Source: Candidatus Bathyarchaeota archaeon (lineage in GTDB: Archaea; Thermoproteota; Bathyarchaeia; 40CM-2-53-6). From it: DNA of 64,000 nucleotides. The position numbers were made by a program, and so were the translations under genes. The notes below the pieces were generated by a model. It searched no databases, was not told where the DNA came from, and saw only the letters and a program-made list of their open reading frames with translations. The stretch spans positions 192,001 through 256,000 of the forward strand of contig CAVTBR010000003.1 of the NCBI GenBank assembly GCA_963733055.1, in the 5' to 3' direction. Shown piece after piece: positions 1-64,000 of this stretch (position 1 is its first letter; the number at the start of each line of letters is the position of its first letter).

Positions 1-142
1 GTGCGCCTGTTAAGTAGGAGTGTTCGATATGCTTGGCCGCGCTGATCAACGCGTCCATCAGAATGAGAAAGTGATGGGTACGGTGATGCTTCTCCTGGTG
101 GTCTAGCAGGAACCCCATCACTGTATCTTCGAACTGTGTCAT
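1..142 (-). CDS. N-terminus of a gene running off the window; possibly class I fructose-1,6-bisphosphatase
   Basis: Manual translation MTQFEDTVMGFLLDHQEKHHRTHHFLILMDALISAAKHIEHSYLTGA resembles the FBPase class I N-terminal helices; lies downstream of the aldolase on the same strand. Confidence 0.5.
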   Translation of the reverse strand, partial: MTQFEDTVMGFLLDHQEKHHRTHHFLILMDALISAAKHIEHSYLTGA

Positions 143-225
143 CCTTGCATCCCTTGATCAGCGAGAAGAATAATGGATTTTCGGAGACCTCGCACTTCCT
201 ACGGTTATTCCGGCCATTTAGCCTG

Positions 226-1020
226 CTACCGGGAGAATTTCGTTAGCGCCGTCTCGACGGTTTGACCGTTAAAGATTATCTCCCTTAAAGCCGCGGCCAT
301 TTCTAGGGGTCGATCATGCTGCCAGACATTTCGTCCGACAGCCAGACCGGTACCGCCGGCGTTGATCACTCCCTTCACTTGTGTTAGAAAAGCCTCGTCG
401 GTAGGCGCTTTCGGTCCTCCGGACATGAAGACCTTCGCCGCGCCTGCTGACTTCACGGCCCATTTGAATGTCTCAGAATCCCCCGTGTACTTGATCTTAA
501 CAGCGTCCGCGCCTGCTTCTAGGCCCGTTCGTGCCGCGTAGGCAATTATTTCGGGTGCAGTATCATTTGGAACAGATTCGCCCCGAGGGTATACCCACGT
601 GATAGCAGCGAGGCCCAGTTGGTGAGCTTCCTCCTGAATCTTCCCAAATTCGTTCAACATGAGATGTTCGTGGGCACTTCCCAAGTAGATCGTATAGCCG
701 ACCGCTTTTGCACCAAGGGCTTTGGCATGTTTCACGCTGCAATTTTGACTTGCAAACGGTTCACCCTTGGGAAGGCTTGTTTTACCATTGACCTTGATGA
801 TTAATGGAGTCTTTCCGTCATAATATTTCTCAGCGACACCTTTCTGGAAGATCAACCCGCTGAACTTGCCCTTCCAGGCAATTTCTTGAATGTATTCAGG
901 GTCAACACTCTTCTCGTTGAAGTCTTTCGTCGGCCCGTGCTCTAAGCCTTGGTCATACGCGAGTAAGATTCCCTTTCCTTTCCGCAGGAAAGGTGCCATG
1001 GCAGACTTGATGGTTTTCAT
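226..1020 (-). CDS. Class I fructose-bisphosphate aldolase (DhnA/FbaB family)
   Basis: LAYDQGLEHGP, WVYPRG, GADAVKIKY (Schiff-base Lys), SGGPK, GLAVGRNVWQ motifs. Confidence 0.92.
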   Translation of the reverse strand: MKTIKSAMAPFLRKGKGILLAYDQGLEHGPTKDFNEKSVDPEYIQEIAWKGKFSGLIFQKGVAEKYYDGKTPLIIKVNGKTSLPKGEPFASQNCSVKHAKALGAKAVGYTIYLGSAHEHLMLNEFGKIQEEAHQLGLAAITWVYPRGESVPNDTAPEIIAYAARTGLEAGADAVKIKYTGDSETFKWAVKSAGAAKVFMSGGPKAPTDEAFLTQVKGVINAGGTGLAVGRNVWQHDRPLEMAAALREIIFNGQTVETALTKFSR

Positions 1021-1105
1021 CTGTAACCATCCGATTCATCCCTTCGCACTGAATAAAAAGCTCCCTTCCAATTGCAGCCGACGAAAAATAAGTTGGAAAA
1101 TGGGT

Positions 1106-1558
1106 CTATCGACCGAGTCGCTGGTTATGTTCTATCTTCATACACCTATCCATAACAACATCCATTCCTGCGGCCGCCGCAGTTCGAGCCGCTTCCTCGT
1201 TGACGATCCCGAGTTGCATCCAAACAGCCTTCGGCCGTCCCGTCTTATTGCGGAGTTGCACGGTTTCAGCAACAATAGGGGACACATCTTCGGCTCGTCT
1301 GAATATGTCGACAATGTCGATCTCTCGTTTTAGCTCGTCTGGAAGATGGAGGAGTGAGGGGTATGATTTCTCACCCAAGACCTCATCTACGGTTGGATTT
1401 ATCGGGACGATTCGGTAGCCATGGCTTTTCAGGAACTTGGCCACGTCGTGGCTTGGTTTCGCAGGATCCTTCGATAAACCTACGACAGCAACAGTTTTCA
1501 TTGCTAGAACTTTGTCGATGAGGCGGTCAAGGTCAGAGGCCATACTAACCTGGTTCAA
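1106..1558 (-). CDS. CoA-binding protein (YccU-like)
   Basis: VAVVGLS..P.KPS, IDIVDIFRR, VWMQLGI, VMDRCMKIEH. Confidence 0.9.
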   Translation of the reverse strand: MNQVSMASDLDRLIDKVLAMKTVAVVGLSKDPAKPSHDVAKFLKSHGYRIVPINPTVDEVLGEKSYPSLLHLPDELKREIDIVDIFRRAEDVSPIVAETVQLRNKTGRPKAVWMQLGIVNEEAARTAAAAGMDVVMDRCMKIEHNQRLGR

Positions 1559-1648
1559 GGCTTGCGGTAAGGTATAGATTAATCCATCTTTGAAACCTAC
1601 GAGAACTTCATATTAGTATTCGAGAATTCAAACGGCTTCGACTTCCTC

Positions 1649-2584
1649 ATGACAGCCAAAATCCTTGTGACGGATCCGATTCACGAAGATGGGATTACCG
1701 CGTTAAAGGGAGCGGGCTTCGATGTTACTCAGAACTCTAACCTTACCCCCGATCAGCTGATGATAGTGATCCTTGACTACGACGCCCTGATTGTCCGGGG
1801 ACGAACCAAAGTTACTAGCGCCATAATCAACGCTGGTTCCAAGCTTCGCGCCGTGGCCAGGTCCGGAGTTGGATTGGATAATATTGACTTAGAAGCTGCG
1901 CGTAAGAGATCACTTCAGATAATCTCAACACCCGCCGCGCCCACGACTAGCGTCGCCGAATTAACGGTTGGATTGGTTTTGGCGGTGCTTCGAAAGATAT
2001 CATTTGCAGATCGAGCCATGAAGGAAGGAAGATGGGCAAAGTCTGAGTTGATGGGTAGAGAACTCAAGGGCAAAACTGTAGGAGTCGTTGGTGCAGCCGG
2101 ACGAATCGGGTTAGAAGTGGCTAGAATCTGCTTACAGGGTTTCGAAACCAAAGTGATCGGTTACGATGTGCTGGATCTGACTGAGAAGGCGCGGAGCTTA
2201 GGTTTTCGTGCAGTTAGCAAGGTTGAGGACCTCTTGAGTGAATCGGACATCGTAACAATCCATGTTCCCTATCTTCCAAGCACCCATCACCTCATCAACG
2301 CAAACACACTCATGGGCATGAAGAACGGGTCAATTGTCATCAACCCGTCGCGAGGCGACATTATTGACGGGCAGGCACTATTGGCGGCCCTCAAGTCAGG
2401 CAAACTCGCAGGAGCAGGCCTTGATGTGTTTCATGCGGAGCCACCCAAAGATGACTGGGAAAAGGAGCTGGTCAAGCTGCCTAACGTGGTGTGTACATCG
2501 CACATTGGCGCACAGACTGTTGAATGCCAGCGGCTGGAGAGCACGATGGTGGCTGAGCAACTCATAAAGACCTTGAAGAAGTGA
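1649..2584 (+). CDS. D-2-hydroxyacid dehydrogenase / D-3-phosphoglycerate dehydrogenase-like (no ACT domain)
   Basis: RSGVGLDNID, TIHVP, INPSRG, GAGLDVF, HIGAQT. Confidence 0.88.
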   Translation: MTAKILVTDPIHEDGITALKGAGFDVTQNSNLTPDQLMIVILDYDALIVRGRTKVTSAIINAGSKLRAVARSGVGLDNIDLEAARKRSLQIISTPAAPTTSVAELTVGLVLAVLRKISFADRAMKEGRWAKSELMGRELKGKTVGVVGAAGRIGLEVARICLQGFETKVIGYDVLDLTEKARSLGFRAVSKVEDLLSESDIVTIHVPYLPSTHHLINANTLMGMKNGSIVINPSRGDIIDGQALLAALKSGKLAGAGLDVFHAEPPKDDWEKELVKLPNVVCTSHIGAQTVECQRLESTMVAEQLIKTLKK

Positions 2585-2651
2585 AATGCGAAGGCCATCG
2601 ACTCGTACGCCTTAAATGAGAAATCACGTAACCTGAGAGCGGGCCAAAATT

Positions 2652-2975
2652 ATGACAGCATCATTCAGTGATTTCCAGAAACTTGCATTTAGAGTGGGAA
2701 AGATAACCGCAGCAGAAAGAATTCCGAACATGAAGAAGATTCTCAAGGTTCAAGTTGACATTGGGGAGAGGACGGCACAAGCGATCGCGGGCGGAGCAGA
2801 ATTCTATGAGCCAAGCACATTCATCGGAAGGCAGGTGGTAGTCTTGACGAACATGGAACCGAAGATGATTGCGGGCGTACAGTCCGAAGTCATGCTATTA
2901 GCCGCTGATCGACAAGGCAAACCCGTTTGGTTAACTGTAACTGAAGAAGTCCCTCCGGGAACTGTGGTCCGCTAG
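2652..2975 (+). CDS. tRNA-binding OB-fold protein (Trbp111/CsaA/MetRS C-terminal type)
   Basis: RVGKI..AE, N(M)EPK.IAG.QSE.MLLAA. Confidence 0.85.
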   Translation: MTASFSDFQKLAFRVGKITAAERIPNMKKILKVQVDIGERTAQAIAGGAEFYEPSTFIGRQVVVLTNMEPKMIAGVQSEVMLLAADRQGKPVWLTVTEEVPPGTVVR

Positions 2976-3065
2976 AACCGTAAACCCCTCGCCATTGAGA
3001 ACGTCTACAAAGTCCTTAATCTAGCTACTCTATGAACCAAGCATCCATATCGCAATCATAATCAG

Positions 3066-4295
3066 ATGCATACCGAGGAAGAAGAAGTGGATTTCAACTT
3101 CAGCCCAGAACATGAGCTATTCCGAAAGACCGTGAGAGAGTTCTGCAGCAAAGAATTATCACCACATTCACGCGAAATGGAACGAAACGCACGGATGCCC
3201 GACTCCGTAATTCGCGGCTTGGCAAAGATGGGGTTGTTCGGACTAGCTATTCCGACGGAGTACGGAGGTTCGGCTGCAGATGCCGTCTCCGCAGGAATAG
3301 CTGGAGAAGAGATTGGGAGAGGTGATCTGAGCTGTGCTACCGCCGTGCTCTACTTGGTACCTGTCGCGTGGAGCCACGTGCTAAACAAATTCGGCTCCCC
3401 TGAACTGAAAAAGAAAACGTTACCAAAGATTGCTTCAGGTAAGGGTTTCCTGGGAATCGCCGCAACCGAGGCGGGGGTAGGGTCAGATCTCGGAAACATG
3501 TCCACCACTGCGAAGAGAGCCGGCAACGAGTACGTTTTGAATGGGGAGAAAATGTACATCAGTGGCATTAGGGAAGCTAGCGAGCAAATGTCGGATGGTA
3601 GCGGGTACGTGGTCTTGGCCAAGACTGATTCCTCGGCTGGCACTAAGGGAATGTCATTCTTCTTCGTGCCGTTCAAGAATACCAATGGTTTGACTCCCAG
3701 TTACCTCGAGGAAATGGGTCGGAGGGGAATGTCTGCAGGGGGTTTTCTAATGAAAGACGTGCACGTGCCCGCTGAAAATAGGCTTGGCGAGGAAAACAAG
3801 GGCTTCTACTACGCGATGGAAGGCTTCGACTTTGCCCGCGCCATAATCGCACTCGTATGTTGTGGAGCAGCAATGGCAGCGTTGGATTCCGGGATCGAGT
3901 ACATCAAACAGCGCAGAGCGTTCACCCAACCCATTGGACGCTTCGAGGGCATTCAATTCAAACTCGCAGAAGACTACAGCCGGGTTGACGCCGCCCGCCT
4001 GCTCGCCTACAGAGGACTCTGGATGTTCGAACAAGAACAGAAAAACAAGGCATTCAACCGTTTTGAAGTTACCAGAGCAATTGCCGAAGCTAAAATGCTA
4101 GCGCCAGTAACCGCGTTTGAAACAATAAACGACGTTCTGCAATGGTTCGGGGCATTCGGATACACACTAGATTGTCCGATCGAAATGGGTTTACGAGGCG
4201 TACGATCTTACATGTTAGCCGAGGGATCAACCGAGATCATGAAACTCATCGTAGCACGAGAGCTTCTCGGCAAAGAGTTCGCACACAGCAGCTAG
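3066..4295 (+). CDS. Acyl-CoA dehydrogenase
   Basis: TEAGVGSD, LNGEKMYIS, R.AF.QPI..F.GIQFKLA, FGAFGY, EGSTEI. Confidence 0.93.
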   Translation: MHTEEEEVDFNFSPEHELFRKTVREFCSKELSPHSREMERNARMPDSVIRGLAKMGLFGLAIPTEYGGSAADAVSAGIAGEEIGRGDLSCATAVLYLVPVAWSHVLNKFGSPELKKKTLPKIASGKGFLGIAATEAGVGSDLGNMSTTAKRAGNEYVLNGEKMYISGIREASEQMSDGSGYVVLAKTDSSAGTKGMSFFFVPFKNTNGLTPSYLEEMGRRGMSAGGFLMKDVHVPAENRLGEENKGFYYAMEGFDFARAIIALVCCGAAMAALDSGIEYIKQRRAFTQPIGRFEGIQFKLAEDYSRVDAARLLAYRGLWMFEQEQKNKAFNRFEVTRAIAEAKMLAPVTAFETINDVLQWFGAFGYTLDCPIEMGLRGVRSYMLAEGSTEIMKLIVARELLGKEFAHSS

Positions 4296-4384
4296 CCGGT
4301 CGACCACTTTATTTTTGAACTCTTAAATAGCAAACGTAGTTCTGGTTGCGCTCAAAGCCTAAATGACACGGGTAGTGCGGAACA

Positions 4385-5311
4385 TTGCGTCATATTGCAA
4401 TTGTGACATTAGCCATTTTTCTCATGTCCGCACTGTTTGTTCCCGCCTCAGCATACAATGTCACCGTGAATATTCAGGGACAGCAGGTCCACACTTCAAT
4501 TTCGTTATCCTTGACTCAAAACATTACCGCGCTCCCTATCCTCACAGCAACATTAGATTCCTCCAGCCAACCAAACCTCTCCACGGCTTTCGATCAAGGT
4601 TTAAGCCAAGCCGATCCCAACGCTGTCACCTCGGGTCTTAGTGTTGGTGTCAGTTCAACTAAGGCTTCCCTCAACCTCACTTGCGCCATGGATGTGTCGG
4701 GGATTGCCAAGAGAAATGGGAACATCGTTTCCGTCAACATGACATGGTTGGCATTCAATGTGACCTCGGATCTGCGGGCCGGCAATCTAAGTTACAACAC
4801 GATAGGAAGCCGCTACTTCGCTCCCATAATCGCGTATTACGCAAACGCGAGTCGTCTCGTAGGGCGCCCGAACTCGACAATTGGCGGAGTGACGTTCTTC
4901 GTTAACGGAACATCATTCAACCCAACTCAAACACAGAACTATGTCGACAACTTCACGATGCTGAAGTTCGGCTCGCTCAGGCCAAGTTTGGATCAATGGA
5001 ACCGTACCTACACCCTTAGCAATAACACGACTACATGGCGTTACTCCCCGCCCCAACTGTTCAACTTCGATATGAGAATACAACGCAACAACGTGACCAC
5101 GTCCTACGCAGCGCAGTATGCATACAATGCCATAATCTCGGTTTCAGGGCTGAGTCGGGCGAAGGGACATGTTATTCTGGTCGACGTTGGCACCGGCGAT
5201 CTGGAATGGGTGATGGCTGCGATAGTGGTCGTAGCTGTATTATCAGCGGTTAGCGTCCAAGTCTTTTATGCGAGAAGAAAGAAGCGACTTGGAAAGTTTC
5301 AGCGAAGGTAG
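4385..5311 (+). CDS. Secreted, C-terminally anchored surface glycoprotein
   Basis: Signal peptide, many N-x-S/T sequons, C-terminal TM helix followed by RRKKR. Confidence 0.75.
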   Translation: MRHIAIVTLAIFLMSALFVPASAYNVTVNIQGQQVHTSISLSLTQNITALPILTATLDSSSQPNLSTAFDQGLSQADPNAVTSGLSVGVSSTKASLNLTCAMDVSGIAKRNGNIVSVNMTWLAFNVTSDLRAGNLSYNTIGSRYFAPIIAYYANASRLVGRPNSTIGGVTFFVNGTSFNPTQTQNYVDNFTMLKFGSLRPSLDQWNRTYTLSNNTTTWRYSPPQLFNFDMRIQRNNVTTSYAAQYAYNAIISVSGLSRAKGHVILVDVGTGDLEWVMAAIVVVAVLSAVSVQVFYARRKKRLGKFQRR

Positions 5312-5314
5312 AAT

Positions 5315-5857
5315 TCAGCCGCGTACTCTCTCTTTTGCGACCTTCTTGAGTTCAGCGTTGTCGAAGATTCCTTTGAAATGTTCCTTAAGGATTCCAAGGT
5401 AAAGGGCGACTTCATCGTCGCTCATGTACTGGAACATGTAGTCGCCTTTGTAGGGAGAAGGTTCGCCCTCTCGGGAGATGTACTCGATATGCATCAGGGG
5501 ATCTCCCCGCTTAATGGTGATAGGTTGCCGGCCGTTGTTTAAGTTAACAAGCTCCAGCGCAAGGCGCCCCACGAATCCGCTATGAACCTTAGCCGCGTTG
5601 AGAAACGACAGCCCCATCCTGCCATATTTGCTCTTGGCGGTAAGGTGGGAAACGTAGGTTGGCGGCGTGAAAACTACTTCGTAGGATATGACGTTCCGAT
5701 GCTCAAGGTAATGTAGTGTGGTCTCGTCCCGTACGGTGAGAACGTATCCGTCGCCATCTAACAATGCATAGTCGAACGGATGGATGCATTTGTAGGTTTG
5801 AATGAGCTTCGTAATCTGTTCTCTTCCCGCAACGCCCAAGGCAATAACCTCCAACAT
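5315..5857 (-). CDS. dCTP deaminase/dUTPase family protein
   Basis: AKSKYGRMG, HSGFVGRLALELVN, PY.G.Y.FQ motifs. Confidence 0.75.
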   Translation of the reverse strand: MLEVIALGVAGREQITKLIQTYKCIHPFDYALLDGDGYVLTVRDETTLHYLEHRNVISYEVVFTPPTYVSHLTAKSKYGRMGLSFLNAAKVHSGFVGRLALELVNLNNGRQPITIKRGDPLMHIEYISREGEPSPYKGDYMFQYMSDDEVALYLGILKEHFKGIFDNAELKKVAKERVRG

Positions 5858-5899
5858 GTACGGGAATCTTCAGTATTTCTGCGTTAGCATTCTCGCATC

Positions 5900-6409
5900 T
5901 CAGGCGCTGAGCGAGGCACTCATAGTAGCAGTGTAGTACTCCGAGTTGGCTATGAGCTGCTGCTGAGAGGTAAGCGTGATCAAAATGTTTGCTCCTTTGC
6001 CCGCCCCGACCGTAAAATCTACGATACCATCGATCTCAGGAGAGGCGATTCCAAGGGGCGACGATGTATTGTTAAACACCCAGGTAACGTTCGATACCTC
6101 AATCCTGATTGAGTCGTAGTCTCCGGAAGCAACCTGTCCCGTCCCCAAGACGTTAGTGGAATTTTCGAGCGAAACCAAATCCATACTCACCGATTGATTG
6201 GAGAGGACCTTCCATCCTTGACCGCTGGCTTGTCCCTTGGGGTGAACCGAGACACTGTCGATTGTAACGTAAACATGGTCGGCTTTTGATATCGCGGCAG
6301 AGCGCATGGAAACTGAAACGCTTCCCATTGAAACTGCTGGGTAGACTAAGATGACTACTAGTATGACCGCGGAGATTGCGGCCACTATTTGCTTCGAATT
6401 CACTGTCAA
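5900..6409 (-). CDS. Membrane-anchored DUF4382-like beta protein
   Basis: N-terminal TM; HVYVTIDSVSVH, DLVSL, GDYDSIRI pattern. Confidence 0.6.
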   Translation of the reverse strand: MTVNSKQIVAAISAVILVVILVYPAVSMGSVSVSMRSAAISKADHVYVTIDSVSVHPKGQASGQGWKVLSNQSVSMDLVSLENSTNVLGTGQVASGDYDSIRIEVSNVTWVFNNTSSPLGIASPEIDGIVDFTVGAGKGANILITLTSQQQLIANSEYYTATMSASLSA

Positions 6410-6492
6410 TCAGCGTCGCCCTATAATGGGCGTTTTCTTAAAAGCACATTGGATTCATTCAAGGGACAACTACCCCCCAAGTCCAAGAGCGG

Positions 6493-6867
6493 GTGGAGCC
6501 CAGCAGAACCTTCACGGGGTCAGGGAATAAGAAATCTGAAGATTGCACAGTCCCAACCAATTATTGGCGGATAGCTTACACGGTCAACGCCGAAAAACGA
6601 GCCGTAACGCACGGTTCGGCTATGTTTTCAAGCAACGACACTGTGAACTACGTCGCATCTATGACGTTTGACAACTCTGGAAACGACTCAAGCTATATCT
6701 AGACAAACCCCGGGGACTTCTAGCTAAATGTGATTATAGAGACCCCAAGCTCGTGGACGATCGAAGTCCAAACCCAAAGCAACTCGGGGCATCAACCCAG
6801 GGTGAGCGTTTTGATTACGATAGATGAGGAAACGAAAATGCAAATCGAGATGCCTAAGTCGATCTAA
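6493..6867 (+). pseudogene. Degraded gene for an extracellular beta-sandwich domain
   Basis: Frame reads TFTGSGNK..ED.TVPTNYWRIAYTV...SGNDSSYI*TNPGDF*LNV...SWTIEVQ, with in-frame TAG at 6700 and 6721 and no intact N-terminus. Confidence 0.55.
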
Positions 6868-6954
6868 GAGACGCGATGCACTTATTCTGATGAAAATATT
6901 TATACAAAAGCCTTAACTCGACTTTCATTCGATAAGGCTCATCTGGTTAAGAAA

Positions 6955-8721
6955 TTGGGGCCAAATCTAGCGGGAACGGCTAAAACTGCCACCGGCCGCA
7001 GGAACTTGGTTCTGGGAGACGATGCCATCGAGACCGAGGCCGAAGACTGGTTCGACTATGCAGGCGCTGCACGTGCCCTTGCCTCGCAACTTTATACGAT
7101 TTCAAGATCATCAGGTGTTTGTTGCGGCATACTTGGTTCTTGGGGGAGTGGCAAATCGAGTTTTATGAATCTAGTAATGGAACACGCAAAGAAGACACAT
7201 TCGGACGTACATGTTACTTGGTTCACAGCCTGGGATCCTGGAGGAATAGAGGACATCGGAGACGCGATGCTGTACCGAGTTTTCGGTGATATCGCGAAAA
7301 ACAACGACGAGCTGTCTGGCGCATTTGACAGACTAAAGGAGGCGCTTAAACTCCGTAAAAGTATGAAACGCCGTGTGGGCGAGGCTCTAGGAGCAGCTTC
7401 GAAAGCAGTTCCGGGACCTGCCGGAGCTGTGGCAGACGCCACCGGAGGTTTACTTCTAATTCTGGACACTCCCAGGGAAATACAAGATTCCTTCAATGAT
7501 CTTGTTAAATGGTTGGAAGCCAAAAATCAAACCGTCTTCCTGTTCATTGACGACATGGATCGCACAACAGGGGAGGAGATACGCGATCTATTGTCTGAAC
7601 TCAAAGTGTACGTGAGCCATCACCGGATAGTTGGGGTTGTCGGATATGATGAGGAGTATGTTCTCAACGCACTCAAGACAGTAATCCCTATCGGAATTGA
7701 ACCCAGGAAATTTCTTGAAAAGATCGTTACTATTCGGAGAAGTTTACCGAGTCCCAACGAAGGTCAATTGCAGAAATACGAGACGAGCCAACTCCACGAG
7801 TTGTTGGGACTGGACCAAGAGAAATGTGAAATACTTGGGTGGTGTGCAGCTGATCTCTGTACTAATAATCCGCGCCGATTAAAGACGCTAGTCTTGGATT
7901 TCAGCGACCTTCTATCATCGGTTGCAGAGTATAAGATGTTTGAATCGAACAGGCTGACGTCAGCCCTTGTGGTCTGCGCGGCCGAGCGGGCAGGCTTGTT
8001 CGTGGATAACAATCTTAGAATAGCCCTTGAATCCGGAAACGAAGCAGATGCCACGGCAGCTCTTACAGAAATCGCTGGTAAAATCCCTGACAAAGGTCGA
8101 GAAGCTACTGAACTGAGCGCGCTAATCGAGGGATTGACTCCAGATCTTCAACCAGGGCTTGTGTCCGCGTTGCGCCTCGCTGCGGGAACCCCGGGTTGGG
8201 AAAGGAAGGAAAAGGTTCGAAGACCTGACGCCTTCGACTGGACTCTTTCTCTTGGCGAGATCCTTGCAAGGGCCGACAAACGAGGATTCGAACTTCACGA
8301 TAAATTCGCGATAGGTTCAGGCAAGATTTCGATTCCGCCAAACTCCAAGACCAAGGGAGAGAAGAATCTTGGTGAATTGCAAGAACCGTTGCTTGCTTTT
8401 CTGAAACAATACAGTGTGTCCTGTAACTCATTTTTCAGTTGGAAGGAAAGAAATCTGGCCATTTTCGTAATGTCTGATTGTCTTGATACTCCCAGCTCCG
8501 TTTGGCTGGATGGCTTCCTCAACCTCGGTCCCTCCCTCGTGGTAGAAAGAGCCCTGATTGCTTGGATTATAGATGATTCAAACGAACTAACGATTGGATT
8601 AGCTCAACACTATGGTGAACGAGCCAAGGCGATATCCAAAGGTTTACGGAATCCTCTGGTGTTTGTCTATACTGAGTCAGCGAAGATTCCTGATATGCTG
8701 AGTCATCTCTTAGCTGTCTAG
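6955..8721 (+). CDS. KAP-family P-loop NTPase with unassigned C-terminal domain
   Basis: GSWGSGKS Walker A, F.AW, FIDDMDR Walker B, FLEKIV, NPRRLK. Confidence 0.88.
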   Translation: MGPNLAGTAKTATGRRNLVLGDDAIETEAEDWFDYAGAARALASQLYTISRSSGVCCGILGSWGSGKSSFMNLVMEHAKKTHSDVHVTWFTAWDPGGIEDIGDAMLYRVFGDIAKNNDELSGAFDRLKEALKLRKSMKRRVGEALGAASKAVPGPAGAVADATGGLLLILDTPREIQDSFNDLVKWLEAKNQTVFLFIDDMDRTTGEEIRDLLSELKVYVSHHRIVGVVGYDEEYVLNALKTVIPIGIEPRKFLEKIVTIRRSLPSPNEGQLQKYETSQLHELLGLDQEKCEILGWCAADLCTNNPRRLKTLVLDFSDLLSSVAEYKMFESNRLTSALVVCAAERAGLFVDNNLRIALESGNEADATAALTEIAGKIPDKGREATELSALIEGLTPDLQPGLVSALRLAAGTPGWERKEKVRRPDAFDWTLSLGEILARADKRGFELHDKFAIGSGKISIPPNSKTKGEKNLGELQEPLLAFLKQYSVSCNSFFSWKERNLAIFVMSDCLDTPSSVWLDGFLNLGPSLVVERALIAWIIDDSNELTIGLAQHYGERAKAISKGLRNPLVFVYTESAKIPDMLSHLLAV

Positions 8722-9058
8722 TCGCTTATTTCGTTTAGTGGTTTCGTGACCACTGGATGCTGTTCTAGCCTCGCGTCCCACTCTTTCATCTCTGCCTCCA
8801 TCCGGGTTGCTTGTTCACATACGCTAAGATTTGGTCAAGTTTCCGTTTCCTTTCCTTTCGTCGGTTTTCTTAGCTGCTCAGCCATTTATCAAGTGAGTCT
8901 ACAGCAATCTTCTTGACCTTGCCGCTGACGTTTCGCACGATTACGGCTTCCATTTTCTGACGCTCGACCGGTTGAATGTCGTCGGATTTACAGTTTAATG
9001 GTTCCGTTATACTATTTCTTATAAGTATCCTCGTGTCGGGAAATCGAACGTCGCGAGA

Positions 9059-9838
9059 GTGTTGCAGCTATCGGAAATCGCAGCGGGTCAAACAGAGACC
9101 GAGTTAGTATATCTTCGCGAAATGAATTCCCGTCAACTGGAAGCCAAAGTTCTCAAAGTTGTGCCTGAGAAGAAAACGCATGCGTACTTGATTCTGGACC
9201 GAACAATCTTTCACCCCAAGGGGGGCGGTCAGCCTTCGGATCATGGTACTATTCGCGGTCCCGGTTACGAGGTAGCGGTGAAGAAAGCAATCTACCATAT
9301 CGGCGTCGTCGTTCACTGGGTGAGGCTAGCAGTAGGGACACCTGCGGAAGGTGACGCTAGGTGTGAAATCGATTGGGGCTACCGGCATCTGGTTATGCGT
9401 AGACACACATCTGCACACTTACTCGATCACTGCCTAGCCACCGTCACGGCCCGAAGAGTGCAGACGACGGACTCCTGGTTGGACGACCCTTGCTATGTGG
9501 GGTACGTCGGTTCGCCCCCTAACTTACAAACACTGCGAGAAACCCAAGACCTAGCCAACCGAACGATAGATTCTGGTGGAGAGGTCAAGATTGAGTTTCT
9601 GAAGCGCGCAGAAGCTAGGGCACTTCTGCAGAACACGCCGAACTACGAGCGACTTCCTGATTTACCTGAGGTCAGGACTGTCACGATTAAAGGATGTAAA
9701 CCCATTCCGTGCGGCGGAACCCATGTTTCGGATTTGGCTGAAATAGGGAAGATATCGGTCGAAGGGGCCGAAGAGATGCCAAAGGGATCGTTTCGTCTGC
9801 ATTTTTCTGTGGGCCCTAGCGCTTCCTCGACTTCTTAG
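9059..9838 (+). CDS. alaX: Alanyl-tRNA editing protein AlaX
   Basis: FHPKGGGQPSD, HTSAH, CGGTH zinc-binding motifs. Confidence 0.9.
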   Translation: MLQLSEIAAGQTETELVYLREMNSRQLEAKVLKVVPEKKTHAYLILDRTIFHPKGGGQPSDHGTIRGPGYEVAVKKAIYHIGVVVHWVRLAVGTPAEGDARCEIDWGYRHLVMRRHTSAHLLDHCLATVTARRVQTTDSWLDDPCYVGYVGSPPNLQTLRETQDLANRTIDSGGEVKIEFLKRAEARALLQNTPNYERLPDLPEVRTVTIKGCKPIPCGGTHVSDLAEIGKISVEGAEEMPKGSFRLHFSVGPSASSTS

Positions 9839-10073
9839 CTCGACGTACCTTCCTTCTTCCGCGTCCGAACCTCTTCAGTATGGTCGGGGCGGCCCGTTCC
9901 ACCAGCAGCCTCTTACCCGAAACTCTCACGTAAAGCCTCAATGAGCCCTTCGTGAACGGGAAGTTCGAATCCGTCGTAAGCTTGGTCGGGAGGTAAATTC
10001 GTGGCGACTCGTACACTCGTCCGTCGGGCATCCTCTTTTTCGTAACTACGAAACTAGCTACAGCTTCTTTCAA
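9816..10073 (-). CDS. Small AbrB/SpoVT-like (swapped-hairpin) DNA-binding protein
   Basis: IYLP..L..DSNFPF......V.V.GKRLLVE pattern, basic tail; paralog at 21065. Confidence 0.55.
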   Translation of the reverse strand: MKEAVASFVVTKKRMPDGRVYESPRIYLPTKLTTDSNFPFTKGSLRLYVRVSGKRLLVERAAPTILKRFGRGRRKVRRAKKSRKR

Positions 10074-10083
10074 TCGCTAACAC

Positions 10084-10119
10084 TTCGGGTTCAAATTCGG
10101 ATGTTATTTCTGACGGAAT
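10084..10119 (+). repeat. Bipartite 13-N10-13 motif, copy 1
   Basis: TTCGGGTTCAAAT-N10-TTTCTGACGGAAT; matches 12915-12950. Confidence 0.75.
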
Positions 10120-10244
10120 GTTGGTTTAGTTGTTACATCCACCAACTAGTCAATTTTCAGCAAGCAAGAACCCCATTTCACCCCCGCATGCGATAACGTT
10201 TAAAGCGGAAATGACAAGTCCGATCAAATTAGCGGGCATACGGC

Positions 10245-10670
10245 ATGATACACGTGAACATATTCGTTACCAGCATGTCAGCCGAGCGGTTCTGGGATAT
10301 TGATCGCGCAATGCCGCCCCAGGTCCAAATTGGGGTGAACATAAACATGCTCGACATCGATCAACGATCCGATGGAACCTTGGACGCGCCTTTCGTTTTC
10401 ACGGTAAACTTCACGCCATCGATTGCTCAGATCAGCATTAAGGGCAAGGCGAAAATTTCAGGCGACGCTGAGGATACCAAGAAAATATTTGAGGAACACA
10501 AGGCGCAGAAGGCGCCGCCAGTTCAACTCGTACAGGCAGTGTCAAATGCAGCAATGGCCGACGCGATATTGATTTCCAGGAGCCTTAACGTTCCGCCACC
10601 GCTCCCGCCGATTCCCCAACAGCAACAGCCCACTCAACCGAGGAGGCCTGATTCACGGTATACTGCGTAG
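10245..10670 (+). CDS. Conserved archaeal hypothetical protein, possible SecB-like fold
   Basis: Beta-rich N-half, F.F.VNFTP..A.I.IKG, C-terminal helix then PPPLPP. Confidence 0.55.
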   Translation: MIHVNIFVTSMSAERFWDIDRAMPPQVQIGVNINMLDIDQRSDGTLDAPFVFTVNFTPSIAQISIKGKAKISGDAEDTKKIFEEHKAQKAPPVQLVQAVSNAAMADAILISRSLNVPPPLPPIPQQQQPTQPRRPDSRYTA

Positions 10671-10715
10671 GGTCCAAAAAAGTGGAGAGTTGCTGATACT
10701 CCAATAAATTGGATG

Positions 10716-11174
10716 TCAGCTAGCTTGCTTCGCGACGAGGTAGTTGTCCCAATAGGATGCGAGGTCACGTAGCCTATTTGCGAACTGCACGCTCAACTTT
10801 GTGGGTTCGTTTCGGTACTTCTTCTCCAGTAACCCGCTTCGAAGCATGGCTTTGTAGGTATCGCTTAACGTTTGGGCGCTCACCTTGATTCTCTCAACGA
10901 CTTTGAAGTGTAGGTCTCTGAGGTACATGGGTCTCTTTTCCTCGACAAGAATTTGGATTATTGCTTTCGCGACTCCTTGTTTCTTTATGCTGTGTGGAAA
11001 GAGGATTGTGCAGAAAATGTCTAGATCTACGATCTGGTTCAGTGTCGAGTGCTTGTCGATCTTGGGAAAAACCCACACCCATCTCCTCTGTCGTTCGGCG
11101 TAGTAATCTTCTCGTGGAATTCGTCCTATTCTTGGGCGTTCGAGTACAGTCAATGACCTAGGTCTGTTTGCCAT
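10716..11174 (-). CDS. Winged-helix domain protein
   Basis: Helix pattern ending TL..TY..M.RSGLLEK plus wing, then C-terminal helix. Confidence 0.55.
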   Translation of the reverse strand: MANRPRSLTVLERPRIGRIPREDYYAERQRRWVWVFPKIDKHSTLNQIVDLDIFCTILFPHSIKKQGVAKAIIQILVEEKRPMYLRDLHFKVVERIKVSAQTLSDTYKAMLRSGLLEKKYRNEPTKLSVQFANRLRDLASYWDNYLVAKQAS

Positions 11175-11546
11175 TTCGATTTCACAACCGAAGAAGCCTC
11201 GGAAGAAGAAAGCAGTTCAGCACACAAAGTCCGACAGAATCCAAGGACCCGATCTTAGGTATTTGCTGAAAACAATTCAATTCTGATACATATCGGGAAA
11301 CAGTGAATTCACACTTAGTTCCCCAATCTCTGATGTATCTAAGAATTGACGTGCCGCTGCGGTAAAGGGGCCCCATCTCCCATCAAAGAAGAAACGCGAG
11401 GCGTGAATTCTATAGTACATCAGAATAGGGCTGTTTTTCGCATTCCCATTTCATAACTTTCGGCCGCTGGACCCCTAGGCTTCCGGTGTAGAAATCATCA
11501 TCCAGGACACTGTCGGAACCGTCAATCGTTCCGCACAACTACCGAG

Positions 11547-12299
11547 TTAATCGAGTCGGCCGGCGTACACTTCGGTCTCATATTGGAAAGTAACGGATCC
11601 ATCGACCTGATGCTTGTTGAAAAGTGCGGATATTCTCGTCATCATCTCTTCGAATATCGGTTGCCCAGGCAGCGAGGCGTATGAGGCTGACATCAACCTA
11701 CCAATCAGCCCGTCGTAATCGAGTTTCTGAGAATTGGTTAACTTAACCGTCCTGTAGTCTCCAAGAAAACTCCTGATCGTCGCCTCGGTCACATCATCGC
11801 CGAGTACTCTTTTCCCCTCGGAAACCCAGTTGACCAATTCATCATAGCCTTGAAGGAACGGTGTGGAAGCTTTGCGGATGTTCCAAACCAAAACGACCCA
11901 TCCTGGATCTCGTAGAATCCGACTGAACTCTGCCCTAGTCTTTTCTGGATTGAACCAGTGAAAGGACTGGGCTGCCGCAACGAAGTCTACGCTTCTGCTT
12001 TCAAGCGTAGTTGACTCAGCCGAACCTGTAATGCTTGTGAAGTTCTTGTATTTCGCCAGGTTTGCTTCGGCGGTTCGACGCATGTCCTCGTTTGGTTCTA
12101 CTCCAAATACTCTATTCCCGTTCTTCAGCAGGAGTTCAGATAGAATGCCCGTTCCGGAGCCGACATCTGCGACAATAGAAGCCCGGGAGAAATGTAGCTC
12201 ACGTTCTAAGTAGCGAAGGAGTGATTCGGGGTAACTTGGACGGTAGCGCGAATAGTATCCCGCACGCTTCGAGAACTTGTCCTTTGGATCTACTTCCAA
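11547..12299 (-). CDS. Class I SAM-dependent methyltransferase
   Basis: YRPSYP, ADVGSGTG, AAQSFHWF. Confidence 0.92.
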   Translation of the reverse strand: MEVDPKDKFSKRAGYYSRYRPSYPESLLRYLERELHFSRASIVADVGSGTGILSELLLKNGNRVFGVEPNEDMRRTAEANLAKYKNFTSITGSAESTTLESRSVDFVAAAQSFHWFNPEKTRAEFSRILRDPGWVVLVWNIRKASTPFLQGYDELVNWVSEGKRVLGDDVTEATIRSFLGDYRTVKLTNSQKLDYDGLIGRLMSASYASLPGQPIFEEMMTRISALFNKHQVDGSVTFQYETEVYAGRLD

Positions 12300-12328
12300 T
12301 CAGGATCACTAGCGAAGGCATTCGTGAC

Positions 12329-12763
12329 CTACATGTCCAAGAGGAACAGTCCACTCCCGGCATCAAGTTTCCTGGATAAAGTCATACCGTCGTAAACAAG
12401 CATACTCACTTTAAAGGTTGCGCTCACAATACAGCCCTCCATCAGATGCCCACCGTACGCGTTCCCTTCCTTGTCGGCGGTCACAATGTGGGCGTGAATG
12501 TACGGCTTACCGTCTTTCAGGCTGACGTTTCCCACGCACGATGCAACCTCCATTGGGCCCCGAGAAGAAACCGCAGAGTACACACCATTTCCAGAGAAAA
12601 AACCCACTGTCGCCCTTTCTAGAGCCCCCAGAGCAGTAAAACTCCCGGCGGTTATTCCGTTTTCACGCACGAGCTGATTCAAGCGAACCAAAACATCTTC
12701 TCCCGTACGAAACCGTTCAACCATCACCCTGACAAGCTTTCCCACTTCATCCCATTCAACCAA
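12329..12763 (-). CDS. PPC/DUF296 domain protein
   Basis: GNVS..DG.PYIHAH, GGHL. Confidence 0.9.
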   Translation of the reverse strand: MVEWDEVGKLVRVMVERFRTGEDVLVRLNQLVRENGITAGSFTALGALERATVGFFSGNGVYSAVSSRGPMEVASCVGNVSLKDGKPYIHAHIVTADKEGNAYGGHLMEGCIVSATFKVSMLVYDGMTLSRKLDAGSGLFLLDM

Positions 12764-12914
12764 TTCGGCCGAACGCGCCTCCAGATATTAACCCCAACGC
12801 AGAAGCCGCTCGACTCTACCCCTTTTGTCTGGTTGATCCAATAAATCGAAGCGTGAAGTACCGTGTGAAATCGAGCAAAGACTTGGATTCGTCACATGTT
12901 TTCTAGGACGGAAA

Positions 12915-12950
12915 TTCGGGTTCAAATGGAACCGGATTTTCCGACGGAAT
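12915..12950 (+). repeat. Bipartite 13-N10-13 motif, copy 2
   Basis: TTCGGGTTCAAAT-N10-TTTCCGACGGAAT. Confidence 0.75.
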
Positions 12951-13333
12951 CGCAAAATCATCGTCTTCGTCGCCGCGAGAAAAATGAGTGAAAAGAAAGA
13001 AAAGGAGGAAAATAGAAAAAAGCGCGAAAACGGCCGGCTGAGGCAAACAGGGCGACCCACTGGACGAGAGGGGTGAGTGGAGGGAACGACGGTTTGGATC
13101 ATGAACCGTTCGGCGCGAGGGTGGCGGACAGGCAGGACTGAGGGTTATGGTGTACTTTCGGTGCACCGTCCCGCACCGTGAGAACCGTCAAATGACTTGG
13201 TTGAGACGTGAAAGTGAGTGCCAGAAGGGAATATTACGTGCGTCTTTCAATAGCGTCGAGAGGAACCCTAACCCAAAGCAGAGCCACTGGTCCCACCGAA
13301 AACTCTGAGTCCAATAATTAGGAGGTCAATCTC

Positions 13334-13705
13334 TTGGAGAAAACTAGCAGGTGTGTCATCTGTGGCCAACAGATGGCATACATCTTCGGCCGGCCCCGAA
13401 AACTGTGCGGCAACAAATCCTGCTACCTAGAGTGGAAGAGGAGAAGATACACAAATCTCCAGGTGATCGCAAGAAGTCGACGACTCTCCGCCGCCGACTT
13501 CGAGTATGCGGAACCGATCTGCACCTGCGGTAGCGACAAGTTCGCCTGGACTATGGACGGAGTATTCTGCTTGGAATGTGGCCTACAAGAGCCCTTATTT
13601 TCGCTAGAAACCTGGGTACCCGCCGAATTTGCGCCCAAGCCGATCTGTACCTGCACCCAGATTTGTAAACAAACCCCAGCATACAGACTATGGGCGTACG
13701 TCTGA
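13334..13705 (+). CDS. Cys-rich multi-zinc-finger protein
   Basis: CxxC...C.xxxC, CxC...CxxCG, CxCxxxC; GGAGGT RBS at about 13321 before TTG start. Confidence 0.6.
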   Translation: MEKTSRCVICGQQMAYIFGRPRKLCGNKSCYLEWKRRRYTNLQVIARSRRLSAADFEYAEPICTCGSDKFAWTMDGVFCLECGLQEPLFSLETWVPAEFAPKPICTCTQICKQTPAYRLWAYV

Positions 13706-13845
13706 TCTCGACTTTCTGCCCACTCAAATGCGTATTATATGAAGTTCTGGGGCAGTTTTGTGCGGGAGGCAACTCCCTAACCTACGACCATCTGTTCAAA
13801 ATGGTTTGAACTCAACCCGGACCGTCCAATCATGGGATGACCGAA

Positions 13846-14382
13846 TCAGTCACTTTTCCATTTTATAGTGCAACCGACAGGTTGAGTTTCAGGACGGGGC
13901 GGATTGGTTCCGCCCGAAAGCGCGTCCAGTGCATTGCGAAGGTGGTGCAGCTTCACTGCGTCCGGATCGTCGTAATTATCGTCGATCGCCCCATGGTAAC
14001 GCAGGATGAAATCGCGGTCGAAGACGAATACCTCGGGAGTACGTTGAGCCCCGTACAATCGAGCAATTTTCTGGTCTTCGTCTCGAAGGTATGGAAAGTT
14101 GAATTGCTTCTCCTTAGCTCTCAACTTCATGTTTTCGAAATTGTCTTCGGGGTATTGCGTTGCATCGTTGGAATTTATCGCGAGTAGTTGTACTCCCCTA
14201 TCGGCATATGCAGTCTGAATCGCAACCATGCGGTCCTCCCAAGCACGAACGTACGGGCAATGGTTACAACTGAAGATCGCAACCGTGAGCTTGCCTCGGT
14301 GATCATTTAGAGAATGCCTTAACCCATCGGTTCCATTTAATGAGAAATCGATCGCCTTATCGCCGATCTTCAACTTTGCCAT
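13846..14382 (-). CDS. Thioredoxin-like/AhpC-TSA family protein
   Basis: CNHCPYV, AINSND, RTPEVF, Y.GAIDD, GCTIKW; start placed at MAKLKIG. Confidence 0.9.
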   Translation of the reverse strand: MAKLKIGDKAIDFSLNGTDGLRHSLNDHRGKLTVAIFSCNHCPYVRAWEDRMVAIQTAYADRGVQLLAINSNDATQYPEDNFENMKLRAKEKQFNFPYLRDEDQKIARLYGAQRTPEVFVFDRDFILRYHGAIDDNYDDPDAVKLHHLRNALDALSGGTNPPRPETQPVGCTIKWKSD

Positions 14383-14417
14383 GTCAAGCCCAGCTCGCAC
14401 GATAAAGCTTGAGAGTC

Positions 14418-14738
14418 TTAAGATTCGCTCTTGAGTGCTGCTCGAATCATGGACTCTGAAGGTAAAGGCGAGATACGTCCGTTCTCTAAGTGGTAAGCCC
14501 TGCACGAGAGTGAAAAATGGGCTGTCTTTGGAGGTTGTATATCCTTCCCGTCAACCCGTATCGTTGGCGAGCCCGCGAATTGGAGCCGTTTCGCTTGGTC
14601 CTCGGATTGTACGTTTATGGTTTCAATTTCTGCGTCGACTCGCTCCTCGGCAAGAATTTTCCTCAGACGGCTGAAAGCTTCGTCATGGGACTCGCAGCCC
14701 TCCCAGTACAGAAACGTAATTCGCCTTCTGATCTCCAA
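14418..14738 (-). CDS. Small thioredoxin-fold protein (DF-family-like, Cys form)
   Basis: LYWEGCESH, FAGSPTIRVDGKD, LSCRAY. Confidence 0.7.
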   Translation of the reverse strand: MEIRRRITFLYWEGCESHDEAFSRLRKILAEERVDAEIETINVQSEDQAKRLQFAGSPTIRVDGKDIQPPKTAHFSLSCRAYHLENGRISPLPSESMIRAALKSES

Positions 14739-14834
14739 AGGAACCGCCTGGACACATTCCACATGAAGCTTACGAAGTTTAAACATTCACGACCGGACAC
14801 CCGGTTGGAGCACGTTTCGACTCGACTCGCAAAG

Positions 14835-15350
14835 TCAATGCTTGATCGAGTGGACTAGTCTACCCTCTCTGTCGATCTTGCCGCGCCTTATTCGGGTGGA
14901 GGAAATCGGCCTTTTGTCGTCGGCGAGGAGGAGATCTATGGGGTCTATGGTGAGGGGTTTCAGACCGTTAGCCTTTCTCTTCTTATTGATCTCATGTGCG
15001 GTTTTGATGGTCCGCCTGCTGACGACCAGCGCGTCGATCCCCGAGACTTTGACGGTCGGCCCGTAGCGGTCGCGTAGAGGAACAATCCGAACTCGGGATA
15101 ATACTCCCCAAGCCGCTAGAAGCCGCTCCAAGTCCTTCTTTCTCTTCTTGTACGGGTCGACCTTGTGCGGCTTATGCAAAGTCCTTGCGAAGTCATCGCT
15201 AGTAATTCCAATCATAACCTTACGACCCACGGTGAAAGCTTGTCTCAACAATTTCCTATGCCCACGGTGCAAGGAATCGAAGGTCCCACCCATCGCGACG
15301 ATTCGATACATCTTGTGGGACCGTGCCATAGTTCTTTCTGGCCTCTTCAA
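14835..15350 (-). CDS. coaD: Archaeal phosphopantetheine adenylyltransferase
   Basis: GGTFDSLHRGH, IN..R...GL.PL, ISSTRIRRG.ID. Confidence 0.88.
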   Translation of the reverse strand: MKRPERTMARSHKMYRIVAMGGTFDSLHRGHRKLLRQAFTVGRKVMIGITSDDFARTLHKPHKVDPYKKRKKDLERLLAAWGVLSRVRIVPLRDRYGPTVKVSGIDALVVSRRTIKTAHEINKKRKANGLKPLTIDPIDLLLADDKRPISSTRIRRGKIDREGRLVHSIKH

Positions 15351-15414
15351 ATCACATTGGTGCGCCCTCGGGGGGGCATGGCACGTTTGGGCATTGGAGA
15401 TTTAGTGCTTTGCT

Positions 15415-16344
15415 TCACTTACCAAGGAGTCGAACGCCCTGGTTGTCGATTGGGGTTGCAAAGACCTTCGCCGAGGGAAACGCTTTCCTCAGGGCCTTTA
15501 CAATTCTTCCCACTTTTCGATTATTCGCTACTCCGTGAACTGCTTCCCCAATCATGTTCTGCGTAGCCCCTACGGCTCCAGAAGCAATCATTGTTGAGAT
15601 CAGGCGTGTAACGACGGGTGTCTCAAAGCCTGCCTCCCGGCTGAACAGCCTCGTTTCTGTGAGAAAAACGGAAAGGGTCGGGTTCTTTCGAATTGCGTCC
15701 ATGGTACGTTTCGCCGGAGCATTCAACCTCGCCACGTAGTCCATGACGAGGGTTTCGCGCTTCGAGATCGGGCCCACGTAGGCACAGATTATTGAATGAT
15801 TTCTTGGAAAGAGCAATCTATCGACAAAACCTATCCCCGGCGCACCCGGTTCTGTGACCAAGACGAACCCTCCTGTGAGCAATGCAGCAGCTGTTCCAAG
15901 CCCTGTTCGATTTACCACCTCCGCTACGTGTGTTATTCTGCCGAGTTCGTTGATGGTAACTGGTAGGTCGGCGGCGTCAGAGACGGCGAGGCATGAAGCT
16001 AGAGATCCGGCGGCGCTTGTACCGAACCCGGCACCAATCGGGCATGCGACCTTCAAGTCGATAGCAACCTCCAGAGTCATCCCTTGCGTCTTCAGAAGAT
16101 GTTCGATCGCCAACCGGGTTGTGTGCGCTTCTGGTGCGGGCTTCGAGTTGATCTTGATCCTGACCTTCGTCTCGGCGCTTTTCTTGACTATGGCGCGTGA
16201 AATGGCACCTCGGGGAATAGCGAACCCACCGCCACGCGCACCGATCCTGGCTGGATCAGCTATTGGATTTCCGGATGAGTCTAGGTTGCAAACTTCGAAG
16301 AAGCTAGAGATTCCAGCCGGGCAGAATGCTTCCGAAACCCGCAA
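15415..16344 (-). CDS. Pantoate kinase (GHMP family)
   Basis: AF.P..IS.FF, PIGAGFGTSAA, HVAEV..RTGLG, QNMIGE; adjacent to coaD. Confidence 0.85.
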   Translation of the reverse strand: MRVSEAFCPAGISSFFEVCNLDSSGNPIADPARIGARGGGFAIPRGAISRAIVKKSAETKVRIKINSKPAPEAHTTRLAIEHLLKTQGMTLEVAIDLKVACPIGAGFGTSAAGSLASCLAVSDAADLPVTINELGRITHVAEVVNRTGLGTAAALLTGGFVLVTEPGAPGIGFVDRLLFPRNHSIICAYVGPISKRETLVMDYVARLNAPAKRTMDAIRKNPTLSVFLTETRLFSREAGFETPVVTRLISTMIASGAVGATQNMIGEAVHGVANNRKVGRIVKALRKAFPSAKVFATPIDNQGVRLLGK

Positions 16345-16361
16345 CGGTCTCGCCGGCTGCG

Positions 16362-17141
16362 CTACTTTTTCTGGGTTCCTCGCTCAATTGCGCGGAGGCT
16401 CGGAAAGGCTGCTCGACACGCAGCGGCGACTGGTGGAGTCAATATGACCATGAACGGAATCTCGGTGAAATAGCTGGAAGCCGTGACAAGGAGAACAAAT
16501 GCGCCTCCCAGAGGCTTGGTGCCAAGACCGACGGCTACGGGAAGACCGAAGATTACGCTGTAGACCACAATCCCCACACCAATTATTGCCGTGCCAATAG
16601 CTAGGCCGATTGAAGCTGCAACCTCAAAATCTGCCCACTTGTTCCGGACGACTATGAGGAAGATGACAGCGAGAACGACAACTAGTCCGGCAAACCCTAA
16701 GTACGAAGTCGGGGACCCAATCGTGGCGGCTCCGAAAAGAAAGTACAATCCCAGAACCAAGGCTACGGCAAATAGTGGTTGAATCACCAAGCTCAAGGAA
16801 ACCAAACTGCGTCTGGCTACTCCCTTCCATTCATGGTTTGTGAGCCACCCTATTACGAAGAATCCAACGAAATTGGACGGCACACCAACCAGGAGACTTA
16901 GAAGCGCGTCATGATGTCCGTAGATCACGTCGGCGAGAAATATCCCAATTGCCGCTCCTATCCCTCCAACCCACGGCCCAAACAATATGGCGAAAGCGGC
17001 AGGCGCGAACACTTGTGGCCAAAACCTAACCCCGAAGATCATTAACGGAAAAACTGTCCACAAGGCGCCTATACCAGCGTACAAAGCCGCGTTTACAGCC
17101 GTCAGCGTCAATTGAAGTGAGAGGGATCCCGATCGTTTCAA
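16362..17141 (-). CDS. ECF transporter S-component (QueT-like), possibly for a CoA precursor
   Basis: AALYA, GVRFWP, LFGP..GG.GAAIG.F..D; multi-TM; co-oriented with PoK and coaD. Confidence 0.7.
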   Translation of the reverse strand: MKRSGSLSLQLTLTAVNAALYAGIGALWTVFPLMIFGVRFWPQVFAPAAFAILFGPWVGGIGAAIGIFLADVIYGHHDALLSLLVGVPSNFVGFFVIGWLTNHEWKGVARRSLVSLSLVIQPLFAVALVLGLYFLFGAATIGSPTSYLGFAGLVVVLAVIFLIVVRNKWADFEVAASIGLAIGTAIIGVGIVVYSVIFGLPVAVGLGTKPLGGAFVLLVTASSYFTEIPFMVILTPPVAAACRAAFPSLRAIERGTQKK

Positions 17142-17272
17142 CTGTATTCCGTACGAAAGAAACCTTCGATCTATTCTAAGCTTGTCCTGTTCTGTTGAGG
17201 TTTATTCGCAAATAACTCGATTGAGTCCAACGAAATGTTAAGATACCCACCAAAGATTGCCTTGCACACGGT

Positions 17273-17429
17273 AGCCCGGTGGTGTAGTGGTCAAACCACG
17301 CACGTGGGACTATGCATAGCATTGGCGCCAGAAACCTGCCACTAGACGGCTCTGGATCCCCTCACCGAGGAGAAACCTGCCGACGGGAGAGGCCAAGCGC
17401 CCCGAATTCGAATCTCCCCCGGGCTACCA
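17273..17429 (+). tRNA. tRNA-Gln(CUG) with four introns (17295-17313, 17322-17347, 17356-17374, 17390-17406)
   Basis: Acceptor AGCCCGG/CCGGGCT+A+CCA; after splicing gives 76 nt with anticodon stem GCAGG/CCTGC, loop CTCTGGA, T stem GGGAG/CTCCC and TTCGAAT loop. Confidence 0.88.
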
Positions 17430-17584
17430 ATAACCACCGTACGAGAACATCGAACGGAGCTCCTCCGGAAGGGATTGCTTATCTCGGGGATCGTCGGTTG
17501 TCGACTCCCAAATAATGAGAGGGTTGATCAATTGGTTTCTGCTAATTTCACCGGCGGCCAGGAGCAGTCGCCCTAATTCTACCA

Positions 17585-17932
17585 ATGGGTGATCACCTGA
17601 TCTCGCCTGTCTTGACAATTCTTCTGGCACCATCCCTCATGTATAGCGTGTTCGGCCCGGGCGCCGTTGCAGCCGTAGTGTTTTTCGTTGTGCTCGGTGT
17701 ATACCAACTCTTGTGGATTGGCATCCTCCTGAAATCCAACAACATATTTTTGCTGGCCATGGGAATCCCAGGAAATCTAGTCTCAATAGTCATCTACTTC
17801 GTGTCCCTGGGCGGAGTTACGATTTTTGGTGTCCCACCGCAGAACGGCGGAATTTTCGCGCTCCTCATCAAGGCGCTGGAGGTTATCTACGTAGTCACAT
17901 GCGTTTACTTGCTAAAGGCTAAACTTCGGTAG
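17585..17932 (+). CDS. Small membrane protein; 5' end uncertain
   Basis: 3-4 hydrophobic helices. Confidence 0.55.
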   Translation: MGDHLISPVLTILLAPSLMYSVFGPGAVAAVVFFVVLGVYQLLWIGILLKSNNIFLLAMGIPGNLVSIVIYFVSLGGVTIFGVPPQNGGIFALLIKALEVIYVVTCVYLLKAKLR

Positions 17933-18142
17933 ACCTTTCCGGATGCGCAAAAGACGCTTATCCTTCCGCGTACGTGGCAGAATTTGTTCACGAGCCTGAA
18001 CTATACCCTGAAGACGGAAGACCAATATTTCCTCGTTCATTTAATTGAGCAAGGGTTACTGGCTGGAATGGAAATAGGTCGCAAGCGAAGCCTCGATAGG
18101 ATCACTTAAGCGTAGCAAAGGGTTCGGAATACGTGAAAAAAT

Positions 18143-18505
18143 ATGCGCAAGGAAAAGTTCAGGACGATAGACGATTACATCAAAGCCTCGCCGAAGGAAG
18201 TTCAGAGCACTCTAGAAAGAATAAGGCAGACAATACGCAAAGCGGCACCAGATGCTGTAGAAGCTATTAGCTATCAAATCCCCACATTCAAACTAAACGG
18301 CAACTTGGTATGGTTTGCAGCGTTCAAGAACCATATTGGATTTTACCCAAGGAAGTCCGGCATTGAAGCATTCAAAAAGGAACTATCGTCATATAGAGTC
18401 GCAAAAGGCTCTGTGCAATTCCCGATAGACAAACCTATCCCACACGATTTGGTGAGAAAAATCGTGGTATTTCGAGTGAAGGAAAAACAAAGCAAAAAGA
18501 GATAG
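18143..18505 (+). CDS. DUF1801/YdhG-like protein
   Basis: TIDDYI, ISYQIPTF, FAAFKNHIGFYP, KGSVQFP. Confidence 0.9.
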   Translation: MRKEKFRTIDDYIKASPKEVQSTLERIRQTIRKAAPDAVEAISYQIPTFKLNGNLVWFAAFKNHIGFYPRKSGIEAFKKELSSYRVAKGSVQFPIDKPIPHDLVRKIVVFRVKEKQSKKR

Positions 18506-18659
18506 AAATAGACTTTGTTCACGCTCAACCTGCCCACCAGTCTTACGGCGGGCAGTAGCGTCGAATTGCCAGGAGCATAAGTGCACGATGTGCTTTTGAT
18601 CCTGGACCACGTCCCGATTCTTTGTGTGAATCTGTCATCTTCAATTAGCGGCACGAACT

Positions 18660-19295
18660 GTGACGTGGAAAATGAACCCGGAGACTTTCCTGCAGGGGCT
18701 GATTGCAGGTTACGGTATTGCCATCCCTGTAGGTCCGGTCGGCATCCTGATAGTTGAAGTTGGGATCCGTAGAGGGTTCAGATTTGCTTTCTTTGCCGGC
18801 TTGGGCGCCGCATCAGCGGACCTAATCTACGCGAGTCTGGCCGCTCTGGCGGGCACGTTCCTAGTTGAGTATCTCAAGCCCTTCTCCTTTGTGATTCAAT
18901 ACGTGAGTGGGTCACTGTTGATAACGATCGGAGTGTGGATGTTCTATCAAGAAAGAAGAACGGGCAGAAGCTTACATCGGAGTGATGCTTCGACTGGCTG
19001 TTTGAGAACGTACGTGACGTTTTTCGGGTTGACGCTATTGAATCCGCTAACTGTCACGTACTTCACATCCTTGATCCTGGGATTACGTTTCAGCATCGTA
19101 ACCGCACCGATGGATGTGCTGAGTTTCGTTTTGGGAACCTTCCTCGCCTCGCTTTCCTGGCAAACACTCATCGCGTCAGTTTGTGGGTTTGGTCACAAGC
19201 GCCTCGCGGCGAGAACCCAGGTGGTTACATTCACTCTTGGTAACTGTGTGGTTGTCGCACTGGGCTTAGCGATCCTTCTCGGATTCAAAATATGA
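18660..19295 (+). CDS. LysE/RhtB family exporter
   Basis: IAIPVGPV, GLGAASAD, LTLLNP. Confidence 0.9.
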   Translation: MTWKMNPETFLQGLIAGYGIAIPVGPVGILIVEVGIRRGFRFAFFAGLGAASADLIYASLAALAGTFLVEYLKPFSFVIQYVSGSLLITIGVWMFYQERRTGRSLHRSDASTGCLRTYVTFFGLTLLNPLTVTYFTSLILGLRFSIVTAPMDVLSFVLGTFLASLSWQTLIASVCGFGHKRLAARTQVVTFTLGNCVVVALGLAILLGFKI

Positions 19296-19516
19296 TGGTC
19301 GAGGAGCGAAAAATCGACACCTATCCTAGGATGCCTGAACTTGTACAGCTGCTGGATTTCGTAGGTAACCACGCGCATCAGGCTATGGAGGAGGTGCACT
19401 CAAAGTATTACTTCATAATCCTTAAATGTAATACATGCTCAATTGCTTACATAGCGCAGTTACCCTGCCGGTCCAAGGAATGTCATCCCCCCATCAACCC
19501 GACGCAAGTGCAATGA
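19292..19516 (+). CDS. Small Cys/His-containing hypothetical protein
   Basis: ATGA overlap with lysE; CxxC and CxxxxC. Confidence 0.5.
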   Translation: MMVEERKIDTYPRMPELVQLLDFVGNHAHQAMEEVHSKYYFIILKCNTCSIAYIAQLPCRSKECHPPINPTQVQ

Positions 19517-19683
19517 CTATAGACGCGCCAGTGCGCCCAGAAACTGTGGAGACCTCCTGTCTGGGCCAAGAGACAAGGTGCAGCAATTGCTACAACTGGT
19601 GGAACCGTGTCTGCAATTCTTGCGATTTGTGTGGATCGGCGCAGTATGCTCCTTGCGTGCACTGCGATTTCAATATGAGATGA
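19513..19683 (+). CDS. 56-aa protein with 8 Cys
   Basis: ATGA overlap with the upstream ORF; CxxC, CxxCxxC, CxxC. Confidence 0.45.
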   Translation: MTIDAPVRPETVETSCLGQETRCSNCYNWWNRVCNSCDLCGSAQYAPCVHCDFNMR

Positions 19684-19817
19684 CCGTGACCAAGCAGATC
19701 ACTGTCCCTTCGATCAGTCCGTCGCTCATGGGGGTCGTTCCTGGCTAGTGGAGTTTTTCCACTTATGTCTATACTGGGGGGATGGTTTGGTTTGGGGTGT
19801 GAGGTGAAGTTGGATCC

Positions 19818-19931
19818 ATGAGAACCATCAAGGTTCCTGTGGTTGAGTACCCAGCAATGGCCTACCCATACTACCCCTACCCGTACACCTACGCCTGGCC
19901 TTGGCCATACGCCTACGGCTATTACTACTAA
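19818..19931 (+). CDS. 37-aa Tyr/Pro-rich peptide
   Basis: MRTIKVPVVEYPAMAYPYYPYPYTYAWPWPYAYGYYY; GAGGTGA RBS at 19801-19807. Confidence 0.6.
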   Translation: MRTIKVPVVEYPAMAYPYYPYPYTYAWPWPYAYGYYY

Positions 19932-20145
19932 ACCAATAGCCCAGTAGACCACCAAAAGCTGAACCCTCACCCACCCTCTTTCTATTCGATTCACGCAAAA
20001 CTACCGCATGAAGCGACTTTTGGAGTACCGGAAATATTCCACAATCTTTTCCCTCGAAACGGTCCGGAGAAAACATTTGTACTCTTCGAGCGAGTACGGA
20101 GGAGCCTTTATCATTTCGTAAAGCGAGAGCACAAGATGAAGCTCG

Positions 20146-20403
20146 TTGCTCGTAATTGTGAATTTGTCCGCGAGAAATTCAAGCTTCCCTGTGGAAGCGC
20201 TAGCGCAGGCTGACTTGGCCATGGAGGCTGTCGGTTTGAAGAAACAGGTTCGATCCGTATTGGTTCCCGGAAAACAGTTTTCGACAACCTACGAGGGTCC
20301 TACAGTTGAAAAGACTGAGGTAGAGGAAATATTGAAGCCGTTGGCCGAGCGGCATCAAATCACGGCATCAGTCGAAACCGAAGAATCTGTCTCATTCCCG
20401 TAA
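20146..20403 (+). CDS. Hypothetical protein
   Basis: Compact alpha/beta-looking ORF occupying the intergenic space. Confidence 0.5.
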   Translation: MLVIVNLSARNSSFPVEALAQADLAMEAVGLKKQVRSVLVPGKQFSTTYEGPTVEKTEVEEILKPLAERHQITASVETEESVSFP

Positions 20404-20425
20404 GAACCTGAACGGCTCTTAATCG

Positions 20426-20846
20426 TTACACAACCTGGATTTCATCTGGGTTAAACGCGGTCCTGTCCTGGGTTAGTACCCATGCTGCAAAGTCGCGTGG
20501 TTCACCATTTTGGACGGATAATACTAGATACGCGAAATTAGGCCAAGCATACTCTAGATCGAGTTGGGATGGTTGGACTGGGGCGTCGGGGTGAGAATGG
20601 TAGACGCCGATCAGGTCGAGTTTAGACTTTCGTGCCTCTTCATCGGCACGTACCAACTCCAAGGGGTCAATGGTGTACCGCCTGCGCTTTGAGGGTGTAG
20701 CCACGTTCTGGGCCGCGAGCGCGTGGTGCACTCTCCTCGCAGTCCGAGGTCAAACCGATCAGGAAACCGCAACATTCCTCTGGGTAAGCGCTTCTTGCGT
20801 GGGTGGTTATGTACTGAAGCTGATCGGCTCGAATGACTATTACCAA
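20426..20846 (-). CDS. JAMM/MPN+ (M67) metallopeptidase, 1-nt frameshift near 20740
   Basis: YPEECCGFLIG in one frame; YHSHP...PS..D in the next. Confidence 0.85.
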
Positions 20847-21064
20847 TTTTCGAACCTGACTACCTTTGCACGGCGTATTTGAGGAATAGGTTGAGGGCAT
20901 TCCTTTTGACATTTGTCTGTCAAACTTGGTCGTCAAGTCTATTGGCACTCTCTGTTGCCGGTGCGAATTTTGGTTGTTTCAGTTTCACTCAGCTCAGATG
21001 ACGTTGCGCACCCTGGCTGCGTTATATCGCGAATCTCCGTACGTTGCTTCGCATTACAGTTTGA

Positions 21065-21259
21065 ATGGTGAATTGGCTGTTGCTTGAGGGATCTGCGAAA
21101 ATCATTCTGCCCAGCCGAGGCGACCGGAGCAAGACTGGAATACTGTACATACCCGCGGATGTTGTCAAGGATTCATTGTTCCCGTTCAGCCCTGACCAGG
21201 AAGTTGTTGTTCGAATTGACGGTAAGAAGTTAGTAATTGAAGGAGCTGCACTGTTTTGA
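21065..21259 (+). CDS. AbrB/SpoVT-like small protein, first gene of the actin operon
   Basis: LYIPA.VV.DS.FPF...QEV.VRIDG.KLVIE; stop overlaps the actin TTG start. Confidence 0.65.
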   Translation: MVNWLLLEGSAKIILPSRGDRSKTGILYIPADVVKDSLFPFSPDQEVVVRIDGKKLVIEGAALF

Positions 21260-22529
21260 ATGGCGACAACTATCGAAGCCACTATACCTTCGCGATGGAC
21301 TTCGGGACCAGCGACTTCAAATTTGGTCCGATTACACTGGGCGAAAACCCGAGAATTGTGAACAATCGTGGCTATTTCCCTGACAAGAGCTCCGTCATGT
21401 ACAAGGCCTTTGAACCCACTTCCGACGTAATTGTTGGAGACGACGTGCCCCTCTACCTGCAGTCCGCCGAAGATTTGTCGAGCCGCTTAATCTACCCCAT
21501 GCGTAACGGAATGATCGACAAAGGCGACGATCAAGCGTGGCGCATGGTAAACAGTCTTACCTCCTACAGCTTAGACGAGTTCAAACCCCAACCAAACAAC
21601 GGCTTTCAAGGATACTACGTGGTCGCCTCCCTGTCCTCGGTCTCCCCCCGATACATGTACGAAAGACTGCTAGCCCAATTTCAAGAGAACAACCACGGAA
21701 AAATCAAGGCCGTCACAATCATTCCGCAACCTTTTGCGGTAGCGATTGGCCACGGAGTCACTACTTGCGTGGTCATTGAGTCAGGACACGGGAACAGTCA
21801 AGTCTGCCCAATCTCAAAATATCCTATCCGGGCGGCTCAGGTAGCGTTGAACCGAGGCGGCGGGGACGCACGAATGCTATAACTTCAGAGATTCTGAAGG
21901 ATTCTGGTTATGGCGATTTAGCAAATGAGGAGGCCGTGGTTAGGAAGGTTAAGGAGAACATCGGACTAGTCCCCGCGAATTTAGATAACGCAATCGCCGA
22001 TGCGAAGAAGTTCCCGCGAAAAGCCAGAGCGAAGTACAAAGTCCCCGGCACACGTGTCGAGATAGATCTTGAAAAGGACTCGTGGTCAAGGTTCCTGATC
22101 GGCGAGTACGTCTTCAACCCCAACCATGAGATCTTCGAGAGCTACTTTGGTCGCGGAATGCCAAGGCCCAAGGACGTCAAAATGGGCGACACGATCTTCA
22201 AGGGCATGCTCGATTTCGGAGAGGCGATAATCGCCTCCGTTGAAAGATGCCCGGTTGAACTGCAACCCATGCTCTACCGCGAAGTACTCCTCTCAGGCGG
22301 AAACTTCAGCTGGACCGTACCTCCTAAACTGCAAGACACCGCTGTCGACGCACCTACGAAAGTGCGCCTTCTGCTCCGGGACCGAGGTATCAAGAATGTT
22401 TCAGTCAAAATGACCAGCTCCCCCCAGTTCTCGGTTTGGCATGGGTGCATAATCTATGGTTTCGCTGTTCCGGAGAATTATGATTGGGATTGGCAGCGGT
22501 TGGAGGGGTGGATGAAAGTTTCAAGCTAG
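21256..22529 (+). CDS. Crenactin-like archaeal actin (about 423 aa), split by a 2-nt insertion near 21870
   Basis: DFGTS..KFG, IYPMRNG, IESGHG..QV.PI, NRGG..A|NAIT.EILKD.GY, LSGG.F, PQFSVW.G. Confidence 0.9.
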
Positions 22530-22569
22530 CCTTCCGGTTGAAGAGCGCGTTCTCCACTATTTTCTCGCG

Positions 22570-23250
22570 ATGGGCGCACAACAAACCCCCAACCCTGATC
22601 CGAACCAAGGAGGCCTCTCATTTCTTGTCGGCGCGGAAAACGTTCACGTCATGGTTTTGAAAACCCAGGACCTGGCCAAACGAAACTCTATCATCGACAC
22701 GGTCCTGAAGCTATCCTCGCTCAGGAATTCATATCAAACCGTCTACCTCGTCGCGCCTAGGCTACTGGGAGCAACGATAGACGCTGCCATATTCAGAGCC
22801 CACGGAATCGGGCTGCTATTCTTCGATGAACGAAGGATCGATGAAGCTGTGGCACCACAACGGCAAGAACCGCGGCCACAAAACACTCAGTCCGCACGGG
22901 ACCCAGGTCTCGTGAGCGAGCTGGCGACTCTAAAGTCGATGTATCATGAAATGGAACGAAACCTGAGCCAACTCCGCGACGATCTCAAGAACCTACATGA
23001 AGCTCCCCGGCGTGCCGGATTCTCGCCTCAACCTTCTCAGCCTCTCCAAGGGGTTCGCCCCGAACTAGTACTCGCTCCAAACATGAACCAAGACGAGGCT
23101 CTACACGCTTACTTCACCAACAACCCCGCCGACCCACCCCCCCCTAGGGGGGGGTCCCTAGGAGACCTACCGTCCTACTTCAGCAACAACCCTTGGCTGG
23201 ACGTGCTGTCAAAGCGCGGAAGATCGGAGAACGGACTCGTTGCCGGCTGA
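22570..23250 (+). CDS. Arcadin-2-like protein
   Basis: Directly after actin; nuclease-like N domain (GIGLL), coiled coil, C-terminal LPSYFSNNPWLDVLSKRG. Confidence 0.75.
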   Translation: MGAQQTPNPDPNQGGLSFLVGAENVHVMVLKTQDLAKRNSIIDTVLKLSSLRNSYQTVYLVAPRLLGATIDAAIFRAHGIGLLFFDERRIDEAVAPQRQEPRPQNTQSARDPGLVSELATLKSMYHEMERNLSQLRDDLKNLHEAPRRAGFSPQPSQPLQGVRPELVLAPNMNQDEALHAYFTNNPADPPPPRGGSLGDLPSYFSNNPWLDVLSKRGRSENGLVAG

Positions 23251-23515
23251 AATCGTCATTAAGGTCCCGATCAGGAGGATCACAGTCGTTATCGACACTC
23301 AGGACCAACTGGCTCCTGAGATGACGATTGATGACTTTCGCCATATGTTTGGGCAAGAACCTGAGTCGCCACGATACCGGCTGGTCAACATCGAGGTGAT
23401 AACTTCTCCCGACGACCAGCAACCGATGCTCGTCTCCGAATGCGGGCGGTACGGCAGATTCGTCCGAAGAGAGTCCGAAAACGTATACTTCCGTCGACCA
23501 CTGGAGACATTCTAG
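23240..23515 (+). CDS. Small actin-operon protein (arcadin-3-like?)
   Basis: Overlaps the arcadin-2 stop; degenerate version of the Cys motif seen at 53149. Confidence 0.55.
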   Translation: MPAEIVIKVPIRRITVVIDTQDQLAPEMTIDDFRHMFGQEPESPRYRLVNIEVITSPDDQQPMLVSECGRYGRFVRRESENVYFRRPLETF

Positions 23516-23793
23516 CGCCCAAACACCATTCTAGGGGCCTCCGGCCCATCCAGGTCAAGTTTGGGTTTACTTCACTGTTTTCGACGGGGTAGGCGCCGAA
23601 ATGTGAAAAATACCCGCACTAAGCGGCGGTTGCAAGGGGGAAATGCTAAAATTCGACGCAAGCTTTTTATACGCTCCGTGGGTAGTTATTATAGATTTCG
23701 GGCCGGATGACGTGATTCTCGAGCAGAACGACCGGCGTTCTACTGGAGGAGATAGATGGTCCGAGCGTCAAGCATCGAAAAAAGTGAAAAGAA

Positions 23794-24726
23794 ATGAGCA
23801 CAAGCACATCGACAAGAAAAGTTGGAAAGTTAACTAATTGTCCTGAATGCGGAAGCACAAACCTTGTAGAAGATTATGATGTTGGCGAGATCAGTTGCCA
23901 TAACTGTGGCCTAGTCATAAGTGAACACTCCCTAAACACAGGGCCCGAATGGCGCGCCTTCACAAAAGAGGAAAAAGATGAACGAGGCCGCGTAGGCATC
24001 CCCACATCATTCTCCATTCACGACAAAGGATTATCAACCGTAATCGATCGTGTGAACCGGGACGCATACGGCCGACAACTGCCCCTAGCGACCAGGCTCG
24101 AAATGCTGCGCCTCAGGAAATGGCAGATACGAACCCGAGTCCACTCCTCAGCCGACAGAAACCTCGCGCAAGCAATGGCTGAACTCGACCGCTTAACCGA
24201 CATGCTCCACATACCCGCCTCCATAAAAGAACGTGCAGCAATCGTCTACCGAAAAGCCCTCGACAACGGATTAGTCAGAGGTCGTTCAATCGCAGCAATA
24301 GCTGCCGCTTCACTCTACGCCGCATGCCGAATGTCCGAAACTCCCAGAACACTCAAAGACGTATCAGCCGCTAGCAGAATCCGCAAGAAGGACGTTGCAA
24401 GATGCTACCGACTCCTCGTCCGAGAACTTGACCTCCGGATGCCCGTTGAGGATCCTGTGAAATGCATTTCGAAGATAGCTACGAAGGTCGAAATCTCGAT
24501 GCCTACTCAGCAGCGTGCTATTCGGATAATTAACGAGGCAAAGCGAAAAGGCATCGTCGCAGGCAAGGACCCGATGGGGTTGGCAGCGGCTTCGCTGTAC
24601 GTCGCATGCGTTCTCGAAGGCGAGAAAAAGACCCAGAAAGAGATAGCTGAAGTAGCTAACGTCACCGAGGTAACAGTCAGAAACCGATACAAGGGCCTGA
24701 AGGAAGCCCTCAAACTCGACATCTAG
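23794..24726 (+). CDS. tfb: Transcription initiation factor IIB
   Basis: CPECG zinc ribbon, GPEWRAF, two cyclin repeats, VTEVTVRNRYK. Confidence 0.97.
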   Translation: MSTSTSTRKVGKLTNCPECGSTNLVEDYDVGEISCHNCGLVISEHSLNTGPEWRAFTKEEKDERGRVGIPTSFSIHDKGLSTVIDRVNRDAYGRQLPLATRLEMLRLRKWQIRTRVHSSADRNLAQAMAELDRLTDMLHIPASIKERAAIVYRKALDNGLVRGRSIAAIAAASLYAACRMSETPRTLKDVSAASRIRKKDVARCYRLLVRELDLRMPVEDPVKCISKIATKVEISMPTQQRAIRIINEAKRKGIVAGKDPMGLAAASLYVACVLEGEKKTQKEIAEVANVTEVTVRNRYKGLKEALKLDI

Positions 24727-27492
24727 TTCGACTGACTTGGCTGCCTAGCCATCTCAACCTTTTTCTTTACTCTACCGACCAGTTCTTCCTTAGTCATTCC
24801 GAAGATTATCTTCAAACATTCTAAGACGTCCGATACTGGGTGAACGGAAACCCCTTCCTCGTCTAGTACCCGCATCTCGTCTTTCGCGGCTTGGGCGTTT
24901 GCGACTGGCAAAACCAAATCCGTGACATGAACTCTCTGAGATTTCAGAATCCCAACAACCTTCCCGGTCTGTGTCCCGTAACCGCCTAAGCCACCTACCG
25001 GCCCAACATCAAGCTTAACACCAATTGTTCCGGTCGCAACGATCGTCGGAGAGATCGGTAGTCCCGCTAACTCGGAGAGGAGAGCCAGCACCATCGCTAA
25101 CCCTGCGCTAGGTCCCGAAACTCCTTGCCCAGGTGCGCCTTCAAGTATGCTTCTGATTTGAAAGTGGACGTGTAGTCGGCTGAGGTCCACCTGGGAGTTG
25201 GCCCATAGAAGTGAGCTGACTGCCTCCGTGGCGTTCTCTGCACTCTGAAGAACTGAATCATCAGAAACTACCACCTGCCCGACAACGGCTGAAGTGGCAT
25301 TCCCAGTCACAGAGACTTGGCGTTCACTCTGTATCAGCGGTCTCACTGAACACTGAACTGTGATTACACCTCCACTGCCATCCTCGGTTGCGTATAATCC
25401 AAACGACGCTGCCCGGTGTGGGTTGGGTCAGGATTAGGGCTTCTTCCATCTCCCTTCTTTGTCTGGTCTGATTCGACTCCAAGCCCTGAATTGCTTTTTC
25501 GAAATGGTACAGGCGAATTGGATAGTTATTCTCGTTAAGCTCATCGAATGATTGAGTTGGATCTGAGCCGTCGAGTTGAAACACGTCACGAAGCCTGGCT
25601 AGGTCGGCAGAGTACTTCTGTTGCATCGCGGTTCTTTCTACTTCGTTCTTGCTCGCGCGTAACTCATATGCTGCGCTTATCTCCGATGCCCATAGTCTGT
25701 GAGCTTCCGCTATCGTTTCAGATGCGGCCCTTGGGCTTAGGATTCGTTGCATTCTGAACAGGCGGGTGATTTTGGAGGCATCGACTTCGGGATGAATGAA
25801 GCGATCGAATCTTTGTAGGTGGATCTCGACGACTTCGTTCCACTCCCGATCGTTCAAGGGCGGGTGAACGTAGTAGACGTTTGGTTCAAACCTGTCCCTC
25901 GTTGCCTGATCGATAAGGTTCTCCTTGTTGGACGCGGCGATCACGACGATTCCTTCGTCGGGTTTGATTTCGCTTAACTCAGCTTTCACTTGCGCCAAAA
26001 TCTTGTTTCCCGTTGGATCCGCTCCCCAGAAGATTGCGTCGGCCTCGTCAAGGAAAAGTATGCATGGACTTCTCTGTCTAGCTAAAGCGAATAGGTCCTT
26101 GATTCGTTTCTCCGGTTCGCCAATGTAAGCCGCTCCACTCATCAGTTCGCCACCTCTGACTTTGATGAAAGCGACTTTGTTCTCGGCAGCCGCCGCTAAC
26201 GCGAGTAGGGTTTTGCCGGTTCCGGGTGGCCCGAAGAGTAGGAACCTGCAATTCGATGCGTATCCGAGTTCCGACATCTTCCTGCTAAATGCAAGTGAAA
26301 TATGGTTCAGCACTTTATCTCTGATGTCATGGAGTCCGCCGATCTCTTTCCTTGCGACTTTGGGACTGATCAAGTATACTGCGTCAGTGATCTCTCGTGA
26401 TTTTTCCCGCTCCACATAGAACTTCATTGAATGTGCTGCTTGCGCGAAATCATCCAAGCCCACTTTGTAAATTGGTTTGGTCCACTTTGATAATGGCCCT
26501 GGCATCGAGCGTCTGATCGTCTCAAGTAGGGGCACCTCTTTGGCTCGTTTCACCTCTCGAAATACGCCGAGTATATCATTGGGTGTGATCGAACCGTGCC
26601 TTCGTAGAACCGCCTCTCGTTCTAGAACCTCAAGGATCTCCACCGACGAAATGCCTCTCCAACCTTCGGCGGCAAGCTTATCCTCAACAATTGCTAGCAG
26701 CATCTCCCTCGTCACCCCAGAGTCTAGGTCGACACGGGTGAGTCGGCGACGGATGTCTTCGCGAGTTTGCTCGTAAGAATTCGTGGCGACTATCACGAGG
26801 GTTCGTGCTTCATTCGTGGTGATCTTGTCGAGCCAACGGTTGATTTCGTCCTGCACTCTCGTGTCCTCTAGCTCAGTTCCCGTATCGCCACGAACCTTTC
26901 TCCCGAAGCTTTGGAACTCGTCGATATAGACAACGGAAGGAGTTGAAGCCGCTTGCTCCAGAAGCTTCCCTAGTTGCTTAGTGCTTCTACCGTAGTATTC
27001 AGAGAATACGTCAGATCCTTTGATTATGATAGGTGACAGGTAGATTCCGTTCTTGTGAGCCTCAAGCAGCATCTGTTTCAGCGAAACCATCGTCAGGAAC
27101 GTTTTCCCAGTTCCACTTTCGCCGGTGAGGCAAATCGCTTTGGGAAGCTCATCTTTATCGAACCATTTTCGAAGCATCGGATGCTTCAGAACGTGAAGCC
27201 TGAATGAATCTAACAGAAGGTTGTATTCCTTATCGCGTCCGATTAGTTTCTCAGCCGAGAACCTAGCCGGGGGGTACAACCTGTCTAGGCGTAATTGTAT
27301 TTTCCGAAACTTCCGCGGCGAAATCTTTGACTTCCGCCATTTCACAAACTCCCTATCCACAAGTCTGAGCGGCACATAGTTTGCCCACCGCAAGGGCGCT
27401 GCCTTCTTCCACCACACATCTTTAGAGCCAGTTTCTAGGTTGGGTTGGGAACCTGCTTCGATGTCGTCGAATTGCTCAGCCATGTTACTCAC
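24723..27492 (-). CDS. Tandem AAA+ ATPase (CDC48-like D1-D2) fused to a Lon S16 protease domain; 1-nt frameshift near 25410
   Basis: GESGTGKT/YIDE, GPPGTGKT/FLDE; shifted frame continues PG|ASFGLYATEDGSGG into GPSAG, TGTI, PVGG. Confidence 0.8.
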
Positions 27493-28378
27493 TTTCTAGG
27501 GGCTTTAGGTCGAACGCTTTTTCAAGAGTGAAACGGATCAGGTAAGCGATGATAACCGCTCCCAGCGCAAATCCTACAACGAAGAGATCCCAAAGTGAGA
27601 GGAGGTTCAGCGAGACCAGAAACATGAACCGCAAGACGAATAGAAGAATCAGTTCCCCTCCCATGATCGCCACGATTGCGACAAAGGATACTAGCAGGAA
27701 CTTGTAACCGATATCCAGCCAGAGGTACGCCTTCTCTCCGCTGTCTAACCGCTGCGCCGACCCTTCTTTGCTCGCAGCCTCACGTCGAATCCACAAGCCG
27801 CCTACTACAAAAAATTGTACGCCTAGTAGTAAGTATAGGGCCTTCACCCACAACGGGAACGCCTGACCGAAGTTGCCGATCCAACCCGCAAAACTGTCCC
27901 AGGGTGAAATCGAGGGGGCTATGGCTATCATGTTGACAGGCTTGGGGTTGAAGTAAACATTAACGTCGAGTTCGAACGATCCACCCGAAACGTAGAAACT
28001 CGTACTGTTTTCGACAGTGTTAGTTCCACCCTGTTTGACAAAGAGGTTAATCGTATAATCTGTCGCCTGACTGAACATCACTCTCACCTCATAGTCGCCT
28101 GCGGTTGCAGATTGGAGTCCGAAATTGTTCGTCGGGTATTGGCTTGGTTTGGCGAGCTGGGCGGCGGAGAGGTTGCCTTGGACAAAGGCCTGTTGTATGG
28201 CAGGGTGGTCGCTTTGAATAATCAGGGAGTCCCCGGCGTTCAGTTGCATGGCCTCGGTTCGTACCGGTGTTTGATCAGCTCGAGCGACTTGAATGCCGGC
28301 CATTAGGATGGGGAGTATGAGTATGAGCAGAAGGTACAATGCAGGCGCTAGTTTTCCATGTGACTGCACGTTGGCCAT
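27485..28378 (-). CDS. Membrane protein with signal peptide, extracellular beta domain and C-terminal TM helices
   Basis: Hydrophobicity pattern; stop overlaps the AAA-Lon start. Confidence 0.75.
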   Translation of the reverse strand: MANVQSHGKLAPALYLLLILILPILMAGIQVARADQTPVRTEAMQLNAGDSLIIQSDHPAIQQAFVQGNLSAAQLAKPSQYPTNNFGLQSATAGDYEVRVMFSQATDYTINLFVKQGGTNTVENSTSFYVSGGSFELDVNVYFNPKPVNMIAIAPSISPWDSFAGWIGNFGQAFPLWVKALYLLLGVQFFVVGGLWIRREAASKEGSAQRLDSGEKAYLWLDIGYKFLLVSFVAIVAIMGGELILLFVLRFMFLVSLNLLSLWDLFVVGFALGAVIIAYLIRFTLEKAFDLKPLESE

Positions 28379-28455
28379 GCTCTCCGGGATGAAACCGGTT
28401 TTGTTCTGTCAAAGTTTGGCGTATATTAATGTTCCGAACACGGAACATTAGTGTT

Positions 28456-28665
28456 TCATGGCCGGTCTTGGTCTTCAGCTGACTCGTCCAGCTCCAAAAC
28501 AAGACTCCCAAAATAACCGCACTCTTCACACGCGTAGAGTGGCGGCAATAACCAGCCATTCAAAGACCCCCGCTGCTTAATCTTCAAGCTGCCACAGACG
28601 GGACACGCCTGAGGGACGGGGCCTGAATGTTTCAGACCCTTCATTGCATCGAAGAAAGAACTCAA
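28456..28665 (-). CDS. Small zinc-ribbon protein
   Basis: CPVCGS...GWLLPP.Y.C.ECGY.G. Confidence 0.75.
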   Translation of the reverse strand: MSSFFDAMKGLKHSGPVPQACPVCGSLKIKQRGSLNGWLLPPLYACEECGYFGSLVLELDESAEDQDRP

Positions 28666-28687
28666 TTCGACTTCACGAAAACTCGAA

Positions 28688-29008
28688 TCAATGGATTTCT
28701 ATTGAGGTTTCCGGAAATCCGAACTGTACGAGCAGCTTCTTGACCTTCCCGCGGTGGTCGCCCTGAAGCATTATCAATCCTTCTTTCGAGGTTCCACCGC
28801 AAGCACAGTAAGTCTTCAGTTTCGCACCGAGGTCTCCAAGATCAACGCTCTTGGAGTTTATACCTTCGATTATGGTAGTGGCTTTGCCCCATTTTCTAGT
28901 TTCGAGGCGGACCTTGACAAGCTGCTGCTCCATGCTGATAGTTCCGCAGACACAGAGATCTTTTGGAAGCCCACAAGTTGGGCATACTTCCGCCATTATT
29001 TGCGTCAA
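28688..29008 (-). CDS. Translation initiation factor SUI1/aIF1
   Basis: CGLPKDLCVC, LK..CACGGT.K, LQGDHR. Confidence 0.95.
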   Translation of the reverse strand: MTQIMAEVCPTCGLPKDLCVCGTISMEQQLVKVRLETRKWGKATTIIEGINSKSVDLGDLGAKLKTYCACGGTSKEGLIMLQGDHRGKVKKLLVQFGFPETSIEIH

Positions 29009-29139
29009 TTACTCCTTTTCTAGTTGAGACGATAGCGGCCCGAATAATATTTAAGCCTATGTCTAAACTCTCGGAATTTCGACACGTGAAACTCTCGCTT
29101 GAAGGCGGCGCATGGGAAGACAGTAACGGCTTGATTGCA

Positions 29140-29670
29140 ATGCCACAACCCACTAATCCTCACGACCACGATAACGATCATGAAATTTCAATTGAAACTC
29201 TTTCAACCCCGCCACTCAAGATTCCACCAGCCCCTCTGAGCAACCGGCTTTTAGCCGGCGTTATTGATTCGATCATCATTTCCTTAGCGTGGTTTGCCCT
29301 CATAAGCGCTCAACATGCAACCACTTCGTTATTCCCAGTCCAGCTGACGCTCAGTGACGCATATCTTTGGGCGATCGCATTCGTATACTACTTTCTGCAA
29401 GAAGGATTATTCGCCTCGACTATTGGCAAAACTTTGATGAAATTGCGTGTCGTGGAAAAAACTGGTGACCCATGTTCGTTCGCTGGATCGTTCAAGAGGA
29501 ACATCCTGCGTTTCATTGACTGGCTCCCCGCTCTGTACATTCTCGCTGCAGTAGTTATTTCCGTATCAAAGGAAAAGCAAAGGCTTGGAGATATTGTTGC
29601 CAAGACGATTGTTACCCCTATTCCTGCAAAGGACATCAACCCGCCACCTGCCCCGTTCCTTTTCCACTAA
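29140..29670 (+). CDS. RDD family membrane protein
   Basis: R.LA..ID, TIGK..MKLRV, RNILR.ID, QRLGD..A.T. Confidence 0.88.
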   Translation: MPQPTNPHDHDNDHEISIETLSTPPLKIPPAPLSNRLLAGVIDSIIISLAWFALISAQHATTSLFPVQLTLSDAYLWAIAFVYYFLQEGLFASTIGKTLMKLRVVEKTGDPCSFAGSFKRNILRFIDWLPALYILAAVVISVSKEKQRLGDIVAKTIVTPIPAKDINPPPAPFLFH

Positions 29671-29697
29671 GAGTTCTACTATGATCAGTGAGAACAG

Positions 29698-30873
29698 TTG
29701 CCGGCGAACCTTACTGCCGAAGCCAAAGCCAAATGGCAACTAGCTCAGCTCTCGAAGAACCCTAAGGAGAAGCTTCAAGCCTATGCCGAGTTTCTCGCCG
29801 AGATTCCAGCGCACAAAGGGAATGAGCGGCTAAGAGCCCAAGTTAAGACAAAGATCGCCGAACTCAAACAGGAAATCATAACCCGACGCGGCAAGCATGG
29901 GGGCGGAAAATCTCCGTGGTCTGTGGAACGCGAGGGGGCGGCGCAGGTTATGATCCTTGGGCCGACCAACGCTGGAAAGAGTAGCCTCCTCAAATCGCTT
30001 ACCAATGCGCAGCCAACAATCGCCACATACGAATATACAACGCAGCAACCGATGCCTGGGATTCTTCAGTTTGAAGACATTCAGCTACAATTGGTAGAGA
30101 TCCCCGCGCCCCGACTTGCGCGAAATGGGTCATACGAATTTCAACCAGAAGCCATTGACCTAGTTCATCATTGCGACGGCTTGATCATCCTCGTAGACTT
30201 GACGAGCAGTCCACAGCACCAACTCGAGTTAATCATCAAAGCTCTGGAAGAGGCGGACATATCAATTCAGAAACCTCTTTCGCGTGTTGAGGTGATTCAA
30301 ACGAAGGGTGCTGGAGAAATTCGGATTGCGACCACGAGCACCCAAAGTTCACTCTCGCACGAGCAGATTCGTGAATTATTGCACAGCTATGGCGTCGGGA
30401 ACGCACTAGTTAGAATCTATGGAAGTGCGTCTATTGGCGATGTGGAGGACGCTGTGTTAGAGAATGTGACGCTGTACAAGCCGACTTTGTTAGTCGCAAA
30501 CAAAATCGATCTCTACTCAGCACGCGAGATTTCTTCGAAGTTCAGTGGAAACCTTCCAGCATCTCTCCCAACTGCCATTACATCCTGTTTGACAGGGCAG
30601 GGATTGACAGCGATAGGCGGTAAGTTATTCGAATCTTTAGGGCTGATTAGAGTTTACACTAGAGAGCCAAACGAATCGAAGCCATCCGATCATCCCTTCG
30701 TGGTTCACGCTGGGACAACCGTTAGGGAACTTGCCGGCAGCATACACACCAATCTAGCTGAGAGGTATCGCTATTCACGGATCTGGGGTTCCACTAGCAA
30801 GTTCGCGGGCGAACGAGTTGGCCCAGAGCATGTGCTAGGCGATCAAGATATTGTGGAAATTCACACTGCGTAG
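29698..30873 (+). CDS. DRG/OBG-family GTPase with TGS domain
   Basis: MPANL, GPTNAGKS, NKID, IRVYT, TGS tail DIVEIH. Confidence 0.9.
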   Translation: MPANLTAEAKAKWQLAQLSKNPKEKLQAYAEFLAEIPAHKGNERLRAQVKTKIAELKQEIITRRGKHGGGKSPWSVEREGAAQVMILGPTNAGKSSLLKSLTNAQPTIATYEYTTQQPMPGILQFEDIQLQLVEIPAPRLARNGSYEFQPEAIDLVHHCDGLIILVDLTSSPQHQLELIIKALEEADISIQKPLSRVEVIQTKGAGEIRIATTSTQSSLSHEQIRELLHSYGVGNALVRIYGSASIGDVEDAVLENVTLYKPTLLVANKIDLYSAREISSKFSGNLPASLPTAITSCLTGQGLTAIGGKLFESLGLIRVYTREPNESKPSDHPFVVHAGTTVRELAGSIHTNLAERYRYSRIWGSTSKFAGERVGPEHVLGDQDIVEIHTA

Positions 30874-31306
30874 GGCTGAGCCCGAGCAAGATTGCTCGGT
30901 TAGCTTAGATTCGTGCGCGGCGTCGTCTTCTGAAGTTTTTTATCCTCCAGAAGCCGCTTGAATCACGATAATATTCCATGACTTCCAATATTTCTCACCA
31001 GAAACAGAATTCTAATCCCCTTCGCCACTTAGGGGTTTCACCGTACGGGTAGGAATGGTTTCAGCCATTCACGCCGATAATTCGGGGGCGGAATTGCAAC
31101 TTCCAGGCAAACCTGGTCGATCAAGAGCCCGTAGCTTGATGCGTGGATCTAAACAATTGCAGGAAGTCGAAGCTGACTCGAAAAATTCGTTGAAGGGTTT
31201 CAGTGAATTCTAGGTGCGTTACAGCTGTAAGAAAGGCTAGTACAATGCCGAAAGCGCAATTCTGGGCGTGATCTAGAAAGTTGTTGAAAACTGTCGAGAA
31301 ATTTCG

Positions 31307-33754
31307 TTAAGAATTGCGCCGGGCAATCGCGAGTATGCCGCCTAGGATTCCCAAGATCATACCTGCGATGAATCCTCCGCCAACTATGAGGCTGAAGATC
31401 GCGAAGGGAAATATTACCACGTCAGCTAGAGCACCATTACCTAGTGCCATGATTATCGCGCCCAGAACCAACGTAAGTCCGATTATGGCTCCGAGCATGA
31501 AAGCGTATGACGGTCCTATCGCCGGGAGCCAGAAGAATACTGAAGACCACAACGCCCAGAAGCTGGGTGAAAGCAAAGCGGCGCTGTTCAGCAACGCCAA
31601 GATTCCTGATAGTAACGACAGGACAACGGCGATGATATTTCTTCCGCCGAGCTTACCTGCGGAAACAAGTCGAGGCGCAGGAGGTGGGAGAACGACCTGT
31701 GGTCTTCCGCAGAAGGGACAATAGACTGTATTCAGCGGCATTACTCTGCCGCAGTATCTGCAACGAACCGTGGGCATGGGTAGAATGTATCGCACTCGCG
31801 GCCTTGGCGGCGGAGCAACCGGAATTGCGACTGGAACGGCTGCAGCCACTACGCGCCGCTTCTTTCCTGAAAGCGCAAAGGCAAGTAGAGCCAGACCAAG
31901 CGCGAGGAGAAGCATGCCGATGACTAGCCAGAAGATCAATGGGTTGAACGGATAGGTGACGACAACCGGTCCAGGAATGCTCAGCGTAGCGCTGACCGTG
32001 TGCACCGTCACACCGCTTGTCCCAGCGATCACTATCGTGTAGTTGCCGGGCGTTGCAGTTGGCGCCGGGCATACTTTGAGAAGGGACTGAACAGTGCCGC
32101 CGGCTGGAGGCGTTATAGGATTCGAGGTGAATTGAGCGGATACATGCGCAGGGAGGCCGGTTATCGTGAGATTAACCGACGAACTGAACGTACCAATGGA
32201 ATTCGCAGTGATGGTGAAGTTGCCGCATTGGCCTTGGTTGACGAAGAGCTGGCTGGGCGATATTGCGAGGCCGAAGTCGCTGGGTGGCGTTGTGACAACG
32301 AGTTTCACAACAACGCTGTGGACGATCAAAGGCTGGCTTGTGCTGCCTGTTATGGTTAAGTTGTAACTGCCAAGAGGAGTACTCGAAGTTGTGAGGACGC
32401 TAAGCGTCTCCGTCACTGATTGACCTTGGCCCAGTGAAACTGATCCCGAGGGAGCAAAGACTGCTTGCGCACCAGGAGGCAGACCAGTGACCTGAAGGTT
32501 GACGGTTCCCGAGAAACTGCTGATCGAACCAACCGTAACTTGGTATGTGGCGCTTTGAGTTTTTGATACAGTTATCGAGGGCGGTGAGGCTGTAAGCGAA
32601 AAGTCGGCTGAAAGCCCTTCCACGAATTTGTTTCCATATATCTGGTAGACAGCGTAGTACCCGTTGTAGTCCGCGTAGGTCGGGTACAGTTGTTCATAGG
32701 GTTGAAGCGCGAGCCCTTCAACTATACCGTTTCCGTACGGAAAGTAGAAAGCGAGAATTGCGTATGGAACCTTCGGTATTCCGTAATTAGTACTGTCCAT
32801 TAGGATTCGTACGTCGCTAGTATGGCCGGGCTGAACGCCATTGGGGACCCAATTTCCAACGCCCTCCTCAGTGAATATGGTGACCGCGTTCGGAGTTGGG
32901 CCCGGGTTATAGTATTGACTTGGAAACTCAGAGTCGAAACCGGAGTCACCCTTGGAGGGGTTGTTCATTGTGCTCTTCCATGAACCGGTCTCGCCAGGAT
33001 TTCCTAATTTAACGTATCCTGGAAAAGTAGAATTCAAGTCGAATATCGCTGCATCGGTATACATGACCTCATTTCCGGCTGAAACTCGGGATTGAATCGT
33101 GTTGTAAACGGCAGTGATCTGCGACCTGTGCAGCGGCGTATATGCTGATGGATTCCCATACCAGCCGGGGCTATCTAGTACGATTAGCGTGTAGTTATTG
33201 ATCATTGAAGGATTTACCATTACGGCAGCGGTCGAAACCTGTGTGTAACTGATACCCATCCTCCCAAGCGTGAGGTAGGTCTTGCCCCAATACCCGTCGC
33301 TGATTACTAGAATCCTCGTGGGTTGCCTCACGAAGAAAATGCGATTCGACGTGAATGTTGTCGAGAGGCGGGTGGTTGTTACCTTTGAGAAAGTCGAATT
33401 AGCCAACATCTTGTTTACAGCAGAAGTGAAGCTGGAATCGATAAGGAAGGGGCCTCCTTGGTAGAGCACTCCCGCGGGAGTCAAATCTGTTTGAAGAACA
33501 ACGTTAGGCGGTTCGATAACACGAGCGACTGCGCTTCCTGGGTTGTTTCTCAAGAATTCGTGAATGAACCCGTAAACATGAATCCTGTCAACCTGCTTGT
33601 CATCCATCGGAACTACGATTGTGCCCGGAGAAAATGTGCCCGCGGCGAGGGGAGGAAGTGCAAATGCGATTTGCGTCGCGGGCATACTAAGAGCTAGCAA
33701 AAGGACGAGGCATACGAATAATTGTCGAGATCGTTTCATCGAATACTGCCTCAA
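31307..33754 (-). CDS. Large surface protein: signal peptide, globular domain, two Ig-like repeats, TM, zinc ribbon, multi-TM tail
   Basis: Repeated DF.L..SP....V......FS..VNL...GLP unit; CRYCG/CPFCG. Confidence 0.75.
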   Translation of the reverse strand: MRQYSMKRSRQLFVCLVLLLALSMPATQIAFALPPLAAGTFSPGTIVVPMDDKQVDRIHVYGFIHEFLRNNPGSAVARVIEPPNVVLQTDLTPAGVLYQGGPFLIDSSFTSAVNKMLANSTFSKVTTTRLSTTFTSNRIFFVRQPTRILVISDGYWGKTYLTLGRMGISYTQVSTAAVMVNPSMINNYTLIVLDSPGWYGNPSAYTPLHRSQITAVYNTIQSRVSAGNEVMYTDAAIFDLNSTFPGYVKLGNPGETGSWKSTMNNPSKGDSGFDSEFPSQYYNPGPTPNAVTIFTEEGVGNWVPNGVQPGHTSDVRILMDSTNYGIPKVPYAILAFYFPYGNGIVEGLALQPYEQLYPTYADYNGYYAVYQIYGNKFVEGLSADFSLTASPPSITVSKTQSATYQVTVGSISSFSGTVNLQVTGLPPGAQAVFAPSGSVSLGQGQSVTETLSVLTTSSTPLGSYNLTITGSTSQPLIVHSVVVKLVVTTPPSDFGLAISPSQLFVNQGQCGNFTITANSIGTFSSSVNLTITGLPAHVSAQFTSNPITPPAGGTVQSLLKVCPAPTATPGNYTIVIAGTSGVTVHTVSATLSIPGPVVVTYPFNPLIFWLVIGMLLLALGLALLAFALSGKKRRVVAAAVPVAIPVAPPPRPRVRYILPMPTVRCRYCGRVMPLNTVYCPFCGRPQVVLPPPAPRLVSAGKLGGRNIIAVVLSLLSGILALLNSAALLSPSFWALWSSVFFWLPAIGPSYAFMLGAIIGLTLVLGAIIMALGNGALADVVIFPFAIFSLIVGGGFIAGMILGILGGILAIARRNS

Positions 33755-34008
33755 TTCAGTTTCATATTCAACCGATTTTCAGCTTTCCGAAATGCTCCTA
33801 AGTTAACCGGTCCGTTGGTTACTTAAGACTTAACACAATTCTCCAAACGCGGACTATTTAACAACTCAATGGCGTAAACACGAACATGGCAGAACAGTAC
33901 AACTTGTTTGTCGCAATTTCAGCCCTAAAATAGGCCGCCATTTGCACGAAATTGCATCGTGCGATTACGGGGCACCTTCCATGGCCTCCGGGGGGCCAAA
34001 CCTCACCA

Positions 34009-34919
34009 TTACCCTCCATTAACAGCCTTCAGGTAGCGAATGAACCCCTGAACGCTGACCCTGATCGACACTGAGAGATAGTCCGGCATCTCACTAGGGG
34101 ATTGGCCCACGCGACCAGCGGTTTCGTTAGTGAGAATCCTGACAATCTCTTCCTGCACCGTTCCATGCTCGAGCATATTGCAAATTTTGGCGTTCCAGTC
34201 GTTCAATGCTTGAATGTTATCGTCAATCAAATTCGTCGCCTCATCCATCACGCCATAATGGGGAGTCAAGAGTTTTGTTGGCCGGACCTCTTTGATCCGT
34301 TCCAGTGAACCAACCGCTAAGGGGAGGCTGAAGCTTGTGGGAGGAGTTGTCGGAACCAGCACTGGGAAAGTTGGATAGATTATGCCGACCGCGTCCCCGT
34401 CGCAACAATGCCGGTTCCTTCCAAGTCATAGCTTAGGTGGTGGGAAGCGTGCCCCGGCGTCCAGAGCGCTCGTAACGTCAAACCGCGTCCGAGCGAAATC
34501 TCTTCACTATCGCTAACCTCCCTCATACGAGTCCTCTCGACTGGTTGAGGCTTTCCGAATTTTTCCATTAGTTGTCCTCCAAATAACTCCCCCGCGCCCA
34601 CCCACAATCTAGTTGGGTCGGCTAGGTGGGGCAGACCTTTTGGATGGACTCGGATTGAGGCGTTGAGGTATTTTTCCGCAAGGGTACCGCATGCTCCGGA
34701 ATGGTCTAAGTGCACGTGAGTGGGTAGAAGATAATCGATACCGTCCGTTCCAATTCCATTCTCATCCAAGTCATTGGCAATTGCCTGAGCTGAGGAACCG
34801 TAGCCCATGTCGATCAGTGCCCTTTCCTTTCCTGTTACAAGATAGGCTGCGACGGTTCCAGGATTCCCTAGAGCCATGGTGTCGATGATTGAAACGCGGT
34901 CATCGATTTTTCGTAGCAA
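34009..34919 (-). CDS. MBL-fold metallo-hydrolase, 1-nt deletion in a G run near 34397
   Basis: THVHLDHSG, TPGHASHH, TG|DAVG, PHYG. Confidence 0.88.
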
Positions 34920-34996
34920 CTCTGGCCCACGTCCTTGGATAACGAGACAAGTATATTCGTGTGTCCCACGTTGAAGTCGGGTAGGTTTGATTAAGG

Positions 34997-35341
34997 ATGA
35001 GCCGACCGGAGCTGCCAGACGATCTCGAAGTCTACGTCGACACTTTAGACGAGCAGGGTAGGGTGACATACATTTCTGGATATTTCGACTACAAAGGAAA
35101 TCGTTTGAAGTTTGGCGCGATCGGCATGGAAGGCTATGGAGGCCCAAACATCAATGCGACGCTCTCGGAAGAGACATTGGCAGAGCTGAGAAAAATGAAC
35201 CTGAATGATGAGGGCATTGATGAATTGATTACTACCCTACAAAGAAAGATCATGGAAGGGCAAGCGCACATCCAGCTACGCGAGGAACCACCCGAAACCC
35301 CGAAACCCACAGAGGAAAAGAAAGACAGCCAATCTACTTAA
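34997..35341 (+). CDS. Hypothetical acidic protein
   Basis: Clean ORF between opposite-strand genes. Confidence 0.6.
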   Translation: MSRPELPDDLEVYVDTLDEQGRVTYISGYFDYKGNRLKFGAIGMEGYGGPNINATLSEETLAELRKMNLNDEGIDELITTLQRKIMEGQAHIQLREEPPETPKPTEEKKDSQST

Positions 35342-35356
35342 CACAAGTTTACGGTA

Positions 35357-35692
35357 TCAATCACTTGCATCATGCTGTGGTAAACTGCACTCCGGGCAAA
35401 TCTCTGCTTCCTTAGGAATCTGCTTCATGCAGTACCAACAGAACTTCTTACCCGGCTCAGGCTCCAGTGGTTTTGGTTCCGCGCGTAGCATGCCAACAAC
35501 AACCATGATTCCACCCGTCACTGAAATAGGGAGACCGAAAAGCGACACTCCCAGCGGGACGTACAGGTCAGTGAAAACCAAGAATACCCCGAATACTGCG
35601 AGGATGGCTCCTGAAACAACCAACCCCCTGTACAAGGCGATCGGACCGGATTGATTATACCGAAGAATATGGGTTTTCGCCCCGAGGCGCAT
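35357..35692 (-). CDS. Two-TM protein with C-terminal zinc ribbon
   Basis: CWYC...CPEC. Confidence 0.7.
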   Translation of the reverse strand: MRLGAKTHILRYNQSGPIALYRGLVVSGAILAVFGVFLVFTDLYVPLGVSLFGLPISVTGGIMVVVGMLRAEPKPLEPEPGKKFCWYCMKQIPKEAEICPECSLPQHDASD

Positions 35693-35700
35693 GATGAAGC

Positions 35701-36570
35701 TTGATCACTCGAGTCGAAAAATGTTCTTCCGATGTCCTACGGTCTGTTGCGAATTTTGTCTTACAAGATCCCGAGTTCACGAAGCAAGAATTCCCCAATA
35801 CAACTAATGCCAAAGAAGTGGGCACGGCCCTTGCATCGTTGGGAAATTCCTGGCAGGTCCTCACGTCAGACCAACCAATCGCGTTATTCAAAGGAGAGCT
35901 ATCGACACCCACCGCATCCTTATCCCGACTATGTTATGATCACAGCGCATCGTTTGACACCCTTATCGCGAAGCTACGAGAAGATCTGCGACGGATCGGC
36001 ATAACAAACGTCCAAGCGAGCGTCTTGCCCGACGAGGTCGATACATTTCTGGCTAACGGTTTCGAAAAGCGTTCAGTCCTAGACAGACTATCACGTTCCC
36101 CGATAGAGACGAAGATGATGCCAATCCTTCCCCTCATGAATCCAACCCGGAAGGAGATTCCGACTTTATCGAATTTGATGTACGAGGCATATGTGAAGAG
36201 CAAGGGTACTTACTCCGATGCTGAAGTAACGCAGAGCGTGATTCGGAATATAATCTCAAGCGTGGACTACCTGCCAAATGCTTCTTTCGCGAGTGGCGCT
36301 TTCCCAAACCTCGTGAGCGCGTGTCTGGTTACCAGAGCATCATCCTCCGAAGCTACTGTTTCGCAAGTGTTTACGCATCCACTTTACAGGGCGCGTGGGC
36401 TTGCAACCACTGAGATAGCATCTGCAATGAATTTCCTGGTGAGGGAAGGAAAAGGAGTGACGACGTTAGCGGTGTGGAGTCCAGAGACTAATGAGGTTAT
36501 GAAACGCCTTCTCGGCAAAATGGGTTTTATTCAGGACAGAAGTTTAGTGGACATGACTTTGAGGATTTAA
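35701..36570 (+). CDS. Tandem GNAT acetyltransferase
   Basis: VFTHPLYRARGLA, N...KRL..KMGF. Confidence 0.75.
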   Translation: MITRVEKCSSDVLRSVANFVLQDPEFTKQEFPNTTNAKEVGTALASLGNSWQVLTSDQPIALFKGELSTPTASLSRLCYDHSASFDTLIAKLREDLRRIGITNVQASVLPDEVDTFLANGFEKRSVLDRLSRSPIETKMMPILPLMNPTRKEIPTLSNLMYEAYVKSKGTYSDAEVTQSVIRNIISSVDYLPNASFASGAFPNLVSACLVTRASSSEATVSQVFTHPLYRARGLATTEIASAMNFLVREGKGVTTLAVWSPETNEVMKRLLGKMGFIQDRSLVDMTLRI

Positions 36571-36595
36571 CTCCGCGTGGAGTACAAGGCACGGT

Positions 36596-37153
36596 TCAAG
36601 CTTTGAACCATCGGAATACCAAGTAATCGACCTTGCTGCGTCGGTTTGGCACGGCTATGGTGAACTGTTTGCGGACGGTTGTTGCGAGGCGTCCCGCAAG
36701 AACTACCTCGAATGGGCCCATAGTTTCCTGTTCCTTCTTCACGGTCACTATAAACGGCGCATGGTCGATCCCTGGGCCATGCTCATAGATTGCGAAATCT
36801 GAACCGAACCTGATTCCTGGCGTCACGATGAGTCCCTTCTCGCGAAGGTTCTCGTAAGCGCTGTAACCTAAGTTGAACTGTTTGTAAGTGTGATTAGCGA
36901 GTTTGAGTAGTTTCGCCCTAGGAACTGACTTGCCCGTCTCTGCATCGGTTACTCGAATGATCTTACGGTCGAGGAGATACAAGCCCTCCATTAGATCGAG
37001 AATGAGAGGGGCTTTGAATTCCTGTTCAGGTTTCGGTTTTGGGATTCCTACGGGTTTCCCGAAGAAACCCATGCGGTAGAGATGTACCGCTTCTGTAAAG
37101 TTCCATACGACGAGCCTAGTGCCGATTAGTTCGGCTGAAGTCACGTCTGCCAT
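36596..37153 (-). CDS. endA: tRNA splicing endonuclease catalytic alpha subunit with crenarchaeal-specific loop
   Basis: FGSDF.IYEHGPGIDHA (Tyr/His), RLA..VRK (Lys), GKPVGIPKPK loop. Confidence 0.92.
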   Translation of the reverse strand: MADVTSAELIGTRLVVWNFTEAVHLYRMGFFGKPVGIPKPKPEQEFKAPLILDLMEGLYLLDRKIIRVTDAETGKSVPRAKLLKLANHTYKQFNLGYSAYENLREKGLIVTPGIRFGSDFAIYEHGPGIDHAPFIVTVKKEQETMGPFEVVLAGRLATTVRKQFTIAVPNRRSKVDYLVFRWFKA

Positions 37154-37165
37154 TCGTGAGTCTAC

Positions 37166-37825
37166 CTAGGCGGTTAGCGCGAGTACTCGGATATGGTCGA
37201 CAACGTCTACACCGATATCAGCAATCCTTTCTGCTCTATCGACTAAGTCCCGGAAGAATAACACGGATGCGATAGGCATCTTGCTAGCCATGAGTTCCAT
37301 ATCTAGGTTACGAGACTCAGCGTCGATTTCACGCTCCAAATCCTCGACGGATTTCGCAATATCAACGGCCTTGTCTGCATCAAACGAGAGTGAGTGAAGG
37401 GTTTCTCTGACCTTTGATATCTCCTTCAAAACTGATCCCATAAGATGCGAAACCTGTTCCAGCCTCTTCGTTTCCAATTTCCATTTCAAATCAACAACGC
37501 CCATCAGCCTGAAGCCCATCGCCTCGCAATATTCAGCGACCTCACCAAGCCGGAAGAGGAGGCGGAGAAAATCCTCTCTACTGATGAGTAGGCTTCCGAC
37601 TGAGGCTACCTCAGTCAGGAAGGTTGCTTTGTTCTTCTCGTTCTCTTCGAGAGCCTTTAACATCGCTTGGTAGTTTTCTTTAGCGAGCTTCGCCTTCTTC
37701 TCACTAATGTTGTCCATGAGAACTACAAGCTGCCTCGTTATCTCGACGACATTTCTGGCGTGGACCTGACAGAGATCCAGCATCCTACGACGAATGTTAG
37801 CTTCTGTCTCGATCGGGAATGCCAC
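37166..37825 (-). CDS. DUF47/PhoU-like helical protein
   Basis: REDFLRL, LERE.D, E.IAD. Confidence 0.8.
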   Translation of the reverse strand: MAFPIETEANIRRRMLDLCQVHARNVVEITRQLVVLMDNISEKKAKLAKENYQAMLKALEENEKNKATFLTEVASVGSLLISREDFLRLLFRLGEVAEYCEAMGFRLMGVVDLKWKLETKRLEQVSHLMGSVLKEISKVRETLHSLSFDADKAVDIAKSVEDLEREIDAESRNLDMELMASKMPIASVLFFRDLVDRAERIADIGVDVVDHIRVLALTA

Positions 37826-37902
37826 CTAGATACACCGCAATTTCTTTCCGACACGAATAGTGTGCATCAGAACTTAAACCATACCCAGCTGACAGGTTTT
37901 CC

Positions 37903-39666
37903 CTACTCATAATTGCTCTCAACCGGCATTCCGAGCGCCTCAAATTCTGTCTCACCCTGGAAGAACCGCAACACAGCCTCCGGCAGTTTCTCCCAGTCTC
38001 CTCGAACTTGCGCCCACGTATCGCGATCTCGGATCGTTACGGTCTTGTCGTCCTTCGACTTGTAATCGACGGTAATCGACAAAGGAACGCCGACTTCGTC
38101 GGCTCGAGCGTAGCGTCTGCCAATGGTTCCCGATTCGTCGTATTCTACTTCAAATCCATTCTTAGATAGCAGCCTCTGAATTTCAGATGCTAGTTCGGGA
38201 AGCCCATCTTTTGCCATTAGGGGAAAAACCATGATTTGAATTGGGACTAGGTTTTTGGGGAGTTTTAGCACGACTCGATCTTTAGACCGTGTATACGCGT
38301 GTTCTAACGTTGAATACACTAATCTCTCGGCGCCGAAGCTGGGTTCCACCACATATGGGACGACCCGGCGGCCCGCCTCCCGTTCGGTTCGCTCCTCGAC
38401 ACGCACGTGTGTCGGGAGAATCTTGAAGCCCTGCACTACGAAGAAGCCGAATTTCTCGAATGCCTTCGAAACCTCGTCCGGATTGCTCGACTTTAGCGCA
38501 TCAATCACCGCCTTGCTCTTTTCCCTCAACAGTGGGCCTAGAACGGAATCGATCGGTACAATGCTCTTGACGCTTTTTGAGATGGGTTTGTCATATGGTT
38601 TGAAGATTGAGAGGTCGGCGCCTGAGGATTTCATGTGGGCGGTTAAATCGAAGTCCGTGCGGTAGGCATGGCCAGCGATTTCTACCCAGCCCCACCTGTC
38701 GAGTCGAATCTGATGGTCGAAAGTCTGGCTGGAGTAGTGCGACCTCTCTGCTACCATTTTCTCCTCGAACCTTTGCTCCTCCGCAGCTATGCCGAGGCTC
38801 TTCACGAACTCCACTGAAAGAGCCATGAAGTAAGCCATCCATTCAGTAAGTACCATGCCCTTACTCACCGACTCCTGTGGAGTGACATGCGTGATCTGTG
38901 AGCCTTTTTGTTCGCGCTCTTTCGCTAGAAGAATTGGCAACAGTGTTCCTTTGACCTGATCCAAATACGGGCATTTGACCTCGTTCGGATCGAAGAACAA
39001 TTCCATTTCCATTATCGTAAATTCTCTCAACCGAATTGGGCCTTGTCTGGGGGAGATCTCGTTTCTCATGACTGTACCGACCTGCGCGATGCCCAGCGGA
39101 AGTCTTTCACGGCTCGCTTCATAGACACGTTTGAAATCTACGAATATTCCTTGAGCCGCTTCGGGACGGCCGTATCCCGTTACGTCGCCGTATGGGCCGA
39201 TGTTCGTCTTGAACATGGTTGAATAGAATTCCGCCTTGCTCAAGACGCCGCCGCATTCCGGGCAACGGATGATATTTTCAGTGATGAAAGCGTCAATTTC
39301 GGGGGCAGCCATGGCTTCGGTAGCGATGTCGGTTCTGGCGGGCATCGCTTCTGTTATCACGTAGTCGGCTCTGAAGTGTCTCTTGCATTGAAGGCAGTTT
39401 ACCATTAGATCTTTGAAGTGTTCAACGTGCCCCGACGCCTTGAAGACTTTCTCAGGGGTAATGACTGGGGTTGATACAGCTGCGTATCCATGTCGGTTAA
39501 CGAAAAATTGGAGCCATGTGTCCTCTATGCGTCGTCTTAATTTCCAGCCTAAGGGGCCAAGGTCAAGATAACCGCTTATTCCTCCGTAGATTTCAAAGGA
39601 TGGCCAAAAGAACCCTCGACGCTTTGCCAGGTCCGAGAGCAATTCGTATTTGTCTATTCCTGCCAA
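37903..39666 (-). CDS. glyS: Glycyl-tRNA synthetase (alpha2 type)
   Basis: RRGFFW, RPEAAQG, RNEISPR, RLREF, VEPSFG, IGRRYARADE. Confidence 0.97.
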   Translation of the reverse strand: MAGIDKYELLSDLAKRRGFFWPSFEIYGGISGYLDLGPLGWKLRRRIEDTWLQFFVNRHGYAAVSTPVITPEKVFKASGHVEHFKDLMVNCLQCKRHFRADYVITEAMPARTDIATEAMAAPEIDAFITENIIRCPECGGVLSKAEFYSTMFKTNIGPYGDVTGYGRPEAAQGIFVDFKRVYEASRERLPLGIAQVGTVMRNEISPRQGPIRLREFTIMEMELFFDPNEVKCPYLDQVKGTLLPILLAKEREQKGSQITHVTPQESVSKGMVLTEWMAYFMALSVEFVKSLGIAAEEQRFEEKMVAERSHYSSQTFDHQIRLDRWGWVEIAGHAYRTDFDLTAHMKSSGADLSIFKPYDKPISKSVKSIVPIDSVLGPLLREKSKAVIDALKSSNPDEVSKAFEKFGFFVVQGFKILPTHVRVEERTEREAGRRVVPYVVEPSFGAERLVYSTLEHAYTRSKDRVVLKLPKNLVPIQIMVFPLMAKDGLPELASEIQRLLSKNGFEVEYDESGTIGRRYARADEVGVPLSITVDYKSKDDKTVTIRDRDTWAQVRGDWEKLPEAVLRFFQGETEFEALGMPVESNYE

Positions 39667-39788
39667 GGCAAAACAACCATTCGACTAGAGTTATGATACG
39701 GCCTCTTTTGCGTCTCGCAGCAAATCTACTCTGACTCCTTTAAAGAAGCACTTGGTTCTCTTTGGCAGTGAGTTGCCTTACGGAGACG

Positions 39789-39983
39789 TCAGAATAGCTC
39801 AGTGTCGTAATCGGTAGGTAGGACGTCTACGTACGATTTGCAAGTTTCGCAGAAGGGCCAGACCTCGCCCGCTGAAGCAATCGAGTTGATGAATACGTCG
39901 ATCTTGCTGCCGCACACTGCACATTTTACGATCATTGACGCTAATTTGTTATCCTTCTTCAGGAAGGCTGAATCGACACCCAT
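39789..39983 (-). CDS. Small zinc-ribbon protein
   Basis: CAVCG...CETC. Confidence 0.55.
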   Translation of the reverse strand: MGVDSAFLKKDNKLASMIVKCAVCGSKIDVFINSIASAGEVWPFCETCKSYVDVLPTDYDTELF

Positions 39984-39989
39984 CGTGCG

Positions 39990-40763
39990 TCAACCCGTAG
40001 TAGTCTTCACGGGCATGAGCGCAGTACCAATTCTGTTCGCGGAGCCCTTGGAAAGGGTAAGTCCTCTCAGCTTCTGAATCGCTAATGCGGGGTCAACACC
40101 CTTCGGGCAGACGAAACTGCACGACCCTGCAAAATGGCACCTCCAAATTCCATGCTCTCGATCTACGGCCTTCAGGCGTTGTATCGCGCCTTCGTCTCGT
40201 GAATCCGCGACGTAGCGGAAAGCCTGTCCGAGCGCTTGTGGCCCCACGAATCTGGAGTCGTTGGCCATCGTTGGACATGCCGCATTACAGAGGCCACATT
40301 TTATGCAGTACGAGAATTGAAGAAACCGGTCCAGCTCATCACTGCTTTGATAATATTCTGATTTTGATGTCTCCTGTTCGGTGGTATTCCGTCGCAGAAG
40401 GAACGGGGATACGGACTTGTGCTTATCGAAGAACCCCTGAAAGTCAGTAACTAGATCTCGAACGAGCGGGTAATGGTCCAGTGGTCCTACAGTTACGGTC
40501 TTCCCGGAGATTTCGTTGATTTGCGTATAGCACGCCAGTCTTGGCAGACCGTTGATGAGCATTCCGCATGAGCCACATGATGCCATTCTGCATGAGAAAC
40601 GGATAGCGATTGAATGGTCGAAACGTTCCTTTGTGCGCAAAAGCGCTTCGAGCACGGTCAGTCCCGGTTCGTACGGTATATCAAACTCTTGAAACGCTCG
40701 CCCCGTGTTAGCTGCTGGGTTCTCGCGTTGAACTCTCAGCTTGAAGGTTTCTCCAGCTCGCAT
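39990..40763 (-). CDS. sdhB: Succinate dehydrogenase/fumarate reductase Fe-S subunit
   Basis: SCRMASCGSCGM, CIKCGLC..ACP, C....SC..VCPK. Confidence 0.95.
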   Translation of the reverse strand: MRAGETFKLRVQRENPAANTGRAFQEFDIPYEPGLTVLEALLRTKERFDHSIAIRFSCRMASCGSCGMLINGLPRLACYTQINEISGKTVTVGPLDHYPLVRDLVTDFQGFFDKHKSVSPFLLRRNTTEQETSKSEYYQSSDELDRFLQFSYCIKCGLCNAACPTMANDSRFVGPQALGQAFRYVADSRDEGAIQRLKAVDREHGIWRCHFAGSCSFVCPKGVDPALAIQKLRGLTLSKGSANRIGTALMPVKTTTG

Positions 40764-40774
40764 TCATTCATCCC

Positions 40775-42490
40775 TCAGTAATGTCGCTCGGTTGGCTGGT
40801 AGCTGGTGATTGTAACAGGCGCGTAGTCCAGCCCGGCTTCCTCCCCCGTGTAGTACGCTAGAGTATGCTTCAGCCAATGTTCATCGTCTCTCTTGGGGTA
40901 GTCGGTGCGCGAATGGGCGCCTCGGGATTCTGTCCGGTTGAGGCCGCCGACCAAAATTACTTCGGAAATTTCGAACATCGACTCCAATTCGAGCACGTTA
41001 ATGAAGTTGCTATTATATTCCTTAGCCTGATCCTCAACATGCCTGAAGGCTCTTTTGTGAAGAGTGCGCAATTCTTGCAAACCCTGCTCGAGGCCTGTTC
41101 CAGTTCGGTAGACATAAGCGTACTTGTCCATAATCGTTTGTGCCTGGTCACGAATTTCGTAGGGATTTTCAGAGCCGCTTCCGTGTAGGATTTCGTCGAA
41201 GATCCGTTTTTCATCCCGTCCCACGGACTGCATGTCTAGCCTTCTCTCTGGATGAGTCGACGCGTATTTCGCAGCGCCTGCACCGCTTTTTGCGCCAAAC
41301 ACAAGGCATTCGGCTGTTGAGTTCGCGCCGAGGCGGTTGGCTCCGTTTATACTCACGCAGGCTGCTTCGCCTGAAGCCCAAAGGCCAGCTATTGGAGTTT
41401 CCGCGCTGATGTTCGTTTTGACTCCGCCCATCATGTAATGGCATACGGGACGTATCGGCAGAGGTTCGTTAATTGGATCGATTCCTTTGAACTTTAGAGC
41501 GATTTCCCTTATGCCAGAGAGCCGTTCGTTGATCTTTTCGGCGCCTAAATGACGAAGGTCGAGCAGCACATAATCCATCCCACTCGCAGAATCCTTGAGC
41601 CCCCGCCCTTCCAGAATCTCGGTAATGACTGCCCGTGATACGACATCGTGCGAGGCTAGATCCAATTTCTGCGGTGCATACTTCTTCATGAACCTCTCGC
41701 CGTCCTTGTTGACCAAAACTGCGCCGTCGCCGCGTGCGCCTTCGGTGATTAGTATACCCGACGGGATTAGCCCGGTTGGATGGAATTGCACGAATTCCAT
41801 GTCCATAATGGGCGCCCCGGCTCGGTAGGCTAGGGATAGTCCGTCTGGAGTTGATGAGTACCCGAAAGTGGCGAATCTGTATAGCCTTCCGGCACCACCC
41901 GTTGCGATAATTCCCGTTTTTGCATTGATTGGGTGGAAGTCACCCGTCTTCATGTCTATTGCCGTCAAGCCTCTGAATGTACCATGATCCACGATAAGTG
42001 ACGTGACGAACCATTCCTGAAAGAATTGAATGTTGTCAAATTTGCGGGTGGTGTCGTAGAGGGTCTGCATTTCGAAAAATCCCACGCGATCGGCTGCAAA
42101 GGTTGCTCGTGGAAAGTTGTATCCGCCGAAGTTACGTTGTGCTATCCTGCCGTCTTCGGTTCGGGACCAAGGCATTCCCCAATGCTCAAGTTGGTATATC
42201 TCCCCGGGCATAGCTCGAACGAAGAAATCTACCGCGTCTTGATCCGCGAGGAAATCGCTTCCCTTGATTGTGTCATAGATGTGGGATTCGAATGTGTCGC
42301 CCTTGTCAGGGTATAACACCGCCGCGGTTCCGCCCTCGGCCGAAACGGAATGTGACCTCATGGCTTGAACTTTTGTTACTACGGCGATGCTGATCTTGCC
42401 GTCTGACACTCGTGCGGCTTCGATCGCCGCGCGGAGGCCCGCGAGTCCAGAGCCCACGATAACGACGTCGAATGTCAGCGTTTCACTCAC
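40775..42490 (-). CDS. sdhA: Succinate dehydrogenase/fumarate reductase flavoprotein
   Basis: GSGLAG, RSHSVSAEGG, QFHPT, HYMMGG, GANRLG, ESRGAH. Confidence 0.96.
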   Translation of the reverse strand: MSETLTFDVVIVGSGLAGLRAAIEAARVSDGKISIAVVTKVQAMRSHSVSAEGGTAAVLYPDKGDTFESHIYDTIKGSDFLADQDAVDFFVRAMPGEIYQLEHWGMPWSRTEDGRIAQRNFGGYNFPRATFAADRVGFFEMQTLYDTTRKFDNIQFFQEWFVTSLIVDHGTFRGLTAIDMKTGDFHPINAKTGIIATGGAGRLYRFATFGYSSTPDGLSLAYRAGAPIMDMEFVQFHPTGLIPSGILITEGARGDGAVLVNKDGERFMKKYAPQKLDLASHDVVSRAVITEILEGRGLKDSASGMDYVLLDLRHLGAEKINERLSGIREIALKFKGIDPINEPLPIRPVCHYMMGGVKTNISAETPIAGLWASGEAACVSINGANRLGANSTAECLVFGAKSGAGAAKYASTHPERRLDMQSVGRDEKRIFDEILHGSGSENPYEIRDQAQTIMDKYAYVYRTGTGLEQGLQELRTLHKRAFRHVEDQAKEYNSNFINVLELESMFEISEVILVGGLNRTESRGAHSRTDYPKRDDEHWLKHTLAYYTGEEAGLDYAPVTITSYQPTERHY

Positions 42491-42599
42491 GCCATTCGAC
42501 CCCTAATTTTCTCGTGTCTTTGCATGCGCGACGGTCGATGCATATAAGTGTGGATGAGTACCGAGGCGTATTCGAAACGTTTCAGGAGGCGCACTCGGT

Positions 42600-43634
42600 T
42601 TGCCGACTAAAAGAGAAACGGTGGGTCGCCTCGCTGGTTTCGTGGTTGGATTTGGGGTTCTCCTCGGCTTCCTCTATTATGTCGGAATCGACACTGTGGT
42701 GAGAATCCTACTCAGCGTCAATCCAATCGTCATACTTCTAATGGTAGGGCTCCAATTGTTGGGGTTTGGATTTTACGCGACGGCGTGGTATTTGTTGATT
42801 TTAGCCGCAGGTTACCGTATGCGTTTCTTAACCTGCTTAGGGATAAGTCTCGCGAGCATTTTTGTGGTATACACTATGCCAAGCGGAGTCTTCCTTGAAG
42901 TGGCTAGATGTGTTTTCGGTTCAAGGGAGACCGGCATGCAATTGGGCGAATCCACCTCCACGGTTGTCCTTCATAGAATTCTTTACGTTCTTGGTTTCCT
43001 AGCCACGACCGCATTCGCGCTCTTCGCTCTTCTTAGCGGCGGCATGAACTCGGTTGGCTTGATCGAGTTGGCCTCCATTCCCTTCGTGACGGTGGCTGGA
43101 TTGGTTGTGTTACTCTATCTGTCCTTCGATCCAAAGAAAATCGCGCCAATTCTAAACCGAATCTTGAAGCTAGTACGACCGGTCATTAAGCTGATCCAGA
43201 AAGAAGCGGTCGTTGAGGGGAAGGCCGACCAATTTCTAGCTGAATACAACATAGGCTTCAGGAAGATGATATCGTCAAAACTCCATTTGGTGTTGTCATT
43301 TCTTGCAAGCCTAGGCGATTGGATCTGCTCCGTTGCAATACTTTGGATAGTTCTGGTCTCGCTGGACACGGGTGCATCACTTTGGGCAGTTATGATAACT
43401 GTCTCGATCGGTAAGATGATACAGATGACGCCTGTCGCGATTCCGGGTATGATCGGAGTCTACGAAACAGCCATAACTACTGTCCTCGCGCTCTTTGCCA
43501 TACCCGTTTCGATCGGGGCTTCCGCCGCCATATTATCCCGACTGGTGACCGTTTGGTTGGAACTTCCGATAACCGGGGTCGCCGCATACCATTACGGATT
43601 CAAACTTCTTAACAAATCGGCCTTTCACACTTGA
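42600..43634 (+). CDS. UPF0104/lysylphosphatidylglycerol-synthase TM (flippase-like) protein
   Basis: Multi-TM; PG..G..E, LSRLVT.W. Confidence 0.8.
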   Translation: MPTKRETVGRLAGFVVGFGVLLGFLYYVGIDTVVRILLSVNPIVILLMVGLQLLGFGFYATAWYLLILAAGYRMRFLTCLGISLASIFVVYTMPSGVFLEVARCVFGSRETGMQLGESTSTVVLHRILYVLGFLATTAFALFALLSGGMNSVGLIELASIPFVTVAGLVVLLYLSFDPKKIAPILNRILKLVRPVIKLIQKEAVVEGKADQFLAEYNIGFRKMISSKLHLVLSFLASLGDWICSVAILWIVLVSLDTGASLWAVMITVSIGKMIQMTPVAIPGMIGVYETAITTVLALFAIPVSIGASAAILSRLVTVWLELPITGVAAYHYGFKLLNKSAFHT

Positions 43635-44429
43635 GTTCTAGTCGCAGGCTGTGAGTTTTGCTCGATCACTGAGATAACTTTCCTTACATAATCGAAGAAC
43701 TCTTGCGTCATAGCGACCTTTTCGCGGGGGCGCGGTAATTCCACTGCAATGTCGGCAACGATGCTTCCGGGCCTGGCCCGCAGGATAATGATTCTGTCAG
43801 CCATGAAAACAGCTTCATGCACATTGTGGGTTACCATTACGAAAGTGTCTGTGACTTTGGTGGGTTCTCGCCAAATCTCAAGAACCTCCTTGCGAAGAGC
43901 GTTGGCGGTCAATTCGTCAAGAGATGAGAACGGTTCATCCATCAATAGAACCTCGGGTTCGACTGCTAGCGCACGGGCTATGCCCACCCTTTGCTTCATT
44001 CCTCCAGAGAGCTCTCGCGGATAAGACTCCTCGAAGCCACTGAGCCCCACCAAGTCTATGTACTTCGCGGCTTTTTCCCGTCGGGCACGCAATGGTATCC
44101 CTTGAGCCTCAAGCCCTAGCTCGACGTTCTCCCGAACATTCTTCCATGGCAGTAACGCGAAAGTTTGGAAAATCATTGAGATCTTCGGCGAGGGCATGGT
44201 TACCTGTTCCCCCTTGGCAAAGACTTGCCCGGAGGTTGGCAGATCCAATCCATCTAGGATCCTCAGGAGAGTTGATTTTCCGCATCCCGAAGGGCCTACG
44301 ATGCAGAGAAATTCGTGTGGAAATACGTCAAAGGTTACCGACTCCAGCGCACGTATCTTCTGGTTACCCGCTTCGAAGGTTTTGGAAACACCCTGTACCT
44401 GAAGTACTGCAGATGCTGCCGTCGCTCAC
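43625..44429 (-). CDS. ABC transporter ATPase (nitrate/sulfonate type); start codon out of frame
   Basis: GPSGCGKS upstream of the tracked ORF, LSGGMKQR, LMDEPF, VTH. Confidence 0.9.
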
Positions 44430-46189
44430 GCCTCGAATTTGTATTTATCGACCTGTTTGAGGGAGTAATGCCAAACAGTTCGGTTCATGAGAAAGACGAT
44501 CCCGGCCATCAAGCCTATCGCCACAAGAACCAACTGCGTGTCACCCGTACCAACCGAGATATCAAGAAGATACCCTAACCCTGCAACATGATAGGTTTTA
44601 GTTCCTAGGTTAATGTACTCGGAAGCTATTGTCGCATTCCAACCGCCGCCCCATGCTTGGATACTTCCTAAAATAATCGCGGGCAGAATCGAAGGCAATA
44701 CAACGTTTCTGATGTAGCCCAAACCTCGCAACCCGAAGCAACGGGAGGCTTCAATCACGTCTGAAGGTATTGCCTTAACTGCACCGATTATGTTGAAGAG
44801 AAGGTACCACTGCATGCCCGTAAGCACGAGAACTACTGAGGCCAATTCAAGCCCAAACTCAGAACCGTGGAAGTAGTTAATCACGACGCTGATCACGATT
44901 GGAAACAACGCCAATGCCGGAACGGATTGTGCGATATCGAAGACGGGTAGAAGTGCGTTGAATAGTCTCTCGCTTCGGGCAATTCCTATACCTGCGACTA
45001 ATGTCCAACTCAACGCTATGAGATAGCCAACTAGCAACCGAGCGACCGAACCGAGTGCGTAGCTTGGAAGAAGCGCAAGCTCGTGTCTCAGAACAAATTC
45101 GTGCAAAGCCTCTGGAAGTTTCGGAGGTACAAGAACTCTGAAGATCACGATGGCGAGAACGATTCCGATTACGGTCCCTATCAAACGTGCGAAGCGAGAA
45201 TGCTTGTGCCAGGCAGTTCGAATGTTAAAGTGCGTGAGTGTGTTCGCGTGACGAAATCGAAGTAGGTGTGGGTAGTACCGATGCTCGATCGTTACCACCG
45301 GTTCGACAACGGTCGCGAGTCCATTAGAAACCTTCCTGAGCTCCGTTACAAGCAAATGTGTAGCTCGTGACTGGACTCGTCTATGGCCGGGCAGGACGGA
45401 AGTTTCGTACTTAAATTTTTCCGCATGATCCATTAAGGGATGCCATACGAGACGGTTGATGATCCCAACTATTACGACCAATATTAGTAGACCAAAGATT
45501 GAGGCTGTGATGTTGCCATCAAGCGCCGCCTTGAATATGTAGAATCCCAAACCTGGAAGTTCGTATACTTTGTTAGCAAAGCTAAGGTACTCGCACGCAA
45601 TCAGGAAATACCAACCGCCTCCCCAAGCTAGAATGCTTCCTGAAATGAAGGGAGGATATATCGCAGGAAGCACAACGTCCCGGAGATATTTCGTTCTACG
45701 AATGCCGAAACTGTGAGCTGCCTCCGAAATATCCCGCGGAATGGTCTTCACTCCACCGTAAACTCCGAAGGTAACCGCCCACACCATGCCCGTGAAGATA
45801 AGAATCACTGAAGCGAGTTCTTGTCCAATTACGTTTCCGTTGAAAAGAGAAAGGAAGAGAATGATTACTCCTGGGAGATAGCCCAAAACAGGTATGGATT
45901 GAAGTATGTCGAGAATCGGTATGAGAAATTGTTCCGCACGCTTACTCATCGCGGCTGTAATCCCATAAACAAGTGCGAACGCAACGGACAGTCCATATGC
46001 TAGAACCATTCGGATCATAGTTCGAATGATGAAATTATCCTCATTCAACTGAAACAGGTCAGCAGTGTAACGATAGGAAAAGATCGAATGGAGGCTGGGG
46101 CCCAGAATTGGAATTTGAGCCAACAAATAAAATGATAAGGGGACACCGGCGAGGATGAAGTAGTCTGGCCGAAGACGAAAACCGCCCAC
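44426..46189 (-). CDS. ABC transporter permease with two TM domains
   Basis: Two DI.QS.P / EAA-like / W.GGW repeats. Confidence 0.9.
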   Translation of the reverse strand: MGGFRLRPDYFILAGVPLSFYLLAQIPILGPSLHSIFSYRYTADLFQLNEDNFIIRTMIRMVLAYGLSVAFALVYGITAAMSKRAEQFLIPILDILQSIPVLGYLPGVIILFLSLFNGNVIGQELASVILIFTGMVWAVTFGVYGGVKTIPRDISEAAHSFGIRRTKYLRDVVLPAIYPPFISGSILAWGGGWYFLIACEYLSFANKVYELPGLGFYIFKAALDGNITASIFGLLILVVIVGIINRLVWHPLMDHAEKFKYETSVLPGHRRVQSRATHLLVTELRKVSNGLATVVEPVVTIEHRYYPHLLRFRHANTLTHFNIRTAWHKHSRFARLIGTVIGIVLAIVIFRVLVPPKLPEALHEFVLRHELALLPSYALGSVARLLVGYLIALSWTLVAGIGIARSERLFNALLPVFDIAQSVPALALFPIVISVVINYFHGSEFGLELASVVLVLTGMQWYLLFNIIGAVKAIPSDVIEASRCFGLRGLGYIRNVVLPSILPAIILGSIQAWGGGWNATIASEYINLGTKTYHVAGLGYLLDISVGTGDTQLVLVAIGLMAGIVFLMNRTVWHYSLKQVDKYKFEA

Positions 46190-46346
46190 AAACGTCCCAG
46201 CCCACCTCTGTTGCGCTTTTGGAGTTCTTTACCGAGGCGAACCTATGAACCTTAAATCTATTCCGCAAGGAGTTTGCGTGTAAGAACCGAAGAATTGCTC
46301 ACCATTCTTATATTAAACGGAAAACATGCCTTCCTTGTGAATCGAC

Positions 46347-46631
46347 TTGGCACTGGTAGGCTATGAGTGGCTGGTTATAGTAGGAATTTTACTAGTCATA
46401 TTCTTATGGGGGCCGCAGAAGTTACCTGAACTGGCAAGGTCAATCGGGATAGCCAAGAAGGAATTTGAAAAAGCAGCAAAGGACTCATCATCACCAGGCG
46501 GTACGGCATCTACTTCGCAGCCCTCTACAGATCCTTTGCTTGTTGCAGCGAAGAATCTAGGCATCGCCACCGAGGGCAAGACAAAAGAAGAGATCGCAAG
46601 GGAAATAGCCGACAAGACCTCGCCTAAATGA
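46347..46631 (+). CDS. tatA: Twin-arginine translocase TatA/E
   Basis: WGPQKLPELARSIG.AK.EF. Confidence 0.92.
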   Translation: MALVGYEWLVIVGILLVIFLWGPQKLPELARSIGIAKKEFEKAAKDSSSPGGTASTSQPSTDPLLVAAKNLGIATEGKTKEEIAREIADKTSPK

Positions 46632-46800
46632 AACCGATTACCCGGCTTCGCTTCCAAGCACTGAGGCGCACAACCGACTACAACGAGCCCATCATTAGAC
46701 TTCAATCAGAAGAGTTTTCTTCACCTTAAAGGCAATGCTGCGCGAGCTCTGGCGTGTAACCAAACCCACATCAAAGTACGTTGCACCTGTGGCGTGAATT

Positions 46801-47697
46801 TTGTCTGAAAAACCGGATGGTGAGAAGACAGGAACGATCTGGGAACATTTATCGGAGCTAACCAAACGTCTGAAGATCATAATTATCGTCCTTGCGGTGA
46901 CCTGCTCCATCGGCTTCTTGCCATCTGATCTCCAGGGCTACTCGGATCCGTTGCATGGATACAAGCCAGTAGTATCGATAATGATGCAGAAGATGAAACA
47001 TGACTTTCTACCTAGCGGGGCCACTCTCATAGCATCAGGTCTCGTGGACACGCTTTTTGTTTACATGTACCTTACCCTGCTCATCGGTGTCGTGCTGGCT
47101 TCGCCGGTTATCGCGTATGAAATCTATGCATATGTGAAGCCGGCTCTTTACCCGAACGAACGCAGATACATCTCGTGGTTCGTGGCGTCTTTTGTCGGGC
47201 TCTTCACTCTTGGGCTTGTAATGGCCTACGTCGTAATAATACCGATTACGTTTCAAATTCTGGTATGGTTCATAACTAATGGAGGAGCAGTTCCGTTCAT
47301 TGGCATAAAGGACTTCTACAACTGGATCTTCACGCTTCTTCTCGCATCTGGCATTTTCTATACTATCCCTGTATTCATCGTACTTCTCGTGCAGTTCGGA
47401 ATCATCTCGACAAAAGTTCTCTCGGGCAAAACGAAAATTGCAATCTATGTTGCATTGGAAATGATTATCTGGACTTTCGGTCCCGACCCGACTCCAATTA
47501 CAGCTACTATCATAATGATTCCCTTTGCAGCAATCTTCGAAATAGCCGCATATGTAGCAAGAAGAATCGAGAGAAATCGCCCAACGACTGATACTTATGC
47601 CTCGCCAAGGGTTCGGCTAGGTACAGTGGCATGCAGATTCTGTGGCGGCGACGTATCCTCATCCTTCTGCGTAGCATGCGGCAAATCCCAAGTCTAA
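46801..47697 (+). CDS. tatC: Twin-arginine translocase TatC with C-terminal zinc ribbon
   Basis: HLSEL..RL, Y..PALYPNERR, PDP; CRFCG/CVACG tail. Confidence 0.92.
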   Translation: MSEKPDGEKTGTIWEHLSELTKRLKIIIIVLAVTCSIGFLPSDLQGYSDPLHGYKPVVSIMMQKMKHDFLPSGATLIASGLVDTLFVYMYLTLLIGVVLASPVIAYEIYAYVKPALYPNERRYISWFVASFVGLFTLGLVMAYVVIIPITFQILVWFITNGGAVPFIGIKDFYNWIFTLLLASGIFYTIPVFIVLLVQFGIISTKVLSGKTKIAIYVALEMIIWTFGPDPTPITATIIMIPFAAIFEIAAYVARRIERNRPTTDTYASPRVRLGTVACRFCGGDVSSSFCVACGKSQV

Positions 47698-47856
47698 TCG
47701 AAAGGCCACCGTAAAGACATGCTGAACTTCCGGGATCTTGAATGATGAATCTGAGCAATGGTCAAGGTGACGGAGTCGTGCCTCTGATTTTCAGACTCCG
47801 TGGGCACTTCAGTACTCTTATAGGGCGCAAAAGGCTGCCCAAGTATGTGAAATGAA

Positions 47857-48216
47857 TTGCCACTCTTTGGACTTGACGGATTAGCCATAGTCGCAATACT
47901 CTTAGTGGTCTTCCTCTGGGGTCCGTCGAAAGTTCCCGAAATGGCCAGAGTAATAGGCCAGGCAAAGAGAGAGTTCGATAAAGCAGCCAAAGAGGTCACG
48001 TCACTTGCGGAAGTGAAGTCCATAACGGAACCTGTCACAGGCATTAACAAAACTGTCATCAACCAAGCAACGAGCGCATCAGAGGTTAATCATACAATCA
48101 CCCAGCCTGCGCAAGACCCGATCATAGTTGCCGCAAAGAGTCTGGGCATCACCACCTTAGGAAAGACGAGGCAAGAACTCGCAACGGAAATTACCAATCT
48201 AACCGCCAAGAAGTGA
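47857..48216 (+). CDS. tatA: Second TatA/E paralog
   Basis: WGPSKVPEMAR.IG.AKREF. Confidence 0.88.
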   Translation: MPLFGLDGLAIVAILLVVFLWGPSKVPEMARVIGQAKREFDKAAKEVTSLAEVKSITEPVTGINKTVINQATSASEVNHTITQPAQDPIIVAAKSLGITTLGKTRQELATEITNLTAKK

Positions 48217-48339
48217 GCGCCAGGTCGCACTGTAGGCTCAGCATCACACTGAATGCGGATTTAGCGAGGTATATTGCCCGGCCTCTTACCGATCGGGATG
48301 TTTTCTATCCCGAAAGTGGCAAGTCTAGAATTTAGGAGC

Positions 48340-48516
48340 CTAACGGGCTTTTACTCGTTTTACGATTGGTGGTCTTGACTTTCTTAGAACTCTGTAGCCG
48401 CAGAAGGGGCATTTGATTTCGGGCGTCATGGCTAGTTGATCGGCGGTTAGATGTTGGCCGCAGCTTATGCACTCATACATTATGCCCGTTGGCTGCTCGC
48501 TGGTTACATCAGACAT
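48340..48516 (-). CDS. rpoP: RNA polymerase subunit P (Rpo12)
   Basis: YEC..CG, IKCPFCGYRVL.K.RP. Confidence 0.93.
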   Translation of the reverse strand: MSDVTSEQPTGIMYECISCGQHLTADQLAMTPEIKCPFCGYRVLRKSRPPIVKRVKAR

Positions 48517-48572
48517 CGACACGAACCACGAAACCACCCTGCTTCAGCCTGAATTAAACCTTTACAGAACAA

Positions 48573-49784
48573 TCACGAATGACGTTTCATGAAGCCCTCG
48601 ATCAAATCGAAGGCCTCAGACATCATTGATTCCTCCGGAAGGAAGACAGACCTGAAATGACCGCTACCATAGACTGGGTCGAAGCCAGAACCATGAACCA
48701 CGAGCACGCCCGTATCTTCTAACAGTTCAGTCACGAATTCGTTGTCATTCTTCCATTTTGTGCCTTGTAATTGAATCTTGGGAAAAAGGTAGAAGGCTCC
48801 CCGCGGTTTTGCGGCGGTTAACCCTGGTATTCCGCTCAATCGTTTCAATGCGAATTCACGCCGACGTTTTAGGGTTGAGACCATTTGTGTGATGTGGTCC
48901 TGAGGACCGGTCAAGGCTGCTATTCCGCCATACTGTGCGGGGGTACTCGCGCAAAGACGGACACGTGACATTTTCTCAATCGACTCCCAAACATATTTCA
49001 GCTTGCCGTTTGGATCCTGTACGTAGATGTATCCGAGCCGCCACCCCGTCATCAGGTAAGCCTTGGAAAACCCGTTAAGGCAAAAGATTGGGAGTTCTTT
49101 GGCGGTGGAAGCTAGGGAAGTAAATTTGCCGTCGAAAACTATTCTGTCATATATTTCGTCCGCTGCGACTGGGATATTGTGTGCCCTTGCTATTTCGAGA
49201 ATCTTCAACACGTCTTTTTCTGAGTACACTGACCCTGTTGGGTTGCTAGGATTCATCACTACGATGAGTCGTGTGCGCTCGGTAACTTTCCTTTCAAGAT
49301 CAATGAGGTCGGGCGCCCAATCGTTCTCTTCAATGGTCCTGTAAGTTATCGGTTTTCCTTCGAAGAATTTTGTGTAGGTGAGGTACGGGGAGTAACATGG
49401 GCCGGGCATTAGCACTTCGTCACCTGGGTTGACCAAGGAGGCCATCAGGAACATGATTGCTTCGGAGATACCTTGGGTTACGACGACGTTGCGTGCTTCG
49501 ATTTGAGCGCGGTTTACGATGTTCTCCTTCTCGGCGATCGCCTCCCGCAGCTCCTTCAGACCCTCGGATGCAGAGTAATGATTCGCGCCTGTATCGATCG
49601 CTTTCTTGGTTGCTTCTTTAATGTGCAGTGGGGTGTCGAACCCATATTTTACAGGATCCCCGATGTTTAGGTGAATGATCCTCTTTCCTTTACGGCTCAC
49701 TTCCTCAGCCTTGGAGATAACGTCACGAATAGCGTACTCGACGCCCTCGGCTCTTCTCGAGGGCTTTACCGTTTCCTGCAGCAT
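48573..49784 (-). CDS. PLP-dependent class I/II aminotransferase (alanine aminotransferase-like)
   Basis: YAIRD, LNIGDP, NPSNPTG, DEIY, SKAY..TGWRLG. Confidence 0.9.
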   Translation of the reverse strand: MLQETVKPSRRAEGVEYAIRDVISKAEEVSRKGKRIIHLNIGDPVKYGFDTPLHIKEATKKAIDTGANHYSASEGLKELREAIAEKENIVNRAQIEARNVVVTQGISEAIMFLMASLVNPGDEVLMPGPCYSPYLTYTKFFEGKPITYRTIEENDWAPDLIDLERKVTERTRLIVVMNPSNPTGSVYSEKDVLKILEIARAHNIPVAADEIYDRIVFDGKFTSLASTAKELPIFCLNGFSKAYLMTGWRLGYIYVQDPNGKLKYVWESIEKMSRVRLCASTPAQYGGIAALTGPQDHITQMVSTLKRRREFALKRLSGIPGLTAAKPRGAFYLFPKIQLQGTKWKNDNEFVTELLEDTGVLVVHGSGFDPVYGSGHFRSVFLPEESMMSEAFDLIEGFMKRHS

Positions 49785-49867
49785 TGCAACCCGAGCCGCT
49801 ATCCCATACCGGGATTATTAGCGTTCCTTATCCAAGTTCAGCGGGGACGGGAACCTCAGTCCTTGAA

Positions 49868-51947
49868 CTAGTGAAGTAACGCGTAGATGAAGAGCGGTGC
49901 TAGTGCAAGGGTTATCGTGTTCAACAGTTTAACAACAACATGCAGTGACGGGCCGGCAGTATCCTTGAGTGGGTCCCCAAGCGTGTCTCCTATAACGGTC
50001 GCTGCGTGAACTGGTGACCCCTTTCCTCCTAGGTGTCCTGCTTCTACGTACTTCTTCGCATTGTCGAGTGCGGCTCCAACATTGTTCATAAACAATGCCA
50101 TGAGCACGCCGACGACTGTTCCAACCATGAGTAGCCCTCCGGCGGCCTCAGCCCCCAACAATACGCCAACTAGGATTGGTCCTACTACGATGAGAAGGCT
50201 CGGATACACCATGTTTCTCAGAGCGGCCTTGGTACTGATGTCGATGCAACGCGAATAATCGGGTTTTGCCTTGCCTTTCATGATTCCTGGGATTGCTTTG
50301 AATTGACGTCTGATCTCACGAATCATTACGGCCGACGTATTTCCTACTGCTTTGATTGCCAAGGAGCTGAAGAAGAAAATTAGCATTGCTCCGATAAAGG
50401 CGCCTACGAAAACTCCCGGCTTCGATAAGTCCACACCTTTTAGTCCAGCCACCTCCAGGAACGCGCTGAAGAGTAGGAAAGCTGAGAGGGCAGCGGATGC
50501 GACGCCGTAACCCTTCGTAAGGGCTTTGGTAGTATTTCCGACTGAGTCTAACTCGTCCGAGACGACCCGAGCTCTTGCAGGTACACCTGACATCTCCAAG
50601 ATCCCGCCCGCATTGTCAGTGATGGGCCCGAATCCATCCATGGCTAACACCATCGGAGTGACAGAGAGCATACCCATCGTTGCAATCGCAGTTCCATACA
50701 GGCCTTTCTGGAACGCTGGGCTTGTAAGATCCAAATTACCGCCCAGCGAAGCGAATCCGTTGCCTAACCAGAATGCAAGCAGAATTGCAGCCCCGATAAC
50801 GATTATGAAGAGTCCGGTAGACGACATACCGACTGCGAGGCCATTGACTATACCCGGAGCAGCGCCACTCTCAGAAGCCAGAGCAATTCCCAAGGTAGGG
50901 CTTCTGTGGTATGATGTGTAATAGTCGGTGATCAATGCAACGGCCAACGCTGCGACTATGCCCACAAGCGAGGCGAAGAAGTAGTCAATATCTCCGTTGA
51001 GAAGAATCATCGTAAGCACGTAAAATCCTAAACGCGCTGATTACGCCTGCAACCACAAGCCCTCGTATTAGTGATGAGAACGGGTTCTCCTTCTTGCGGT
51101 GGTACACGAAGAAAGCCCCAACGATAGTTCCAATCAGACCAAAAGCACGAGCCATCAGCGGAAAAATCAGGCCATTTACTCCAAACATCACATAAACCGC
51201 CGGTGCGATGCCGAGGATCATCGCTCCAATGTTTTCGGCGGTTATGGATTCGAAAAGATCGGCACCACGTCCTGCAATATCACCAACATTGTCGCCCACT
51301 AAGTCGGCTATGACCGCGGGGTTACGAGGGTCATCCTCAGGAATACCCGCCTCGACTTTCCCAACCAAATCGGCCGACATGTCCGCTGCTTTCGTGTAAA
51401 TTCCCCCACCAAGCTGAGCGAATAGTGCGGCGAAACTTGCGCCGAAACCGAATCCAACCATAAGCCGGGGATCTCCATGAAATACTAAGAACAAGGACGA
51501 GATACCAAGTAGGCTCAGGGACACAACGGCCAATCCGAAGACTACTCCACCTCGGAAAGCTATCTTCAACGCCCGGTCTAGGCTGGTCATCGCCCCTCTC
51601 GCCGCGCAAACGTTTGACCTCACCGAGATGAACATGGCAATGTACCCGGCCAAATTGGAAGCAAGCGCACCCAACATGAAACCTGCAGCCGTATCGACGC
51701 CAAGCCAGGGGTTCGATGCGTCGCGGATAGCAACCGCCAGAAGAACGGTGGTAATGACAGCGATTATGCTAATGGTTCGATATTGACGAGCCAAGTACGC
51801 CTCTGCTCCAGTTTTGATTGCGGCGGAAATTTCCCTCATTCGATCAGTCCCGGTGTCCTGCTTCAAGATCCAATTGGCCAGGATTCCTGCAACGGCGAGT
51901 GATAGGAAACTTGCTGCGAATACGTATTCGATTGTCATTCCTTTCAA
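49868..51947 (-). CDS. hppA: Membrane H+-translocating pyrophosphatase (GNTTK, K+-independent type), 1-nt insertion near 51030
   Basis: GGGIYTKAAD..ADLVGKVE, EDDPRN, DNVGD, GPITDNAGG, GDPLKDTAGP. Confidence 0.93.
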
Positions 51948-52262
51948 CTCTCTAGGTGAACGCGACGTGCGTAGGAATGCAAGTCGTTATTTAAGTGAAA
52001 CGTCTGCTTTCGGCTGCGAATATGTGAAACGTCCTACTTGGTTGGTTGAGAAGTTTTTTTATTATGAGTTTTGCTTCCTCTCAACTCTACGCCACTCGCA
52101 GTCCCGGGCCCGTTACGTCACAGCCAGATATCGCGGAGAGAGGTCGCTAAGGGCAGGTGAGTTTCCCGTCTCTGAGGCTGGCAGTCGCCGGCATTTCGCA
52201 CCTTATTTAAGCGTGAGCTAGTAGTTGCGCCCCGAGAATCTCGATCAATTGAGGAAGGGAAG

Positions 52263-53030
52263 TTGGTGCGGACGCTCACCATATTCGGATTGGAGAAGTT
52301 TGGATCAATTAGGCCTGGTGACAACGTTGCTCAACTAATCTTCGAGAAGACAAAGGAGGAAGGCATCTCCCTTTCGGACGGGGACTTGGTTGTCATCTCC
52401 CAGAAAATCGTCTCCAAGGCAAACGGACTCTTAGTCGACACGTCAGAAATCAAACCCGGGCAGAAAGCCAAAGCCTTGGCAAAGCGAACGAGGAAAGATC
52501 CCCGCGTCATTGAGCTGATACTTCAGGACTCAACAGCCGTTCTACGCGCCGACGCCCAAGCCTTTGTGGTTCGTAGAAAAGACGGGCTAGTTTGCTTGAA
52601 TGCGGGCGTAGACAAATCAAATGTGGAAGGTCGATTCATTTACAGTCGCTTGCCTCCAAACTCCGATGTTGCCGCAAGTGAAGTTCTAACCCGACTCGAA
52701 CGACTCTTCGGAAAACGGCTCGCCGTAATAATCGCCGACACATACAGCCGCCCCCTGCGCGTAGGGCAAGTGGAGTTCGCGATTGGGGTGGCGGGCATCG
52801 AACCGATCGTCGATTACCGAGGGCTTGAGGATATGTTCGGGTACAGTCTCAGGTACAAGTATGTTGCCATAGCGGACGAAGCCGCTGCGGCCGCTGAGCT
52901 CGTCATGGGACAAGGAACAGAACGCACCCCCGTAGCCATAATACGAGGACTTGACCGAATGAAACTGAGTACGGGCAGAAACCTATCAAAGAAACTTCTC
53001 CTAGGTAGAAGGCTCGACCTATTCCGTTAA
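52263..53030 (+). CDS. cofE: Coenzyme F420-0:L-glutamate ligase
   Basis: KIVSKA, NAGVD.SN, DT..RP.R.G, D.RG..D.FG, ADE.A.AAEL.MG. Confidence 0.9.
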   Translation: MVRTLTIFGLEKFGSIRPGDNVAQLIFEKTKEEGISLSDGDLVVISQKIVSKANGLLVDTSEIKPGQKAKALAKRTRKDPRVIELILQDSTAVLRADAQAFVVRRKDGLVCLNAGVDKSNVEGRFIYSRLPPNSDVAASEVLTRLERLFGKRLAVIIADTYSRPLRVGQVEFAIGVAGIEPIVDYRGLEDMFGYSLRYKYVAIADEAAAAAELVMGQGTERTPVAIIRGLDRMKLSTGRNLSKKLLLGRRLDLFR

Positions 53031-53148
53031 ATCCTATAGATTCAGCCGAATATCGATATTCATACAAGGCCTGTGGCTGCTTCCTCACGGAGTTGTCAGA
53101 AAGGCATTTATGGATTCACATGGAGCCCTTCACCAAGCGTGAGGCCTG

Positions 53149-53448
53149 ATGACTGCACCCACACCAGTGAACGAGCCCAATCCACCTGAAGTTCAACTGG
53201 GAGCTGATGACAAGTACCTAGTCGACATCTTCGCCCCACCCAAGGCCATACCAAGCCCCAAGGAATCCCTGGAGGCCATCAAGGGTGCGGTTAAGGGCAA
53301 GATGCTTGCGAAGATGAAGAAGGAAGCAGTGGATTGTCCAGTAAAGCTGAAGAAAGTCTCGTTCGTAGAATGTTTCACATGCCCGAACTTTAACCGTAGG
53401 GTTCGCGGAAAGGTGGGATGTAAGGGACTCCCTCTACCGACACCTTAG
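53149..53448 (+). CDS. Small Cys4 zinc-binding protein
   Basis: CP.......F..C..C..F.RR..G.V.C. Confidence 0.7.
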   Translation: MTAPTPVNEPNPPEVQLGADDKYLVDIFAPPKAIPSPKESLEAIKGAVKGKMLAKMKKEAVDCPVKLKKVSFVECFTCPNFNRRVRGKVGCKGLPLPTP

Positions 53449-53449
53449 G

Positions 53450-55015
53450 TTACCTCTTGCTCGAAACGCCCGCTATTCTCGCGACCACCGTAACGAGCGG
53501 ATGGAGTTTGGCGGGTGCGATATCTCGGATGAATTCGATGTCATCCCTCTGAAGAAGCCGTAGAACACGCAAGCATCCAAGGTACACCAAAGCGCCCACA
53601 GCAACGAAGACGGGCATCATTACCAGTTTCGTCAGGAACGTCTGGAACAGGGACAGCCCAAGGAACACAACGGCGCCCATCAGCATTGAACTCAGAGCAG
53701 CACAGACAAACGCCCTGACATCTAACTCAAAGTACCCACTTCTCAGGGCCGCGTAACCATAGACTAGGGCCGCGAGAATCATGAGGCTCGCGCGACCCAA
53801 TGCAGGCCCTGATAAACCAAGTACAGGCGTGGCCAGGTATGCGACAACGGCTAAACTAAGGAGCCCCAAGAGGTTGGCCCCCGTATACCACTTTAGCTCG
53901 CCCACAGCCAATAACACCGCTGCATACACCGCCCCCACCGCCGTTAAACCGGTCACTAGGGAAACTATCACTGAAGGCAGGAGACCGCTCACGTACGCAG
54001 GGCCAAAAATCCTGAGAAGAACACTGGTAATAGATGCAAAGCCTACGGCAACCGGAATAACAATGATCGACACATATCTGCTATAATGTCGCACCAAGTC
54101 CCTGATCTCCTTCACCTCATTCGCCGCATGCAGCGACGACAACGCAGGCAAGAGGACGGTCATCAATGCGTAGGGCGCGAAGCCTGAGAAACTGGCAGCA
54201 ACAATGGCTACGTTGTAAATCGCCAATTGTGGTAGGCCTTGTTGCGCGAGTGTGAATAATTTGTCTGCTTGATTTATCGCGTATCCAATTAGAGCACTCA
54301 CAAAAGTAATCGATGAATACTTCACGAACTCCGGCATCGAGAACTCTGCCTTCCCGCCTCGGGCCCCGAAAGTTCCGATCGACGTTCGGAAGGCTAGTGC
54401 GAGCAACACGGCGTCTCCTAAAATCCATCCCCCGAGAACCCCTGTGATGGAGTAGTAGTAGAGAAAAACAGAAGCCAGAAGATAACGAACCACGCTCCAC
54501 AATATGATGTAGATCGTAGCCTTCCGCATCTCGCCGACGGCAATGAGGGAGGCAATGCAAACTTGGCCCAGGGAGAGAAAGATCACATCAACTGCGGCCA
54601 GCTGGATAAACATCGGCAGAACACCAGCCCCACCCAACAGTGCCGCCACAACGTTTGGCAACAAGATGAACACGGCGCCAATGCCGAGAGCGATAACCGC
54701 GGCAATCCCGAGCGACAGGATGAATATTCTTGCAGCACCAGCACGCGCATTCCGCGCAATCAAGTCCGGAATGAATTTCAGAACGGCAAGCGGCGCCGGT
54801 ATCGGCGACTGCATCGTCACCGGCTGCGCAAAAATGCATATGGTGACAAGAAACCAGATCATTAGGTTCAAGGCCGTTACAATACCAACGCCCAATGTCG
54901 AGCGCAGAACGTTGGTCAAAATGAGAAAGTACAGTGTGTTGGCTACCAGAACAACGACATTTGCAATGTAGAGGGACGTCGCACCCCTAGCAACAGCTAC
55001 TCGTGAATGAGCCAT
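53450..55015 (-). CDS. Polysaccharide flippase (Wzx/MOP family)
   Basis: About 14 TM, DK....LA.Y..A, LP..S pattern. Confidence 0.85.
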   Translation of the reverse strand: MAHSRVAVARGATSLYIANVVVLVANTLYFLILTNVLRSTLGVGIVTALNLMIWFLVTICIFAQPVTMQSPIPAPLAVLKFIPDLIARNARAGAARIFILSLGIAAVIALGIGAVFILLPNVVAALLGGAGVLPMFIQLAAVDVIFLSLGQVCIASLIAVGEMRKATIYIILWSVVRYLLASVFLYYYSITGVLGGWILGDAVLLALAFRTSIGTFGARGGKAEFSMPEFVKYSSITFVSALIGYAINQADKLFTLAQQGLPQLAIYNVAIVAASFSGFAPYALMTVLLPALSSLHAANEVKEIRDLVRHYSRYVSIIVIPVAVGFASITSVLLRIFGPAYVSGLLPSVIVSLVTGLTAVGAVYAAVLLAVGELKWYTGANLLGLLSLAVVAYLATPVLGLSGPALGRASLMILAALVYGYAALRSGYFELDVRAFVCAALSSMLMGAVVFLGLSLFQTFLTKLVMMPVFVAVGALVYLGCLRVLRLLQRDDIEFIRDIAPAKLHPLVTVVARIAGVSSKR

Positions 55016-55202
55016 GCTCAGTTTCCTGCTTGCTGCAACCTAGCGCTTCGGATACCAGCCCTTCCCCTAATAAGCGGAATCCACCGCAGGCGTTCTCAAC
55101 ATTTTGATTGGTCGCGATTAGAGAAATCGTTCAACCCGCAGGCCGATGAAAGCCTTTTTACTTAAGGACCAGCCTGCCTGAAATTGACTGGGAGAATTCG
55201 GG

Positions 55203-55910
55203 TTGAAGGCGGCGATTCTTGCCGGTGGTGCTGGCACCCGTCTCTATCCTATCACGGCGTATGTTCCTAAATCCTTGATACCGATCGGTAGCCGCTATGT
55301 CATAGAACACATTCTGGAGTACTTGAAGCATTACGACGTTCTCGATATTGTGATGTTGATCTCCGAGAAGGAGTCGGACCTACTCCGGAATCACCTTGGC
55401 GACGGAAAGCGATTGGGAGTCAATATCGAATATTCCGTGGCTGAACGGATTGGGACCGCGGGCGCCCTGGTCGCCGCGTCGAATCTTCTCGGCGATAGGT
55501 TCCTCGTCTATTATGGTGACGTTCTGACTGATATGAATCTTGCAGATATGATACGATTTCACGAGGGCAAGAAAGCAACTTGCACGATTGCGATGAGTAC
55601 TTCGGTCCCGACGGAGTATGGCGTTGCAAGAGTCACGCCGGACGGAAGAGTAACTTACTTCGAAGAGAAGCCCATAATCAAAGAATACCCGGTGAGCATG
55701 GGAATACTCATCTGCGAAAGAGAAGTTCTACAATACTGTAAACCGAACACGGACATCTCACACGAAGTTGTTCCACAACTCCTTGCCTCAGGCAAACCCG
55801 TCTTCGCATATCTAACAAGCAAGAGACACTACGACATTGGAACCTTCAAGAACCTTGAAGAAGCACGAACCCTCGTGGAACACTCTAAGGGTTCCTTCCA
55901 ACTCGCATAG
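55203..55910 (+). CDS. Sugar-phosphate nucleotidyltransferase
   Basis: ILAGG.GTRL.P.T...PK, GTAGA, YGD, EKP. Confidence 0.92.
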   Translation: MKAAILAGGAGTRLYPITAYVPKSLIPIGSRYVIEHILEYLKHYDVLDIVMLISEKESDLLRNHLGDGKRLGVNIEYSVAERIGTAGALVAASNLLGDRFLVYYGDVLTDMNLADMIRFHEGKKATCTIAMSTSVPTEYGVARVTPDGRVTYFEEKPIIKEYPVSMGILICEREVLQYCKPNTDISHEVVPQLLASGKPVFAYLTSKRHYDIGTFKNLEEARTLVEHSKGSFQLA

Positions 55911-55989
55911 AGCCTGAGTTACTGTGCTTGAGGAACGACTAGGATCAGAGTGGGGCAAGGTTGGGCTATGCGCAGAAGAACTGTTATCG

Positions 55990-56726
55990 TCACATGAATC
56001 TTCCTGAAAGGAAAATGTCTGTAGATGATTTCGCCCATTTTGGATGTACAGGCCAAGATTTTAGACCACACTCACTAAACCATGCAGAGACCTCCCGCAC
56101 AGAATGCTCAGACGCAATTGGTGGACTAAAGGCATCGAAAATTCCGTCAACGGTTTGCAACGGCATTTTCCTGGCAATGAGTTTTGCAAGGCTAACACGG
56201 TGATCAAAGCTTACGCGATTAAAGATGAAGCGCAAAACATGCGTGCGCAACGCTCTCTTCCCGTAAACATAGACATGCAGGACTCCACTATCCTTCAAGA
56301 AAGGCGTAAGATTTCTTAACGCTGTTCCTGGATCACCGGTATGGTGTAATGCTCCCCAGCACCAAACAACATCAAAGAACTTCTGTGGATAGAGAGAGCT
56401 TAACGAGTCATGGTCTAGGAGGTTAGCTCTTTCAAAGTGCCCTCTTGGGACTGCAGTTCTAGCTGCGTTAACAGCACTGGGAGAAGTATCAAACCCGAAT
56501 ACCTCGCAACCAAGCCGATCGAAGCCATATGACCACCGACCAATACCACAAGCCGCGTCAAGCACTTTCTTGCCTTTCAGATCCAATTCCGAACATTCGA
56601 GTTCATCGAGAATGTAAGAGGGCACTTCGTTGCGTTTCCATGTGCGAGAACTATCTGACAGATGACCCCATTGGTATTCAAAAGACGCAATAGTTCTTGC
56701 TTGTTTGTTCGTTGCCTTTCACTCAC
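55990..56726 (-). CDS. Class I SAM methyltransferase; 5' end frameshifted
   Basis: VLDAACG.GRW, WG.LHHT; frame extends upstream as RTIASFEYQW without an in-frame start. Confidence 0.8.
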
Positions 56727-56979
56727 TCGTTGCATGAGAATCTCGCCCCAACGGATATTTCTCCTTATTGGCACAGTTAGAATTCGCAATTCAAATGATT
56801 AAGCGCACCCTCTTTGAACCGACGGCAACCATGCAGTACTCTTGGCAAAGATGAGTCCTGACGATACCCCGTAGGAGCATACCCCCTCTGATGATTCCTT
56901 ACAAAACTATTTCCAGATTTCTGATGCGAATCATGCTTATAATTTGCTTGAGAATCCTTGTGGGAGGTGATGATCAAAG

Positions 56980-58153
56980 ATGGGAATCAAAAATCTGCGC
57001 ATAGCCCATGTTTTCAATCTGGCGAAAGAGCCGACACGGCTCCGTTAATGATGGATATTCCGTTTGCAAGGGTTTGCGCAAACTTGGGGTTGACTCAGAC
57101 CTCATCATAGAGAGGCCCTCGCACGTAGCCAGCCTTCCGCAGTGGGAAGATGGCGAGGTTGACCTAAGCCGTCTTGGGGACCCGTATGACCCAAATTGGG
57201 ACGCATTTGAATGGCCCCAGCCAGACTGGATCCGAGTTTGGGATGACAGAAAGTTATGGTTCCCGTACTCCAGAACTCTTCGATGGTCGTCCCTCCTGCT
57301 TATGCTTCGAGACTACGACCTGATAATCGGGCACGCGCCCTTCGCAAAGACAGCCGGCCTGTACAGCAAGCTCTACCGCAAGCGCTACATTATCTTTGAG
57401 GCAGGGTGGATCAGATACCTTCCAATGAAATGGAGAGGATATGCCGCAGCTAGAAAGGGTTACCGCGACGCAGCGATGATCCTCTTCACTAACGTGGATA
57501 CAGAACCGATGCTCATCGAACAGGGCTACTCGAAGATTGCGTACACCCCCTTCGCTATAGACACAGACAAGTACACTCCTTCACAATCTCCCCCACCCGA
57601 TACGCCCACGTTCTTTCACCCGTCTCGCCAGGACTGGCCTGAGAAAGGAAATGACCGACTCTTGAGAGGCTTCGCAAAGTACGTTCAACGGAACCGAAGG
57701 GCGAAACTTGTCGCCGTGGAATGGTACCAGTCCCCAGAGGACCTGGGAAAAAGCAAGCAACTTGTCTCGGAACTCGGAATACAGGAAAACGTCACATGGG
57801 TGCCTGTGATGCCCAAGGGCAAACTGATAGAGTTCTATCAAAAGTCTACGGCCGTCTTCGACCAATTTCTTTTCGGAGCCTTTGGAACGACGACCCCAGA
57901 GGCCATGAGCTGCGGTAGGCCGGTGGTTGGTTACGTGGAGAACAAATATTGGCAGAAGTACCATGCGGAACCACCACCTGTACTAAACGCATCTTCAGCG
58001 GTCGAAATCTTTGATGCAATGGTGAAATTGGAAGACCAGCAACTGCAAGTCGATCAGGGAAGACGTGGACGGGAATGGATAATGCGGAATTGTGATTGCT
58101 CGCTCGTAGCGTCTCAGCAACTTGAGGTATACAAGAAAGTTCTCGAACAGTGA
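56980..58153 (+). CDS. GT4 glycosyltransferase (383 aa after splicing), interrupted by a 22-nt BHB-type intron
   Basis: GGAGGTGA RBS + MGIKNLRIAHVFNLA|NDGYS; KGND, DQF..G.FG...EAMSCG.PV. Confidence 0.85.
57027..57048 (+). other. Candidate archaeal (endonuclease-spliced) mRNA intron
   Basis: GGCG AA|A GAGCCG-ACA-CGGCTC CGTT AA|T: 4-bp helix, two 3-nt bulges, 6-bp hairpin. Confidence 0.7.
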
Positions 58154-58263
58154 CTAGCTCTCGTAGATGGAGTCCGTTGCAAGAACAAGGCTTAGGCAAA
58201 CAACTCATGCTAGAATCAGCGTAGATAATAATAGTCCCCACGAGTTCATCAGTCGCGATACTG

Positions 58264-58746
58264 ATGGTAAAGTTACGCTTTGTGGCTAGACTCTGGTTCT
58301 ACTTCAGGATGGGGTATTCAACATATCTTACCTTTCTCTTAGGATACGTCTCCACACTGATTACAGTCTATTACCTCGCTATCAAGAACATCCCTGCCCT
58401 GCTCGATATCTTCCCCAAGTTTGTCCCGTTTGCTCTGCTTTCAACTGTGATCGGTGTTCCATTTGCGATTGTAATAGGATGGTTGCATCTCAAAAGAAGT
58501 CTAGCTTACAGTTCCGAGATGGACATAGGAGTGGAGTCAAACCCGTATTACTACAAGTTCCCCCCAGGGTACACCTTAGAGGTGTGGGGCCCAGTCTATC
58601 TCGAACTGCTCCTACAGATGAAGAAGCTTCTAGCCGCGAACAAACTACTCAACGATGAAGAAAGAAAACGTATTGAAAACCTCGAGGAGAAACTACGAAT
58701 ATTAAATGAGGGAGGATACATCGGGCAACCGAGAAGACGTCTATAA
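58264..58746 (+). CDS. Two-TM hypothetical protein
   Basis: WFYFRMGYSTY, GW.H.K, ESNPYYYK. Confidence 0.75.
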   Translation: MVKLRFVARLWFYFRMGYSTYLTFLLGYVSTLITVYYLAIKNIPALLDIFPKFVPFALLSTVIGVPFAIVIGWLHLKRSLAYSSEMDIGVESNPYYYKFPPGYTLEVWGPVYLELLLQMKKLLAANKLLNDEERKRIENLEEKLRILNEGGYIGQPRRRL

Positions 58747-58868
58747 TCACCCACCTTTCTAGGAGACGGATAGCACATCTGCTGAGATGAACGAACCGTT
58801 AACAGAGTGTTTCTCACAACACCTCTCGACCATTTCCGTTTCGCCGGTGCGATGGGTTCGCAAAGAAA

Positions 58869-60638
58869 CTATAGGCTGTTCCATGTAGGAGATACGATGG
58901 GCGGCGAATCGTTGAAGTACAACCGAAGGAAGACTTCCAAAGCCAGGCAATCCCAAATCTTGTTGTATTCTGCGTTCAGATCCGGGGAGATACTCTTCGA
59001 AAGGACACCTCTAATCCAGTCTGGGTTGATTAGCCCCATGGAGACACAACTGCCCTTGGGTAGGTATTCTTCAGCATAGCTACGCAATTCCCTCTTGTAG
59101 ACTTCGAACGGGTTGGGCCCGAAGCCTTGTTTCTTTTTCTCGAACACTCTTTTGGGTAAGTCATTCGAGAGTGCATGCCGTAAGGAAGCTTTCCCCATTC
59201 CGTCCTTGAACTTGGAGGAGAAGGTCATTGAAAAGGCAAGACCTACCAACTCATTGTCTAGAAATGGCACCCTGGTCTCAACGCTGTGAGCCATACTTGT
59301 GGCATCGTCGACAGGAAGGAAATCATATGTCATCTTCGCGCCGAAATCTGCAAACAGAACCTGTTCCATATAAGGTAAAGAGTTGGAGAAGAAAGGCGTA
59401 AGGAATTCTTGAGAACGATGATGTATCCCTTCTGGAATGGACTGACCGTACACATCAGCCTGATCCGGTGGAACATCCCTCGCTTGCGTGCTCAAATACA
59501 ACTGAACTTTATCAGCAACGTTTACAGGCCGTTTGGAATCAAGCGCTCTATATCTGAAATCGTATCCCGCGAAGAGTTCGTCGCCTCCTAGGCCACTCAA
59601 AACCACCTTGACATACTTCCTTGCCAATTTAGCCAGATAGTAGGGGTAGAGGTTCCGTTTCGGGAAGTCCATGTGCCATATCATGTCCGGAAAAGCATCG
59701 AGCAGATTCTCTTTCACAACGGTTTCGTGATGGTTACAACCAAAGTAGTCGGCGATCGCCTTGGCATCCTGAACTTCATCAGTTTGCTCTCCAAATCCCA
59801 TGCAGAATGTGTTCAGCGGTTTGTCGGAGAATTTTGAAGCGAACGCAACCATTGACGCGCTGTCGATCCCTCCCGAAAGATAGACGCCCACAGGAACGTC
59901 ACTGATCATGTGACGCTCAACGCTGCGACTGAGTACGTTCTTCAGCTCACCATCGGGCAGGGTTTCGAGCTTGGGCTGGGGTTGTAAGGTCCAATACTCG
60001 GTTTCCCTAAGGCCCGAATCATCAAACACCGCGTAATGTCCTGGCAAGATCTTCTTAATCCCGGTAAACATGGTTGAGGAAAGTGGAACGTAGCGAAGTG
60101 AGAGGAAGTATGCAAGTGCGTCCTTGTCGAGCTCACGACGTACGCCGGGGTATTTGAGAAGCGACTTGATTTCTGAAGCGAAAACAAGTTGGCCGTTGAC
60201 GTGCGTGTAGTAGAGGGGTTTGATGCCTTGTCTATCCCGTGCGAGTATGAGTCGCTTGGTCTTGGAATCGTACATCGCCAGAGCAAACATTCCGTTGAAC
60301 ATCTCAAATGCTTTCAGTCCATACTCTTCGTAGGCGTGTATCGTCGTCTCTGTGTCTGAGTTGGTTGAGAACCTGTGCCCCTTTGCCTCGAGATCACGTC
60401 TTAGTTCTCTGAAATTGTAGATCTCACCATTGTACATGACTACGATCGTTTCGTCCTCGTTGTAGATTGGTTGTTTTCCCGTTTTCAAATCAATTATGCT
60501 TAGGCGGCACTGGCCGAGCATGATGTGATCGTCGACGTAGAACCCAAGATCGTCTGGCCCCCTGTGGCGCAAAATGTCGGTCATGTCGCGGAGTAGGGTT
60601 TGGTCTGGGACCCCAGTTGCGCCGCAGATTCCGCACAT
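58869..60638 (-). CDS. asnB: Asparagine synthase (glutamine-hydrolysing) family amidotransferase
   Basis: MCGICG, HRGPD, RLSIID, NGEIYN, LSGGIDS, G.GGDELF.GY. Confidence 0.93.
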   Translation of the reverse strand: MCGICGATGVPDQTLLRDMTDILRHRGPDDLGFYVDDHIMLGQCRLSIIDLKTGKQPIYNEDETIVVMYNGEIYNFRELRRDLEAKGHRFSTNSDTETTIHAYEEYGLKAFEMFNGMFALAMYDSKTKRLILARDRQGIKPLYYTHVNGQLVFASEIKSLLKYPGVRRELDKDALAYFLSLRYVPLSSTMFTGIKKILPGHYAVFDDSGLRETEYWTLQPQPKLETLPDGELKNVLSRSVERHMISDVPVGVYLSGGIDSASMVAFASKFSDKPLNTFCMGFGEQTDEVQDAKAIADYFGCNHHETVVKENLLDAFPDMIWHMDFPKRNLYPYYLAKLARKYVKVVLSGLGGDELFAGYDFRYRALDSKRPVNVADKVQLYLSTQARDVPPDQADVYGQSIPEGIHHRSQEFLTPFFSNSLPYMEQVLFADFGAKMTYDFLPVDDATSMAHSVETRVPFLDNELVGLAFSMTFSSKFKDGMGKASLRHALSNDLPKRVFEKKKQGFGPNPFEVYKRELRSYAEEYLPKGSCVSMGLINPDWIRGVLSKSISPDLNAEYNKIWDCLALEVFLRLYFNDSPPIVSPTWNSL

Positions 60639-60710
60639 GTCCCTTCCAACGCAGAGAGTCGCCTTAATTCCTTATGGCATTTTCCTTGCGGTATGGACTG
60701 CTAACTGATC

Positions 60711-61637
60711 TCAGTTCTTCGACTTGTACCATTGAATGTACTCGGTCAAAGCAGAATCGAGAGGGTAGTGGATTTCGAAGTTGAAGGCCTGCTTCGCCTT
60801 ATCAATCCCCAAACACATTCGACGGAGATCGCCGACACTTGGCGGGCCATAGGTTGGGTGGACTGGTTTGTTAAGGCCTCGTCCCACTTTCTCTAGCAGG
60901 GTGTTGATTGATGTTTCAACTCCCGTGCCGAGATTGAATGTCTCGCCTTCTGCCTGTCTTGAGTTGAAAGCAGCCATTAGTCCTTGAGCCACGTCTTTCA
61001 CGTAAATCAAATCTCTCGTCTGTTCGCCGTCGCCGAAGACGGTTGGCTGCTTGGCTTTCATGAGTTGCTCTATGAAGGAAGCCACCACCGGCCGCCAGCC
61101 CAGTTTTTCATTTACTCTCTGTCTCGGTCCGTAGACTGTTGCAAGTCGGCACACGACCGTCTTTATCCCGTATTGCTTGCGATACGCCCGCATGTGAAGT
61201 TCTGATGAGTATTTGTTAACATCATATGGGGTTTTGCAGTTGATGGGATGTTTCTCGTCCATGGGCAGATATTCAGGATCGCCATAGATTCCAGAGTTCG
61301 ACGTGAACACCATTTTCGCATCAGTTTTACGTGCGAGCTCCAGCATGTTTAGGGTCGCGCGTACATTCACATCCACGTCGCGGGCTGGGTTGTTAAAGCT
61401 GAACGATCGGGGATGACATGCAAAATGAAAGATCCCGTCGACTGTCCGTTGCTTAGCGACGGCTGATTCTTTGGATATGTCGACGCGGAGTAACTTGATT
61501 TTTCTTCTGACTCCCCGGAGATTGGACAGTGAACCGTTGCTCAGGTCGTCTAGAACGCGAATCTCATGATCCCCTGAGTAAAGATCTGTGAAGTGAGAGC
61601 CAACGAATCCGGCTCCTCCCGTGACGAGTAGCTTCAA
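60711..61637 (-). CDS. NAD-dependent nucleotide-sugar epimerase/dehydratase
   Basis: TGGAGFVGSH, YDVNK, YGPRQ, GDGEQTRD. Confidence 0.93.
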   Translation of the reverse strand: MKLLVTGGAGFVGSHFTDLYSGDHEIRVLDDLSNGSLSNLRGVRRKIKLLRVDISKESAVAKQRTVDGIFHFACHPRSFSFNNPARDVDVNVRATLNMLELARKTDAKMVFTSNSGIYGDPEYLPMDEKHPINCKTPYDVNKYSSELHMRAYRKQYGIKTVVCRLATVYGPRQRVNEKLGWRPVVASFIEQLMKAKQPTVFGDGEQTRDLIYVKDVAQGLMAAFNSRQAEGETFNLGTGVETSINTLLEKVGRGLNKPVHPTYGPPSVGDLRRMCLGIDKAKQAFNFEIHYPLDSALTEYIQWYKSKN

Positions 61638-61756
61638 GTGTTCTCAGCTCGAATCCGGTATCTAAGTCGCCCAATATAATTGGTTCTCGGACGATTTTGG
61701 AGTAAGGGCCTCCTTGCACTCCTAATTGGTGCGACAATGTACACCGATATGATGTG

Positions 61757-62720
61757 TTAGCTGTCTCCTCGAACCTTCTGGTTTAAGATTGGTCTAGTTG
61801 ACTCTGACAATCTCATCGTGGAGGAGAGAATCCACCCGAGACCTAGAACAAACTTTGTCATACCGCTGAGGTATAGTCGGGCGGTTAGGAGTTCATGGCG
61901 CCTGATACGGACAAGAGAAAAGTGAGCAAGAGTTAGCCAAGTCATAATCAACGGTAATATCCCGAGGTTCGTAAGAGTGTGCGCCAGATTGTTCCTCACC
62001 ATGATGGGCATGACCTTCGTGGCGGAGGGATCCTCTGTGTATGTAGCGTGTATTTCGTGCCTTACAATTGCACTCGGGCAAGTCCATATTTCCCATCCAA
62101 GTTTACGTATCCTCTCGGCGAGGTCGGTGCTTTCTGCGCCTGCGAAATAGGTCGGGTTAAACAGGAAAGTTCTGGACAATAGGTCTCTACGAAACATAAA
62201 TGCGGCGCCATCGAAAGCTTCTACGATAGTGGGTTTGTCAAACTGGCCCTTATCCACCTCTAGGTAACCGATATTTGCATATAGATTGGCATTTTTGCTG
62301 AACCTCCTCATTCCCACCGAATTAATTGAATTAGAATCTTTGATGAGCACTTTTGGCACAACCACTTTGCAGCGGTCCCCGTGGCTGTTGAGAGCGCAGT
62401 ATGAGTTCGGATATCGTGTTTGATGCCAGCCTAGTGTCAGGGTTGAGGACGAATATGACCTGACCCGTAGATCGAGCCACACCGAGATTGTTTCCTCCTG
62501 TATACCCTAGGTTCGACCCACTGCGGAAGTACCGAGCTAGGCTTTCCTCAGCAATTGCGCGCACTTCGTCGTTACCTGCGTTGTCGACGATCACCACTTC
62601 AAAGCTGGCAAAGTCTTGTGTCCTCAACGACGCTAACAGTTTCTTGATTAATCGTGCGTCGTTGTAACTAACTATTATTAGGCTCACGAGTGGGAGTTTC
62701 GACAACCCTATCTCATTCAA
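61757..62720 (-). CDS. GT2 glycosyltransferase, 1-nt frameshift near 62383
   Basis: VSLIIVSYN, VDNA, NLGYTGGNN, LNPD; then GAAFM.RR, E..DL..R. Confidence 0.88.
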
Positions 62721-62961
62721 GTTGGCCCAATCCGCATAGCTGGATGCCCATTTCGAACATACCTCTCGACCGATTTCAGTCTATCCTGAACTGATCTGTT
62801 TTCCTCAACAATTCGAAAGGCCCAATTCTAAATCTAACGCTGTACAGTCGAGCGCTTCAGGATACTTCCAAGCTACACTTCTCTCCATCACTCATGGCGT
62901 ACATCTGAACTTGTCCCCTTCCACTTTGTCCACATACAGCCCTTCTCTTAGACAATAAATA

Positions 62962-63705
62962 ATGGAGGAACGGGAGCCGTACATGTGTAAATATCCGAAC
63001 GCCTCGAGTTATGAACGAGTTCAGATGCAACTCGGAATCTTGGAGTTCTTCATTAACCACACAGAGCCCTCCGATTTCAACGACAAACGTATCCTCGAGG
63101 TAGGCAGCAGATATGTGAACGGCAGCGTTCGTCCTTACATCCTCAAATTCTCCCGACCGGAATCGTACGTTGGCGTCGACATTGAGGAAGGAAAATTCGT
63201 TGACATCGTATTGGATGCCGAAAAGCTTGTCGAACGCTTCGGTGAGAACTCGTTCGATGTTGTGATCTCCTGCGAGACCGTTGAGCACGTCGAGAATTGG
63301 AGATTCGTATTTGAGAACCTCAAACGTGTCTTAAAACCAGGTGGGCGCCTACTTCTTACGACTGTCACCCCAGGATTCCATCTTCACGGATATCCCAATG
63401 ATTATTGGCGTTATGAACGAGGCGACATGAATCAGATTTTTTCTGATTTTCAAATTTCGGTACTCCTTACCGATCCAGAAACCTATGGAATTTATCTTAA
63501 GGCTTTGAAACCCACGACGTGGAAGCCCAATGACTTATCCAAGATTCACCTTTACTCGATGGACCGTGAGAAAGAATTCGCCCAAGAGTTTCACGTGATT
63601 AGCATTCGAGTGAGAGAGAGATACCTACGTATAGTGCGGCCCCTGTATCGACTCGTGATCCCAAGAAAGAGGAAGCGAGAAAAGCGCGTAGGCGAACACG
63701 CTTGA
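62962..63705 (+). CDS. Class I SAM methyltransferase (glycan-cluster type)
   Basis: ILEVGS..VNGS, YVGVD, EHV, VLKPGG, H.YP.DYWR. Confidence 0.88.
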   Translation: MEEREPYMCKYPNASSYERVQMQLGILEFFINHTEPSDFNDKRILEVGSRYVNGSVRPYILKFSRPESYVGVDIEEGKFVDIVLDAEKLVERFGENSFDVVISCETVEHVENWRFVFENLKRVLKPGGRLLLTTVTPGFHLHGYPNDYWRYERGDMNQIFSDFQISVLLTDPETYGIYLKALKPTTWKPNDLSKIHLYSMDREKEFAQEFHVISIRVRERYLRIVRPLYRLVIPRKRKREKRVGEHA

Positions 63706-63717
63706 ATGTTGAGGGAA

Positions 63718-64000
63718 TCAAGCAAAGTCATTAGTTCGGAAATGAACAGTGCGTGGAACTAACCGTATGATCAGTAGGGTTATCACAGCACTGAAGACAC
63801 TTCTGATCGGCACCGAAAGGCCTCCGGTTAAAACCATTCCGAAGAGGTTTAGGCATTGATTGCTTAGCCCCTGAAGCGTTACGTTGTATAGGGGAATGAA
63901 CAAGAATGCGACATTCTCCTTACAAATATACGCTCCCTCCTGAACCAGTATCCAGAGAAGCCCAGATAGGGTAAGCACTATCGTCAGTATCCTGTAACCC
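63718..64000 (-). CDS. 3' end of a membrane protein entering from beyond the window
   Basis: Hydrophobic C-terminal ORF open to the window edge. Confidence 0.5.
   Translation of the reverse strand, partial: GYRILTIVLTLSGLLWILVQEGAYICKENVAFLFIPLYNVTLQGLSNQCLNLFGMVLTGGLSVPIRSVFSAVITLLIIRLVPRTVHFRTNDFA

What the first reader, a model, noticed from the sequence alone, without database searches (positions are those of the whole stretch)
17273..17429. tRNA-Gln(CUG) gene with four introns
Seen: a 157-nt gene gives a perfect 76-nt cloverleaf after removing introns at 21/22 (19 nt), 29/30 (26 nt), 37/38 (19 nt) and 53/54 (17 nt). Each has a BHB or relaxed-BHB arrangement, e.g. GGTC AA|A CCAC..GTGG GACT AT|G and CTCT GG|A..GGAG AA|A. 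Established: Thermoproteales tRNAs carry multiple non-canonical introns, and I know of up to three per gene. Inference: four is at or beyond the usual maximum, needs ordered splicing because one exon is only 8 nt, and would be missed by standard tRNA finders.
Basis: partly seen in the sequence, partly recalled or inferred. Interest (0 to 1): 0.75.

Follow-up and report, generated by a model that had tools for sequence, protein, structure and literature searches.

The report
Four-intron glutamine tRNA gene, Bathyarchaeia
This is a real glutamine tRNA gene of an uncultured soil archaeon (Bathyarchaeia), cut into five pieces by four short introns; that is one more than reviews give as the archaeal maximum, but it is no longer a record and it is typical of this lineage.

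Summary
Window 17273-17429 (+) encodes tRNA-Gln(CUG) with an encoded CCA. It has four introns: 17295-17313 (position 21/22), 17322-17347 (29/30), 17356-17374 (37/38) and 17390-17406 (53/54). Removing them gives a 76-nt cloverleaf in which all 21 stem pairs are standard.

- **Motif-free check:** alignment to a natural intron-less tRNA-Gln gene of a relative gives the same four insertions.
- **Conservation:** in 14 same-genus orthologs all 76 exon bases are invariant, against 43 of 93 intron columns.
- **Compensatory changes:** across the order, four stem pairs that join different exons change on both sides.
- **Intron presence:** each non-canonical intron is missing in some ortholog.
- **Promoter:** a promoter-like box is conserved upstream.
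- **Enzymes:** two EndA subunit genes (one in this window) and RtcB are present.

ARAGORN and the Rfam tRNA model miss the gene. No RNA data exist, so splicing is inferred.

The organism is a Bathyarchaeia MAG, not Thermoproteales. Four introns exceed the "up to three" of reviews. A 2026 preprint reports up to five in Asgard archaea, and this scan has already noted four-intron tRNAs in other Bathyarchaeia genomes. This genome has at least two more (Pro-GGG, Glu-UUC). Verdict: a new member of a known kind.

The parts
17229..17245 (+). Promoter-like box (BRE/TATA-like; TTAAGATA lies 28-35 nt upstream of tRNA position 1)
   Evidence: CGAAAYNTTAAGATA is present at the same distance in 16 of 16 same-genus orthologs examined, while the flanking bases vary. 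Its role as a promoter is inferred.
17273..17294 (+). Exon 1 (22 nt): tRNA positions 1-21 (acceptor 5' strand, U8, D-stem 5' strand, D loop)
   Evidence: invariant in 14 of 14 aligned same-genus orthologs.
17295..17313 (+). Intron 1 (19 nt) at 21/22; HBh' motif (central helix GGTC/GACT, intron helix CCAC/GTGG)
   Evidence: H 4/4, h' 4. Absent in orthologs L020, L055 and L059. An intron at 10/11 is present instead in L018, L019 and L068.
17314..17321 (+). Exon 2 (8 nt): positions 22-29 (D-stem 3' strand, position 26, first three bases of the anticodon stem)
   Evidence: It takes part in compensatory pairs 12-23, 27-43 and 29-41 across the order.
17322..17347 (+). Intron 2 (26 nt) at 29/30; relaxed BHB (central helix 3/4, intron helix TGGC/GCCA)
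   Evidence: H 3/4, h 2, h' 5. Absent in ortholog L069. The central helix is 4/4 in L018 and L020, and degenerate (2/4) in 6 of 17 same-genus orthologs.
17348..17355 (+). Exon 3 (8 nt): positions 30-37, containing anticodon CUG at window 17352-17354
   Evidence: invariant in the genus.
17356..17374 (+). Intron 3 (19 nt) at the canonical 37/38 site; hBHBh' motif (central helix CTCT/GGAG)
   Evidence: H 4/4, h 2, h' 2. Present in all CUG orthologs parsed. Absent in the intron-less Gln(UUG) genes L063 and L066.
17375..17389 (+). Exon 4 (15 nt): positions 38-53 (anticodon-stem 3' strand, 4-nt variable loop, T-stem 5' strand)
   Evidence: compensatory pair 49-65 with exon 5 in L016.
17390..17406 (+). 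Intron 4 (17 nt) at 53/54; hBH motif (central helix CGGG/CCCG, outer helix CGA/TCG)
   Evidence: H 4/4, h 3. Absent in L055 and L068. An intron at 59/60 is present instead in L014, L016, L017 and L069.
17407..17429 (+). Exon 5 (23 nt): positions 54-73 (T loop TTCGAAT, T-stem and acceptor 3' strands, discriminator A) plus encoded CCA (17427-17429)
   Evidence: invariant in the genus except for a 3-nt insert in G013.
36596..37153 (-). Gene for a tRNA-splicing endonuclease (EndA) subunit of catalytic type, 185 aa; the enzyme expected to cut these introns
   Evidence: Pfam PF02778 and PF01974. Best solved-structure sequence matches are 3p1z_B, 2cv8_A and 3ajv_B, E 1e-38 to 4e-39. A second paralog lies on contig C1.

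Best explanation
Window 17273-17429 is the functional, and only detectable, tRNA-Gln(CUG) gene of a soil Bathyarchaeia archaeon.

Proposed mechanism (inferred):
1. The gene is transcribed from its own promoter as a roughly 157-nt precursor.
2. Four short introns (21/22, 29/30, 37/38, 53/54) each fold with neighbouring exon bases into a bulge-helix-bulge or relaxed BHB motif.
3. A two-subunit, crenarchaeal-type splicing endonuclease (EndA) cuts in the bulges.
4. RtcB joins the exons, giving a normal 76-nt tRNA that already carries CCA.

The gene structure, its conservation and the presence of the enzymes are shown. Cutting, joining and their order are inferred.
For: **Structure and chance.**
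- Exact parse and cloverleaf.
- Top-scoring parse has four introns, score 29.1, against at most 22.0 for non-tRNA anchors.
- Motif-free alignment to an intron-less natural tRNA-Gln(UUG) (L066) gives the same four insertions.

**Conservation within the genus.**
- In 14 same-genus orthologs, 76 of 79 exon columns are invariant; the other 3 are one 3-nt insert in G013. Only 43 of 93 intron columns are invariant.
- Variation falls in intron loops and bulge bases.
- BHB helix cells are 93.7% paired, against 36.5-46.4% when partners are slid by 1-3 columns.

**Compensatory changes across the order.**
- There are 9 distinct spliced Gln(CUG) sequences from 17 genomes.
- All 4 variable stem pairs (12-23, 27-43, 29-41, 49-65) change on both sides and none is broken. 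Each pair joins bases from different exons.

**Intron presence and absence in orthologs.**
- No 21/22 intron in L020, L055, L059.
- No 29/30 intron in L069.
- No 53/54 intron in L055, L068.
- Intron-less Gln(UUG) genes in L063 and L066.

**Other support.**
- Conserved promoter-like box in 16 of 16 orthologs.
- No second tRNA-Gln gene in the genome by BLAST, regex or parser.
- CAG codons are in use: 91 in long ORFs of the window.
- Two EndA paralogs and one RtcB are present.
Against: - No RNA evidence: no RNA run was listed for this DNA, so neither the precursor nor the spliced tRNA has been seen.
- Intron 2 has only 3 of 4 central pairs here. By my criteria its motif is degenerate (2/4) in 6 of 17 same-genus orthologs, where my BHB-guided parser failed or mis-parsed.
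- Within the genus the BHB helices are conserved but show no covariation: 0 pairs change on both sides.
- Nearest-neighbour folding gives every strict BHB conformation a low probability, at most 0.02. The MFE fold (-55.6 kcal/mol) is not the four-BHB fold (-33.2).
- BHB-like motifs are common by chance.
- One ortholog (G013) has a 3-nt insert in the T loop.
Confidence: 0.92

Rival explanations
1. Fewer true introns: one or more of the four inserted segments is not spliced but stays in the mature tRNA as an expansion. The most likely candidates are the D-loop insert at 21/22 and the motif-poor insert at 29/30.
For: - The 2026 Asgard preprint notes that many D-arm insertions lack a canonical BHB, and that some may not be introns at all (passage read).
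- Intron 2 has a relaxed motif here and a degenerate one in 6 of 17 same-genus orthologs.
- No RNA data are available.
Against: - Intron 1 has a full 4/4 central helix and a 4-bp intron helix.
- A retained 26-nt insert at 29/30 would split the anticodon stem. The stem's pairs 27-43 and 29-41 covary across the insert.
- Orthologs lacking each insert have the same flanking exon bases, directly joined.
Confidence: 0.04
2. Decaying pseudogene: a former tRNA-Gln gene that has accumulated insertions and is no longer used. The working gene would lie elsewhere or in the unassembled roughly 4% of the genome.
For: - The genome is 96% complete in 3 contigs.
- tRNA-Gln(UUG) is also not found, so some tRNA genes are evidently missing or hidden.
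Against: - Exons are invariant while introns vary in 14 species.
- Stem changes across the order are compensatory.
- The promoter-like box is conserved.
- The same four-intron layout is kept in 17 of 17 same-genus genomes that have the gene.
- None of these genomes showed a compact CUG copy among the matches to this gene listed.
Confidence: 0.02
3. Chance assembly: the cloverleaf arises because many BHB-like cut pairs are available in any sequence.
For: 126 BHB-like candidate introns lie inside the 157 nt.
Against: - Score 29.1 against a background maximum of 22.0.
- The motif-free alignment gives the same boundaries.
- The conservation pattern separates exons from introns.
Confidence: 0.01

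Closest known systems
Multiple-intron tRNA genes of Thermoproteales (Pyrobaculum, Thermofilum, Caldivirga; Sugahara et al. 2008, cited in PMC4033280 and PMC8450103, passages read)
   Same: - Several short protein-spliced introns per gene at canonical and non-canonical positions.
- BHB, HBh' or hBH motifs built partly from exon bases.
- Two EndA paralogs, as in the heterotetrameric crenarchaeal enzyme.
- Close introns, so that one removal can be needed before the next motif forms.
   Different: - Four introns here, against a stated maximum of three.
- The organism is Bathyarchaeia.
- None of the four introns has a recognisable copy elsewhere in the genome: the best other blastn-short match is 15 nt. 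Thermoproteales introns form families shared between tRNA genes.
[quoted passage not shown]
   Same: - Most tRNA genes are interrupted, with about 2 introns per gene.
- Many introns lie in the D arm.
- Standard tools miss them.
- Introns are not shared between genes.
- Intron positions differ between related lineages.
   Different: - A different phylum.
- Up to five per gene are reported there, against four as the most I confirmed here.
- I could not read the supplementary table of PMC11291895. The per-gene counts published in 2024 are therefore unverified by me.
Earlier notes of this scan on other Bathyarchaeia genomes (e1-4673322 tRNA-Trp and e1-2409808 tRNA-Lys with four introns; e1-3392724 tRNA-Gln(CUG) with three)
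   Same: The same class of organism and the same kind of gene. The three-intron Gln(CUG) layout matches what I see in families f7, f8 and f2 of this order.
   Different: Different genomes and, for the four-intron cases, different isoacceptors. These notes are unchecked AI notes and not independent evidence.
Split and tri-split tRNA genes (Nanoarchaeum equitans, Caldivirga maquilingensis; named in PMC4033280, passage read)
   Same: The tRNA body is broken at BHB-forming sites.
   Different: Here all five exons are colinear within 157 nt behind one promoter-like box. Nothing indicates trans-splicing or permutation.

Membership tests
tRNA (cloverleaf, Rfam RF00005 type), isoacceptor Gln(CUG) | 7-bp acceptor stem, D arm, 5-bp anticodon stem with 7-nt loop and U33, 5-bp T stem with a T-loop of TTCRANY type, and a discriminator base | tested here: met
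   The spliced product has 21 of 21 standard stem pairs, U8, A14, GG in the D loop, U33, G37 and T loop TTCGAAT. It has the same length as, and is co-linear with, natural intron-less tRNA-Gln genes.
tRNA (cloverleaf, Rfam RF00005 type), isoacceptor Gln(CUG) | Genomic sequence scores above the RF00005 gathering cut-off | tested here: not met
   No RF00005 match at gathering or at E<=10 on the unspliced gene. This is expected for four introns. The spliced sequence could not be given to the tool.
tRNA (cloverleaf, Rfam RF00005 type), isoacceptor Gln(CUG) | Stem pairs maintained by compensatory change among orthologs | tested here: met
   4 of 4 variable pairs change on both sides in 9 distinct spliced sequences from 17 genomes.
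Archaeal protein-spliced (BHB) tRNA intron | [quoted passage not shown] | tested here: met
   I1, I3 and I4 have 4/4 central pairs. I2 has 3/4, so it is relaxed.
Archaeal protein-spliced (BHB) tRNA intron | At least one flanking helix (h or h') of two or more pairs | tested here: met
   I1 has h' 4; I2 has h 2 and h' 5; I3 has h 2 and h' 2; I4 has h 3.
Archaeal protein-spliced (BHB) tRNA intron | Splicing endonuclease and RNA ligase encoded by the genome | tested here: met
   Two EndA paralogs carrying PF01974 and PF02778, and RtcB PF01139 at E 2e-173.
Archaeal protein-spliced (BHB) tRNA intron | Intron actually removed from the transcript | not testable with these tools
   No RNA run was listed for this DNA.
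Thermoproteales multi-intron tRNA genes (as a lineage-specific set with transposing intron families) | Host belongs to the order Thermoproteales | tested here: not met
   25 of 28 loci encoding close EndA relatives are titled Bathyarchaeia or Bathyarchaeota, and the best has 97% identity.
Thermoproteales multi-intron tRNA genes (as a lineage-specific set with transposing intron families) | Related intron sequences recur in other tRNA genes of the same genome | tested here: not met
   blastn-short of the whole gene against the genome finds no other match longer than 15 nt.

The most novel reading that the evidence does not exclude
This Bathyarchaeia order, and above all the window's family, is a third and so far undescribed hot spot of tRNA-gene fragmentation, alongside Thermoproteales and the Asgard families.

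- **Intron load.** There are about 2 introns per tRNA gene and several four-intron genes per genome: Gln-CUG, Pro-GGG and Glu-UUC here, and Gln-UUG in G020 and G034.
- **Intron relocation.** Introns relocate between nearby sites while the total stays constant. The fourth Gln intron sits at 53/54 or at 59/60. Both versions end in CCCGAA, which can pair with either CGGG or TTCG. This suggests intron sliding rather than independent gain.
- **Practical consequence.** Standard tRNA counts for these MAGs are several-fold too low.
Probability: 0.55. Interest if true: 0.5.

Novelty: new member of a known kind. Interest (0 to 1): 0.35.

Why it matters
- **Annotation.** A covariance model sees only 12-13 tRNAs in this 2.9-Mb genome. 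It sees 11-27 in the 9 genomes of this order that are at least 90% complete, against a median of 31.5 in 32 genomes of other Bathyarchaeia orders. tRNA-based quality criteria and codon-reading inferences for these MAGs will therefore be wrong unless multi-intron genes are parsed.
- **Biology.** The gene adds a non-Asgard, non-Thermoproteales lineage in which four protein-spliced introns per tRNA are stably kept across a genus.
- **Model system.** It offers a compact natural series, with the same gene carrying 0, 2, 3 or 4 introns and introns at 10/11 or 21/22 and at 53/54 or 59/60. This series can be used to study how introns are gained, lost or moved, and how EndA handles 8-nt exons.
- **Limits.** It does not open a new kind of mechanism.

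Tried and rejected
- **Standard finders.** ARAGORN on the window and on the genome with intron mode, and Rfam at gathering and at E<=10, give no call for this gene. The only nearby Rfam hit is a chance-level sR24 match at 17508-17535 (E 5.5).
- **RNA evidence.** No RNA holder was listed for window 14500-20500. Only one DNA soil-metagenome run holds part of it.
- **My first naive splice** used sequential rather than standard numbering. It gave a C-U mismatch in the anticodon stem. It was corrected.
- **Alternative third intron** 17352-17370 (anticodon AGA) ties in parser score. I rejected it because its motif is weaker (H 3/4, h 0, h' 3) and because it would make an exon base variable among orthologs.
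- **Covariation in BHB helices within the genus:** none.
- **Thermodynamic ordering**. Absolute probabilities are too low to be meaningful. The one large relative effect is that the I3 motif rises from 1.7e-7 to 5.7e-3 once I2 is removed.
- **Genome-wide census.**
  - The first three parser runs hit the time limit.
  - The final run is anchored on an encoded CCA and contiguous acceptor strands, so it is incomplete: 31 loci were found. It mis-handles class II tRNAs.
  - A relaxed rescan of 7 loci known from ARAGORN or Rfam recovered only 1.
- **tRNA-Gln(UUG)** was not found in this genome by BLAST with a same-genus gene, by an acceptor regex, or by an anticodon-exon motif.
- **The 11-nt repeat AGAAACCTGCC,** present in intron 2 and at the intron 3/exon 4 junction, is shared only by the four closest species in the alignment (G000, G019, G013, G017). 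I treated it as unexplained, not functional.
- **Supplementary Data 4 of PMC11291895** could not be read because of time-outs.
- **Literature searches** for tRNA introns in Bathyarchaeia or Bathyarchaeota returned no paper describing them. This covers the held library only.

Full report
**1. Observation.**
This removes 17295-17313 (19 nt), 17322-17347 (26 nt), 17356-17374 (19 nt) and 17390-17406 (17 nt) and leaves 76 nt. The product has these features:
- a 7-bp acceptor stem starting A1-U72;
- U8, and a 4-bp D stem with two G-U pairs;
- a 9-nt D loop with A14 and GG;
- a perfect 5-bp anticodon stem;
- the loop C-U-CUG-G-A, so the anticodon is CUG;
- a 4-nt variable loop;
- a 5-bp T stem with loop TTCGAAT;
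- discriminator A and an encoded CCA.

All 21 of 21 stem pairs are standard. In standard numbering the introns lie at 21/22, 29/30, 37/38 and 53/54, as claimed.

**2. Is it more than chance?**
- BHB-likeness alone is weak evidence. With criteria that admit all four introns, the window holds 2.19 candidate "introns" per base, and 126 lie inside the gene.
- I wrote an exhaustive parser. It walks from a paired acceptor end to a CCA, may jump any BHB-like candidate, and scores the resulting cloverleaf.
- For this gene the best parse is the four-intron one, at score 29.1. All 10 parses it listed have four introns.
- An equal-scoring variant uses a weaker third intron (17352-17370), which would give anticodon AGA. 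I rejected it on motif quality and on conservation.
- Genome-wide there are 32,322 acceptor-plus-CCA anchors. Among the 266 hits kept from the anchors parsed on contig C1, non-tRNA anchors reached at most 22.0 and recognisable tRNAs scored 27 or more.
- Independently of any motif, I aligned the gene globally to the natural intron-less tRNA-Gln(UUG) of relative G031 (L066). This gives exactly four insertions, at gene positions 23-41, 49-74 (equivalent to 50-75), 84-102 and 118-134.

**3. Who carries it.**
- The window is G000:C3:192001-256000, in a 2.88-Mb, three-contig genome that is 96% complete.
- Close relatives of a protein encoded in the window come from records titled Candidatus Bathyarchaeia or Bathyarchaeota in 25 of 28 loci, with a best identity of 97%.
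- Two are labelled as bacteria and one simply as "archaeon"; I take these as binning or naming noise.
- The organism is therefore a soil or peat Bathyarchaeia MAG, not a member of Thermoproteales.

**4. Comparative evidence.**
- *Orthologs found.* The gene was found full-length or nearly so in 17 same-genus genomes.
- *Exons versus introns.* In the 14 with the identical layout, 76 of 79 exon columns are invariant. The other three are a GCC insert in the T loop of G013. Only 43 of 93 intron columns are invariant.
- *Where the variation lies.* It sits in intron loops and in bulge bases next to the cut sites. The intron strands of the central helices (GACT, CTAG, GGAG, CCCG) are kept.
- *BHB pairing.* BHB cells are 93.7% paired, against 36.5-46.4% when partners are slid. 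No pair changes on both sides, so within the genus this is conservation and not covariation.
- *Moved fourth intron.* In three genus members (G016, G022, G001) the fourth intron is at 59/60 instead of 53/54. They still have four introns.
- *Other families of the order:*
  - four introns, with 10/11 in place of 21/22 (L018, L019);
  - three introns (L020, L059: no 21/22; L068: 10/11, 29/30, 37/38; L069: 21/22, 37/38, 59/60);
  - two introns (L055: 29/30 and 37/38).
- *Boundary check.* Every non-canonical intron is absent in at least one ortholog whose exon bases are then directly joined. This confirms each boundary.
- *Compensatory changes.* There are 9 distinct spliced sequences from 17 genomes. 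The four variable stem pairs (12-23, 27-43, 29-41, 49-65) all change on both sides and none is broken. Each pair joins bases from different exons.
- *Promoter-like box.* CGAAAYNTTAAGATA sits 28-42 nt upstream in 16 of 16 genus orthologs, amid variable flanks. I read it as a BRE/TATA-type promoter (inference).

**5. Splicing machinery and mechanism.**
- *Enzymes present.*
  - The genome encodes two EndA paralogs with both Pfam endonuclease domains.
  - One is in this very window (36596-37153, minus strand). Its closest solved-structure sequences are 3p1z_B, 2cv8_A and 3ajv_B. I recall these as crenarchaeal EndA subunits, including the heterotetrameric Aeropyrum enzyme; those organism names come from memory, not from a call.
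  - Two paralogs fit the two-subunit enzyme type that reviews link to relaxed-motif, non-canonical introns (PMC4033280, passage read).
  - RtcB is present.
- *Motif classes*: I1 is HBh', I2 is relaxed with 3/4 central pairs but a 5-bp intron helix, I3 is hBHBh' at the canonical site, and I4 is hBH.
- *Competition with the cloverleaf.* The I2 and I4 motifs borrow bases of the D, anticodon and T stems. The precursor must therefore refold between steps (shown directly by the sequence).
- *Order of splicing.*
  - The four core motifs occupy gene positions 17-39, 44-73, 76-105 and 109-138. They can be drawn together (-33.2 kcal/mol, against an MFE of -55.6).
  - Strict ordering is therefore not forced by overlap.
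  - The outer helix of I3 is the anticodon stem, which I2 splits. In the model the I3 motif becomes about 10^4-fold more probable once I2 is out.
  - Exon 3 (8 nt) would be held by only two base pairs if both its introns were cut before any ligation.
  - Stepwise cut-and-join, with I2 before I3, is therefore plausible but remains inferred.

**6.
- *Another intact tRNA-Gln(CUG):* none was found by blastn-short, by an acceptor regex, or by the parser.
- *A better parse with fewer introns:* none.
- *A mature product:* untestable, because no RNA run was listed.

**7. Context in this genome and lineage.**
- *tRNA counts by RF00005 (E<=1e-5).*
  - RF00005 finds 13 tRNAs over its cut-off in this genome.
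  - It finds 5-15 matches in the 22 other same-genus genomes.
  - Among genomes at least 90% complete, this order has 11-27 matches (median 16, n=9). Other Bathyarchaeia orders have 15-46 (median 31.5, n=32).
  - This is a proxy only.
- *Parser census.*
  - My CCA-anchored parser found 31 loci.
  - Leaving out one dubious locus, and counting three 10-nt "introns" in Leu genes as variable arms, gives roughly 64 introns in 30 genes. That is about 2.1 per gene, and 28 of the 30 genes are interrupted.
  - This census is motif-guided and incomplete, and it is unreliable for class II tRNAs.
- *Other four-intron genes.*
  - tRNA-Pro(GGG) (C3:546744-546926) is supported by motif-free alignment to the compact Pro(UGG).
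  - tRNA-Glu(UUC) (C1:1437744-1437903) is supported by alignment to the two-intron Glu(CUC).
  - Gln(UUG) genes with four introns occur in G020 and G034.

**8. Comparison with what is known.**
- Reviews and the tRNAscan-SE 2.0 paper state a maximum of three introns per archaeal tRNA gene (PMC4033280 and PMC8450103, passages read).
- Asgard genomes were reported in 2024 to have introns in 92-95% of tRNA genes, and multiple introns in over half (PMC11291895, passages read; its Supplementary Data 4 could not be opened).
- A preprint of October 2026 reports 2.2 intervening sequences per gene and up to five in one gene in three Asgard families (10.64898/2026.10.13.758758, abstract and passages read). 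It does not mention Bathyarchaeia.
- Three searches of the held library for tRNA introns in Bathyarchaeia or Bathyarchaeota found no paper describing them.
- This scan has already noted four-intron tRNA-Trp and tRNA-Lys genes and a three-intron tRNA-Gln(CUG) in other Bathyarchaeia genomes. These are unchecked AI notes.
- Unlike Thermoproteales introns, these four have no recognisable copies elsewhere in the genome.

**9. Verdict.**
This is a real tRNA-Gln(CUG) gene with four protein-spliced introns, almost certainly functional, and conserved across a Bathyarchaeia genus. It exceeds the textbook maximum. It is not unique in its genome, its class or the recent literature. It is a new member of a known kind, of moderate interest. 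The wider pattern is the more interesting lead: heavy tRNA fragmentation in this order, and introns that shift between 53/54 and 59/60 and between 10/11 and 21/22.

Noticed in passing
window 36596-37153 (-): Gene for an EndA (tRNA-splicing endonuclease) subunit of catalytic type lies 19 kb downstream of the four-intron tRNA, in the same window. A second paralog is at G000:C1 (L022:1474-2040, minus strand).
   Followed up: partly
G000:C3:546744-546926 (-) and G000:C1:1437744-1437903 (-), outside the window: Two further four-intron tRNA genes, Pro(GGG) and Glu(UUC), are in the same genome. They are supported by motif-free alignment to a compact Pro(UGG) and to a two-intron Glu(CUC).
   Followed up: partly
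G000:C3:527880-528160 (-), outside the window: A copy of the last ~31 nt of tRNA-Pro(GGG) plus CCA, with no recognisable 5' half, lies 19 kb from the full gene. It may be the att-site duplicate of an integrated element, or a split or remnant gene.
   Followed up: no
whole genome G000: No tRNA-Gln(UUG) gene was found. Yet CAA codons are used (106 against 91 CAG in long ORFs of the window), and same-genus genomes carry a 2-4-intron Gln(UUG) gene. It is either in the unassembled ~4% or more deeply hidden.
   Followed up: partly
L003:1501-1661 (-) (genome G013): The ortholog has a 3-nt GCC insert inside the T loop, between T55 and C56. My parser finds no valid tRNA there. It could be an assembly error, a pseudogene or an odd T loop.
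   Followed up: no
L014, L016, L017, L069 versus the window gene (17390-17406): The fourth intron sits at 59/60 in G016, G022, G001 and G025, but at 53/54 elsewhere. Both versions end in CCCGAA, which can pair with CGGG (53/54) or TTCG (59/60). This looks like possible intron sliding across the palindromic TTCGAA.
   Followed up: partly
L018 and L019, about 17-23 nt upstream of the tRNA start: Orthologs with a 10/11 intron have an extra upstream copy of the acceptor 5' strand (AGCCCGG or GGCCCGG) in the leader. This resembles the leader helix noted in scan finding e1-4869753.
   Followed up: no
window 17331-17341 and 17371-17381: An 11-nt direct repeat, AGAAACCTGCC, occurs inside intron 2 and again across the intron 3/exon 4 junction. 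In the alignment it is shared only by the four closest species (G000, G019, G013, G017).
   Followed up: partly
window 17508-17535 (+): Weak Rfam match to the C/D-box sRNA family sR24 (12.3 bits against a gathering score of 36, E 5.5), about 80 nt downstream of the tRNA. It is probably chance.
   Followed up: no

Follow-up and report, generated by a model that had tools for sequence, protein, structure and literature searches.

A probable BHB mini-intron within a glycosyltransferase coding sequence of a Bathyarchaeia archaeon

Results

We propose that the 22 nt at 57027-57048 of a 64,000-nt stretch of DNA (the window, i.e., the whole sequence that was analysed) from Candidatus Bathyarchaeota archaeon, a mesophilic soil member of the Bathyarchaeia, form a BHB mini-intron within the coding sequence of a glycosyltransferase and are spliced from its mRNA; we put the probability of this reading at about 0.8. 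The same reading had been offered in a first-pass annotation of this DNA. The checks named there that could be run by computation all gave the outcome expected under this reading, and it is supported here by homologs that are free of the insert, by conservation of the structure, by the EndA and RtcB genes of the host and by a cbf5 control.

The layout that had been described earlier (an RBS-like site, an ATG at 56980, an early stop and the enzyme body in another frame) held when the sequence was re-read. The frame that opens at 56980 encodes MGIKNLRIAHVFNLA, continues with KEPTRLR and ends in a TAA at 57046-48, and the ORF of the glycosyltransferase body (57008-58153), which reads ..NDGYSVCKGLRKLG.., lies in a different frame. 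Deletion of 57027-57048 joins 15 and 368 codons into a single frame of 383 codons, in agreement with the seamless 383-aa product that had been predicted for removal of the 22 nt. The insert is not repeated in the genome, where its best other match is 13 nt long. The parts of the gene are as follows.

56963..56970, forward strand: Shine-Dalgarno-like GGAGGTGA, 9 nt ahead of the ATG, read from the sequence
56980..57026, forward strand: exon 1, the ATG at 56980 and 15 codons encoding MGIKNLRIAHVFNLA, then AA of an Asn codon
57027..57048, forward strand: candidate intron, 22 nt, phase 2, within the Asn16 codon; absent from 10 homolog loci, present in 4 orthologs
57049..58153, forward strand: exon 2, the last base of the Asn codon, 367 codons and a stop; GT-B group-1 glycosyltransferase body

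The body matches Pfam PF00534 (Glycos_transf_1; 3.2e-11, 43.5 bits where the cut-off is 26.4) and PF13692 (7.4e-7), and the product is a GT-B glycosyltransferase of group 1 with an N-terminal Rossmann domain; the group-1 assignment is that of Pfam, ‘GT4’ being the label of the first-pass annotation. That the enzyme acts on surface glycans is a guess, drawn from the Glycos_transf_1 match and from the neighbouring genes, which encode a sugar nucleotidyltransferase, a methyltransferase and an asparagine synthase-like protein. Since a sequence search against solved structures gave a match confined to the C-terminal half of the enzyme, a predicted model was used for the N-terminus. In the AlphaFold model of P0014, an uninterrupted homolog (pLDDT 92.3), there are two Rossmann-like halves; residues 3-6 form strand beta-1 and the intron site falls in the beta-1/alpha-1 loop. 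On this model exon 1 would be structurally needed, as the first strand of the Rossmann core, beta-1, and the adjoining loop are predicted to be encoded there. The gene is under selection, with a dN/dS of the body of about 0.1 (two pairs were measurable, at 0.12 and 0.08). In exon 1, RIAHVFN(L/M)A is retained in 4 orthologs through synonymous changes, and this preservation of the amino acids argues that exon 1 is translated, in a frame that would join the body only upon removal of the 22 nt.

Comparison across the junction separated relatives with and without the insert. In each of the 10 homolog loci that are free of it (L004-L008 and L030-L034, at 33-60% identity), the sequence runs FN(L/M)AN(D/N).. 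with no gap between the Ala and the Asn, as the first-pass annotation had predicted. An insert of exactly 22 nt is found at the same site in 4/4 complete metagenome orthologs (L024, L026, L027 and L028; 67-84% identity), and one more contig sequence, recorded as L025 and L029, begins inside the insert. The Ala codon is GCG in 5/5 insert-bearing loci and GCG, GCC or GCA in 4, 3 and 3 of the 10 insert-free loci. On the gene tree the insert-bearing loci all fall within one clade of 17 rows, the adjacent rows whose N-terminus is complete (L030/P0013, P0014 and P0018) are uninterrupted, and the best homolog among 60 relatives, 52% identical, is uninterrupted as well. From this distribution we infer a single gain of the intron, basal to one clade of the glycosyltransferase family. 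The database proteins of the clade are N-terminally truncated or read through the insert in 12/12 rows, and no full-length protein of the spliced form was found for it in the protein database. In species-representative genomes, a protein-pattern scan yielded no further orthologs and a search with the DNA pattern of the intron yielded no further copies.

Folding of the region gave the same parts that the earlier BHB parse had named, namely a GGCG/CGTT helix, two bulges and a GAGCCG/CGGCTC hairpin:

57010..57016, forward strand: 5′ strand of a possible displaced outer helix, paired with 57049-57056 in the RNAalifold consensus of 5 sequences; weak
57021..57024, forward strand: 5′ strand of central helix H, GGCG (exon bases), invariant in 5/5 insert-bearing sequences and 100% paired
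57025..57027, forward strand: bulge 1, AAA, invariant in 5/5; predicted 5′ cut after 57026
57028..57042, forward strand: intron hairpin h′, GAGCCG (57028-33), ACA, CGGCTC (57037-42); 6 bp
57043..57046, forward strand: 3′ strand of central helix H, CGTT (intron bases); CGTT, CGTC or CGCC across orthologs, with pairing to GGCG always kept
57047..57049, forward strand: bulge 2, AAT (ATT in L024); predicted 3′ cut after 57048

Helix H consists of two G-C and two G-U pairs. It is followed by AAT or ATT with no helix abutting, and a strict hBHBh′ motif is seen only in part; the outer helix proposed by RNAalifold (57010-16/57049-56) sits behind a 3-nt internal loop from H and has T57049 paired. The motif is a ‘relaxed’ BHB in which the outer exon-exon helix is non-canonical, as had been noted before. 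The minimum free energy is -15.8 kcal/mol (z = -1.07) and 24/200 shuffles fold equally well, so that fold stability alone is unremarkable against shuffles. The MFE fold lengthens H to 5 bp by pairing U57020 with A57047, and the MFE and RNAalifold folds both favour a 3′ bulge of 1 nt next to an H of 5 bp. Scanning of the host's own genome for a BHB-like motif of length 22, defined by a 4-bp H with at least two Watson-Crick pairs, two 3-nt bulges and a hairpin of 6 bp or more, gave 344 hits among 5,768,374 positions, a rate of 6.0e-5. Since the homolog alignment fixes the place and length of the insert to three equivalent registers, the chance of such a motif occurring here is about 2e-4.

In the orthologs, H is 100% paired (20/20 cells, 5 sequences) and h′ 87.5%, with hairpins of 4-6 bp. 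Changes on both sides occur at two pairs of the motif in the ortholog alignment; within h′, pairs 1-4 are kept in all sequences, pair 2 goes from A-U to G-C, pair 5 goes from C-G to U-A or U-G, and the loops vary. When the helix partners were slid against each other, pairing fell from 92% to 29-46%, and RNAalifold, unaided, recovered H, the AAA bulge and h′ from 5 sequences. Among 500 shuffles, 256 reached the observed both-side changes, 9 the covariation score and 25 the percentage paired, statistics that are thin, coming as they do from 5-6 related sequences. Between subclades, synonymous divergence has reached saturation (pS about 0.8), and the length of the insert and its stems are still preserved.

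When both bulges are cut after their second base, AA and T come together, which restores both the Asn codon and the frame. This Asn (Asn11 in homologs) is invariant in 18 uninterrupted homologs, and in L024, where bulge 2 is ATT, the only cut that rebuilds it lies after the second bulge base. For calibration, the rule was applied to cbf5, where it reproduces the published intron boundary. On these sequence grounds the BHB cut rule is confirmed, with symmetric bulge cuts predicted to yield a functional product.

The genome's own cbf5 carries a 19-nt insert of like design between letters 1 and 2 of the catalytic Asp codon, a position that matches the crenarchaeal cbf5 introns as given in an excerpt of PMC2738675. 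In a survey of cbf5, 31 of the 54 evaluable loci carried an insert of 19-21 nt, of which 29 passed the BHB test and all 31 restored the Asp codon upon removal. The glycosyltransferase insert was also considered as a member of the cbf5-intron family, an assignment that was rejected: its host gene is a glycosyltransferase, and the cbf5 of this genome bears its own separate intron. A gene for the catalytic subunit of the splicing endonuclease lies in the same window:

36596..37153, reverse strand: EndA catalytic (alpha) subunit gene, with Pfam PF01974 and PF02778

Among solved structures it is closest to 3p1z_B (3.6e-39) and 2cv8_A, with an alignment that is gapless through the GKPVGIPKPKPEQEF loop, and it is also near 2zyz_B; by sequence, EndA alpha appears most like the solved enzymes of hetero-oligomer type. 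The genome holds two EndA paralogs, both above the Pfam cut-off, the second of which, judged by eye, looks like a non-catalytic beta subunit. RtcB is encoded as well (577 bits). On these gene assignments, the host appears to possess both an RNA ligase and a splicing endonuclease that can cut relaxed motifs. A 15-nt BHB intron is present in one tRNA-Val of the genome. A wider comparison with tRNA introns through ARAGORN intron calls was dropped, as strict BHB motifs were present in 2/18 of the calls and the calls were judged unreliable.

The first-pass annotation had further proposed that this lineage has seen mini-introns spread into its mRNAs, and had named a genome scan for frameshifted genes repaired by BHB removal as a check. 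The proposal stands for two genes, cbf5 and the glycosyltransferase; beyond these, genome-wide scans for frame-repairing BHB motifs found no excess over chance and no further mRNA intron, the scans being blind to introns with a length divisible by 3 and apt to miss hairpins of the 3-bp cbf5 type. With a lax filter, a BHB was present in 12,906 of 12.63 million frame-fusing segments, which is the chance rate of 1e-3. A codon-usage filter together with a minimum hairpin of 4 bp left 800 matches against 805-913 in six slid controls, and the short-exon class (hairpin of at least 5 bp) gave 124 matches against 123-138 in controls, with 4/6 strands covered. Of the 800 matches, 88 combined a hairpin of 5 bp or more with two exons that each had 40 or more well-scoring codons, and 21 of these were at most 31 nt long. 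Eleven of the 21, inspected by eye with no family search, comprised 7 operon junctions, 2 clear 1-nt frameshifts and 2 possible frameshifts; the other 10 showed nothing recognisable.

Discussion

For the cell, the data point to a glycosyltransferase mRNA that very probably has to be spliced. In the mechanism we propose, the gene would be transcribed with the insert included, and in the pre-mRNA the exon bases GGCG would pair with the intron bases CGTT to form a 4-bp central helix that is flanked by two 3-nt bulges and closed by the hairpin. An EndA of the (alpha-beta)2 type would cleave after the second base of either bulge and RtcB would ligate the exons. The joined mRNA would then have the Asn codon rebuilt from AA and T and the 15-codon exon 1 in frame with the 368-codon body, giving a 383-aa enzyme, and an unspliced mRNA would yield only a 22-aa peptide. 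Both cleavage and exon ligation are proposed from comparison of the sequences, and splicing of this mRNA may be either constitutive or regulated.

Another way to read the locus, which we consider improbable, is that the insert is a tolerated lesion, that exon 1 is dead or encodes a free peptide, and that a truncated enzyme is made from the ATG at 57008 or from the LRKLG start that was picked by gene callers. That ATG does open a 381-aa ORF, calls of such a kind (359 and 381 aa) are present in databases, and the case for splicing is one of sequence comparison; against this, the start is not conserved, as L024 has an in-frame stop within the insert, L026 and L028 have no ATG and only L027 retains an open frame from an ATG. 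Exon 1 moreover keeps the N-terminal residues of the family with synonymous changes and, in the model, corresponds to strand beta-1 of the Rossmann core, and a neutral 22-nt scar would be expected to lose its length, helices and compensatory pairs over saturated synonymous divergence. Ribosomes might also join the two frames directly, by a +1 frameshift or by skipping over the hairpin, like the bypassing in gene 60 of phage T4, and here a stable hairpin does lie immediately 3′ of the last exon-1 codon, with the frames differing by +1. Stops inside the inserts speak strongly against a shift, however: L024 has a TAG in the body frame and would need the shift after it, L027 has a TAG in the exon-1 frame and would need the shift before it, and with stops in different frames the orthologs have no shift site in common, which excludes frameshifting. 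A frameshift would also add 7 residues that are unconserved and absent from uninterrupted homologs; for bypassing, the take-off and landing codons are unmatched (GCG or AAA against GTT, AAT or ATT), and the Asn of L024 is rebuilt solely by the BHB cut. Recoding of either kind is therefore very unlikely.

Least credible of all is an artefact of assembly or sequencing. The long-contig assembly does contain 1-nt frameshifts in two core genes, those for pyruvate:ferredoxin oxidoreductase alpha and an M20 peptidase, and a search of sequencing runs yielded no RNA run with this sequence, one DNA contig run with one third of the sampled words and, from the same study, two runs with almost none of them, the contigs of the three runs mapping only to 57295-57487, short of the junction. 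The insert nevertheless recurs at the same site in four other metagenome contigs, each with its own variants, and a 22-nt insert common to independent assemblies differs in kind from 1-nt assembly errors.

If the insert is spliced, the gene would be a second kind of archaeal protein gene with an intron in its coding sequence, and an accessory rather than a core one, for which the comparative evidence spans both the structure and the cut site. Insert-free and insert-bearing relatives adjoin on the gene tree, which makes the intron gain datable and bears on how such introns spread. In practical terms, proteins of the intron clade are mis-called in databases, as seen in all 12 rows. A larger and decidedly doubtful extension is that BHB mini-introns colonise new protein genes in Bathyarchaeia and that the splice gates the output of glycan enzymes via EndA/RtcB in a manner like XBP1/HAC1, so that mRNA splicing would be a regular layer of expression; were this true, then together with the lineage-wide cbf5 mini-intron it would mean that mRNA splicing is systematically mis-annotated in a major uncultured archaeal class.

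Among known systems, the closest is the BHB intron of the crenarchaeal cbf5 pre-mRNA, which was reportedly described by Watanabe in 2002 and by Yoshinari in 2006. Excerpts of later papers treat the cbf5 introns of Crenarchaeota (Yokobori 2009, PMC2738675) and describe their motif likewise as a relaxed BHB (PMC10485636). The candidate glycosyltransferase intron resembles the cbf5 intron in being short, within coding sequence and of relaxed BHB form, in a host with a hetero-oligomeric EndA, and in that its removal restores a conserved codon. It differs in lying in an accessory gene rather than in a core pseudouridine synthase, and in Bathyarchaeia rather than Crenarchaeota; it is 22 nt long, in phase 2 of an Asn codon, 15 codons from the start, and confined to one clade of its gene family. 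In Haloferax volcanii, HVO_1309 has a 46-nt BHB intron in its 5′ UTR, according to excerpts of Schwarz 2020 (PMC7714728) and a 2023 review (PMC10485636). As described there, the archaeal splicing endonuclease acts on this mRNA besides that of cbf5, as it would on the glycosyltransferase mRNA. Unlike the candidate in the glycosyltransferase, the HVO_1309 intron lies in an untranslated leader and leaves the reading frame unaffected; it was demonstrated with circRNA-seq and cleavage in vitro, the glycosyltransferase case being comparative. In these excerpts (PMC7714728, PMC10485636), the only mRNA substrates of the enzyme named are cbf5, in coding sequence, and the HVO_1309 leader, and one review expects that further mRNA substrates exist.

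The BHB introns of archaeal tRNAs, including non-canonical ones, share the motif, the cut rule and the enzymes, and 22 nt is within the size range of tRNA introns; the glycosyltransferase case differs in being an mRNA with no tRNA body and with a displaced outer helix. In eukaryotes, the intron of XBP1/HAC1 mRNA is small (26 nt in XBP1) and structured; the endonuclease IRE1 excises it at a twin stem-loop motif and an RtcB-type ligase joins the ends, which switches the frame, and regulation by stress has been shown. The two systems would be alike in having a structured mini-intron, RtcB-type ligation and a frame switch that decides which protein is made, and unlike in using IRE1 with twin stem-loops as against EndA with a BHB motif, stress regulation being a feature of XBP1/HAC1.

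A 22-nt insert with bulge-helix-bulge anatomy in a glycosyltransferase gene

In the GT-B group-1 glycosyltransferase gene the start codon and the long body lie in two frames, and the features around the break are as follows.

Features of the glycosyltransferase gene and its insert (window coordinates)
56963-56970, + strand: Shine-Dalgarno-like GGAGGTGA, upstream of the ATG at 56980
56980, + strand: ATG start, reading MGIKNLRIAHVFNLA, then KEPTRLR, with a stop at 57046-48
57008-58153, + strand: long body ORF in a frame other than that of ATG 56980, reading ..NDGYSVCKGLRKLG..
57021-24, + strand: central helix (H), 5' strand GGCG
57025-27, + strand: bulge 1, AAA
57027-57048, + strand: 22-nt insert separating the two frames
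57028-42, + strand: intron hairpin (h'), GAGCCG-ACA-CGGCTC
57043-46, + strand: H, 3' strand CGTT
57047-49, + strand: bulge 2, AAT

The first-pass annotation had described two frames parted by a 22-nt insert of bulge-helix-bulge (BHB) type, and this layout is real: the parts parse in order, which is exactly that of the archaeal BHB motif. Cutting after the second base of both bulges takes out 22 nt, joins AA and T into an Asn codon and gives a predicted product of 15 + 368 = 383 codons, as that annotation had proposed. The minimum-energy fold of the region has the helices of the motif, with H lengthened to 5 bp, and its stability is not above that of shuffled sequence (z = -1.07; 24/200 shuffles fold equally well). 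Across the 5.77 million positions of the host genome, a motif of comparable quality and of length 22 is found at 344; as homology sets where the insert lies and how long it is, the chance of the motif here is about 2e-4. Directly 3' of the gene lies a 160-aa ORF (58264-58746, + strand) that looks like a membrane protein and had no match in Pfam.

Homologs delimit the insert and orthologs preserve its structure

The insert position was defined by insert-free homologs. The five best homolog loci from 60 relatives' genomes (33-50% tblastn identity) and five metagenome loci (L030-L034, 49-60% identity) all read uninterrupted through ..FN(L/M)A N(D/N).., as the first-pass annotation had expected of homologs, which places the insert precisely at the Ala/Asn codon boundary of an otherwise gap-free alignment. 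Database relatives of 60% identity or less with complete N-termini begin MRIAHVFNLANDGY... The Ala codon, the bases of which pair in H where the insert is present, is GCG in four, GCC in three and GCA in three of the ten insert-free loci, and GCG in 5/5 insert-bearing loci. One homolog (L007, contig C18 of the relative G006) is itself in two frames, residues 1-102 vs 95-368; this break looks like a frameshift and is distant from the intron site.

In the protein database, close relatives (65-84% identity) were all called with a truncated N-terminus (for example, 359 aa beginning LRKLGV) or, in the single case of P0007, with the insert read through in the body frame. The insert is exactly 22 nt long and at the same site in all four complete metagenome orthologs, L024 (84%), L026 (71%), L027 (68%) and L028 (67%). 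Two further metagenome contigs with orthologs of the gene (L025 and L029, 1-15) start within the insert: they end at one shared base of the intron hairpin, with their first 60 bases identical, which strain variation, or a break in assembly at the small palindrome, might explain.

None of the five insert-bearing sequences departs from GGCG or from the AAA bulge, and the 3' strand of H varies (CGTT, CGTC, CGCC) with pairing kept every time. In the hairpin the first four pairs are present throughout; one pair shows a change from A-U to G-C, a second has U-A or U-G in place of C-G, and the loops differ freely. Pairing on the named structure was 100% for H and 87.5% for h', and sliding the partners by 1-3 columns lowered it from 92% to 29-46%. 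The 500 shuffle controls were a modest test with just 5-6 related rows: 9 of them reached the covariation score, 25 the percent paired and 256 the number of double-change pairs. RNAalifold, run without an input structure, recovered H, bulge and hairpin. It also placed a putative outer helix, 57010-16 paired to 57049-56, beyond a 3-nt internal loop; on its 3' side the motif is therefore 'relaxed'.

The insert-bearing loci all group in a single clade (17 rows) of a 56-protein maximum-likelihood tree. Each database protein in this clade is either truncated or translated across the insert, and the adjacent rows whose N-terminus is complete (L030/P0013, P0014, P0018) have no interruption, a distribution that fits one gain.

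Splicing compared with other explanations

The body has dN/dS ratios of 0.12 (window vs L024) and 0.08 (L027 vs L028), and exon 1 preserves RIAHVFN(L/M)A despite synonymous third-position changes. Synonymous sites between subclades are saturated (pS 0.80-0.89), yet the insert's length and helices are kept, which is not the behaviour of a neutral 22-nt scar. Translational frameshifting could in principle join the two frames, and was rejected since the insert carries a TAG in the body frame in L024 and in the exon-1 frame in L027, so that no one frameshift site is usable by all orthologs. Ribosomal bypassing was likewise rejected, the take-off and landing codons having no match. A start of the 57008 type, which the first-pass annotation had named as the reading that would count against an intron, is not conserved among orthologs. 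For P0014, a homolog with no insert, the AlphaFold model (pLDDT 92.3) has residues 3-6 in strand beta-1, and the intron site maps to the beta-1/alpha-1 loop; exon 1 corresponds to beta-1, and a protein made without it would be predicted to miss a core strand. As for the cut itself, bulge 2 of L024 is ATT, and of three possible 22-nt deletions just one, that made by cutting behind base two of the bulge, yields Asn, the residue that is invariant at the junction in 18 uninterrupted homologs. Together, the comparative support is good, and the sequences suggest, with a probability of about 0.8, that the insert is a BHB mini-intron in coding sequence. A search of sequencing runs returned no RNA run, and the one DNA contig run that it gave did not reach the junction.

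Splicing enzymes of the host genome

The host genome (2.88 Mb, 3 contigs, 50% G+C) holds an intact RtcB ligase and two paralogs of the splicing endonuclease EndA, both scoring above Pfam's cut-offs for the two endonuclease domains, N-terminal and C-terminal. One is in the window (36596-37153, - strand); its closest solved chains are 3p1z_B, 2cv8_A, 3ajv_B and 2zyz_B (E = 3.6e-39 to 5e-28), which we take to be crenarchaeal enzymes, and it aligns with them gap-free across the loop GKPVGIPKPKPEQEF. The second has no obvious catalytic His on inspection by eye, as expected of a structural beta subunit. The window gene, for the catalytic subunit, sits 20 kb upstream of the gene with the insert, a closeness that is probably coincidence.

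cbf5 as an internal control, and the proposed spread of mini-introns

The cbf5 gene of the same genome is split after GHGGTL, and removal of 19 nt by the same rule restores ..TL D PKVTG...

Insert in cbf5
L023 1796-1814 (host genome contig C2), - strand: 19-nt insert inside the catalytic Asp codon; H CCCT/GGGG, bulges AGA and CAA, hairpin GAC-CTCATA-GTC
Loci listed with it: L044-L069, L086, L090, L096-L098

In a survey of 55 related cbf5 loci (54 evaluable), 31 carry an insert of 19-21 nt and 23 are contiguous. Of the insert-bearing loci, 29/31 passed a BHB test (an H of 4 bp together with a hairpin of 3 bp or more), GAT or GAC was restored in 31/31, and nearly all of the records are titled Bathyarchaeia or Bathyarchaeota. 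With inserts so widespread, their sequences suggest that the lineage must already splice a mini-BHB from an mRNA. The cbf5 inserts are rich in compensatory change, e.g., H CCCT/GGGG to CTCT/GGAG. Four Bathyarchaeia-type cbf5 genes (L045, L047, L070, L090; 69-94% identity) sit in records titled bacteria or Methanobacteriota; the three evaluable ones each have the mini-intron, and the contigs are probably mis-binned.

The first-pass annotation had also supposed that mini-introns have spread into mRNAs of this lineage. This holds for cbf5 and the glycosyltransferase gene, but three scans of the host genome for further BHB motifs that would repair a frame returned counts no higher than those of slid controls, so that wider spread is indicated for these two genes only. 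Among 21 short candidates, the 11 read by eye were seven operon junctions and four small frameshifts, and nothing recognisable was seen in the remaining 10. Among these frameshifts are apparent 1-nt ones on contig C1 (+ strand) in pyruvate:ferredoxin oxidoreductase alpha (near 1,549,990) and an M20 peptidase (near 751,950); a conserved motif runs on across the break in both, and each is an indel error of the assembly or a pseudogene.

Comparison with known BHB introns in mRNA

A limited literature search found no BHB mRNA intron reported from Bathyarchaeia or from a glycosyltransferase gene, and no paper assigning a cbf5 intron to Bathyarchaeia. In the published accounts, cbf5 was the sole gene with confirmed splicing in 2009 (PMC2738675), and by 2020 a 46-nt intron in the leader of HVO_1309 was named as the one BHB mRNA intron apart from cbf5 (PMC7714728). 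In contrast to the HVO_1309 intron, the glycosyltransferase insert is 22 nt long and lies in coding sequence. The cbf5 insert of the host genome is at the position given for crenarchaeal cbf5 introns in the 2009 paper (PMC2738675); it is 19 nt long and falls at an Asp codon, whereas that of the glycosyltransferase gene is 22 nt long and falls at an Asn codon, and the same cut rule applies to both.
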